Source: Eledone cirrhosa
Lineage: Eukaryota
DNA: 64,000 nt
NCBI GenBank assembly: GCA_964016885.1
Contig: OZ024745.1
Coordinates: 40,734,001-40,798,000, forward strand
Reading direction: 5' to 3'
Numbering within the stretch: position 1 is the first letter of the stretch; each line of letters opens with the position of its first letter. Made by a program: the position numbers and the translations under genes. Below are positions 1-64,000 of this stretch, piece by piece. Under the pieces are notes generated by a model. That model made no database searches. It worked only from the letters and a program-made list of their open reading frames with translations, and was not told the origin of the DNA.

Positions 1-2629
1 ATTAAATTCTTCTTGCCCTCTGATCTTCAGTTTTTATAACAAGCTGAGAGGTTTTGCATTAGCCAAAGGTTAAGGATGTTTCATGCGATTTTTAATAATT
101 GCGGCATTAAATTCATTTGATTTAGAAGAATTATACCAAAGGTTAATTACAAAACATCATTTACTTCTCATTTCTGAGAATGACACCTAGATAACAGAGA
201 TCATAGACGTTCTATCAATGAGTAGTAACTCAGCAGTTGTTTGAGATTTCTCAGAGAGAGCTCTCCGATATTTTCGGTACGAATAATGTTTAAGTATTCA
301 CTATTCGACTAACAATCTATAATTATATAGCAATGCCTCTATTTTTGTAGGGAAAGACTTTTATCATAAGGATGTTGAATTATGCATTATATAGATACGT
401 TTCACAACCACCCACTCTATCTAGAAGGAAATATGTGTTGTGTTCTGTAAATACTTGCTAATGCATTTCAGTTACGTTTGCCAAATGCCTGTAGATGCTT
501 TGAAGAATAGCAACCCTTTATTTATATCAATTTCATTATCGATTGAAGGAATTCGTAAAGGATGATCGAGGTCAAAATTTAATCCATCTTATGATAAAGC
601 CAGTACCACATTTCTCAGAGCATTTTGTGCAACGGTACATCTTTCTAGCTACATCGGACGTTGTCATCCGTCGGTTTTTTTTTGGTTTTTTTTTGTTTTG
701 TTTTAAACATTAGTTAGAATTCTGTAGGATTGTGATATATATTCAGCGCACAAATAATAGCGTGTAGATGTCTTAGTTCCGATGGCATTTCCACGAATGA
801 TGCTTGTGTTATTCTTCTCTCTCATCCATCATAATTCCCGAGCATGTTTCTTTGCTCAGCAGCTACTTAATGGGTATTGTACAGTGCACCGTCAAGTGTA
901 GGTTCATTGAATCTAAATAACAATTACCCGAATTGAAAATGTTCAGTATATTAAGCGTTCACTGAATACAAATCGTATAATATAACCTTGCTGGCCCGGC
1001 TCATGAGAGTTCTACACGCTAGCATTTTCACGAAATTTGTAATGATGAGAAAGATTTGCTGCAGTGATCTGATATAGATGTTTTTCTTTATGGTATGAAT
1101 ATCACAAAGAATGTTTAACTCTCCTTTGTGCTCTATCTCAAGCTTGAATCCCAACCCCATTATGGAAATAGAGATTCTCTTTTCGGATTCCGAAACTCCG
1201 CAGCTATTTAAGCCGCTGTATATAAGCTATATTTCCAACGGTCAGGAAAAATGCTTGTTTTAGACTTCATAATCCCTATAACTAAGACACTCCTTCATGA
1301 CACTTTTCCTTCTAGTATTTCAGCTTCATTCTATTTAAATAGTTAACCACTTTCAGAAGATAAGATACCGTTTATTAGCACCGTTGAAAGCTTAATGCCA
1401 ATACCTTCGGAAAACGAAACGAAAAATAATTGGGTAAACCTACCATATTGACCGTTGATTGGAGGCAAATGAGATCCTGTGGTATATTTCCACATCAATT
1501 CTGAAGCAGTAAAGTCTTCCTCCGTGAGGCTCTGGAATCTCAACCTCCATCGATGCGAATGATAAGATGACTTGTACAAGATGCGAATGATAATATGACT
1601 TGTACAAACGTATGTTTTTGTTACTGCATTTGTCAGTCGCGTGATATAGACGATTAGGGTCTCAAATACAAGCATAATGGAAGTAAAAAGTATCTACTTT
1701 TGTGACACCATTACTTAGCATTTCTGCAGCAAAATATATTGAGTTGCACTTGTCTGTTTATACAATATATTTATTATTGTTTCTTTTATAGTATTAATTT
1801 GTATTTGTAATATATTAATTATAACGTATTTATTAAAATGTATTTTATTCTTTTCTTTTTTCAATTTCTTGTTAAATTTGTCCTGGTGTGCTTTTCCAGT
1901 CTGTTCAACAAACATCTCCTTACATATTATTATCTTTTAAATCTATGTAATATCATTTCCCTTCGACCTGCTCTCTTTGAATTTGTATCTTCTTCAGTTT
2001 CAATTTGAACCTCTCTCATTCCCTATTACACCAATATATATCTGAAACCTCTTACGGGGTATTTAAGTATCTTTGTCTATTTAGTTCTCAATTTGTATGA
2101 AATCGTTCTTCAGATATACTTGACCAATAGCTTCTGACTCGTTTGCTTGCTAATCTTTTCTAGACAAGAGAAATCTCTGCCATAATGGGTGAATTAGAAG
2201 TAGAAACACAAATAAATCTTTGCTATTGTCTGGAAAACATTTCGTTAAATATATTTAATATATAAACTAACATAAAATTGATATTATAACATGACATGAT
2301 ATAACAACATTAATAGACAAATATAATACTATTGATTGATTTCTGCTCCGCTCTGTTGATTTATGATAGTTTTGATGAAGAAAGAAATAACTTTATAGTT
2401 CATAGAAATGCATTGTTCAAGAAGAGATTATATTTGTTTTCGAATTGTTACATTCTTATATATGTTTGTGTCTATGTTTGTTGTATATGGTATATTGTGT
2501 TACAAAGAAAGAAATGCAGCTCTCAATAAATAATTGATTGCAACAATATTAATGACTGTAGGCAAACATATCTAGTGTTTAATCAGTACCTTACGGCAGT
2601 AATTGATAACAATTTCGTTTCTTAGTTAA

Positions 2630-2800
2630 ATGGGTACTATTTTATGGCAGCGAGACATGGACACACATTAAACGAACGGATAGGAGTATTAATGGTTGTA
2701 ACAGAAGCATGTGACCATTGATCTGAAGTGATAGTAGCACGACAAACGGTTCAAAAGCTTCTAATATTGAGCTAATCACAGGGAGCTAATTTCATCATTC
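2630..2800 (+). pseudogene. Highly decayed RTE-like LINE RT C-terminal fragment
   Basis: Manual translation VLFYGSETWTHIKRTDRSINGCNRSM resembles the RTE motif LLYGSETWTL...GCYTRML, also seen at 29.5 kb. Confidence 0.4.
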
Positions 2801-2952
2801 AAAGCTAGTGCTATAGAATATATTGCAGGCTACCGGGCGGGAATTGATCATTATTATTTTTAAAATCAGGGTCTAATGTAAAACTAATTTAATATCGTTG
2901 AGACATTTCAAAGTGGTGGTTTCATTTCAGGTTCAACGATAAACATAGGACG

Positions 2953-3012
2953 GACACACACACACACACACACACACCCACACCCACCCACCCACCCACA
3001 CACACACACACA

Positions 3013-3102
<90 letters not shown>
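2953..3102. repeat. (CA)n/(TA)n microsatellite
   Basis: Directly visible dinucleotide arrays. Confidence 0.95.
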
Positions 3103-3105
<3 letters not shown>

Positions 3106-6100
3106 TATGTTTATCATAGCAGGGATTGGGCTAGAACTGGGAATCTACTCTCTGCTAAAGTGCCTCAAACGGCCTGCATTTTATATAATCTTTAACAGCC
3201 AAACCCTACCTTCTGGACTTCTCGGAGCGAAGATATTTCGAAATGATATGAAGGGTCAAATGCAAGTTACTTGCACTTTAAATCAATTTCCCCGGGTACA
3301 CAGATCATGTTAGCCTTCTGCCTAAGAGAAAGGTCAATCTGAATTCGAAATGAAAGTAGACAAGACTCATTGTCAATGTAGGCATGAATTCTAAGTGTGG
3401 GGAGATCTAAAATGCGACATGCGGTTTATGTGATTACTGATCAAAGTATCTAATCTTACCATCAGATAATAATTAATAAGATTTAAAGTGTTACTCCTGG
3501 TGCAGCAACGTTTGTCATTGTGACTCATAATGGAAAGATATATATTTTGCTATATTCTCATCTGTTATTCTATCTATCCAGGCGAAGTAGGTGAGGACTA
3601 TGATCACCTGGCACCATATAGACTTTGGGCCTATAGATGCTGCCGCTATTGGCCTGTTGCATAATGGTATGTTCGGCATTGAAATATCGTTTTGCCAAAA
3701 GAAGTCACTCCATTTTCAAAAGAACATTAGATAACGTTATATGTATTATAGAAATATTGTTTCTTTAAATATATATATAACATAGAAAATTATATTTGTA
3801 GGAATCTAGTTGATACGGTGATTTTTAATATTAGTGGTTATTCCTAGAATACTAGATTAAGGTTATGTCGGTGGTATATATCTCCCCAGAAACGGCATAA
3901 CCCAATAAACCAACGTTAGAATGTAGAAATTAAACGTCGAATTATTTATATGTGTTTTTGTGAGAGAGAGGGGGAAGGATGATACTTTAAATTATTTTTT
4001 CTCTTATAATCCTTCTGCTCTCTTTACCCCACTTTCTCACTCTTACCTCTGTTTCTAGTTTGATCACCTCCTACTACGCTATATATAATATAAAAATACA
4101 CACATTGGAAATCATACTAAATCGTTTAAATAAGATGCAGGTAAAAGATAAACAAATATCTAAAATAAATATTTTCATTAAATTCTCCATTAAGTTAGAT
4201 GAAGTTAGTTTGCCAGAAGTATCAAAATGTTTCCATCTCAAAACATTCTTTGTTTAGAGGGCAATGCATAAATAGTTGAGACGGCAATCTAGTGGTTATT
4301 GATTTAGGTTCAAGTCTCAAAACTAAGGCTCGGCACTTTATTTCACTTTGACGGAGAACATTAGTACCATCGACATATAGGGTTATCCCTGCGTCGGACT
4401 AGCCTCCCATCCAGCGGTCACTCTTGCACTTTCCACTCGCTTACGCTCACGAGATCAGGATAAGATTTGCACTTCGCCCAACCCTTGCAAACCTGTTAGA
4501 ACTGACATAATATTGTAACTGTAACTTACAAGACTTATCTATCGAGTTACACCGTGCTCTAATCTGTTTCATATACACGATATCAACACTAGCATCCAAT
4601 GATTTTTGGATGGGGCACACCATGGTAGTTCTGGAAGATTATGTGATACTGTTAAACCAATATTTGAAAATATTTCTCACAGTGAGAAAGAAAGACAAAG
4701 TAATTTTATTTATCAACCCGTAAATATATCTCGAGGATGTCAGTTCACCTCTGCTTGATTTCATCAGCGCACGCAGAAAGGCAGAACGAATGCACCAAAG
4801 CATTCCATACGACATTCTAACAACTCCGCAAATATGCCTTCTCAAGTTATGTATTATTACTGTTGGATTTTGTCGTGTAGGTATGTAGGTGTTCATTGTA
4901 TCCAGGATGGACGGAACTAGTAACTTTGATGATCGTGATCACAATACAGTGTGTAATGAATGCTCCGATTTGTTTGAAATTACAATGGGGTTTAAATAAT
5001 GTTAATATAACCAAGGATGAACAGAACGTTATGATAGAAGGCACTTACACAAAAAACTACACAGTTATCTGACTATGAAATAATGATGTATATCATACAT
5101 AATGTTCATTGCAATTAAGCATATCTTTCTTGGTATACTAAATTTCGTGATGTAATTCGATTAATCGTAGCAGATTAATCAAGCATGCGTCATCCATTTG
5201 CAGCCATTGCGAAACAATACATAGAACATCGAAGCTAACGAAGAAGCTGGGAGAAGGTCCTCCTTGGGGGAATATCGCACGTCAGAAGAAAAACAAATGC
5301 ATTCAACAAAAACATTTCTGCACATAAGAGTTGTCTCCCATAGATAAAAAAGAATTGAAAATGAAATCGTTCAAACTGATAGGGAGAATGTTGTATTTGT
5401 TTTGAATGTTTGGTTTCTTTTTTCGCAGCGGTTGATGGTTGATGGTAAACGATAGATTAGTCAGCTTAGTTGCCATGCATATTAAATCATATTTATATAT
5501 AATCATTCCAATTTTTTAACCTATTGCGCTTATATACACACATGCATTCATACATACATGCATACATAGTGGCTGCCAACTCGTTTTCGAGTACGGCCAC
5601 TACTTTATATCCATGTAGGAGAAACCCCACCGATGCGCTGAACGAGTGTGATTTTTAGTCCAGCCAGCGACTTGAAAACTCTGGTACAAACACTACACTT
5701 GTGACAATTATTGACACATAGTGCTGGGCCCATGGTCCCATGTGACGACAAGTGCAGAGAGATCTCCAAATATAAAGCAATGCCTGTGCCGTGAAGCTTT
5801 TATAGTGAGCAAAGGCACTGCACAAAGCCAGTCTCACTCTCTTAACCAAGATGGTATTTACCAAAAAGAAGAACAAGTCAACATCATTTGATACCATCAG
5901 GGTTGCAGGTGTTATATCAGACTTTTCCTTCTCCTAGAATTCTGCCTTGACACAAAGGCTAAGTGGTCATCTCTCCCGGTGATTTTGGATGGCCATTGAC
6001 TCTTAAGAGCTCCTTTGCCCTTTGACAGGTTTTGTTTTTAGTCCTGCAGGATGTCCAAAGTCACCCTCCTCACCAAGAAACCTTGGTGGGGTTGCCAGTT

Positions 6101-7439
6101 TAGTCGCCAACGACCCGACCATGAGACAGGTTGTACTGGGATACATGTTACCAGTAGCACTAACTGGTGACCTGCATACATAAGGACATAAATATATACA
6201 TACTGACAGATGTGTATTGGTGTTTCAATATCTATATATGTACAATATATATCTATATATGTACAATGTACAAAGAAATCATATGTAATATGAAAGGAAG
6301 AAAACAAACAAAGACAATTAAAGAGAGAAAGGAGGAACTAAAGAAAGAAAAACGAGTGGAAGAACGAAATGAAAACGCAAGGGAAATAAAGGGATAGAAA
6401 TATAGAAATATAGATAGGAAGAGAGAATGAAACATAGGAATATAGAACATAGAATAAATGAGAATGAAGAACTAAATAAACGATAAACGGAATAAGGTAA
6501 GATACTATTTAAGAAGAGTGTGATATAGTATTAAGTAACCTAATGACAAAGAACGGCAGAGAGATAAGAGATTCAGTTAGTGTCATACAGATAAATGAAC
6601 ACAGACAATGTGTGTTTGGGGAGAGAGAGAGTGAGTGCAGAGAGACAGAGAGAGGGGGCTGCACTATTGAATTGTATAGACATATATTTGTGGTTCTGCT
6701 AAAATCAGCCGAAACACAAACAGACATGTGTGACTGCCGTGTTACCTCTCTCTCTCTTGAAATCCTGGAATGTATCATACATTTTAAGTACACGATATTT
6801 CAACTACCAATTTATTTCAATATTAAAACCTGAATGTTTGCACAAAGTACGATATATATTTTTTCTTGAATATTCTAAATGAAGATAGAAACCTACACAC
6901 TCACATGAACACGCACAAAAAATAATAAAATAGAGAAAAAGAAAAGTTAAGTAACATGATAGTCACTACAAGTCTTCAATAAACACAACTGGCATGATAA
7001 TGAAATTGACATTCTTATGAATGCATGATTTAATTTTTCCTAAACTGAAGACATAGATGTTTCATGTCTGAATTATATTGCAAAAAGAATTGCCGAACTG
7101 TTCAATAAGCGATCAGAGAAATTGATACAAAAAAAAAAAAAATATTCAAGCACATAGAATTTCGTTTAAATAAATCCACATACATTTTTAAAAACATCGC
7201 CATGTATATTATTAATTTCTCTACAAAAATCTAAGATGAGAACAACAGCAACCACAAAACCAACACTAGAAACAATAACAACAGCAACAATCAAATCAAC
7301 AAACCAACAGAAAGTTTAACCACTGTCACTCCTCAATACTAGCACAATAGAAGTCCTATTAAATGACCTTATTCACATACCCGCTATTCATATGTTCATC
7401 TTCTGAGTATACCTCAATTTAATGTCACTGTAAACGATT

Positions 7440-8400
7440 TGGGAAAGGTTCCAATACAAATGTTATACAACTTGATTTCAGTACTGCCATTGGCAGAGTT
7501 GATCACAACATCCTTTTGAAGAAACTATCGAAATTGGTGTTTTGGGGAAAGTACTAATTAGGATTAACTATTTCCTAGTGAACACAACACAGCAGTTTTT
7601 GAACAGAGTGTAAGAACTCGTTGAGCAAAAGTCATTAATGGTGTCCCATAAGGTAAACTTTGGGGCCCACAATTTCAATGATATCATAGAGGTTATCAAG
7701 CTCAGTAAATCAAGACACTTTGTAAATGATTCCTAAATCCAAAAGGGCATCAACAGAGTGGGTGGCCGTACATGCCTTGAAATTTCCTCTGTTCCTTGTT
7801 ACTCAATGGGCTAGAAAAGCATAGCCTAATCTACGTCGGAAAAGAGGTGAAAACCTCAAGGCAATTAACATAACTAAAGACTTTGGAGTAGCTGTCTATA
7901 ATAAATTAAGCTATAGTAAACCTTCAAGTTGCCCAACCAGGTTGGAAATGTGTCTGGATTGTTAAAACTCTTTGGTTTAAAGATATGCATACCAATATCC
8001 TTCTCTTCACTACCTTTACTACAGTTCCCCCTGGAAACTGCTATCCGCTTTTTTCTCTCCACACGAAACAAAGTATTGTGAAAATCAAAGCAACCCAGAA
8101 GTCAATTACGAATAGGATAGACAGCATGACAATTCTTGATTACTGTGTTCGCCAAGAAAAGCTAAAACTCAACTCTGTCAGACGCTGCCGCGAGAACTAC
8201 ATTTGTATCTGGGAATAATCTCTCAACATCCTCCAAGTAATATTGGCATCAACTTTAAAAATCCACACATGGCTTGATCTACGCGCTGCCCGTACACTAC
8301 AGGATTCGACCTTGCATCATATATCATTAATACCGCACCTCTTTTTCATCTTAGCTGACCCTACTCTTTTTAATATCATACCAAAATAAATCAAGACAGT
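7440..8400 (+). mobile_element. Old degraded CR1-like LINE RT fragment
   Basis: Visible similarity to the copy at 60.6-61.7 kb (e.g. cacacgaaacaaagtat, ggtgtcccataagg ~ GVPQG); many stops and indels. Confidence 0.7.
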
Positions 8401-9535
8401 AGTACTGTTTTCATAGAAGTTGTATAAATGCGAATATTGACTAGAACTTAATAAAATATATTAGAATTTTAATATATAGCGATGACGACATATGACCTCA
8501 AGCCATGCGCATATATATCTTATGGACAAACAGACACATGTTTTTAATACTGGATTTATTATTTCCAGAGGTACCTTAGGAACAGTGAAATAATAATCTG
8601 AAATCTAGTTTGCTGCACAGAATATATCGCAAACACACCGACGTATGTGTATAGATACATGTACGCACACACGCATACAAATACAGACACACACGCAGAC
8701 GTACATACATTTATATGTGTGTGTGAGTCTGTATCAGCAGAAAGTCCGTGCTTCTACCGTTCTTCTGCTAGTATAAATATGTGTGTGCATGTTAGTATGT
8801 TTTTAATGTATCTACCAATATATACGAATGCAGGGAAAGGAAACTACAATTTTGGCATGCAAATGATACGAGCTCACACCAAAACATTTTGTCTCCCGTT
8901 TTATTTATTTTAATAATGAGACGTTTATACTCTATAAAATTGTGAATCTCCAATGAAATTAAGGGAAGACGGGATAGGAAACTGTAATAAGTAGATCTAT
9001 AATTGAAACATGCAGCACAACACTTTCGAAAATATTCGAACCCATACAGATTTTCGAATATATATGAATATATTTAGACATATGTGCATGCATGATTACA
9101 TATATACACACTAGTGTCAATACCATATGAATCAACAGTACTCCTTTTTTGTAGTTACATTTTGATAAATTATAAGTATGGTTGTACTGCTTTTAAATTG
9201 ACTTTCCGGAACTTGGTTTTGCATTCGGTGAAAGCAAATTTCGGAATATCCTGCACAACAAACTCATAGTTTTCTCGGGTTGTGGCTAAACCGACCGAAT
9301 TGCAAAAGCGTCAATCGCTTTGCTCCCGTCTCTAGAACTTAAAGCTGGAATCTGCTCGGTACCTGTACAGGCAGATCCGTGCCGTCAACAAAGTCTTAGT
9401 CTTTTATTGGAGGGATCGGTGAAACTGCTCGGGGACCAGTTTGGACCTGGACATCCAGCAATTTAGGTACGAGGACGAAGTAACAAACGGAGCAGTGTAG
9501 TCCCTCTTATCCGTTCGTTGTCTCCGTCGTCGTCT

Positions 9536-9540
9536 TAGTA

Positions 9541-9610
<70 letters not shown>
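9536..9610. repeat. (TAG)n microsatellite
   Basis: Directly visible. Confidence 0.95.
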
Positions 9611-9612
<2 letters not shown>

Positions 9613-10659
9613 TTGGTGTTGGTGGTAGTTTAGTATGATTGGAAAACATGCATGAGCATGTGTATGAATGTTTTTATATGCATGTGCTTGGATCGATCAA
9701 TGATTTAAAACAGCACTTACGTTCTTGATAAACACTCTCCTGCCTCGCTCCTCGCCTTCCCTCATAGGAATAAAACTGTTCTTGTGTTGCTGCTACACAT
9801 TGCTTACAGCAAGAAACAGCAATATGAAATAATTATGTTCTAGCACCAATTTTGTAAATTAATATCAAATTAAAAGAACAAAATCGTAATTGCTTATTGA
9901 GGCTGAGATGCAATCTTTGAGTAGTTGTTTTAATAGTGATACAATCTCGTTTATCAGTAATGTCAACATGTATAAATTTATAGAACACCATGCGCGAAAG
10001 TCCTCTGAAAATGAAACTCTAATTCAATGAACTTGTTGAACTTTCTTAAATTGTCTTTCGATAGAATTCTAAAGAAAAGGGGAAAACCACAACAAATTAA
10101 TTATACACTTTGAATATTTCCCAAAAAATAAAAATTTTTTTTTTATTTCACTATGTTAATTACTTGCGAAACCTCTCCAAAATGCGAATTGTTCTTCTAG
10201 GAATGGCATCAAAATCTCTCTGAAAAATTGGGACGGTGAATAATGACCACATATGATGACTTTGTAAAATCCTAAACATTTCATGACAAGATGAATTATT
10301 ATTCAGTGCTGTCACTGTACTACTGAGTTGAGCATAGTGTAACATGGGTATGTGCAGGGTCATGCTTTTGTACTGTCATCTTTTTTATAATTTAACTATT
10401 CAAAGTAATATGTGGGCGGATTGATTTCAGTGCTTAATTCAACGGCATGCCATGACTCGGGAGTCATGGCAACAGGGGTGAAGAGTTGCGAAAAGCTGAT
10501 AGCAGTCACTTAAATACGAGATGTGATTACTGGCTGCGTGAGAAATAAATCAACTAGTTTAGATGATCCACGTTACAAGCATTTATGACAGATTGGTTTG
10601 GTGAGCACTTTATAGATGTTTCCCACAGCTAGCAGCAGAACAGGAGAAACCTCGTCTCA

Positions 10660-11179
10660 CAGAGTCCAGGAGCACGTTTGACAAAAAACCCGAACAAACG
10701 AGAACGTATCAATGATTTCCGGCAGTTTTCATTGAACATATCCGCAGCAACTCCCTCCTTTTGCAATACCTCATAGAGAATGTAGGTAAGGGCCATGGCA
10801 CCAGTGTGACTCTGAATAAGTCAGATTAATTGAAAGATTTTGATCGGGTCGAACATCAGAACATGACGTCTATCCTCTTTGGGAGCCGATTTCACACATA
10901 TCTTCAGAGTATGGAAAGCTGCGATGGACAGCGGCATCAACGCGTTGCTCAGATAGAAAGGCAAAGTTAACCTCAAATCCCGCCGAGGTTAACTTTGCCT
11001 CTCATCGTTACGGGGTCGATAAAATAAAGTACCAGTAATACACTGGATTAATTGGTGGCCTTGTGCCAAAAGTAGAAACAATTATTAACGTTCGCTTGTT
11101 CCGAAAAGGCTGTTTCCTCTCGTCCCTTCTGCATCTACTCTCTCTCACTGTCTCTCTCTCCGCCTCTCTCTCTACATCC

Positions 11180-11257
<78 letters not shown>

Positions 11258-11900
11258 ACACACACTCTCTCTCTCGAACGAACGAACGAACGAACGAACA
11301 AACGAACGAACGAACGACAGCAGAAACTAAAAATGTTGAGGGGCATGCCCCTTGAATGGATATATGCTGACGACTTTACCGTAGTAATATGAAGTTCAAT
11401 ATAATACGAGTCCTTGACACAAGGGAAACTTAACCAGGAAAGGTCAGTGAGTCTGCAACTCAGCACCTGGAAAGGGAGGGCCATGCCCTCCGGCATCATC
11501 ACGTGGCGCTAGAATAACAAACCGGTTAAATAGTGTTCCATATGTGTTTTGGTCCACCACCACCACCCACATTGTACAAGTACTGTGAGTTGACGAGCTT
11601 GGTAATTAGTACCACCTATAAATAATGAAGATGTCGGTAGCCCTGAAGCCGGACATAGTTGGCGAATGATTAAATTTCATCCGTCATCTATCACTGATTG
11701 ACATTCGTGGTTTTTCCTTGTTCCCATCTAACTGAACACAAGCGCGTGCTATTTTGATGTTGTGGAAGGGGCACATTACACTGGCCAAGTGCTCTATTTA
11801 CTGTCATCGTCCACTGCAAGGAGACATAGGCATATTCTGGCTGAGGATGCGGATAGATGGGCTGAGGTTGCGACATCTTCTTCATTTTCTTTTACGATGA
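10660..11900 (+). mobile_element. Old degraded Tx1/L1-like RT fragment interrupted by a SINE and (CT)n/(GAAC)n repeats
   Basis: Remnant motifs FDRVEH, YADDFTVVI and NQERSVSLQLSTWKGRAMPS match the element at 18.1-18.6 kb (FDRVDH, YADDVTIVV, NQEKSVGLQLGTWRGRSMPS). Confidence 0.7.
10975..11087 (+). mobile_element. SINE copy (dispersed short repeat), with a small fold-back at its 5' junction (10957-11003)
   Basis: gaggttaactttgcct..catc..ggggtcgataaaataaagtaccag..ggccttgtgccaaaa recurs at 13955, 40305 and in reverse at 38340 and 40060; resembles an abundant Octopus SINE (from memory). Confidence 0.7.
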
Positions 11901-12918
11901 CTATGTGTGGTCACCGTTTCTCAAACGCATCTTTCTCTAGATCGTCTCTTTGACAATTCTGTATCAAGCGGAGATCGATTCAGAGCGCTTGTGTACAATA
12001 ATACTTTCAGTCGATCACACGTCTATCAGTCGGAGAAGATGGTAAGTGTTAATATCACATAACAGCATCAAGATATGCTAATTCCAGCTGTGAAACCATT
12101 AAAACGGACCCAAAGACCATGAATGACTTTGTTGTTGTTGTTCTTGCTGTCCTCATTATGATCCTTATAGGAGTTACGTTTTAACGAAAGACAGGAGGGT
12201 CGCACCATTAATGATATGCTATGTATGTGCTTTGAGTTTCTGTGGGAAATATGATAGGTTTCGTTCCTCCGTTCAAGAAATATACATTGCTACTCTGCAT
12301 GATGTAGTCATCATGCATTGTCGCGTCCTGCAATCTGTGACGTATAACATACTTTCCAATTAGAAATTCCTTCGATTAAAGAAACACATGTGAATGTTTT
12401 CTTTTTTAGAGTCTTAATATTCCTAGTGTACATTAAAACTATGTTTCTATAGAAATAAATGCTAAAAATATACAGCAACATCAAACTAAACAACGACATG
12501 AATAACAATATGTATGTTCACATATGGATATGGGCTAAGGTTAGCGAAATAAGAATTTTGTTATTCAATGAAAACTTTCAGATTTTCTTAATAAATCTAG
12601 CAGAAAAATCAATGTCAACCACAACAGCTTCAGGTTAGGAGAAAACGATAAAAGCATAAGCATATATTATAAGAACCTAGATATTATTTACAATAAAATG
12701 AGAAAAGAGAGTAAATTCAACCGAGGATAATGAAAATGGTTGCTGCAATAAATATTATTTCTACTGTATCAAAGCAAGGTGAAATTGTTCAGGAATATCT
12801 GGAATGAAAAATATTCGTTACTGCTGAAAATCAGCCAGCAGATAATGAAATAATCTCGAAATACACATGCGCGTACATATACACATACAAACACACACTC
12901 TCTGATACACGTGCGCGC

Positions 12919-12993
<75 letters not shown>

Positions 12994-13016
12994 TATGAGA
13001 GAGAAAGAGAGAGGGT

Positions 13017-13052
<36 letters not shown>

Positions 13053-13790
13053 TAGGAGTGAGAGGAAGAGAAAGAGAGAGATGTAAAATATATGTGTTTG
13101 AATTTTGTATGTGTACGTGAATTTGTGTAATGTTGTCTATCCATTCTGATGTTCATCATCGAAGTAATAGTTGGCAGTCTGAGATGAGAACTTCATTACT
13201 TTTATCACTGAGAGTTGATTGTGCTTTTCTAGGTTCATCAACTCATGCTACTTTCCGCTGACTATGAAAAAGATAAATTGCTATTATATAATCTGTTAAT
13301 GTTTATTCACTTATGGTGAGGGGTGAAGCTATTCTTAGCCTTATACATCGTGGAAATTATATATAATTTGTATATAATTTGCTAGCTGATATACTATTTA
13401 GCCAGGTGACAATAACTAGTAAATTACTGTGATAGTGCCAGTTTTACACACAAGCTCTGAACCACCATAGAATCTCAAATGGATAATATATGTTAATGAA
13501 ACAAACGGAAAGACATGCTTCTGCAATTGTGAAGCCATGCATTTATGCACATATACCAGGTGCGGCAGAAAGCGATTTACTGTCAAGGTAACAGTATTTT
13601 CCATGAGTATTTCGATTTTGATTTTCTCCGCACGGATTTTTGATGTCGTCTATGCATTCGGTACAAAACAGTTTTAAAATCGAATTCATGTTTGCTACTT
13701 TGAGACGAAAAATTAATTCATTTTATGAATGAGTGTCAGTCGGGCCATAATGGTAAATGTGAATTTATAATTTGTTTTACATACATACAT

Positions 13791-13875
<85 letters not shown>

Positions 13876-13954
13876 TACCGATTGATATCGATAGTTCCAT
13901 GAACTGATCAACCATGAAACGCGCGTCACACATGAATAGAGTTAGGCCATTTAC

Positions 13955-14120
13955 ATTCTGAGATCAAATCGCGGCGAGGTTAACTTTGCCTTTCATCCTT
14001 ACTTGGACGACAAAATAAAGCACCATTAACACACTGGGTCCATTTAATCGAGTTTCCCCTCCCTCAAAATTGCTGGCATTGTACCTATAAAAGAAACCAT
14101 TATTATTATTATTATTATTG
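13955..14120 (+). mobile_element. SINE copy ending in (ATT)n
   Basis: Same motif family as 10975; box-B-like gagatcaaatc; (ATT)n tail at 14099-14119. Confidence 0.7.
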
Positions 14121-14560
14121 AATGCTATGGTATTGTAAATTTTGACCGCTATAACAATTGTAAATTGTTTAAAACTTTAACCAAATTGTAGACAAAAACA
14201 CCCTCCTCCTCGTGAAAGAGGTCTTTCTGCCCGTTATTTGGCCCTTCGGGGTTAAATAACCGCTTATTGTGGTTTTGTGCCCAATATTTATTTTAAACAA
14301 AAAAAGACATGGCTACGAAAAAGAATTTTCATAGGTCATTCCCACTCATTCCGTCTTCTTCTTCCTCAATCGTCACTACACCAGAGAGAAGATTGTCTCT
14401 CTCCCTCCCTTCTCTAAATGTGTCTCTCTCCCTCCCTTCTCTTTCGCAAGCGACGCCAGTAAAGAAAAATCACGTAGAAAGCGTGCAACATTTCTCCACG
14501 ACGACAACGACGAAAAAGGTGTGCGGGAAATAAGAAAACCCATTTCATTCATCTGACGTC

Positions 14561-16268
14561 ATGAATAATAGCAGTAGCAGCCGTAATAACAGCAGCAGCA
14601 GCAACAGTGACAAGGAAAACAACAGTAGCAGCCGCAACAGCATCAGCAGCAGCATAAACAACAACAGCATTAGCAGCAACAGCAACAACAGCAGCAGCAG
14701 CAACAACAACAACAACAACAGCAAAGAAAAACCAATCTCGTTTGCAGGTATCACAAAGAACCTGGAAACCATCCTCATAACAAATGAGGAATTAGAGGAA
14801 GCGAAGAAGATGGTGACGAAAACCGGACACCGAGCAATCTGCAAGGCAGCCGAAAAATCTTTCGAAACCCAACAGCACTGTACGGTCACGTACCGTACAG
14901 TAAGCACAAAATCTCGTAGGGTTGAAAGAGCCACAGAGGCTCAAATACAAAAGGCCTTAAGGTCTGTGTGGCAGCGGAAAACGCACATCACCCGAGGCAA
15001 GAAATATGCCACCGTAGACGTGCTTTTTGCCACACCCCAGGAGGCAAAGGCTCGATCCTTAGTGACACTAAGGAGCGAGGAAATGGTGTTGGTGCCCTCC
15101 TACTGCGTGCAAAAAATTGTGAGGTCAAACTGACCCCCCCCCCCCCCCCCCCCCGGATGGCCCCTTCTTGGCTGGCCGCATCTGTCCTCGTCGGAATCGA
15201 GGACAAAACAACTGTACTGCAAGTATAGAAAAAAGTAAGAGAAGATTGGTTCGGCACCTCCATTGAGATGTTAATCCAAACCAACCAGGAGTGCATCGAA
15301 GCTCTCCCGGATGTGTTAGACTTCGATAACGGCACTCAACTGGCCATAAGTGTTGAGGGGAAACGCCCGAAATGCTTTCGCTGTGGATCGAAGACTCACT
15401 TCAGGGCAGCGAGAAGAACCTGAGAAAGGAGAAAACCCCCCTCCTTCCGAAACCGGCTCCACGGCTACCAGCAACAGGACAAGCGGCAACCAGGAACGAT
15501 AGGTCCGTGGCACCCATACCCACGCCACGGAAATCAAGAACAGCAGCAGCAGTGGAAGTATTAACAACAACAACAGTAATACCAAATGCAGCTGCAACAT
15601 AGACTCCACTGCAAACATCACCAACTACAACATGTGAAAGGGTGGAGCTGGTACCCCTCCCCGACCTCACAGAATCAGACATGGAGTGTGAGGTGGGAGA
15701 GGGATGGCAAAAGGACGTAAGAAGGCACAAACGCAGAAGCAGCGCATCGTCGCCTTCGAAAAGGGATGAAAGAAATGAAAAAAGGGTAAAGGCTACTGCA
15801 AAGAGACTCACAGCATCAACACCACCAACACTATCACCACCCACACTAGCACCACCATCACCACCGGCGACAACCCCATCGCCAACAATAACAACACCTT
15901 CAACACCGCCACCACAAGCACCAACATCGCAAACACAACAACAAAACACACACACCCAGCAACAACGACAAGAAAATAGCAGAACCACACCCCACCCCCA
16001 GAAAAACAAATGCACGGCAATAAATACACACAACAAGAAACTAATGACTTACATAATTGAACACACAGACATTTCACAGCACGACTACATAATACCAGCA
16101 CCAATCAAAACGCCAACGAACATAAGACTGCTACAAATAGCACAGAAACAATACACAATCATTAAAACGAAATTCCCCAACGCAGTTGGTGATTTCAGAG
16201 ACCTAGGAGGGACTCTCAACCGGAGAGTATATTCAGACATACTCATAGAAGAGCCGACGACCAGCTGA
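14561..16268 (+). pseudogene. Tx1-like ORF1 (gag-like), frameshifted
   Basis: Fragments 14561-15133, 14968-15228 and 15642-16268; degenerate zinc knuckle KCFRCGSKTHFRAA at ~15370; frameshift near the poly-C run at 15135. Confidence 0.75.
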
Positions 16269-16387
16269 AGGGACGATTCAACGGTCCCTTCACCAGACGA
16301 TCAAGTGAAAAGGGATGGAGAAACCATCCTTCCTCTACGAAAAGTACGGTAAGTGGTCTTTCCCATCTTCTCCACTCTATTTTAAAC

Positions 16388-19300
16388 ATGACCTCACTCA
16401 GAATAGGCAGCATAAATGGGCGTGGCTTGGGGTCGTCATGGAAGCAGGGTCACCTGCTCAACGACCTCAGGTCAATAAACATAGATGTAGTGGCCATCAG
16501 CGAGACCAGAATCTCCGAAGCACGGGCCTTCGCACCGATCTTCGGCGGCTACGATGTGTACGCATCTCCCAGCCGTCCTGGATCGGGGAGAGGAGTTGTT
16601 GTGCTTTTTCGGAGAGGTTTGGATCTCGCCATACGGGTCATCTTCCTGGACCCAGAGGGTAAGTTGGTGGCGCTGGACGTGACCAGCGGAGACGGGCAAG
16701 CTTTCAGGCTAGTGGCCGTCTATGCCCCGACAGGAGCAGGGCGGCCTGATTTCTTCCGGCGTCTGGAGACCTTTCTTGGAACGTCCCGCTCTTTAGTGTT
16801 AGTGGGCGGCTGGAACGGGATCTTAGATGCACGCTGGGACTGTGTGGTATTAGCGGATAGGGGTGGAAGGTGCAAGAGCCTCACCAACCTACTCAGGCGT
16901 TTTGAACTGTCTGACAGGTACCGATTGGATTTCCCGAATGTGCCAATGTGGACTTGGACAAATCGCATGAGGTCATACAGATCATATCTAGATAACATAT
17001 TTTGTAGGGAAAAAGATAGGTCTAGCATAGGCTGTCCACAATTCAGGATAGTCAGCTACACGGACCACAAATTCGTGATCTGTGTGCTTGACTTAGATAG
17101 GCTTCATAGACGAGGACCCGACTACTGGAAGCTAAACGCGTCCTTACCAGCGCGCAATGCCTACAGAGACCGGATTAGCGAACTAGTTAAGCGGGCGTTG
17201 ACGGGGGCCATCGTTAACAACAAGTGGTGGTTTATTCTGAAAAGAGCGATTAGAATAGAATCCATTAGGTTTAGTAAGGCTTTAGCAATAGAGAAAAATA
17301 GAACTAGTTAGAAAATTTGACGAGGCGCTTAGCAAAGGCATCGCGACCGACGTTCTTGCGGCGAAATTGGCCCTTGACCAATTCTTCAATGCAAAGCACG
17401 AATGCTGCGTTGTCAGAGCTAGGGTGCGTGCTCTCAGACACGAGGGGACGAAAGCCGTTCAATGGGCCCGAGTGGCGGAGGCGCGTGGTGGCAACAAAGC
17501 CACGATCCGGTCTTTGGTGGACCACGACTGGCGCATGCTACTCGATCCCGGGCAAACGTGTGAAACTTTTCAGCGACATTTCGCTCAGCTGTTCAGGGGT
17601 AGCGGTGGGCCGGCCGAGGGATTGACTTTAGTGTCTACCTCGACGGACTGCCGCGGCTCTGGGCCACTGAGGCGGAGTGTTGCGAAAAGCCGATAACAGC
17701 CGCTGAAGTACGGGAGGCAATGACTGGCTGCATAACGGGTAAATCGCCTGGTTTGGATGGTCTGCCCTATGAACTTTACGTACAGATGCCAGACTTGTTC
17801 GGAGGCCTCTTGGCGGACGTCTACTGCAACTGGCAACAGAACGAGAGAATTCCCAGCTCTGTGAGCCGAGGAGCGGTGGCACTACTGAGAAAGGATCCGA
17901 ACAAGGGGGATAACATAGATAATTTCAGGCCTATAACTCTGCTAAACACAGAGTTCAAGATTTTGGCCAAGGTGCTAGTAAAGAGGTTGGCGCTTGTCGT
18001 TGGTGGTCTGGTGGGAGAGGCGCAGACATGCGCCATTCCCGAAAGATCCATGCAGGACAACCTCTACCTCATGCGATACATCGTAGAGAGGGTAGCTAGG
18101 GAACCTGGCACGGGTGGTTCCTTGATCAATTTAGATCAGTCGAAAGCTTTCGATAGGGTCGACCATCGTTAACTAGCGGCAGTCCTGAGGGTGGCTGGCT
18201 TTGGGCCCGTCTTCAGAGGCTGGATCGCTGCCATGCACAGCGGCATCAACTCTGTTGTGAGAGTGAACGGTAACCTTTCGGAACCGTTCAACATCATGCG
18301 CTCGGTCCGCCAATGAAGTCCCCTCTCGTCCCTCTTGTACGTATTTACTCTCGAGCCATTACTGCACAAACTAGAGACGTTGAGGGGCGTCCCGCGCGAA
18401 CTAGGATGCGGAAGATCCGTGTCAACATATGCGGACGATGTCACCATAGTGGTGTCGAACGCCAAACACATCGAGGCGATCGGCACTACACTAAGAGAAT
18501 ACGAAGCGGTGACAGCATCAATGATCAACCAGGAAAAGTCAGTGGGCCTGCAGCTCGGCACCTGGAGAGGCAGGTCCATGCCGTCGAACAGCGTCGTCGG
18601 ACGCTGGACGGACGGACCACTTAAATTGCTAGGGGTCTGGTTCGGTCCGAACCTCCAGACGGACAAAAACTGGGACGAGGTGACGAGCAGGGTGGCTTCT
18701 CTCACCCAGAAATGGGCGGAGAGGAAGCTATCCCTGAAAGGTCGAGCGGAGGTGGCTAAGGCGTACATCGCGTCTCTTCATCTGCTACCGCCTGACCGTC
18801 GTACCTTGTCCTAAGCCCCGCCTGACTGCGCTGGACCGTTTGCTCTTTCGCTTTTTGTGGAAGGGACGCGCTCTGATGGTAAGTCGGCCCATCTGCTGTC
18901 AAAACCCGCTACATGGAGGGCTGGGAATGCCGTGGCTGATGATGCGCAGACACGCGCTCAGGCTACGACATCACCACCTCTTCCTCGACCGTGATCAGGT
19001 GTGGTCGCCGTTTGCTAGGCACGTATTTCCCCAGCTCGTCTCCTTGACGGAGCTGCAGTCCTGGGTCAAGCGAAAACCGAGAGGGAGCGCCTGGAGACTG
19101 GAATGTCTTCAGGCGCTCACAGCCCTCGACCAATCGTGCAATGTGATCGGTGTAAATTCCACCTCGGCGTTCTATAGAGGATTAGTGTAGGGGAAGAGCG
19201 ACGACGTACTTGGGGAAACTCTAGGCGTAGACGAAAATCAACTAGCCAATCTCTTCGGAAGAACTTTCGGGCCGGGACCTATGGACAACTTCCAGAAATC

Positions 19301-19800
19301 TCTGACCTGGCAGTGCTACCGGGGAGCCTTGCCAGTTCGGGATAAACTCTACAGGCATGGAGGTGCCGTCAGCCGGGCATGTCCGAGATGCGCGCAGGGC
19401 GACGAAACCATCCTGAACACACTCGTCCAGTGTCCGAAAATTGCTGACTTGTGGGTTTATGTCGAACACCTGCTGTCTTTGTAGGACGGATCCGGCTATC
19501 ATCTCAGTCCATCGTGAGGATTGCCCCGCCCTCTTCCTTTAGCCGGGAAGGGTAGGCAGTTTTTATCTGTCTGCTGGCCATGGCGAAAGAGATAGTATGG
19601 TGGACCCGTTTGAAAGGGCTGAAGACGAGCACTTACCTCTTCGGTGATGCCCTGATTGACTTTTTCAAATTTCATTTGAAAAGGAAAATCAGAGTAGAGA
19701 AGAAAGTGCTCTCTTCCCAGCATTTTGTTGAAAGATGGGTGAGAGAAGCAAGAATGGCCCGAGTGAATGGGCCTACTCTGAGTACGTATCTGAAAATTAA
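16388..19800 (+). pseudogene. Tx1-like ORF2: APE endonuclease + reverse transcriptase + zinc finger, several stops/frameshifts
   Basis: SINGRGL, ISET, VYAP, SYLDNIF, YTDHK (APE); KSPGLDG, NFRPITLLNTEFKI, LDQSKAFDRVDH, YADD (RT); CPRC..ETI..LVQC. Confidence 0.92.
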
Positions 19801-20066
19801 AGGTGGAAAACTGGGAGAGGGCACTTGCCTTGGTGTTCAGGTTCACTGTGGCCTTTTACTGGGCTTTCTCCACAAATGTCCCTCCGAAGTCTCCCCCCTA
19901 TTGGGGAATTTTTCATTATTTTTTTGTTACACCCTCTGTTTTTGTTTTTTACACGCAGAAATACCCATTTGTACCGTCCTGTATTGTCCTGCACAATCCT
20001 TAATGTCTACTTTATGTAAACCCTTGTGGTTAATAAAGAAATCATTATTATTATTATTATTATTAT

Positions 20067-21995
20067 TTGAGTCTCAGTCATTGATGTTATTTAACTGGAA
20101 AGTTTGTTGAAATTAATATCAAGTCGCTACATGCAGCCTCAGATGTTCAGGACGTATCGGAGGGTTCTTGCTGTTCCCAGCCAGCATGCCTTTTAAAGTG
20201 TTCCAAAAAGCGGGGCTGGACTAATCTTCTTTAACCATCCTTGGAAACTCTTTCAGATAGTACCTAGTGCGCCTATGAAAATCAGGACGACCTTGACTTC
20301 ATGGCAGTTCCAAATCCTTTTTACTTCCCAATTTAAATCCTGGTATCCCTTTCTTGCACTCTCGTGTCAAATGGGCAGGCTACATCTACAATCAGGCACG
20401 ATACTTTTTGCTTGTCCAAAACCACCAGGTCAGGCCTATTGTGTTCTAATTTATTGTTCGTCTGTATCCTAAAATCCCATAGCACCTTCACCTGATCGTT
20501 TTCTATCACCGACTCTGGCTTATGCTCATACCACTTCTCAGAATGTGGTAAATTGTTTACTTTGCATAGATGCCAGTGGATCACCCTGCCTATCACATCA
20601 TGTCTGCAGCCTTTATAGTGAGTCTGGAACAGATGTTTACACTCGGATAAAATGTGAGCCACAGTCTCCTCTCTGTCTCTCTCCACAGATCCTACACAGC
20701 GAGCTAGCCTCTTCCTTGTAAATATGGTGTTCCACACACGTCGTTCTGAGAGCCTGCTCTTACGCAGCCATTAGTATTCCTTCTGTAGCCTTTTTAAGGT
20801 TTCCTCTTTTTAACCAGTTGCATGTCTGTGGATATCTAAATTCAGATTTCTCAAAGAAGGTACTATGAAGAGATTTTTCATGAAGGTTACTCTTCTTCCT
20901 TGTTGTTATTTCCTCCTTGGACATACCCTGGTCTATTGTCCTCTCCTTCAGTACAATTCTGAGCACTGGCTGCCTACTGTCAGTCACGTATTTGTGTAGG
21001 TTGTTTTCTCCATCTGAACACAGAGCTCTATGCTGATAAGACCTCTTCCACCTTCAGATCTCTTTAAGTACAGTCTATCGACATCACTCCTCTTGTGGAA
21101 CATATTGTAGATAGTCAATTGCTTCCTAGTCTTCATATCCATTTCTTTCTGTTCAGCAACATTCCATTTCAGAATTCCCGCACTGTACATAATAATAGAC
21201 ACCGCTCAGGAATTTACTAAACTTATGGCATTCCTACTATTCAGATGTGACTTTAATACGCTCCTTACTCTCCTAATGTACTCAGATCTTATTAATTCCT
21301 TCATGTTTTTGTTCTTGATGTCATCTGCCTCCAGAACACCTAAATATGTGTATCCTTCTTCAGTGTCAATTTCCTTTAGAAGTCTCACCTGTTGGTACCT
21401 GGATTCCGTTGCTTCTGCTCAATTTACACCTCTTCATCCCCAGGACTCCCGTCTTATTAATACCAAATTCCATACATATATCATTTCTGAAAATACGGAC
21501 AGTGTTAACAAGTACATCCAACTCCTTCTCACGCTTCCCAAAGAGTTTAAGATCGTCCATGAAAAGGAGGTGGTCGATGGTGAGCTCTCCTTTTCCAAAC
21601 TTGTATCCTGCTCTCACTTTTCGCAATATATCAGGGCAAGGACAAACAGGCTTTTCGTTATCCAAGAATGAGGTACCATGTCGAATGCCTTATTGTAATC
21701 TATCCATCCCATGGCAAGTCCAGTGTGTCTCCTCTTGCAATTCCTCATTACCATCTTATCAATTAGTAACTGGTCTTTTGTACCACGGGACATCTTTCGG
21801 CATCCTTTCTGTTCGTCCGGTAACAAGTTGTTTATGTGGAGGTGATGGTAGATTTCCTCAGATACAATGCTTGTTAACAGTTTCCACATTGCGGACAGAC
21901 ATGTGATAAGCCTATAGTTTGTAACATCATACCCTTGATTCGCTCTTTCATTACCAGAACTGTGGTACCTTTTGTCAACCACTCTGGTACCTCAC
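20067..21995 (-). mobile_element. R4/Dong-like non-LTR retrotransposon, 5'-truncated and degraded (RT + restriction-like endonuclease)
   Basis: NYRLITCLS, EQKGC, WIDYNKAFDMVPHSWI, HLLFMDDLKL, YLGVLEADDI, RGLIS, ETVAHILSEC, RHD, VLWDFRIQT, NRPDLVV, IVDVACPFD; 3' end joins (TAA)n. Confidence 0.88.
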
Positions 21996-22014
21996 CGTAT
22001 TATTATTATTATTA

Positions 22015-23110
22015 CAGTTGCATTTATCTTGCTTTATGTTCATACATGTTATTACCAAGTCACAACCAGTGACCTCAAGATACAACAACATCCGCCATTT
22101 TCAGGAAAGGACATACATACACACACATGCATCTTTAGGTGTTTAGACTTGTGATGTACTTATATTGACAGAATCTTCCTTAGTATATGGGCAATCCCAT
22201 TAGTACTATCTTTTGTATTTCCTGGGATTTGCGATAAGTAATCATTAGACCCCTTAGGTATCATTCCTAGAGCGCCGACAACCACTGGTATTGTTTTAGT
22301 TCTCAATTTCCACATTTTTACAATTTCTATTTCCAGGTCCTTATACTTGCTCAAATTTTTCAAATGTTTTTATAGATACATTCTTGTCTATTCTAACGGA
22401 CATATCAATTAGCAGACATACCCTCTTTTTAAAGTTCTTCAGTATTATATCAGGTCTATTTGCATCTATTTTCGGTCTGTTTGGATGCTAAAATTCCACA
22501 AGATTGAGATGTGATCTTTTTCAAGATCGGGAGGTGGTTGATGCTCCCACCAATTCTTTTGATAGGGCAGGTCAAAATGCTTACACATTATCCAATGTAT
22601 TTATTGTGCACCTCTGTTGTGCTTGTTTAGATATTCGGTTGGAGCTATAGGATTGCACATTGAAATTACATGATCAATGGTCTCTGGTTGTTTTTTTACA
22701 TACACGGCATAATGGGTTGCATCCATTTTTTATTATGTTGGCTTGGTAATTTTTTGTTGGCAGACACTGATCTTGTGCTGATATAATTAGTCCTTCAGTC
22801 TCCGATTTCAGTTCAGTGGATGCCAAACACTGATGGGTTAAAGTTTTGTCAACATCAGGATTGTTAGCTCTTTTTGGGTATTTTCCACACAGAGGCTTTT
22901 CTTGCCATTTCTTAGACAGTTTCTGTAGCAGGTCTTTCTTTGCAGTTACTTACCTGCTTTGCTTTTCCTGTGTTTTTCATTTCAGCAGTAAATGGAACTT
23001 CTGAAATTTGTAGTCCATTACTGTATATTTGTGCATCTTTTGTAATGGAGTATGATCTTTTGATGCTTTCGTGTTTCGAAACGAGTTTGATCAGACAATC
23101 ATGTGATTCC
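22015..23110 (-). mobile_element. Second R4/Dong-like family, 3' fragment
   Basis: KYKDLEIEIVKMWKLRTKTIPVVVGALGMIPKG..AHILRKILS; flanked by (ATT)n. Confidence 0.8.
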
Positions 23111-23126
23111 CTTATTATTATTGTCC

Positions 23127-23317
23127 TTTGAGTCTCAGTCATTGATGCTATTTAACTGGAAAGTTTGTTGAAATGAATATCAAGCTATTACCTGCAGCCT
23201 CAGATATTCAGGAGGTATCGGAGGGTTATTGCAAGCATACCTTTTTAAGTGTTCCAAAAAGCGGGGCTGGACTAATTTTCTTTAACCATCCTTGGAAACT
23301 CTTTGAGATAGTACCTA
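23127..23317 (-). mobile_element. 3'-terminal fragment of the same R4/Dong family as 20067
   Basis: Closely similar to 20067-20265 (tttgagtctcagtcattgatg...ttggaaactcttt..gatagtaccta). Confidence 0.85.
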
Positions 23318-23580
23318 TTATTATTATTGTTGATGTTGTTGTTATTGTTATTATACTCACATATATATAGTAATGATGTTTGTGAAGGGCAGATAAAGAC
23401 ATTCATAAAATCCTCCATAATTCATATTTCGGGAGCATTAATAATTATGGAATGCAAGACTCAGAGAGAATCTCAAGGAATGTTGTTATGTATCATATAT
23501 ATATATACTTATATACATATATATATATATACATATATATATAGAAAGATTTGAATGGATACAGTTTAGTTGAAAGGAAT

Positions 23581-23697
23581 TTATTGACACGTGTTTCTAT
23601 AACAGTTACATAACCTAAAACAGCTATCTACAAACTTTTAGTTATGCAGACATTCAATATTTCAATGTTATTGTTTACTGTCATTTCATCAGAATAA
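23581..23697 (-). ncRNA. Type I hammerhead ribozyme with enlarged helix II
   Basis: Minus strand reads ttatt-CTGATGA-a atgacagt...actgttat a-GAAA-cacgtg-TC-aataa. Confidence 0.75.
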
Positions 23698-24289
23698 TAT
23701 TACTGAGGACCTATTTAGTTTTTATAGGGAATATTAGGAGGAAGGGGTGAAGTTGTTAGAAGAATAGTTGAAGGAGTGGTTTTTCGATAGCAGTGAGAAT
23801 TCTTGGTGGCAGTGATTAATTAGATTCCCATCTGTTGTTTTGACATTTTTTATAGAATATATTATTGGTTATTTTTCTAAATCTATAGAAGGATTAGAGA
23901 TAGTAAAGATATGCGTGGTTGGTTTTGTGTTTGCACTTAACATTCAGACTTAAATTTTTCTTTCAAGTGTACGTATTCTTTCACCCACGCATTCATACAC
24001 AAATATATTTGCACACCTCTACAAAATACATATACTCACAATTCACATATTCATACTTACATATATATACACATGCATACACATATATATACACACATGT
24101 ATTCATGTACATACATACGCGCTCATGTGTATACATTTTCATACTCAACTTATCTTTATATATACACACGTATAGACACACACATATATACATACATACT
24201 CTAGTCCATGTGTACACACATACACATACATACACATCCATATACACATACATACATACACATATATATATATACATATATACATATAC

Positions 24290-24322
<33 letters not shown>

Positions 24323-24345
24323 CACATACATATATACACACATAT

Positions 24346-24382
<37 letters not shown>

Positions 24383-24649
24383 AGCACTTTAATACATGAA
24401 TACACTTACATCTAACTATACACATCAAACATATATATATTTACTTATTTATATACATTTTCACATATATATACATACTTATGGACGTTTTTAGACACAT
24501 TCATTATCGCATATTTGTACCTATTCTCATCAGCATATCTTTTCATTATTAGTATGGTAATTTAAGGTTATTAATATATGTTGAGAAGAGATTGTTTTTA
24601 TATTTTTCTAACTAGATTAAGGTTTATATAGTTGGGGGATGTCCCTCTT

Positions 24650-26728
24650 TTATGTAATATTCTGCTTGTAGCGGGAAAAAAGGGTTTTAGTTCTGTGACG
24701 GCAGAATAATGTTCGTTCAATTCTGTTATTCAGCAGTTACTTCTTGTGTGTGATTATGTAATAAATCTCAAGATTGCACAATTTGCAGAAATTTTGGCTC
24801 CTGGAAAAGCTCTGGGTTTTAGCTAATTTTTCCCATTTTAGGGTAAACTTTTGATTGCTATCCCTGAGCGTCCAAGCTTTTTCTGCTAAAGTTGTTACAT
24901 TTCTTTGGCTCTGGTGTTTTATTGAGTAAGAATGCCTATACAATCGAGATTTAAACGATGTTGCCGTTGATCCCACGTAATACCACTCGTTGCCTCCGGA
25001 TTTAATGGTACACTTATAAATAATATTTTTTTCCAGGCAGTTATTGCCGAGGGGGCAGTTGTCAGGATAGGTGCAGTTACAGTTGTGTACGTTGGGTTTT
25101 CTCTGGAGTAGTATTGCGGACGAACTTAGGTGTGGTTTATTTATGTTCTGTAGTGTATTGTCTACTGTTTTTTTGGGGTTCTTTGTACTTAAGTTCTTAG
25201 TGTTTTCGTTTAACCTTCTAGTATTGATCTTTTTTATGTGTTGTTCAAGGTTTAACGCTGTAGAGTATGACAGTCTTATAGTGGTAGGGTTTAGGATTTT
25301 GTGGTATTTGTGTGATGTGGGAAAATGTCTTTTAATTATTTTAAAGAAGAGTACTGGTAAATTTGTACTAATGGAGCTATTGTATTCGGGGTTATACCAT
25401 AAGTACTCTTTGCATCGCTTTCTATTAGTTTTGTTTGTTGGTTTACTGGTGTGCATACTATGGTAGTAAGTGTGGTTTGGTGTTGTGTTATTATATCTAC
25501 CTATGTGGGATTTATTTTGGGTGTTTTGATTGTTCCCATCTATGTACTCTATTTTGTTGAGGTAGCCTGCTTTACTAAGGGCGTTATCGTAGTACTCGGC
25601 GTGTTCCTTAAATACTTGTATGTTAGAAGATAGACCCGAGATTCTAAGGGAAATATTTTTAGGGATAGATTTAATTATAGAGATGGGGTGGTTAGACCCA
25701 ACATTTACGTATTTGAGATTTTCATTCAATTTATGAAACGGTTTAATCAAACCAGAGTTTAAATTGAGTGTGACATCCAGGAAGTTAACTACTTTAAGGT
25801 TGTATTCATATGTTATAGTTAGTCCTATTTCGAGTAGTAGTTTTCTTATATCTTTGCGTAGTTTTTCTAGTTTTTGGTTATTAAGGTTTTTAGCTAGGAG
25901 GAGAACATCGTCGCGGTATATTCCGCCGTGGAGATTGCTGAATTTTTCCTGGAGTCTAAAGGCGATAAATAACCCCACAATATCAGTTATTTCCGCCGAA
26001 TCGTTAGAGCCCATTGTTATGTCAAAGTTAGAGGGTCTATCTTTACGTACCCAATAACTGTTCTCAAATTTGACTATAGTTTTCCTAGCTTCTAATATAA
26101 TCTTAATTTCATCGTTTGTAAGGTCGGAGTTATCCTTAGCAAACTTAATGGCTCTATTCAAAGTTTCAGGTGATATCGATGAGTAATATTCATCGATATC
26201 AAACTGGATAAACTTAGATTTATTCTTATTGCTAATGCTATTAAACCATCTTATTGCTTCTTGGGTCTTCCCCCAGAGTTTAATGTTAACCTTAGCCTTA
26301 ATTTGGGGGATGATTCTATCTAAGATATATTTGCTTATTTTACCTATATCTGATTTAGAGGGGCAGATTAATCTAATTTTAGGGTCATTATCAAAGTTTA
26401 CCTTGTGGTCCTTAAGATTGAAAGTGGGTACCGCCGGTAAGAGTGGTCCTGTCCTATCTTCGATTCCGAGATTTTTCACTATTTCGCATGCCTCATCATT
26501 GATGTGCTTAAGGGTTACTTCACTCGTTTTTCTATATTTTTTATGTAATTCTTTTCGAATGAAGTTGTTGTATGTAGTGCAATCCATAGTGTACAGGTTT
26601 GATGTTTTGTCCGCTTTTACTACAATTCCTTTGGTGTTTTTAAGGTCGTCCAGTAGTTTTTTTATATCTTTCTGTAATTTGCTGTTGGTGTTGCGTCCTT
26701 TGAATTTAATTTTAAGGATTAAGTTCAT
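24650..26728 (-). pseudogene. PLE RT-GIY-YIG polyprotein (663-aa ORF; premature TAA at 24737, frame continues LLNNRIERTLFCRH to ~24650)
   Basis: KADKTSNLY, FDIDEYYSSI, ITMGS, IYRDD, NFLDVTL, SNHP, CNC...CPL...C linker, IIYKC..YYVGST..FKSR..RH. Confidence 0.9.
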
Positions 26729-26794
26729 AAGGTCCTGCTCAAATGCATCTAATATATATATATATAAAATGCATCTAATATATATATATATAAA

Positions 26795-26900
26795 AGAAGA
26801 AATTAAAAGATGGTTAAAGAAGTTCCATATATTTTATTATGCGCATTTCGAAAACATCATCCTGGGACAAAAATTATATTCACATCATATAAAATAAGGT
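26795..26900 (-). mobile_element. pLTR remnant with degenerate HHR (same family as the 44611 palindrome)
   Basis: aaagatggttaaag.agttccat.tattttattatgcgcatttc is shared with 44618; the core has decayed to ATGATGT. Confidence 0.65.
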
Positions 26901-27163
26901 CTAATGAGGTCTAAAAACACATGTCAAGAAGAAACCTTTTTATACTTATTTTAATTTAATTTTATTTTATTTTATTAATACATTTTTACACATGTTTATC
27001 CAATGTTTGGTATTTAAACCCAATATAAAATAATATACCCAGTTTCTATATTTTAGAGCTCTAATATTTGAACACGTTCTATAATATTCGTACATACACC
27101 TCATCAATTTACTTTTTAGCCGTTATTTACAGGTGTTTTCATTTTGACACCGTTCCTGATCAA

Positions 27164-27256
<93 letters not shown>

Positions 27257-27365
27257 TCTTTCTTTTTCCTTTTTTCCTCTCTTCTATTTCTGTTCTATAA
27301 CTGTTGTTATCGGATATATGCATAGTTTTATTGTTCTACAATATTACACCACCTTCCACATTATG

Positions 27366-27420
<55 letters not shown>

Positions 27421-27421
<1 letters not shown>

Positions 27422-27590
27422 GTAATTCCGGGTTGTATCGGAGTAACCACAGTAAGTAAGGTACTCAATACATAGCAGAGTATAAAAGTTTTATATAGAT
27501 GAGATTCTACAGGACTAGAACTGTTTCATTCATTAGAAATCATCCTGATGATTTCTAATGAATGAAACAGTTCTAGTCCTGTAGATCTCA

Positions 27591-27598
<8 letters not shown>
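27421..27598. mobile_element. Mini fold-back pLTR remnant (palindrome 27492-27598, tail 27421-27491) with partial HHR
   Basis: Arms around a 2-nt loop at 27545-27546; CTGATGA-tttctaatgaat-GAAA-cag-TT on the + strand; TA flanks. Confidence 0.7.
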
Positions 27599-27681
<83 letters not shown>

Positions 27682-27694
27682 GTATATATATATA

Positions 27695-27890
27695 TGTGAG
27701 AAAAACCACAGACCCTCCATCTCAACTCTACTTTTGAAAAGCAGAACTGCGAAACCAAATAAATATATATATTTTAAAAAAATAAGACTCCAGTTGCATT
27801 TTTGATTTCATTTTTTTTTCATTATACTTTCACTCGGTAGGACACCTCGGTTAATTTTTAATTTTGTAAAAAAAAACATCACTTTTTTCT
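27695..27890 (+). mobile_element. Solo pLTR of the Neptune-like family at 46.9-51.7 kb
   Basis: Aligns by eye to 51515-51725, with small deletions inside the HHR. Confidence 0.85.
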
Positions 27891-27891
27891 T

Positions 27892-28880
<989 letters not shown>

Positions 28881-29056
28881 ATTAGAAATTATAAGCTTTC
28901 ACCGTATTTTAGACTAAACAAATTTCTAGCCTGATAATGGGGTTTATAACACTCGGAGTAATGGAAAAAGATGGTGAAAGCTTATAATTTCTAATTTCAA
29001 ACTCGCGCACCGTTTCAAAAACATACTTACATGTTTACGTTTATAATTTGATTGTT

Positions 29057-29057
<1 letters not shown>
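28881..29057. repeat. Short TA-flanked insert with a 23-bp inverted repeat and ~60-nt tail
   Basis: attagaaattataagctttcacc (28881-28903) vs ggtgaaagcttataatttctaat (28973-28995). Confidence 0.7.
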
Positions 29058-29097
<40 letters not shown>

Positions 29098-29139
29098 TAT
29101 ATATATATATATATGTATATATATATAAATATATATATG

Positions 29140-29182
<43 letters not shown>

Positions 29183-29185
<3 letters not shown>

Positions 29186-30008
29186 TCTAAGGCGGGTAAA
29201 ATTCCCGAGATCCATGGACGAGTTCTCTCCAACGTTTTTTTTCCTCATTATCGCTGCCATGTCCTGTGTCTCCAACAGACCAGTGTCTGTCCTTAGGGCA
29301 TCAACATACGTTAACCTTGGTCTTCCTCTTCTAGTGTGTCCATGTAGGGGCTCCGAAAGGAGCACTGAGTGCAATGTCAACTCTGGATATCGGTGAGCAT
29401 GTCCAGCTAACCTCAGTCTCCTCTGTGTCACTTTTGAGCTGACTTTTAGGATGCTCCCATACACTCTGAGTTTTTCATCCTTAATGTATACTGATTAATG
29501 TTCTGAGCCATCCTCAACATTCTCGTGTAGCACCCACCCATCATCTGAGTGAGTTTCTTGGTCAGTGTCCAAGTCTCAGACCCATACAGCAGCACAGACT
29601 CCACTAGAGGCGGATTTTCGGGTCTCTACGAAGGTCCGACTTCCACACCGATCTCAAGCTGTGGCATGCCGCCCAGGCCTTGCTCTTCCTCTTAACCACA
29701 TCATCTTCCGTATTCTCAATCTTTGCTCCCAAATACAGGAAGCCCTCAGCCAATTCAAGCGGCTTCCCGCCTACATTAGTGATCCCCTCTGGCTTCTCAA
29801 CATTCTCTACCAGATATACACTCATCGACACTGTCTCAACCTCCCGCATCAAATCCTCTGCCTGCTTCACTGTATTTGTCACCAAAACTATGTCGGGAAA
29901 TTCAGCATCCGATACCTTTTTCGCCCTAACTCTCCTGTTCTGAGCCGGTGCTACAGTAAAGCCATAGTCCTGGTGTTTCTCCAGTGCAAGGCGCATACAA
30001 TAGTCTAA
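29183..30008 (-). mobile_element. RTE-clade LINE 3' fragment in (TA)n
   Basis: [46 protein letters not shown]. Confidence 0.85.
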
Positions 30009-30049
30009 TGTATATATATGTATATATATATATAATAGACTATTGTATA

Positions 30050-30148
<99 letters not shown>

Positions 30149-30689
30149 GTATATATATATATGTATATATATGTGTATGTATATATGTGTGTATATATAT
30201 ATATAAACTAACTAATCCATCTGAATAACAAACTATCCTCTTGTATTATCTGTGTTAACTGCCGAATGTATTTTAATTTTGTTTTAATTTTGTTTTAATT
30301 TTAATTTTGATTTTGATCTTAAATTTGAATTGCTATACAGAAATAAGATAGTATAATATATGTCACCCCACTGTACATCAATATATATATATGTATCTGT
30401 TTGACTCTTGAGTTGGAAAGGAGGTCAATTATGTGTACAAACATTGAAAAATGCTCCGAAGACACCAAACCTATATTTGGATGAAACAATTGTAAGTGAA
30501 TAAATGCTTTGATCATAGCTTTGATTCTTGTGAATTCTATATAACTGCTCTGTAGAACAACTGATGTTATTATATTGAGCTATTTATCTTACTGGTAATA
30601 AGGTAGTAATAAATTACTGACCTTCACTGTTTAGGGTTTAAAATATACATAACTATAAAAAGTGTCAGTATATACATGAATAGTATCCT

Positions 30690-32049
<1,360 letters not shown>

Positions 32050-32987
32050 TATTGTTATACTTTGGGTGGGTCATGTTGCCAATAAGAAACACACGCACCA
32101 AACGCTTTAACTTCAATTTATTATAATAAATTTATAAATTTCCGGTTGGTTGGTAGGTTCCACAACCAGGTAGTTGTTTATATATTGTCAAAGTTCTTTC
32201 TTCACACATTATGTGACCTCTTCAGTGACTGGGGATTCATTTCTTTGTTTTGTGCCTCTCCTTTGTTCTGTCCTACACCATTTTGTTTCTGTGTGTGTGT
32301 TGTGTGCTCAGTCTGCGCATGCACGACATCCGGGTGTCTGTGTATGTTTATATTCGTTTATTTATTTGTTTATTTACATGTTACAATTTGGTTGTTTGTT
32401 CTATGTGCGTGTGTGTTTTCATTTTGTCCTTAATTGTAAGTTGTGATGTTGCTGTACCACTCATATTTTCTATTTAACACACACATCAACAATAATAACA
32501 TACTCAGAAACAACAATAACAGACACGCAGACACAAACAACAATAACAACACAAACAACAATAATAACACACAGGGAGACAACAACAACCACACACATCA
32601 ACAACAGCACACATCAACAACAACAAACACACACACACACATTCAATGCCTCACCACCACCACAATCCTAACAAACACACAGACACAGAAATCAAGGAAT
32701 GACAGTAGCTCAAAAATAAGGGAAGGTAATAGGATTAAAAGGTGAAGGGAGACTATGGACTAAGAAAATAACCAAGACGAACACACAGACACACAAAATA
32801 GATTAGATAATAATAATGACCCAGTGGAAAGAGACAGGAGTAATCATGAGAGACATAGAAACAACTATGAGGCTGTTGGTGGAAATAGAAATGGAAACAA
32901 CACAACTAACAATAACAATAGCACTAGTACACATAAATCAGCAGCCTGGAACTCTACTTTTATAATCCCTCCGATAAGTCGTTCGAC

Positions 32988-35330
32988 TTGCGACGAGTCC
33001 ACGCCACGCATTTACCATTTAACAAACGCACACAATTGCCGTCGCAGGTCGATGAACAAACAGAAGCACAATTTAGTATAGCTAGATCCGAACTTAGAAA
33101 TATAATAGAAAAGTATAGCGAGAAGCATAATAGAATGGAGGCCCAGCAACTGGGAGAAAAATCTGCAAATGGCTTGCGTAAGCTCATGCAGCACTCGCGT
33201 AATGGAGAGATAGCATGCTTTCCAACAGACAAGTCTGGCAGAATGTCGGTTGACAGCCTGCCAAATTACATCCAGGCAATGCAACCCCACATCACTAACA
33301 CAAGAGAAGTAACACCACAGGAGCATGAGGATAGAGAAAAAGCCCTCAATGCCCATATGGTGATGTGGACGAATATAATTCAGCCCAACAAAAGGACTGC
33401 CAACAACTTCCAGGCCTGGAACAATGACGTTCCGGCGTTGTATGGGCTTCGAAAAGACCATAAAACGGGCAGTGACCCTGTCACGGGACCACCAACACGG
33501 CCAGTCTGTGGAGCTAACATTGCTAGTAACTACAGACTGTCCTACTTCCTCTCCCTGATCATACGCCCCATCATTGAAATGTCCCCAGATGTATGTGACA
33601 GCACGGAGGACCTCCTCAGCAGAATCGGCGAGAGTAACTGATCTAGGTACCAAACAAACTGCATAATAGGTAGCATGGATGTTGTGTCCCTGTATCCATC
33701 TATTGACGTGGACTTTGCTGTGGAGAAATGCGTAGAAATGATCAGTGAGAGCAATGTGGAGTTCCGTGGGGTTGATACCAGTGAGCTGGGACTCCTACTT
33801 AAACTTACCTATAGTAATAATTACCTAGACACAAATGACCTTAGCAACCTGTGCCCTACAAGACCAGCAAGAGGCAGACCACCTACCATTACCTCAATGG
33901 CCAAGAAAACCCACACAGATAGATGGAACGGGTGGACCAGAGCCATACGGACACCCGAAAACCAGGATGAACTGAAGAAAATGAATGCACATGCGGTGGG
34001 GGCCAGCATAAAATTAACCCTTAAGGAACATATGTTCAAATTTAAGGGAAAAACATATGCCCAAGAGGAAGGAGCAGCCATTGGTGTTAGCATTGCAGGC
34101 GACATAGCTAACTTATTCATGGTATGGTGGGACAGTAGACTTAAACTTAAACTTAAAGAACAATTAGAAGACCCCTTAAACCTGATAATGTACTCCCGAT
34201 ACGTTGATGATATAAACATCGTAGTTAAGACATCCCCACTAGACAACAGTCAGGAATTAGAGAAAAACACAATGGAAAGCATCCAGCAAATAGCTAAGTC
34301 CATCCACCAGAGTATTAGAGTTACTATAGACTACCCAAGTAAACACCCCAACCACCGATTACCTGTACTAGACACAGAGCTCTGGTTAGATACCATTAAC
34401 AACCAAAAACAAATCCTCCATTCCCATTATGCCAAACCCATGACTTCCAAACATCTCATCCACCGAAACTCGGCCATTTCGGACCATACCAAAATCAACA
34501 TACTGATTGCGGATTTGGTAGGGGTGATGAGAAATGTGTCCCGCATGTGCAACCCCGAAGAACTAGAGAGACACATACAACACTTCATCCACCGTATGCA
34601 GTTCTCTGGCTACAATCAGAGAGATAGAATCAGAGTGTATAGAGGAGCCAGAACCAAATGGGAAAAAATGGTAAATAATGATATAAATGGGACCTGCCCC
34701 TTGTATAGGAGCAAATTTTGGAATAGAATAGAAAGAACTAGGAACAAGGCCAATAGAATAAACTCATGGTATGATAGCAATAAATACCAGAGTGTAATGT
34801 TCATCAATACAACCCCTAGAGGCGAACTAGCCTACAAATTTAGAAGGGCCTTAAATAAACATAAACTCAATATTAAGATAGTAGAAAGACCAGGTACCTC
34901 CGTAAAAACACTTATTAGCAAGACATACCCGTTCCAAAGACCCTCATGTATAGATAAGAAATGTATAACCTGTAAAATAAGCCCCCATATTAACTGTAAA
35001 ACTAGAAATGTAGTGTATAGCATGAGATGTACTGAAGGACAATGTAGAAACAAAAATATAGTGTACATAGGTGAGACAGCTCGTAGTATAGGGGAACGGA
35101 TAAATGAACACTGGCGAGACCTTCAAGATAATAAAGAATCATCTGTACTCTACCAACATGCTAAGATAGAACACAAGGGTAAATTAGAGAACATAGAAAT
35201 GAAAATAGAATCCACACACAGAAAAGATGCAATGTTTAGGCAAATTACAGAGGCAGTAAGCATAAAAGAATTACAACCGAAACTAATTAGAATATATGAG
35301 TGGAACAGCAACATCACAACTTACAATTAA
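32988..35330 (+). pseudogene. PLE RT-GIY-YIG polyprotein, 5'-truncated, one in-frame TGA at 33639
   Basis: PTDKSGR, LYGLRKDHK, PTRPVC, SMDVVSLYPSI, GAAIG, YSRYVDD, LPVLDTELW, Cys linker, VVY..YIGETARS..RINEH; the two ORF pieces are in the same frame. Confidence 0.92.
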
Positions 35331-35534
35331 GGACAAAATGAAAACACACACACACATAGAACAAACAACCAACCAACAACATGTAAATAAATAAACAAAT
35401 AGATAAATGAACACAAACACACACAGACACCCGGATGTGGCGCATGCGCAAACTGAGCACACAACACACACACAGAAACAAAATGGCGTAGGACAGAAGA
35501 AAGGAAAGGCACAGAAACAAAGAAAGGAATCCCC

Positions 35535-35579
35535 AGTCACTGAAGAGGTCACAGAGTGTGTGACGAAAGGGCTATGACT
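35535..35579 (+). ncRNA. Type I minimal hammerhead ribozyme
   Basis: agtca-CTGAAGA-g gtcaca gagtg tgtgac-GAAA-gggc-TA-tgact; decayed copies at ~32188-32230 (-) and ~62464-62506 (+). Confidence 0.75.
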
Positions 35580-35799
35580 ATATATAAACAACTATCTGGT
35601 TGTGGAACCAACCAACCAACCAGAAATTTATAAGTTTGTAGATTTGTAAATTTATAAATTTATAAATATATAATAAATTGAAGTGAAAGCAACTGGTGCG
35701 TGTGTTTCTTATTGGCAACATGACCCTCCCAAAGTATAACAATATCGGTTTCAACACACGATTTCAGATAAAGAATCTTGCTAAACAAATTCAGAAACG

Positions 35800-35869
<70 letters not shown>

Positions 35870-37721
35870 GTGTGTATGTGTGTGTGTGTGTATATATACA
35901 TGTGTTTGTATGTGTGCTTGTGTGTGCATATGTATTTACGTTTGTGGTGTCTATACAGAAATAATATAGAAATATTTTTACCAAAAAAAAACATAACAAT
36001 AGATCAAATTATAGATTTTTCATTGTTTCGCACAAAAGTCAAAAATGTTCATTCAACTGAACGTCCACCTTTTGAACTAACATAAGTTATTTAACATTTC
36101 ACAGATTCGTATCGCTTAAGTTACGTAATTCACAGCCAGTATGATGACTGTGTAATCCCAGTAAAGGCGCCAAAGTAACAAGTGGTGATATGTAGACAGT
36201 TGACGGTTAAGTTCACCATGTAATACCTCATACTTGAACGTGGTGGAAAAGACGCATTAAGGAATTTTGCCTTACACTCTAACAATTCGGCAAATCCAAT
36301 GGCCTGGATTGGAACTTTAATTTAACCTCTCCAAATTATGAAAAACCATATCAGCTGGATTTAATCCAAATTGGAAACAAAAACCACCAGGCAGTTTACT
36401 TATTCACTAACGATACTGAATATCCAATGAACTACTCGTGTTAATACGAAATTGCATCATATCTCACATTAGAGGGGCAGCAGAAAATGAATAAACAAAC
36501 ACGGATTACTTTCTTACTTTAATTTTCTTTAAACAAATGTAGTTATTTCCAAACGTTTCCATCCCACTATATAATGTGTTTTGGTTTTTTTTTCTCAGAT
36601 ATCAATGCCTCTTAACTCAGTAAAATAATATCTGTAACATCTTGTTATGTCACTTTTATCTGTGGAACTATAAAATCAATTCCTCGATACAGGCTCTACG
36701 CTTCGTCATAATTTCAGTTCTCGTATCTCTTTATGGTCACCAAAGAAAGTAGACTGCGCATTTTATTTCGGTTTAAGTCCATCTTCCAATGTATATTTAC
36801 AAGAGCTACTAGCAATTCATTCTTTATTAGGAATGTTAATATAGCTTTGTAGCGGCATCGTGTTTCGCAATATATTGCTGTAATTCATAGAACCTTATTA
36901 TCATATGAGGCTTATAGCTATTTACGTACAGAAATGTGTGATGCGATCAACAAATGTCAAACATTGAGGATATTTTAACCCTTATCTTACGGATATTGTA
37001 CACAGAACAATCTATTGGATACGCGACCCAGAGGCGTACTGATTTCTTAAAATTGTGATATATTATCAATAATGTAAAATGGACATTTTTTACCGGAAAA
37101 TCTCCAGATTCATAAAAGACTTGATACTACCACATCAATAGTTTTGAACGCAAAACTTCATATATATATGTGTGTGTGTGCGCGCAAATGTGTTCGTATG
37201 TGTGTGCGTGCATGTGTGTGTGTGCGCGTGTGCGTGCGTGTGTGTGTGTCCGTATATAAATACAGACATTCACTCATATGTATATATGCCACGCCAGGAT
37301 TCTGCCTGCTAACAGCACATTGTAACACAGTAAAACCAGCGTCATTGCGAGTTGTAGGAAACTCTGGTCTGGTGAGGAGGGTAAGTAAACCCCAGCATCA
37401 CAAAAAACGAGCTCTATAGAGGACGGATGAACCACTCAGAATCAACGGCCATCACCAACCCGCAATTGGACAAGCGTGGTCCAGATCCAAACACGAATGG
37501 GTGGAGGTACACCAGGGACTGGTTCTTCCAAAAGGAGTGAGGAAGCCCTTGATTGAATTGGATAAATAAATAAATAAATAAATAAATATATATATAAATG
37601 AAAGGTATAGAAAACATTGTAGCAAAAAGCCAACAGTATTCCATAATATATAAGTGACTATAGCGTCAAAATGGGGAAAATATTTAACGTAAGATGTGGG
37701 AAAAAATAATTCAAACTCAAC

Positions 37722-37751
<30 letters not shown>

Positions 37752-37755
<4 letters not shown>

Positions 37756-39888
37756 GGTGGTCCAGAATACCACATTTTACAAAAAATGTCTTTTTTTTAG
37801 CTCCCTGTGAATTTTCTCATGCCATTTTCTATATTATCAATTTAAAATGTAATTCCGATTATTTCAGACTAATTTCAGCCTTGCCTAATAGTTGCAAATT
37901 GGTAGAATAATGGCGGAAACTAGTGGGCCTAGTTGTAGCTACTCGCTCCGTTGTGATGATCGAGAAACATGGCTCCTGGGGCAATATGTTACATCCTTTT
38001 CACCAAACAAAATCCCAATAAAGGGGGATTTTCTAAGATATTTCTTCTACCTGAATAGATGGTCCTATGAAACACGAAAAGCATGCGAGCTTCAATGGTG
38101 CTATTGCGGATAGGCTTGTGATGGAAGTAGTTAGTCAGTGGGAAAAAGCTGGTGTAGCGATTCAACGAAAAGACAAAGTGAAACTGAAAATTATGAACAT
38201 GTACAGTGAATATTGAAATTTACAAAAAATCAAAGGTCCTAAATCAAACAAAGATAAGGAAGCACTATTTATTTCTGAATTGAATTCGTATTTCTATATT
38301 GCACATACTGATGCTGAAAAGAAAATGTTTAAACACCGTTTTCATAATAATTGTTTCTACTTTAGGCACAAGGCCAGAAATTACCCAGTACATTACTGTT
38401 CATAATAATGAAAAGAAAATGGAACATCCTACATTTTTCGAAGCCCTGCCTTGCCAGAAAAGGTATCTCTGGGTGCTGAAGACAAGGGTTACGGGAAAAT
38501 GGTATCTTTAAAGTTTAAGCGTGATCAGCTTTCTGTGGCTCGTCGAGAGTCAGAGAACCATGAGAGAACCATAGAAAGTGTGTGTCAGGATCTGTAGCAG
38601 CACAACTTCCGCGTAATGAACTGAGTGATTCAAGTTCAACCAATGTTGAAACTGAAGATGAACAGGATCCTGAATTTCAGGCCTCAAACCCACCCAGAGA
38701 CAGCTCAAGGTCAGACAAGAAACGAAAAGTTCAGCTGGAACTCCCAAGGAATCCATTTCAAAGTCCAACAATTTCTCTAATGGCTGATCGTTTAAACCTG
38801 ACACTGGGCCAGAGAACAGCATTTATGGTATCGATTATTTCTGAGGGTGGGACTGACATAGACGCCACAATTCTCTCCAAGCAGACGTGCAGCTAAGAAG
38901 ATCAGAAATGTGGGGGCTGAACACATAAAGGAACAATTTTCTGTACCAGACTTTGTTACCTTGCATTGGAATGGCAAAATAATTCCTGGTGTCCACGAGA
39001 GGCTAGGTGTGCTAGTTGCTGGAACCCCGGACTTCAGAGAAGGTAAACTTTTCGGTGTTCCCATAATTCTTGATGGCACTAGAACGACCCAAGCCAAAGC
39101 ATCATTTGATCTTGTTAAAGATTGGAATGTTGATGGGTCTGTGGTCGGCTTGGTCTTCGACACAACTGCTTCGAATTCTGAATGGAAAAATGGTGCCTGC
39201 GTGAAACTAGAATCCGAGAAGAAACAAATAGCCCAACGTCTTGTCAAAACGAAAACATCTGTGCCTCTCGGCCGTGGTGCTCCAGTATTTCCCGAGTTGA
39301 ATTGGTCCACGAAGCTGCCTTATCTAGTTCGGAATTAATCAAGGCTTCTGTTCGACTCCTTGGTCTCGATGATACTTGGCGTGAGCTGTCACCTGCAACT
39401 TGGTCATCACAAGCGTCATATTAAAATGCCTGTGCTGTTGTTCACAATATCAAGGTAGTCTACAATCTGGCGGAGAGAGCAGTGAACTTGATAACTGGGT
39501 TTGTTGCCATCACCAAGAATGAGGAGGAGAAGCAGTGTGTTCTTCAAGTAGCCGAAGCTCATCGTCGCAAGGTCCCGGATTTCAAAAAAGAAACTCTGAA
39601 AATAATGACAGGAGTTAACTTAACTGAACTTGTTTCTTCCTTGTACGCCTTTATATTCAAAGCTGGTTTACTAAATATAATGTATTAATAAAATAAACAA
39701 TTATTGTATAGTCATATTTGGTTTCACATTTTCATGATTTCATGCAACATAATCACACTTTCCACTATAATCACCATGATATAGGCAAAACTCAAAATAA
39801 TTTATTTTATACAAAATATGTTTTAATATACCAATTAGGGCATTTATAATAGAAAGATACACAGGGAGCGTTCGTATTCTGACCCTGC
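37752..39888 (+). mobile_element. Decayed DDE DNA transposon (Sola-like), internally deleted, with a SINE fragment at ~38340-38392
   Basis: LHWNGK, ERLGV, LFGVP, GLVFDTTASNS..NGAC, NLAERAV; imperfect terminal inverted repeats (cagaatac/gtattctg; gctccctgtg/cacagggagc). Superfamily assignment is tentative. Confidence 0.7.
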
Positions 39889-39925
39889 TTTTTATGGCAC
39901 ACACTTATATATATATATATATATA

Positions 39926-40426
39926 TAGGGGAACTATTTCTAAATTTTACCATCTATATTTAAGTTCTCTTGCTTGCTATTTGATTTTTTTTTTGGCAAT
40001 GCATCAATGTATATATATATATATATATATTGTTATATTTATGGAGGGTCATGTTGTTATAATATTTGTTTCTTCTTTTGGCACAAGGCCAGCAATTACC
40101 CAGTGCATTATTGGTACTTTATTTAATCAAGATTTTGATATGTAATCTAGTATTGAAACAAGTATTTTATATTTTTAACTGATGGTTAAACAATGATAAC
40201 CATTGATTTCCAGCTAAATTAACTATAGGTCTATGAAATATACGTGAGTGAAAACCAACCCAAACCAAACTGAGTGTGTTCTATTATACATTTCTGGCAA
40301 TATTTTAACTTTGCCTTTCATCCTACGGGGTCGATTAAATAAAGTACCAGTAATGCACTGGGTAATTGCTAGCCTTGTGCCAAAAGAAGAAACAAATATT
40401 ATAACAACATGACCCTCCATAAATAT

Positions 40427-40466
<40 letters not shown>

Positions 40467-40546
40467 TGATGCATTGCCAAAAAAAAAATCAAATAGCAAG
40501 CAAGAGAACTTAAATATAGACGGTAAAATTTAGAAATAGTTCCCCT
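39926..40546. repeat. ~200-bp inverted duplication (39926-40128 / 40333-40546) containing a SINE 3' part fused to a PLE terminus
   Basis: Near-identical reverse-complement arms; the ORF track shows the same peptide on both strands. Confidence 0.9.
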
Positions 40547-40782
40547 ATCTCTCTCACTTTCTCTTTCCTTCTCTACTCTACCTCTCTCTCTCCCTCTCTC
40601 TCTCTTTGTATATATATATATATATATATATATAGTAATAATAATAAATGTGAAGACTAAAATCCAAAGATAAGTATAAATATATATCAAATATATAAGA
40701 ACCGTAGAGCAAATATTTATTGAAATAACAGATTAAAGTGTAAGCAAAGAATCGGTGCTTTCACACTTAACGGGATCTTGTG

Positions 40783-40865
40783 AATAATTTTGAGATAGAG
40801 CCCTCGTGATGTCTGCTCTAATCGGATTAGAGCAAACATCACGAGCGCTCTATCTGAAAATTATT
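40783..40865. repeat. ~40-bp-arm imperfect palindrome inside a TA-flanked ~400-bp insert
   Basis: aataatttt..gatagagc.ctcgtgatgt.tgctctaatc g gattagagca.acatcacgag.gctctatc..aaaattatt. Confidence 0.85.
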
Positions 40866-41065
40866 TTTGAAAAGCATTAGAAATGCGCAACCGGTAAATA
40901 TTTAAAACTAAAACTGAATACTAACCAATACTTATTACTAATTTATACTTATTCCTAATTAAACTATTTTTCACTGGGAAAAATGTGTCTGCATTTTCTT
41001 TTCCATTTTACTAATATATCACAACTCGTGTGTCACACCTCTATTTTTGTAAATATATATACATA

Positions 41066-41116
<51 letters not shown>

Positions 41117-42128
41117 GGGCAAATAGTATTTCAATTAACAACCTTCCGAAATAGCTAAGAATTCAAAGTGGCATTTCAGTTAGAAACCGAAAATATCTTC
41201 TAGTATGTCAATTTATAGGAGAATCACAAGAAAATTATTGGGGAACCTATGTATAACACCTCTATCTCTATTGGAGGCGTCAATTTAGCAGAATTGTTAC
41301 AGCTTTGGATTTGAAGTCTCAGTATGTTTCCTGTCCACTGCTCTGTGAATTCAAACCTCAATGAGAACAAATTTACTTTTCTTTCTTTCGGAGTCAGTAA
41401 ATAATGTGCCAATTCAGAGGCGGTAGATTGGTGGATTCGTTAATGAGTCAGCCTTGTTACTTTATAGTATCGTTTCTGGTTAAGTACATACGGACGTTAA
41501 ACCTTGCCTCCTTTCACAGATAAAGGTGTTACGGGCAAAATATTGTATCACGAGTGTAAAGACCAATGGAAAGTTCGTATATATCTGAGACAGACGGACT
41601 CAAATATACATTTAGCAGATCTATCATCAGAGTTTCACTAAGGAATTGCTTGTTGACACGAAGCTGTCACATATAATCAAATTCATACTGAACTATAGAG
41701 TTCATAAATATTTAGATGCAAACTTACATAATTCTAAATATAATACCCAGACATAACCGCACACACACACACACACACATACACACTCTCTCTCTCACAC
41801 ACACACACACATAACCGTATTTCTTTCTCTTTCATGATGGAATTCTCCTAAATTAATTTCATAAACCACACACAACGAAAGGGTTAATATTATCAAGGAA
41901 AACACATCATATATCATTAATTCAGATAACTGTGTACTTGTCTTTGTTCAAAACACAGAAGTTAAGGGTGAGAAAAAAAATAAAGAATGAGTGTTAATTA
42001 CGGGTGATGGGAGGTCGTGAGGATTTTGAGAGAAATGACAGAAAATGTAGACAATAGAATTATAAGGAAAATGTGATAAAGAAGGTAAGGAATGGACAAA
42101 TGGACACGTACACATACGTACACTCAAA

Positions 42129-42197
<69 letters not shown>

Positions 42198-42485
42198 ACA
42201 CACACAGGCACATGCACACAAACACAGCCAAATATATATATGTGTGTGTGAATATGTGTGTGTGTGCGCGCCATATAGGATACATCTTAAAACAGTGAGA
42301 GAAACATAATTCACCTTACATCATGTATGCAGCTACAAAATTAATGCTGACGTAATACAACTGATCTTTTCACGACAGTAGTTGAATTCTGATTCCTAGA
42401 GTCCAGTTCACCAACAATTGTGTGACCCAGGCCGAAATGCCGGTCAGAAATATAGTCGATTTTCCGCTGACGCGAGGCCAAGATT

Positions 42486-43137
42486 AAAACGATAAACGGA
42501 AAAAATGAAACGAAATTTCATTTCCCACTCTTAGTACGGCTGTTACTTAAATATAAGTATGTACACGTACATACATATATGTATACAGACGTACAGTAGT
42601 ATGTATATATATATATACATACATGCACACATATATATATGTACGTATGGATTCATATATATATATACATACTACTGTACGTCTGTATACATATATGTAT
42701 GTACGTGTACATATTTATATTTAAGTAACAGCCGTACTAAGAGAGAGAAATGAAATTTCGTTTCATTTTTTTCCGTTTATCGTTTTCGGTGCACCCGGCC
42801 GATTAACCCAGTCGATATGCAAATTGGGCTTCTCAGTTGTTAATATTCATAAGGTAAGTATATACGTTCAACAATCTGGCAGGAAGGTATACGTTGCTGA
42901 CGATAGCTAATAAGCTTGAAACTAGTACAGCGTTCCTTTGTCAGTGTTGAACAAACGAGCAACGATGGTTGCTGGACACTACGGCTTAATACCGGATGTT
43001 TGTTTAGAAACACATCGAGCATCATAATAAATGTTCGGTGAATCCATACGTACATATATATATGTGTGCATGTATGTATATATATATATACATACTACTG
43101 TACGTCTGTATACATATATGTATGTAGACATACTTAT
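42486..43137. repeat. Compound fold-back: arms 42486-~42615 / ~42656-42786, plus an inverted copy of ~42550-42655 at 43041-43137
   Basis: Direct reverse-complement matches. Confidence 0.85.
42891..42933 (+). ncRNA. Type I minimal hammerhead ribozyme
   Basis: acgttg-CTGACGA-t agct aata agct t-GAAA-ctag-TA-cagcgt; palindromic helix III. Confidence 0.8.
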
Positions 43138-43154
43138 ATATATACATATATTTA

Positions 43155-43190
<36 letters not shown>

Positions 43191-43192
<2 letters not shown>

Positions 43193-44219
43193 CTGGATTC
43201 CATGTGCGTTTCAACTGGGGTTGGCTTTTTTATTCGTTGGGACAAAGCCCGTTGATAAAGTATTTCCTGTCCGCCGCTCTCTAGAAGTCTTATATATTTT
43301 TATGTGGGCTGATAGGGGGCGGTTTAAGGAATTACAGAAACCCAAGAAGCTAGATTTACCATCTTTCTAGTGGGTCCGGGTAAGCTTTTTACATTCATAT
43401 GATTTATTGATTTATTGATATTTTATCTGAGTGACCCGAATCTTCCTGATCGTAATTTTTCGGTCGTATGGGTGATTTTAGACATAATCTTTGTGTGTTG
43501 GTATTTTAACGATAGTTATAGCTCTGATGTATCTGAATTATTGAGCCCTCTGCCACTCATGTCGAATTTTGTTTATCGTGAACCCGTGCGCCGATTTTTC
43601 GATACTCGATTATTCTACTATATTTAGCTCTAGACTTAGCTATTGACCAGTTAATTTTATTGTTCATTTTTTGTTGATTCTATTAAATGATGAATAGCTC
43701 CTGTTTATTTTAACATGTCTATTGAGCACTCTTATTCGATATGTGATTTCCCACATTCCCGAATATCTTTCGCGGATATAGAGGTTATCTCCCTTGCTGG
43801 ATTACATGTGCGTTTCAACTGGGGTTGGCTTTTTTATTCGTTTGGACAAAGCCCGTTGATAAAGTATTTCCTGTCCGCCGCTCTCTAGAAGTCTTATATA
43901 TTTTTATGTGGGCTGATAGGGGGCGGTTTAAGGAATTACAGAAACCCAAGAGGCTAGATTTACCATCTTTCTAGTGGGTCCGGGTAAGCTTTTTACATTC
44001 ATATGATTTATTGATTTATTGATATTTTATCTGAGTGACCCGAATCTTCCTGATCGTAATTTTTCGGTCGTATGGGTGATTTTAGACATAATCTTTGTGT
44101 GTTGGTATTTTAACGATAGTTATAGCTCTGATTTATCTGAATTATTGAGCCCTCTGCCACTCATGTCGAATTTTGTTTATCGTGAACTCGTGCGCCGATT
44201 TTTCAATACTCGATTATTC

Positions 44220-44225
<6 letters not shown>
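43191..44225. repeat. 604-bp tandem duplication (1.7 copies), TA-flanked
   Basis: tgctggatt.catgtgcgtttc at 43191 and 43795; duplicated ORFs at 43415 and 44019. Confidence 0.92.
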
Positions 44226-44258
<33 letters not shown>

Positions 44259-44507
44259 CATATATTTATATATATATATATAAACATATAGTTATATATA
44301 TATATATATACATATAGTTATATATATATATATATACATATATTTATATATATATATGCATATATTTATATATATATATATACATATATTTATATATATA
44401 TATGCATATATTTATATATATACATATATTTATATATATATATGCATATATTTATATATATATATATATATACATACATATATTTTTATATATATATATA
44501 TATATAC

Positions 44508-44547
<40 letters not shown>

Positions 44548-44550
44548 GTA

Positions 44551-44610
<60 letters not shown>

Positions 44611-44614
<4 letters not shown>

Positions 44615-45028
44615 ATCAAAAGATGGTTAAAGGAGTTCCATGTATTTTATTATGCGCATTTCAAAAACAAACATCATCATGCAATAATATTTGTGTTTTC
44701 ATCAGATAAAACAGGAGGACATGATATGAAGGCTAAAAAACACTTGTGGATAGTGCAGTTTTAAATCAACATATGTTGATTTAAAACTGCACTATCCACA
44801 AGTGTTGTTTAGCCTTCATATCATGTCCTCCTGTTTTATCTGATGAAAACACAAATATTATTGCATGATGATGTTTGTTTTTGAAATGCGCATAATAAAA
44901 TACATGGAACTCCTTTAACCATCTTTTGATCTTATATATTATGTATACTCCAGTCCTACAAACTGTAGAGTGCTCCTTATCCGATATCTGCGTTGCTTTA
45001 TTGTACTACAATAAAACTCACCTCCTAC
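44611..45028. mobile_element. Palindromic pLTR-only insert (324-bp palindrome 44611-44934, ~90-nt tail)
   Basis: Centre at 44772/44773, no loop, one visible mismatch; HHR on both strands; TA flanks. Confidence 0.88.
44833..44901 (+). ncRNA. Type I hammerhead ribozyme (mirror copy 44644-44712 on -)
   Basis: gttttat-CTGATGA-[long helix II]-GAAA-tgcgca-TA-ataaaat. Confidence 0.8.
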
Positions 45029-45057
45029 ATATATATATATATATATATACATATATT

Positions 45058-45121
<64 letters not shown>

Positions 45122-45294
45122 TTTATATATATATACATATATATATATACATACATATATTTATATATATATATATATACATATATTTATATATATATAT
45201 ACATATATATATATACATATATGTATATATACATATATATATATACATATATACATATATATATATACATATATATATACATATATTTATATGT

Positions 45295-46500
45295 AAATAT
45301 CTTTAAGTCGTTTGGAAGCCTCGACAATCCAAATGGGTAAATCTCCGGGTAACAAGATCCGGTGGTGGAGAGAGAGATGTAAGTGGGTGTACGTTGAGAT
45401 ACGTGGTGTGTATGAGATGTGTAGAAGAATGAAGGAAAGAGTATAAAGGATAAAATAAAATAACAACACGAGAGAGAGTTACCTTGGGAGAGATTTAATA
45501 GTCCCTATATATTTCTGATTCACATCCATCAACTGGGGGTTTTCCGGGGTGGGGGAAAGGTTGTCTGTCGGACAAGTGCGAAACGCGTCCTCCGCTGTAT
45601 GTTGTTTTGAATATTTGAGGTATTCGGCAGAGCGCGCGTGCGCGTGAAATGGGGTCGGTCGGGCAGAGGTCAGCGGCCGAATGAGGGAGTGGGGTGGCGC
45701 TAGCTGTCAGTCCATTCTCTGCCTGTTTGTTAACTGTTACTGTGTGTGTGTGTGCGTGTGTTGTTGTCTCGCTTGAGTGTGTGTGTGTGTGCGTGTGTTG
45801 TTGCCTTGTTCCTCTGTATTGGCAGTTTAGTATGTTCGTATGGTGGAATGCTACTGTGTGTGTGTGCGTCTGTGTGTGTGTAGTTGTCTCGTTTGTGTGT
45901 GTGTGTATGCGTGTGTGCTGCATCGTTTGTTAGCTTAAACCAGCGATCTCATTTCGCTTCTCTCTGATCGGTTGTTTATTTGCGGTTGCAAGCGCTTCCT
46001 TGATACGTAACGTGCCGACGTTTCTTTCAGTCGCTAGAATTGTGACAATGGGCCTTCCGTCTTTGTTTCCGCATTTGTCTATGTGTTTCCGGAAAGACGA
46101 GGCCCTGGTTTTAGTGTGTTCCTTGATCCGGATGTGCAAAGGTCGGATTATGCTACCTATGTAGTATTGGTTGAACCTGTCACATTCTATCTTATACACG
46201 ACGTATGTGCGTAGGCAACAGTTCGCATGGCGTAACGGGCAGTCTCTGAGGGAGCATGTGTCAGTAGATTTCCCGGGTTTCATGGAGAGGCATCTTCGCA
46301 GGGAGGGGCCCGAGTGGGCCAGGTGGATGTCGAGGCCCTCCCTCCGTATAGCCTTGCGGATAGCGTTGGTGGTATTCTCGCCCAGGTGTAGCATTTTAAG
46401 GAAGCACATGCCTTGGGTGCCTCTCTGTCTCTTGCGTCTGGTGTGTCCTATTCTGTCTGTGATCGAGGTAGGGTGCTCGTTCGTCTCCAGCACCTCGATA
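45295..46500 (-). mobile_element. Penelope-like element 3, 3' fragment (GIY-YIG region + 3' UTR)
   Basis: CSLRDCP...C..TYVVYKIEC..QYYIGSIIRPLHIRIKEH..LRIKEAL (45930-46500); CA-rich UTR; TA flanks. Confidence 0.82.
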
Positions 46501-46548
46501 TACACATATATTTATATATATATACATATATTTATATATATATACATA

Positions 46549-46590
<42 letters not shown>

Positions 46591-46596
<6 letters not shown>

Positions 46597-46878
46597 TGTA
46601 ATAAACAACATAAGGCAATTATTCCATTTACCAGTAGGTTTCTTAAAAGCAAAAGATTTTGCTTTCAATCCTCAGAATGAAAAAATCCAAATTCAATAAA
46701 CAGACCAGCATTTTTTTCATTCTGAGGATCGAAAGCAAAATCTTTTGCTTTTAAGAAACCACTGGTAAATGGAATAATTGCCTTATGCTGTTTATTACAT
46801 AACTATTAAGCTCTGTTACCTATATAGAGCACTCTTTTTTCCTGGACTTTTCCGACGGAATTACTTCATTCACACACA
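46591..46878. mobile_element. Fold-back pLTR-only insert (arms 46591-46686 / 46710-46805, ~70-nt tail)
   Basis: Inverted arms visible; HHR on both strands; TA flanks. Confidence 0.85.
46715..46774 (+). ncRNA. Type I hammerhead ribozyme (mirror copy 46622-46682 on -)
   Basis: tttcatt-CTGAGGA-tcgaaagcaaaa tc ttttgcttttaa-GAAA-ccactgg-TA-aatggaa. Confidence 0.82.
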
Positions 46879-47087
46879 TATATATATATAAAGAAAAAGA
46901 GATGAAATCGAAAATGCAACTGAAGTCTTATTTTTTTTTTAAATATATATATTTATTTGGTTCCTTTACCGGTTTCGCAGTTCTTCTGCTTTTCAAAAGG
47001 TGATTTGAGATGGAGGGTCTGTGGTTTTTCTCACATTGTAAAAAAAACCTCACTTTCTAATATATACCCACCACACGAAGACCGAAA

Positions 47088-48290
47088 ATGCCACCAAAGT
47101 CTCAACAAAACAACAACTCACTGAACCAGGACATCTTAAATGAACTCAAAGAGATTTCCTCTAAACTCTCAATTTTGACCAACAAAGTGGACCAAATACA
47201 CATCTATAAAAAAGGACCCCACGAAGAAACAGAAAATACCCAAGAGACGAATATTACTCCAGTATTAACTAAGCTAATCGAAACCATTGAAACAGCAATG
47301 CTCCAAAAGCTTGAACAACCGTTAGAACCCAATCTACGAGATGTCCACTCAGTGAAAAACACCCTAATCAACATATGGACTCAAAAGCTCACAGCCCGCA
47401 AATTCGCCCTTTGGAATCTCCTAAAAAATAATGGCAAGGCAGACATATATGAAAAGTGGCTAAACTCTACCCCAATCATCCTCCCAAAAAAACTCCAAAT
47501 AAAACCCATCCCGAATGAACCAGAAAACCAACAAAGACTTAGGGAAAAGATGGCATTGGAAAAATTTAAAACAGAAATAGAACTGTTGCGATTAAGAGCC
47601 AACTCCAACGAAGAAAAATTCAAGTCACTCGACCAACAGATGGACACAGAAATCTCAAAGCACTCTGAAGGCCTACTCTACAAAAAAACCCTAAAACTTT
47701 GGAAAGAAAACTGTGAGGATGAAGAACTCACATCCCTCCAGCGATGGGAAAAAAACGCCACCTGGTTCAACAACTACGAAATGGACTTCAAAAATGAACA
47801 ACATACAAGTAACCCATTTTTAAAACAAACTAAAACTCACACACCACATGTACAACAAATAACAAAAAAAGTAACAAAACGTCCAACATACCCCCAGCAA
47901 AACTATAACGATAATCCCAGAAACCATAGACAAAACTATAACCCTACTAACAAAAACCAAAGATCCCCGAACACAAGGCAGGACCTGATCCGCAGATCAC
48001 AACCCACACAAAACCTATCTCAAAACCGTAGACCCCTGCCCACACAGAGCCTGTTCCAAAACCATAGATCCCAACCCACACAAAGGAACCAAATCTACAA
48101 CTCGGACTATCAACAAACCGAACCTCAATACGTCCGAAACTTCTATACAAGACCACACAACAACAGGGGAAATACCATTAGATATAATAATACCAATGAA
48201 AAAACATTCCAGAAAAATCATTTTTTAGACCAAGGCTACAGGACTCACGACACCCGGTGGCACAAAACGATTTTGAAAAACCGAAAATAA
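47088..48290 (+). CDS. PLE upstream ORF1 (400 aa; helical/coiled-coil-like, Q/N/R-rich C-terminus)
   Basis: Uninterrupted ATG-initiated ORF inside the element; overlaps ORF2. Confidence 0.8.
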   Translation: MPPKSQQNNNSLNQDILNELKEISSKLSILTNKVDQIHIYKKGPHEETENTQETNITPVLTKLIETIETAMLQKLEQPLEPNLRDVHSVKNTLINIWTQKLTARKFALWNLLKNNGKADIYEKWLNSTPIILPKKLQIKPIPNEPENQQRLREKMALEKFKTEIELLRLRANSNEEKFKSLDQQMDTEISKHSEGLLYKKTLKLWKENCEDEELTSLQRWEKNATWFNNYEMDFKNEQHTSNPFLKQTKTHTPHVQQITKKVTKRPTYPQQNYNDNPRNHRQNYNPTNKNQRSPNTRQDLIRRSQPTQNLSQNRRPLPTQSLFQNHRSQPTQRNQIYNSDYQQTEPQYVRNFYTRPHNNRGNTIRYNNTNEKTFQKNHFLDQGYRTHDTRWHKTILKNRK

Positions 48291-50527
48291 TTAACATTTC
48301 AAATACAAACCTCTCAGCCCAACAGGTAAAAATTCTCTCCAAAGGTCTGAAATTCACACCAACACCACAATATCCTAATCCCAACGAGATAAATGACGAT
48401 ATCTCACACTTATGTAGAAAATTACGTCTCACAGAGGAATTCTTTGACAAGGAGAATAACGACGAATCAATTGTACGGAATAAAAGCAGCTACAACCCAA
48501 CAAAAGGTAGAAACAGAGTTCTGGACAAATTTTGTGACCACATAGCTACCTTCCCATACCATGAACTACCGCAACCTAAACCCAAACCCAACACAAGTCG
48601 AAGGGAATGGGAGATTATCCATGAACTAAAAAACAATACGGACATTGTAATTAAGGAAGCGGACAAGGGAAGTACTGTTGTCATTATGGAGGCTGAAAAA
48701 TATAAAAATTCTATGTTCTCTCTCTTACAAAATACTAATTACTATGAAAGAGTAAAAAACTACCAGCAATCAAAAATAATGACCACATTAAACACACTGA
48801 TTTATCGATACCAGGAAGACCTAACTAAAAAGGAACGCGATTATTTAACAAATTTTGAATACAAAACCAGCAACCTTTACGGACTTCCGAAGATCCACAA
48901 ATGTAAAATAATCAACGATGCCTGTAAACAATCCACCTCAGCCTGCGTGAACACACAATACCCCACAGACATTAAATTAAGACCAATTGTAGCGGGCCCA
49001 CAATGTGAAACACACAGATTGAGCAACTTTATAGACATACTACTGAAACCAATACTGAAACACATACCAAGCCTTGTAAGAGACGATCTGGACCTCTTAA
49101 ACCACCTCCCCAAACATGTCAACAACGACACTATTATTGTGTCTTTCGATGTAGTGAATCTCTACACAACGATCCCACACCAATACGGACTAGAAGCAAT
49201 AGGATTCTGGCTAGAGAAATATCCCAATGAGATACCTGACAGAATAGAAAAAAGCTTCATTACCGAGGGATTAAAATTCATCCTACAGAACAACTTTTTT
49301 GATTTCGATGGCAATACTTACAAGCAAATATCGGGGACTGCGATGGGCACAAAAGTCGCTCCAACTTATGCCAACTCAGTCATGGCATACTTAGAAGTCC
49401 AGATATATGAACAGTCCAAATCAAAATACGGATTGAACTTCCACAAATATTTATCAGAGAATTGGAAACGCTACTTGGATGATTGCCTCATTCTTTGGTC
49501 CCACACACTCGACCAACTGAAGGATTTCAAAAACTTAATAAACGTCATCAATAACCACATCCAATTCACAATGGAATACAGCCAAGATCAACTCCCATTT
49601 CTGGACATCTTAATCACAAAAAAAGACACAAATATCGAAACTGACATACACTACAAACCAACAGATTCCAAACAATATCTGCTATTCACCTCCAACCATC
49701 CAAAGCACACGAAGACGAACATTCCTTTTAACCTAGCAAGAAGAATTTGCACAATTGTCTCCAATTATGAAACGCGAAATAAAAGACTTCAAGAATTAAA
49801 GGAAATTCTACTTGAGAGAGAGTACCCACTATTACTAATAAATAATGGAATAGAAAGGGCTAAAGCAATAGGCATTGAAGAATTACGGAAACAGAAACAA
49901 ATTAAAGGTACGTCCAATATTCTATCATATATCTCAACACACAACCCAAGAAATGCGGAAGCTTACAACACTATTCACAATAACATCCCACTACTAAAAC
50001 AAAACCCAAGAATGAAAAAAGCCCTTGAAACACACAAAATAATCAAAAGCAAAAGACAACCAAAATCACTGAAAACATTACTCACCAATGCCAAATTACC
50101 TACCACAAACCCACAACCAAGTATCAAAAAATGTGGTCGCTCTAATTGTGGAACCTGCACTCACCTCATTGAAGGCAACACGTATACATTTAAATCAGGA
50201 CAAAATTTTACTGTAAAAAATCACTTCACTTGCTCATCAAAAAATCTAATTTATGCCATTAAATGTAAAGGATGCAATGAAGATTATATAGGACAAGCTA
50301 AACTCACACTCAGAAACAGAATGACAGTTCATCGCCAACAATTACGAGATCCAACCACGAGACAGATACCGCTAAGTGCACATCTAGACATTTGCGCAAG
50401 TAATAAGACACCCAAATTCCAAGTCTTCCCATTTTACCTTTGCGCTAACAATACAAAAGAACAAATGCGAATAAATAAGGAAAATATGTTTATTCAAAAA
50501 TATAGACCAACATTAAATAAGGTTTAA
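48257..50527 (+). CDS. PLE reverse transcriptase + GIY-YIG endonuclease (frame open from 48200; no ATG at its start)
   Basis: KGLKFTPTP, IKEADKG, YGLPKIHK, LRPIVAG, FDVVNLYT, GTAMG, RYLDD, FLDI, SNHP, CGRSNCGTC, NLIY..C..C..DYIGQ..RMTVH. Confidence 0.95.
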   Translation: MAQNDFEKPKIINISNTNLSAQQVKILSKGLKFTPTPQYPNPNEINDDISHLCRKLRLTEEFFDKENNDESIVRNKSSYNPTKGRNRVLDKFCDHIATFPYHELPQPKPKPNTSRREWEIIHELKNNTDIVIKEADKGSTVVIMEAEKYKNSMFSLLQNTNYYERVKNYQQSKIMTTLNTLIYRYQEDLTKKERDYLTNFEYKTSNLYGLPKIHKCKIINDACKQSTSACVNTQYPTDIKLRPIVAGPQCETHRLSNFIDILLKPILKHIPSLVRDDLDLLNHLPKHVNNDTIIVSFDVVNLYTTIPHQYGLEAIGFWLEKYPNEIPDRIEKSFITEGLKFILQNNFFDFDGNTYKQISGTAMGTKVAPTYANSVMAYLEVQIYEQSKSKYGLNFHKYLSENWKRYLDDCLILWSHTLDQLKDFKNLINVINNHIQFTMEYSQDQLPFLDILITKKDTNIETDIHYKPTDSKQYLLFTSNHPKHTKTNIPFNLARRICTIVSNYETRNKRLQELKEILLEREYPLLLINNGIERAKAIGIEELRKQKQIKGTSNILSYISTHNPRNAEAYNTIHNNIPLLKQNPRMKKALETHKIIKSKRQPKSLKTLLTNAKLPTTNPQPSIKKCGRSNCGTCTHLIEGNTYTFKSGQNFTVKNHFTCSSKNLIYAIKCKGCNEDYIGQAKLTLRNRMTVHRQQLRDPTTRQIPLSAHLDICASNKTPKFQVFPFYLCANNTKEQMRINKENMFIQKYRPTLNKV

Positions 50528-51550
50528 TATACATTATGTCAACACCACAATATGACATACACACACACACATAACACCTTCTACTTTAGAAAATAAAAAC
50601 CCGAACTAAATAAACCTTAACATACGTTTGCACTGGCAATACAACAGCAAACACGAAAAAGTCAGGAAAATATGTTCATTCAAAAATATTCCTACTAAAG
50701 GAATCACTTTCCTACACACACAATATATATATATATATATTCTCTTCATCTTAACATGCTAACCATACTCCCACACACATAACACCCATACACACACATA
50801 ACAACCCCCACACCTACAACTCCCTCCCCATTTCTACTAATAGAACCACTTTCCTACACACATATATATATAAACACACAAAAAATATATATTCTCTCCA
50901 TCTTAACATACTCGCACACACACACATAACACCCATATACACACACACACACAACTCCCTCCCCCATCTCTACTAATAGAATCATCTTCCAATACACACA
51001 TACACACACACACGCACATATACACACACACAAGCACACAAATAAACACATATCTTCAGTCTCAATAGAAAATCTGAACTCTGACACCTGAACTCTGACA
51101 GCTGCCAATATTCACTGAACCAGAACATTTCTCCCAATCCCTTTTCCCTTGACGACTATCTCTCCATTGTCATAACATTCACTATAAAGACTACAGAATA
51201 GTTTTCCAAATAAGGGCACAAAAATGTAATGAAAACTTGTTCACGTGACAGCCAAATTTCATTTATAACCAACCCAAAAAAAGCCTTCGTGAGCCTCATT
51301 TTTCAAAGTAAAAAGAAATTCAAACACTCATATATGAAAAATCAACCTGTGACAACCCCCCCCCCCCCCGTCTCTTATTTGAAGAACTCTTGTAACGCGA
51401 ACTGGCGCGAAATTTATTATAATTATTGACAAACCAATCAAATTACTTCTCGAAAAACCTGGCTTTCGAGCCACTTTTTCCATATAAAACAAGTAACAGT
51501 TAGAGACCAACCAGATGTGAGAAAAACCACAGACCCTCCATCTCAACTCA

Positions 51551-51588
51551 CCTTTTGAAAAGCAGAAGAACTGCGAAACCGGTAAAGG
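51551..51588 (+). ncRNA. Minimal hammerhead ribozyme, U3-A8 core variant (mirror copy 46963-47000 on -)
   Basis: cctt-TTGAAAA-gcag aagaa ctgc-GAAA-ccgg-TA-aagg. Confidence 0.72.
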
Positions 51589-51719
51589 AACCAAATAAAT
51601 ATATATATTTAAAAAAAAAATAAGACTTCAGTTGCATTTTCGATTTCATCTCTTTTTCTTTATACTTCCACTCGTGTAGGACACCTCGGTTATTTTTCAT
51701 TTTGTAAAAAAAACCTCAC

Positions 51720-51727
<8 letters not shown>

Positions 51728-51793
<66 letters not shown>

Positions 51794-51918
51794 TATTTAT
51801 ATATATATACATATATTTATATATATATATACATATATTTATATATATATACATATAGTTATATATATATACATATAGTTATATATATATACATATAGTT
51901 ATATATATATACATATAG

Positions 51919-51973
<55 letters not shown>

Positions 51974-52021
51974 TATAGTTATATATATATATATACATAT
52001 ATATATATACATATATATAGT

Positions 52022-52093
<72 letters not shown>

Positions 52094-52189
52094 TTTATAT
52101 ATATATATATACATATATTTATATATATATATATATACATATATTTATATATATACATATATTTATATATATATATACATATATACATA

Positions 52190-52249
<60 letters not shown>
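51728..52249. repeat. Imperfect (TA)n array
   Basis: Directly visible. Confidence 0.97.
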
Positions 52250-52254
<5 letters not shown>

Positions 52255-52748
52255 ATACTTGGGGAGGGTCATATTTGTGTAATATTGCCAGAATTAATAA
52301 CAGAACACACTCACTGTGTGGTTGGTTTTCGCTTCTCGCTTCTGTGTCTGTTATATCGGTAATCTATCTTACTCGGTCTTCAATGTTGCCATTGACTGAC
52401 CGGCGGTCAAAAATAATACAGATACACTATAGACACAAACACATATATATAGTTTATCATAAATCTTTCGTTGCACATCTGCAACATCGTTAGTGGTGCT
52501 AAATTTTCCTCCTGTTGTATTTTATGTCTACGCCATTTTTATTCAGTCTGTCTATATATTTATTTATTTATTTGCTTGTTTGTTTATTTTATTTTGTCTT
52601 CTTTGCGCATGCGTTTGCGTGTGTGTATAGTGTTTTGTTTGCTGTGTGATGGGTGACTAGTGTGTGTTTATGTGCTTGTTGTTTTTGTGCTTGTGTATGT
52701 ATTTATTTATTTATTAATTTATTTATTTATTTTATTTTATTTACTTAT

Positions 52749-55700
52749 TTATACTTCTCTTAGGTCAGTGTTGTTTGTTTGGGTGTTGTTGTTACTCCAT
52801 TCATTCTTTCTGTTTAGCCTTGGTCTTCTAATTTCTATTTCACTGGCCTCTCTGATTTGCCTATCTGCTGGGTCATTTCTATGTTTAGATATTATTCTAA
52901 TGTCTATGTTGTCTATGTTACCGTCATGTTGTTGTCTAGCATGTTCGCATATTACTGACCCGTTTTTTCGTCCTTTTAGTTCCTTCCAGTGTTGGTCTAT
53001 GCTTTCACCTATGCTACGAACTGTTTCACCTATGTATGTTGTTGTCATGTTTCTGCAAGTACCCTCTGTACATCTTTTGCTATAAACTACGTTTCTAGTT
53101 TTACAGTTTATCCGGGGGTTCACCTTACATATGATACATTTCCTATTGGTACAGTGGGTTTTCTTAAAAGGGTAAGTTTTGCTGATCAGGGATTTTATGG
53201 TGGTTCCTGGCTTTTCTACCACCTTTATTTTTAAGTGGGTCTTTCTCAGGGCCTTTCTACACTGGTTAACTAATTTCCCTCCAGGGGTAGCGTCCACAAA
53301 CATCACACTCTGGTTGTCGTACCATGAGGTGGCTTTCCCTATCTTATGTCTAGCCCTATCTAAGCTATTCCATGATTTGCTCCTGTATAATGGGCAAATT
53401 CCTTTCATGTCCAGTTTTATGAGGGTCTTATACTTCTCCATGTCTCCTTCGTATACTCTGACTCTGTCTCTTTGGTTGTAGCCAGAGAACTGCATGCGGT
53501 TGATGAAGTCTTGGATGTGTCTTTTCATTTCTGTTGGGTCGCACATGCGGGACACATTCTTCATCACTCGTACCAAATCTGCGATCAGAATATTAAACTT
53601 AGCACTACTGGACATTGCTGAGTTTTTGAGTATCAGGTATTTGGAGGCCATGGGTTTAGCATAGTGTGAGTGGAGAATTTGGGCTCTCTCGTCTATAGTG
53701 TTAATCCAGAGTTCCGTGTCTAATACAGGTAGTCTATTGTTAGGGTGTTTGGAAGGGAAGTCGATAGTTACAGTTATACTCTGGTGTATGGAATTAGCTA
53801 TCTGCTGGATGCTTTCCATCGTGCTACGTCCTAAATCAAACTTGTTAGTGCTCTCTAGTGGAGGTGTTCTTATAACTATATTGATATCGTCTACATAACG
53901 AGAGTGCATGATGAGGTCTATGGAGCTCTCATTAAGGAGATCTTTAAGTCTCCTTTCCCACCATACCATGAAAAGGTTGGCAACATCACCAGCTATGCTG
54001 ACGCCGATGGCTGCTCCCTCATTTTGGGTGTAGATCTTCTCGTTGAACTTAAATATGTGGCCCTTTAGGGTAGTTTTGATACTAACCCCTATTGCATGTG
54101 CGACCATTTTTCTTACCTGATCATTGTTTTGGGGGGTCCGTATAGCTTTGGTCCACCCAATCCACCTTCCCATGGGAGTCTTTTTTGCCATTGAGGTTAT
54201 GGTGGGGGTCTACCTCTTATAGGTCTACTAGGGCAGAAACGTCTAAGGTAATGGCTGTCTAGGTAGTCAGTGTCGTAGGTAAGTCTAAGTAGGAGGCCCA
54301 GTTCGTCTCTGTCGACGTCGCAGAACTCCACCTCACTCTCAATGATCATCTCCACACATCTTTTCACAGCAAAATCAATGTTAATGGATGGGTGCAGTGA
54401 TACCATATCCATACTGCCTATTATGCAGCTGGATAGGTTCCTGTTTTTGTTGCACTCGCTGATTCTGTTGAGAAGGTCCTCTGTACTGTCACATACATCT
54501 GGGGACATCTTGATTATGGGGCGTATAACCATTGAGAGGAAGTAGGAGATCCTGTAGTTGCTAGCTATATTAGCTCCGCATACGGGTCCTGTTGGTGGTC
54601 CTGTTTTCGGGTCGTCGACTGTCTTGTGGTCTTTGCGGAGCCCATACAAGGGTGGTATGCCATTGTTAGACGCGTGGAGGTTGTTGGCAGTGCGTCTGCT
54701 TGGCTTTAGGATGTCAGTCCACATCATCATGTGAGCGTTGAGGATTTGCTCTCTTCCATCGTGTGTTTGTTGTGCAATTTCGCTCGTGTTGGTGATGTGG
54801 GGTTGCATAGCCTTGATGTAGTTCGGCATGCTATCTATTGACATCCTACCACACTTATCCGTGGGTAGACATACTACCTCACCATCCCTTGTGCGCTGCT
54901 TGAGGCTAAACAAGCCTTCTACAGGTTTCCTCCCAAGTTGTTGGGCCTCTGGTCTGCTCTGTCTCTTAGTATACCTGTCTACTATTTGTCTAATCTTATT
55001 TCTAGCTATGGTGAACTGTGCCCCTGTCTCATCATCTATTTGTTGTGGTATGCAAACTCTTTTATTAAAGGGTAACCTCGTAGGATAGATATTACCCATC
55101 TTATATGTTTTGTCAGCTGGGTTGAAAAATAGTTTCTCTAAGGGGTTGTCATTATATCTATCGTCATATTTGTGTGTGTAGCTATTATTGTTATCATGGT
55201 GGTTGTTGTTGTTTCTATCATTAGCATTATTATTATTGTTATGATTGCTAGATGTATTGTTGTTTACTTCACCGTTATTGTTGTTGTTGTTACTGTTATC
55301 TCTACCATTGTGGTTGTTACTTTTATTATGTTTCTTGTTTTTTGTTGTGTCTATCATTGATGTTGCTACAAGTACTATTTTCTTATTACCACTGTGGTTA
55401 TTGTTGTTGTTGTTCGTATTGTTACCGTTATTACTACTGTGGTCGCTGCTGCTGTGTCTGTGGTTAATGTTTCTATTATTATTATTATTGTGGTTGTTGT
55501 TGTTCTGTCTATCGTTAGTATTATTACCATTATTACTATTTCTCACTTTCCTGCTATTGTTATTGTTATGACTGTTATTTCTATACTCAGAGTTATTGTT
55601 TATATTACTACTACCGTTATTATTGTTGTTGTTGTTGTTTACCTTTGCATTCCAACGTATTTTTGTGAAACACTTTTCCAGCTCCGTTTTGCACTCCATA

Positions 55701-56359
55701 GGGTTAATCTTTTTGTAGATGGCAAATTTTGGTGGTAGCCGCAGGATTTGTTGTTCTTGTTTACTGATTAAAGTGTTCCCATAAATATTTACTATGTGGT
55801 CATTGGTAAATTCTTCCGGTAGTTTTACATCATTCATACGGATATTGTCGATGTTATCTGGGTATTTTTGAGAATATTCAATTTTCCTTTTTTGTATTTT
55901 TTTCTTTTTCATCCATTCTAATTTCTTATTGAAATGCCTATTGCATTCGTTTCGGGCGTATTTCGTTTCACGTCGGATGACGCTCATGAAGTTATCCCTC
56001 TCGTTTGGTGTGGTGAAATTTCGGACATCCTTACCGTTAATGCGTTTCTGTTTGTTAAGTTCGTTGACTTTTGTGTATGTTGTTCGTTTCATATTAACTG
56101 TTATTGTGTGTTTTAGTCGTTTAGCTTGTGTTTTGTTCAATAATAAATTATTTACTTGTTTTGATATGTTTGTTGTGTATGTTTTGGAGGAAACACAGTG
56201 TTTTAAGAAGCGGATTTGTTCTGTTGTTATTGTAGTTTTTATATAACAGAAAACAGTGTCTTTCAATAACCTTTCAGCTTGGCACAAGCTAATGCCATAG
56301 CGGCGATGAATTAGTTTTGCGAGGTTTTTTATATGAAATCGTGTGTCGAAACAAATATT
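52749..56359 (-). pseudogene. PLE RT-GIY-YIG polyprotein with Asn-rich insert; 1-nt frameshift at ~54205
   Basis: LRLPPKFA, PTDKCGR, LYGLRKDHK, SMDMVSL, GAAIG, RYVDD, YIGET; RGRPPP* vs RGRPPTITSMAKKT in element 2; frame open upstream to the junction at ~56359. Confidence 0.9.
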
Positions 56360-56377
56360 GTACAGGAGTAAATATAG

Positions 56378-56977
56378 TACAGGAGCAAATCATGGAATAG
56401 CTTAGATAGGGCTAGATATAAGATAGGGAAAGCCACCTCATGGTACGACAACAAGAGATACCAGAGTGTCATGTTTGTGGACGCTACCCCTGGAGGGAAA
56501 TTAGCGAACCAATGTAGAAAAGCCCTGAGAAAGACCCACTTAAAAATAAAGGTGGTAGAAAAGCCAGGAACCACCATAAAATCCCTGATCAGCAAAACCT
56601 ACCCTTTTAAGAAAACCCACTGTACCAATAGGGAATGTATCATATGTAAGGTGAACCTCCGGATAAACTGTAACACTAGAAACGTAGTCTATAGCATAAG
56701 ATGTACAGAGGGTACTTGCAGAAACATGACAACAACATACATAGGTGAGACAGCTCGTAGCATAGGTGAAAGGATAGACCAACACTGGGGGGAACTAAAA
56801 GGACGAAAAAACGGGTCAGTACTATGCGAACATGCTAGACAACAACATGACGGTAACATAGACAACATAGAAATTAGAATAATATCTAAACATAGAAATG
56901 ACCCAGCAGATAGGCAAATCAGAGAGGCCAGTGAAATAGAAATTAGAAGACCAAGGCTAGACAGAAAGAATGAATGA
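56378..56977 (+). pseudogene. Duplicated GIY-YIG region in the inverted arm
   Basis: 168-aa ORF nearly identical to the C-terminus of 52749-54191. Confidence 0.9.
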
Positions 56978-57276
56978 AATAACAACAACACCCAAACAAA
57001 CAACACTGACCTAAGAGAAGTATAAATAAGTAAATAAAATAAAATAAATGAATAAATAAATAAATAAATAAATACATACACAAGCACAATAACAACAAGC
57101 ACATAAACACACACTAGTCACCCATCAAACAGGACACAATACACTATACACACACGCAAACGCATGCGCAAAGAAGACAAAATAGAATAAACAAACAAGC
57201 AAATAAATAAATAAATATATAGACAGACTGAATAAAAATGGCGTAGACATACGATACAACAGGAGGAAAATATAGC

Positions 57277-57318
57277 ACCACTGACGATGTTGCAGATGTG
57301 CAACGAAAGATTTATGAT
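57277..57318 (+). ncRNA. Minimal hammerhead-like motif (weak helices I/III; mirror at ~52455-52496 has core CTAACGA)
   Basis: acca-CTGACGA-t gttgca gatg tgcaac-GAAA-gatt-TA-tgat; same position as the HHR of element 2. Confidence 0.6.
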
Positions 57319-57568
57319 AAACTATATATATGTGTTTGTGTCTATATTGTATCTGTATTATTTTTGACCGCCGGTCAGTCAATGGCAACATTGGGGACCG
57401 AGTAAGTTAGATTACCGATATAAAAGACACAGAAGCGAGAAGCGAAAACCAACCAAACAGTGAGTGTGTTCTGTGATGAATTCTGGCAATATAACACAAA
57501 TATGACCCTCCCCAAGTATAACAATATTTGTTTCGACACACGATTTCATATAAAAAACTTCGTAAAAC

Positions 57569-58426
<858 letters not shown>

Positions 58427-58428
<2 letters not shown>

Positions 58429-59920
58429 GGAAAAATTTGAACAGGGACAAAACAGAGAGGCAGTACAACAAATGTTTATTAATTTCACGCGCTGGAGAGT
58501 GGGGTGTTCGTGGGGGACGACGTTTCGGGCATAAGCCCTTCCTCAGGTGGGAAGTGTGTGGGAACAGAGTTCAAAGGGTGTGTAGGGGAGTGGTGGAGAG
58601 ACATATAGCGAAAGGAAACGGTGCGAATGAAACATTAAAAAATAAATATAAAAATAAAAATAAAGCATGATCAAAATACAAGGAATGAGATAAATTTAAA
58701 AATAAAGGCAGGATAAAAATAAACAGAAATTAAAAGGGGGTTAAACAGGTGGTGGAAGGGTGTGGGGTGTGTAGGGGTGGTGGCGGGTGGAGTGGGGAGA
58801 GGGAGACGGTGAGTCTGAGCGGGGAGGGCTGAAGGTGGTGTGTGTGTGTAGGTGTGCGTGTGTGTGTCTGTGAAAGTAAGGGTTGAGGGAGGAACGGGGT
58901 TGCATGTTCAGGAAGAGGTGTCTGTGGGGGGGAAGTTTGTGGGTAGGAGTGTCTGTGCGTGTCTGGATAGAGGGGTGGGGGGAGAGGAATCAGGAGGCTG
59001 AGGGTATAGATATGTGGTGGAAAGCACGTGTGTGGGGTTTAAGCGTGTTGAGGGTGTAGGTGGCGTGTGGAGAAAAAAAAAATGTTTTTTTTTGGGGGGG
59101 GGTTATATAGGTGGTTACGTAAGAGGATGGTTGAAAAGTTGGTAAATTCCGGAGATGTTTAGTGGATTGGTGACGTGGGGTGCGCGCGCAACAGGAAGTG
59201 GTCAGCAGTGGGAGTGCTGTGGTCTGTTTGTGCTGGGAGGTGGTCAGAAGGCATAGTAGCAGTCGGTGGAATGGGAAAGGGGCGAGGATGGGTAGGTGTG
59301 AAAGTTGGAGTGAGGAGGGTGTGTGTGTGTGTGTATTAGTAGGGGTGTTAGTGGGATGAGTGAGTGTTGAGCGAGGGTGTGGGTGGTGGGTGGAGCGGGG
59401 AGAGAAGGGTGTGTGTGGTTCTATGGAGGGAGTGTGGTGTACCGGTGTGTGTGTAGTTTGATGAAGAGGTGTTAGTGGGTGTTAGTATACGGGAGGTGGG
59501 GAGGGGTTGAATGCAGGTGTGAGTGAGGGTTAGTGGTGGTAGGGTGTGTAGAGTTGGTGGTGTACGAGGGTGTGTGGGTACGTGTGCGTGGGGTTGGGGG
59601 GTGTTAGTGATGTTAGTTGCGTGTGGGGTGGGTGGTGTAAGTGGGTGCGTGTGTTCGTGTGCTTGGAGTTAGGGGGTGTTAGTGAGGTTAATTGCGGGGT
59701 CGTGGGATGGAGGCGTGCGTGTGAGAGGTGTAGGGGTGAGGGTTAGTGGTGGTAGTAGGGTGTGTGTTTAGTGTGAGCGCGTGTATATATGTGCCGGTGG
59801 GTGTGTGCGTGTGATAAGGAGGGGGGAGGAGGAGAAGTGGGGAGGGAAGGGATGTTAGTATGTTAGTTGGTGAAGGGTGGTCAGATGAGAGGTGCAGTGG
59901 AGGTGTTAGTATTGTTAGAT
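58427..59920 (-). mobile_element. Probable PLE 3' UTR/pLTR remnant (C/A-rich on -), with an HHR core at 58516-58546
   Basis: Minus strand CTGAGGA-a gggc ttat gccc-GAAA-cgtcg-TC then AATAAA; strand skew like the other PLE UTRs here; TA flanks. Confidence 0.6.
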
Positions 59921-59945
59921 ATATATATATATATATATATACATA

Positions 59946-59989
<44 letters not shown>

Positions 59990-59991
<2 letters not shown>

Positions 59992-60021
59992 TTGTTATAC
60001 TTTGGGAGGGTCATGTTGCCA
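59990..60021 (-). mobile_element. 30-bp terminus of the element-2 family
   Basis: tattgttatactttgggagggtcatgttgcca matches 32050 and 62300. Confidence 0.8.
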
Positions 60022-60051
60022 TATATAAATATATATATATATACATATATT

Positions 60052-60098
<47 letters not shown>

Positions 60099-60127
60099 AT
60101 ATTTATTTATATATATATACATATATT

Positions 60128-60244
<117 letters not shown>

Positions 60245-60453
60245 AAATACATATATTTATATATATATATATATATACATATATTTATTTATATATATAT
60301 ACATATATTTATATATATATATACATATATTTATATATATATACATATATTTATATATATATACATATATTTATATATATATACATATATTTATATATAT
60401 ATATACATATATTTATATATATATATATATATATATACATATGTATATACATA

Positions 60454-60507
<54 letters not shown>

Positions 60508-60515
60508 CATATATT

Positions 60516-60547
<32 letters not shown>

Positions 60548-60578
60548 TTTATATATATAAATATATATATATATATAC

Positions 60579-61750
60579 CTGTCCAATATTGGTGTCACTG
60601 GAAAGCTGCTGCAGTGGATCAAGAGCTTCCTGTCAAACAGAACCCAACATGTTGTAGTTGAGGGAGTCAAATCAAGCCCAGCAAAAGTCAGTAGTGGAGT
60701 CCCACAAGGCACTGTGTTGGGCCCACTTCTCTTCATCATCTATATTAATGACATCACTGACATCATCAAACACAGCAACATTAAAATTTTCGCTGATGAT
60801 TCCAAGCTCCAAAAGGTCATCAATGGCGTGGATGACCGGATAAGCCTTCAGTCAGACCTACTGGCTGTTACCCAATGGGCAGAAAAGAACAACATGTTAC
60901 TGAACGAAGACAAATTCGAACTGATCCACTTTGGAAAAGAGGATGCTCTGAAACTCCCGTACTCCCTTCCCTCCGGGGAAACTCTCGTGGCATCTAACAA
61001 CATCAGAGACTTGGGAGTAACCGTGGACAGCAACATAAGCTGGACCACGCATATAAGCAGCAAAGTTGACATGGCCCGCAGAATGTGTTCCTGGATCCTC
61101 AGAACCTTCCAGTCGAGAGATTCCCGCACCATTATCCTTCTCTTCTCTACTTTCGCCCGACCACACCTTGAATACTGTTGTCCACTGTGGTCTCCCCACA
61201 CGAAACAAAGTATCATGAAACTTGAAGCTCCTCAAAGGGCAATCACGAAAAAGATAGATGGCATGTCAGACCTTGACTACTGGGGTCGATTGGAAAATCT
61301 GAAACTTTACTCACTCCAACGTCGCCGTGAGCGTTATATTATCTGCATGATGTGGAAAATGTTCCATCATCACTGCCCAAATGATGTTGGCATCGCCTTC
61401 AAGATACACCCAAGGCTTGGGCCCCGTGCTATCCGTCCCATTCAAAAATCTAAATCGCAACTCATAACAACAATACGGCACAATTATTTCACCTCAATCG
61501 GCCCTGCTCTCTTCAACATCACACCAGGACACGTCAAAACAGAAACTGACCACACAAAATTCAAGAAGTCTTTGGACAAATTCCTCCAAGTAATCCCGGA
61601 CAAACCACCCACACCCGGATATGTCTCCGCAAACAGTAATTCTCTTCTCGAATGGGCCATGGTGCCCAAATCCTGAATTGAAAGACTTCGCCAGGTGGTG
61701 CTATTAAGTTAGACATGGCCTGGGCCAATACTGGCCAAAACATTTCAAAG
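60579..61750 (+). mobile_element. CR1-like LINE, 5'-truncated (RT C-terminal ORF to 61676)
   Basis: SGVPQGTVLGPLLF, FADDSK, RDLGV, LEYCCPLWSP, LYSLQRRRERY. Confidence 0.92.
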
Positions 61751-61826
61751 TTATATTTATATATATAAATATATTTATATATATACATATATTTATATAT
61801 ATAAATATATTTATATATATAAATAT

Positions 61827-61857
<31 letters not shown>

Positions 61858-61870
61858 AATATATATATAC

Positions 61871-61928
<58 letters not shown>

Positions 61929-61945
61929 CATATATTTATACATAA

Positions 61946-61996
<51 letters not shown>

Positions 61997-61998
61997 TG

Positions 61999-62030
<32 letters not shown>

Positions 62031-62219
62031 TTTATTTATATATATATATACATATATTTATATATATATATATACATATATTTATATATATATATATATA
62101 TATATACATATATTTATATATATATACATATAATTATATATATATATATATATATGTATCTATATATATATATATATATACATATATATATACATTATTT
62201 ATATATATATATATACATA

Positions 62220-62259
<40 letters not shown>

Positions 62260-62299
62260 TTTATATATATATATAGTATACATATATTTATATATATAT

Positions 62300-62720
62300 A
62301 TTGTTATACTTTGGGAGGGTCATGTTGCCAATAAGAAACACTCGCACCAGTTGCTTTCACTTCAATTTAATTTAATATATATTTATAAATTTACAAATTT
62401 TTCTCAGAAAAAATGGCGTAGGATAGAAGAAAGGAAAGGCACAGAAACGAAGAAAGAAATCCCAGTCTGAAGAGGTCACAGAGTGTGTGACGAAAGAACT
62501 ATGACTATATATATATACACAACTATCTGGTTGTGGAACCAACCAACCAACCAGAAATTTATAAATTTGTAAATTTATAAATATATAATAAATTAAATTG
62601 AAGTGAAAGCAACTGGTGCGTGTGTTTCTTATTGGCAACATGACCCTCCCAAAGTATAACAATATCGGTTTCAACACACGATTTCAGATAAAGAATCTTG
62701 CTAAACAAATTCAGAAACGA
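62300..62720 (+). mobile_element. pLTR-only insert of the element-2 family (inverted arm 62300-62400 + direct pLTR with tail)
   Basis: Matches ~35480-35800 and its reverse complement. Confidence 0.9.
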
Positions 62721-62764
62721 TATATACATATATTTATATATATATATATGTGTATATATATATA

Positions 62765-64000
62765 TAGCACCACCTGGCGAAGTCTTTCAATTCAGGATTT
62801 GGGCACCATGGCCCATTCGAGAAGAGAATTACTGTTTGCGGAGACATATCCGGGTGTGGGTGGTTTGTCCGGGATTACTTGGAGGAATTTGTCCAAAGAC
62901 TTCTTGAATTTTGTGTGGTCAGTTTCTGTTTTGACGTGTCCTGGTGTGATGTTGAAGAGAGCAGGGCCGATTGAGGTGAAATAATTGTGCCGTATTGTTG
63001 TTATGAGTTGCGATTTAGATTTTTGAATGGGACGGATAGCACGGGGCCCAAGCCTTGGGTGTATCTTGAAGGCGATGCCAACATCATTTGGGCAGTGATG
63101 ATGGAACATTTTCCACATCATGCAGATAATATAACGCTCACGGCGACGTTGGAGTGAGTAAAGTTTCAGGTTTTCTAGTCGACCCCAGTAGTCAAGGTCT
63201 GACATGCCATCTTTCTTTTTCGTGATTACCCTTTGAGGAGCTTCAAGTTTCATGATACTTTGTTTCGTGTGGGGAGACCACAGTGGACAACAGTATTCAA
63301 GGTGTGGTCGGGCAAAAGTAGAGAAGAGGAGGATAATGGTGTGGGAATCTCTCGATTGGAAGGTTCTGAGGATCCATGAACACATTCTGCGGGCCATGTC
63401 AACTTTGCTGCTTATATGCGTGGCCCAGCTTATGTTGCTGTCCACGGTTACTCCCAAGTCTCTGATGTTGTTAGATGCCACGAGAGTTTCCCCGGAGGGA
63501 AGGGAGTACGGGAGTTTCAGAGCATCCTCTTTTCCAAAGTGGATCAGTTCGAATTTGTCTTCGTTCAGTAACATGTTGTTCTTTTCTGCCCATTGGGTAA
63601 CAGCCAGTAGGTCTGACTGAAGGCTTATCCGGTCATCCACGCCATTGATGACCTTTTGGAGCTTGGAATCATCAGCGAAAATTTTAATGTTGCTGTGTTT
63701 GATGATGTCAGTGATGTCATTAATATAGATGATGAAGAGAAGTGGGCCCAACACAGTGCCTTGTGGGACCCCACTACTGACTTTGGCTGGGCTGGATTTG
63801 ACTCCTTCAACTACAACATGTTGGGTTCTATTTGACAGGAAGCTCTTGATCTACTGCAGCAGCTTTCCAGTTACACCAATATTGGACAGCTTTCTCAGTA
63901 GAATGTTATGATCAACCCTGTCAAAGGCCTTGCTGAAATCAAGGTAGATAACATCAGTGTTGGAACCCTCTCCCAAATCTCTCAAAATGTCATCAAAGTG
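62765..64000 (-). mobile_element. CR1-like LINE, second copy, runs off the window; TGG>TAG at 63851-63853
   Basis: Nearly identical protein to the + copy, plus YLDFSKAFDRVDH upstream. Confidence 0.92.

What the first reader, a model, noticed from the sequence alone, without database searches (positions are those of the whole stretch)
44611..46878. Protein-free palindromic inserts encoding a hammerhead on both strands
Seen: 44611-44934 (324-bp loopless palindrome) and 46591-46805 each carry a complete HHR in both orientations; 27492-27598 is a smaller case. They belong to three different families. Transcription in either direction gives a long hairpin that contains a ribozyme and its own antisense. 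Inference: minimal products of the two-ended integration that could silence the family (dsRNA, siRNA or ADAR substrate), or a non-autonomous mobile class of their own.
Basis: partly seen in the sequence, partly recalled or inferred. Interest (0 to 1): 0.7.

Follow-up and report, generated by a model that had tools for sequence, protein, structure and literature searches.

The report
Back-to-back Penelope retrotransposon leader stubs
These palindromes are back-to-back copies of the ribozyme-motif-bearing front end of three very abundant Penelope-type jumping genes, a layout already described, and they are likely by-products made when one RNA is copied from both cut ends of the target DNA, not a new self-copying element.

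Summary
The palindromes are real. 44611-44934 and 46591-46805 carry a hammerhead motif on each strand; 27492-27598 has the core on one strand only. They are head-to-head stubs of three Penelope-like retrotransposon families with Hydra-clade motifs (15,714, 4,021 and 28,397 exact motif matches). The centre of the first recurs at 747 loci, but not as an amplified unit: 37 such copies are rejected as one clade (AU p 3e-22), while the two arms of one insert differ by 1.4 bases against 9.4 between inserts. Arms stop at a sharp 5' boundary, likely the transcription start, and end at two fixed 3' sites. Likely mechanism: two target-primed cDNAs copied from one uncleaved RNA and joined by a 4-base microhomology. 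The layout is in print (PMC4209133, PMC3846280, PMC8557442); the two-primer reading fits PMC11167929 and differs from the published antisense self-priming idea. No RNA data: silencing, editing and cleavage are untested. Eight earlier notes of this scan report the same on other DNA of this genome.

The parts
44611..44774 (-). P1 left arm: family-1 leader +1 to +164, no tail, abuts a (TA)n array
44771..44934 (+). P1 right arm: family-1 leader +1 to +164
44771..44774 (.). P1 centre: 4-nt self-complementary ATAT shared by both arms; inferred RNA 5' end (+1) and microhomology of the join
44834..44900 (+). Type I hammerhead motif (stem I 6 bp, core 44840-44846 and 44883-44886, long stem II, 1-bp stem III with palindromic loop); predicted cut after 44894
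   Evidence: cleavage not tested
44645..44711 (-). Mirror hammerhead motif of P1
44935..45030 (+). P1 one-sided 96-nt tail (+165 to +260), then (TA)n
46591..46688 (-). P2 left arm (family 2), no tail, hammerhead motif about 46622-46682
46682..46805 (+). P2 right arm, starting in a 7-nt microhomology (46682-46688); hammerhead motif about 46715-46774, predicted cut after 46767
46806..46880 (+). P2 one-sided tail
27421..27544 (-). P3 left arm with tail (family 3); hammerhead core cut by the junction
27544..27598 (+). P3 right arm, no tail; core 27545-27567 present, stem I mostly lost
24737..26894 (-). Diverged relative of family 1 in the window: leader 80% like the P1 arm (26802-26894) ahead of a 698-aa frame with 47% identity to the family-1 protein

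Best explanation
The inserts are head-to-head pairs of the 5' leader of Penelope-like retrotransposons in (TA)n repeats, likely made when the element's enzyme primes two cDNAs, one from each end of the cut target, on one uncleaved RNA and the two cDNA ends are joined. Shown: parent elements, two fixed 3' ends (+164-170 and +258-260), one tail per insert, a sharp 5' boundary at +1, arms of one insert nearly identical, same-centre copies not one clade. Inferred: +1 is a capped transcription start; the 3' ends are the two reverse-transcription start sites; the join is microhomology end-joining, where ATAT annealing gives the loopless centre. Predicted: a read-through RNA folds into a long hairpin that blocks both ribozyme folds.
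For: Parents: L044 holds an 821-aa RT plus GIY-YIG-type frame upstream of the same leader and tail; families 2 and 3 flank similar frames. 3' ends of 100 of 100 unselected arms fall in two groups, 56 at +163 to +183 and 44 at +254 to +260; 37 of 37 full exact-centre inserts have one tail. 5' boundary: 4,125 of 12,962 arms leave the native sequence at the base after +1 (perfect palindromes excluded by the pattern); 28 of 100 arms end at -9 to +4; in family 3, 43 of the first 100 arms break at about +1 to +3 of an initiator-like site 30 nt after TATAAATA and 2 further upstream (hand count). One template: 1.35 differences within against 9.39 between inserts (n=37); for 37 of 44 arm ends at +1 whose partner mapped, 0 partners start upstream of +1. 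Two primings: 5 partners begin at +165, +170, +181, +211 and +238 opposite a tailless arm, so at least 3 share no sequence with it; the tail is on the shorter arm in L045 and L050 and on the longer in L044. Not a clade: AU p 3e-46 (11 vs 74) and 3e-22 (37 vs 34); 34 arm types among 37. Uncleaved template: 1 of 100 arms breaks at the predicted ribozyme cut. Cap hint: 11 of 24 junction inserts start with C (p 0.02 against 0.25), as do 8 of 8 listed rows at 44774 (table 5c). PMC11167929: a Penelope protein cuts and extends both strands from two internal RNA sites, and ribozyme mutants insert normally.
Against: No RNA or 5'-end data. 13 of 50 exact-centre loci have one arm that stops short or is internally deleted; snap-back synthesis or later deletion is needed for them. 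5 of 37 inserts differ between arms at a common subfamily site. 11 private variants are shared by both arms against 34 on one arm, so arm-to-arm conversion may add to the similarity. The genomic C excess (43 of 95, hand count) is not significant against C after TAT in the element (5 of 10 non-G), and the sample was enriched for non-G. Family 1 has no TATA box at -30; my initiator guess for family 2 failed, its breaks being fewer and about 10 nt further upstream. 7 of 44 partners did not map. L052 and L057 have identical arms at different loci, which allows occasional recopying.
Confidence: 0.72

Rival explanations
1. Snap-back: a single cDNA reaches the RNA 5' end, folds back on ATAT and copies itself; or self-priming on an antisense template as proposed for rotifer Penelope elements.
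For: Explains near-identical arms and the 13 of 50 loci with one short arm. PMC3846280 Discussion favours self-priming on an antisense template.
Against: Cannot give partners made only of tail opposite a tailless arm or a tail on the shorter arm, and gives no reason for the second arm to end at +164-170 in 37 of 37 full inserts.
Confidence: 0.15
2. The palindrome is a non-autonomous element copied as a unit (retrozyme- or MITE-like).
For: 747 and 150 loci share a centre; one identical pair, L052 and L057; label clustering is borderline (33 of 500 shuffles as low).
Against: One clade rejected; many centre variants around the same base; tail on either side of the asymmetric P3 and P2 centres; ends are not symmetric as in a MITE; no A-to-G excess among private variants (1 of 11 shared, 1 of 34 one-arm).
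Confidence: 0.07
3. +1 is a polymerase stall site or an RNA processing site, not a transcription start.
For: No TATA box in families 1 and 2; a purine-poor repeated 3' region lies just upstream in family 1.
Against: Single-base sharpness in family 1, TATA plus initiator spacing in family 3, extra C at the junctions, and partners never starting upstream.
Confidence: 0.06

Closest known systems
EN+ Penelope-like element insertion with inverted 5'-truncated copy and one-sided tail (PMC8557442 passages and Fig. 2 legend; PMC3846280 passages)
   Same: Head-to-head pLTRs, palindrome at the junction, tail at one end, (TA)n target
   Different: Here both copies are cut down to the leader, so no ORF remains; tails are about 75-96 nt, not 30-40; thousands of copies pile up at one 5' base
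Dual min-HHRs 100-700 bp apart on opposite strands in Schistosoma mansoni, linked to truncated PLEs (PMC4209133 passages)
   Same: Two type I hammerhead motifs on opposite strands, ORF-less, short stem III with palindromic loop
   Different: The passages seen note them in one sentence, with no junction mapping or mechanism
Hydra clade of PLEs, including Hydra-1_Obim (PMC8557442 section 11 and supplement hits)
   Same: RWK-like, DKT, CxCX5C, CxxC and CxH motifs, C-terminal endonuclease, canonical HHR, (TA)n target
   Different: The three motif probes were not found in that supplement (line breaks could hide them) and the listed Hydra-1_Obim HHR differs; no tree with reference proteins was built
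PAc Poseidon element in vitro (PMC11167929, parts 1-2 of 4)
   Same: Two internal RT start sites bounding the tail, both strands extended, ribozyme cleavage not needed
   Different: Other clade; the parts read do not explain inverted copies or place their centre at the transcription start
Non-LTR retrozymes (bioRxiv 10.64898/2026.07.22.740005, part 1 of 5)
   Same: ORF-less, type I HHR, derived from PLE pLTRs
   Different: Retrozymes are head-to-tail tandem units thought to copy by rolling circle; these are head-to-head and show no lineage of their own

Membership tests
EN+ Penelope-like element | Single ORF with RT and C-terminal GIY-YIG-type endonuclease tied to the leader | tested here: met
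   L044 821 aa with YRDD and YFG motifs; Pfam found 0 families for L044 and both L133 frames of note, and GIY-YIG at E 2e-4 for the family-3 frame, so the call rests on motifs
EN+ Penelope-like element | pLTR with hammerhead motif, in tandem or inverted arrangement | tested here: met
   Tandem in L048, L116; inverted in L044, L045, L049, L050
EN+ Penelope-like element | Optional one-sided tail | tested here: met
   37 of 37 full exact-centre inserts; 44 of 100 arms
Hydra clade | RWK and DKT motifs | tested here: met
   Family 1 RWT and DKT, family 2 RWK and DKT, family 3 RWR and DKT; definition
Hydra clade | CxCX5C linker, no CCHH, CxxC before E and CxH after N | tested here: met
   Seen in the three family proteins (family 3 has CMH, family 2 CPH)
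Hydra clade | Placement in the Hydra clade of an RT tree | not tested
   Reference proteins were seen only as supplement text
Type I hammerhead ribozyme | CUGANGA and GAAA core, UH site, stems I-III | tested here: met
   P1 and P2 on both strands; core varies 0.017 against 0.050 elsewhere in 72 distinct family-1 rows; the 6 frequent stem II variants keep pairing, 12 rare types (1-2 rows) break it, none is two-sided
Type I hammerhead ribozyme | Complete motif on both strands of P3 | tested here: not met
   Core on + strand only; stem I shortened
Type I hammerhead ribozyme | Match to an Rfam hammerhead model | tested here: not met
   None at gathering score or at E up to 10 for 44550-46900
Type I hammerhead ribozyme | Self-cleavage | not testable with these tools
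   Needs a bench assay; related motifs cut weakly, as dimers or with protein
Non-LTR retrozyme | Head-to-tail tandem units each with an HHR | tested here: not met
   Inserts are head-to-head pairs
Self-amplifying non-autonomous element | Same-structure copies form their own lineage | tested here: not met
   One clade rejected; tail side varies

The most novel reading that the evidence does not exclude
Penelope-like elements integrate by paired priming from both target ends on one capped RNA, so every mRNA leader can yield a palindromic stub; thousands of such stubs, read through from host genes, would make family-specific double-stranded RNA that limits the family, a brake built into the replication mechanism.
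Probability: 0.25. Interest if true: 0.65.

Novelty: new member of a known kind. Interest (0 to 1): 0.35.

Why it matters
How Penelope-like elements make their inverted copies is named as open in PMC8557442, and the one proposal I found in print is antisense self-priming. These stubs record the likely RNA start and both likely priming sites at base resolution in thousands of copies, which gives a direct test with the existing in vitro system. As an object the finding is ordinary repeat debris of a known layout; a silencing role would raise it but has no support here.

Tried and rejected
DNA search of the genome with the 160-nt arm returned nothing because common words are skipped; exact patterns were used instead. 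Direct-repeat search was swamped by (TA)n. RNA evidence: no RNA holder listed; both read-laying runs had only contigs of runs of unrecorded kind, so starts, expression and editing could not be judged. Target-site duplications could not be told from (TA)n in 37 inserts. The 'untemplated insert' count was dropped because the reference carried a variant near +1; it was redone. One search's arm table was empty (no coordinates in the files) and was redone, where 6 arms scored at -13 to -15 look like over-extended alignments and were not re-scored. One of the 37 rows (L249) was only 23% aligned. An initiator prediction for family 2 failed. An ADAR mark in re-inserted copies was sought and not found. 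Rfam microRNA matches reflect the hairpin alone. Paper searches for twin priming with Penelope, octopus, hairpin siRNA and cap-derived extra G gave nothing usable in the listings; the cap-G signature and the TATA and initiator consensus are recalled, not from a call. Subscription papers and bioRxiv supplements were not visible and may hold the two-primer model.

Full report
Setting. The window lies in a 3.0-Gb animal genome (G000:C5) and is packed with retroelement pieces between (TA)n arrays. The species was not determined here; an earlier scan note calls it an octopus (untested).

Observation. P1 (44611-44934) is a 324-bp loopless palindrome with one mismatch. Each arm has stem I (6 bp), CTGATGA, a long stem II, GAAA, a 1-bp stem III with a palindromic loop and a UA site. 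P2 (46591-46805) has two intact cores, but its arms are unequal: about 22 nt belong to the right arm only and the join is a 7-nt microhomology. P3 (27492-27598) has the core on the + strand only. Rfam does not recognise the motifs. In family 1 the core varies less than the rest (0.017 against 0.050 in 72 distinct rows) and the six frequent stem II variants keep pairing, with no two-sided change. The whole P1 hairpin is predicted at -266 kcal/mol against -15 for a 91-nt ribozyme segment, so in a read-through RNA both ribozyme folds would likely be blocked.

Parents. Exact 24-25-mers match 15,714, 4,021 and 28,397 times (arms, not inserts, and lower bounds). The listed matches often come as minus-then-plus pairs from 40 bp to several kb apart. 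Long pairs hold RT and endonuclease frames: L044 has 821 aa upstream of the family-1 leader and tail; L129, L130, L132 and L133 hold the family-2 frame and L134 and L135 the family-3 frame. All three show the motifs that PMC8557442 section 11 gives for the Hydra clade. In tandem copies the tail runs on into the 5' UTR and ORF (L048, L116), so the arm is the front end of the element's mRNA.

Shared centre. The exact 28-nt P1 centre occurs at 747 loci, the P3 centre at 150, the P2 centre at 3. Of the first 50 listed P1-centre loci, 37 have two full arms; these differ by 1.35 bases within an insert and 9.39 between inserts, show 34 arm types, and are rejected as one clade against 34 long or native-continuing arms (AU p 3e-22; 19 label changes against 22.5 shuffled, 33 of 500 shuffles as low). 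A first set gave the same (11 vs 74, p 3e-46). Among 15 of 150 P3-centre loci, several subfamilies appear and the tail lies left of the asymmetric centre in some and right in others; the same holds for the 3 P2-centre loci. The centre is therefore made again and again.

Why one base. Of 12,962 family-1 arms matched at the boundary, 4,125 leave the native sequence at the base after CAACATAT for a non-G base (the pattern's last letter excluded the perfect palindromes). Among all 100 first-listed arms, 28 end at -9 to +4, 22 further in and 50 run past. In family 3, 43 of the first 100 arms break at about +1 to +3 of an initiator-like site 30 nt after TATAAATA, and 2 further upstream (hand count; the site was picked after seeing 30 loci). 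Family 2 has a weaker boundary that missed my prediction. Junction inserts often begin with C, as expected if the polymerase copies the cap (recalled): 11 of 24 (p 0.02) and 8 of 8 listed rows in short-read contigs (8 more rows not shown). This is a hint, since C also follows TAT often in the element. Only 1 of 100 arms breaks at the predicted ribozyme cut, so the template was mostly uncleaved, in line with PMC11167929.

Two primings. 3' ends fall in two groups (56 and 44 of 100) and 37 of 37 full exact-centre inserts have one of each. For 44 arm ends at +1, 37 partners mapped and none starts upstream of +1, although about half of all arms run past it. Five partners start at +165 to +238 opposite a tailless arm; three of them share nothing with it and cannot be its fold-back copy. 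The tail is on the shorter arm in L045 and L050. Joins range from 4-nt and 2-nt microhomology to inserts of 1-42 nt, as expected for end-joining. Against a clean model: 13 of 50 exact-centre loci have one short or internally deleted arm, and 5 of 37 inserts differ between arms at a common variant site.

What is known. Inverted truncated copies with a one-sided tail (PMC8557442, passages, section 11 and supplement hits; PMC3846280, passages and Discussion) and dual hammerheads on opposite strands 100-700 bp apart (PMC4209133, passages) are in print. PMC11167929 (parts 1-2 of 4 and passages) supplies two RT start sites and extension of both strands. I found no paper placing the centre at the transcription start or invoking two primers. 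Eight earlier notes of this scan reach the same reading on other DNA of this genome; my reading was written down before that look-up, and they are not independent support.

Verdict. Real, mostly as described, and ordinary as an object: new members of a known kind. The independent-element idea is not supported; the silencing idea is untested (no RNA holder listed). The value lies in the testable two-primer mechanism. Interest 0.35.

Noticed in passing
window 45270-46511 (-): A separate truncated retroelement end with a GIY-YIG-like frame (45930-46511) sits between P1 and P2; a piece like its 3' region is captured at the junction of the family-1 insert L042.
   Followed up: no
window 46891-47036, 51515-51660, 27699-27885: A 146-bp repeat, 99% identical in inverted orientation, frames the two-ORF RT plus GIY-YIG element at 47061-50527; a third copy follows P3.
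   Followed up: no
window 62301-62400 and 62563-62662; 39928-40128 and 40333-40545; 40783-40865; 42486-42556 and 42715-42786: Further short inverted pairs in (TA)n, one with a hammerhead motif at 62467-62495.
   Followed up: no
window 60598-61701 and 62767-63870: 1.1-kb inverted pair, 98% identical, of an RT fragment (Pfam RVT_1) around the 62.3-kb insert.
   Followed up: no
window 54197-56389 (-): Frame with a long asparagine-rich stretch, resembling the N-rich inserts described for rotifer Penelope elements.
   Followed up: no
L175 (G000:C1:47574677): A family-1 junction continues into letters that resemble the family-3 tail, which may be a template jump between families.
   Followed up: no
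L085/L086 and L089/L090: A family-2 palindrome in a non-TA site seems flanked by a direct repeat of about 16 bp, a possible target-site duplication; the two loci share flanks and look like a segmental duplication.
   Followed up: no
L136:3320-4483 (-): An uninterrupted tubulin-like frame (recognised from memory) lies between two family-3 motifs; possibly a retrocopy.
   Followed up: no
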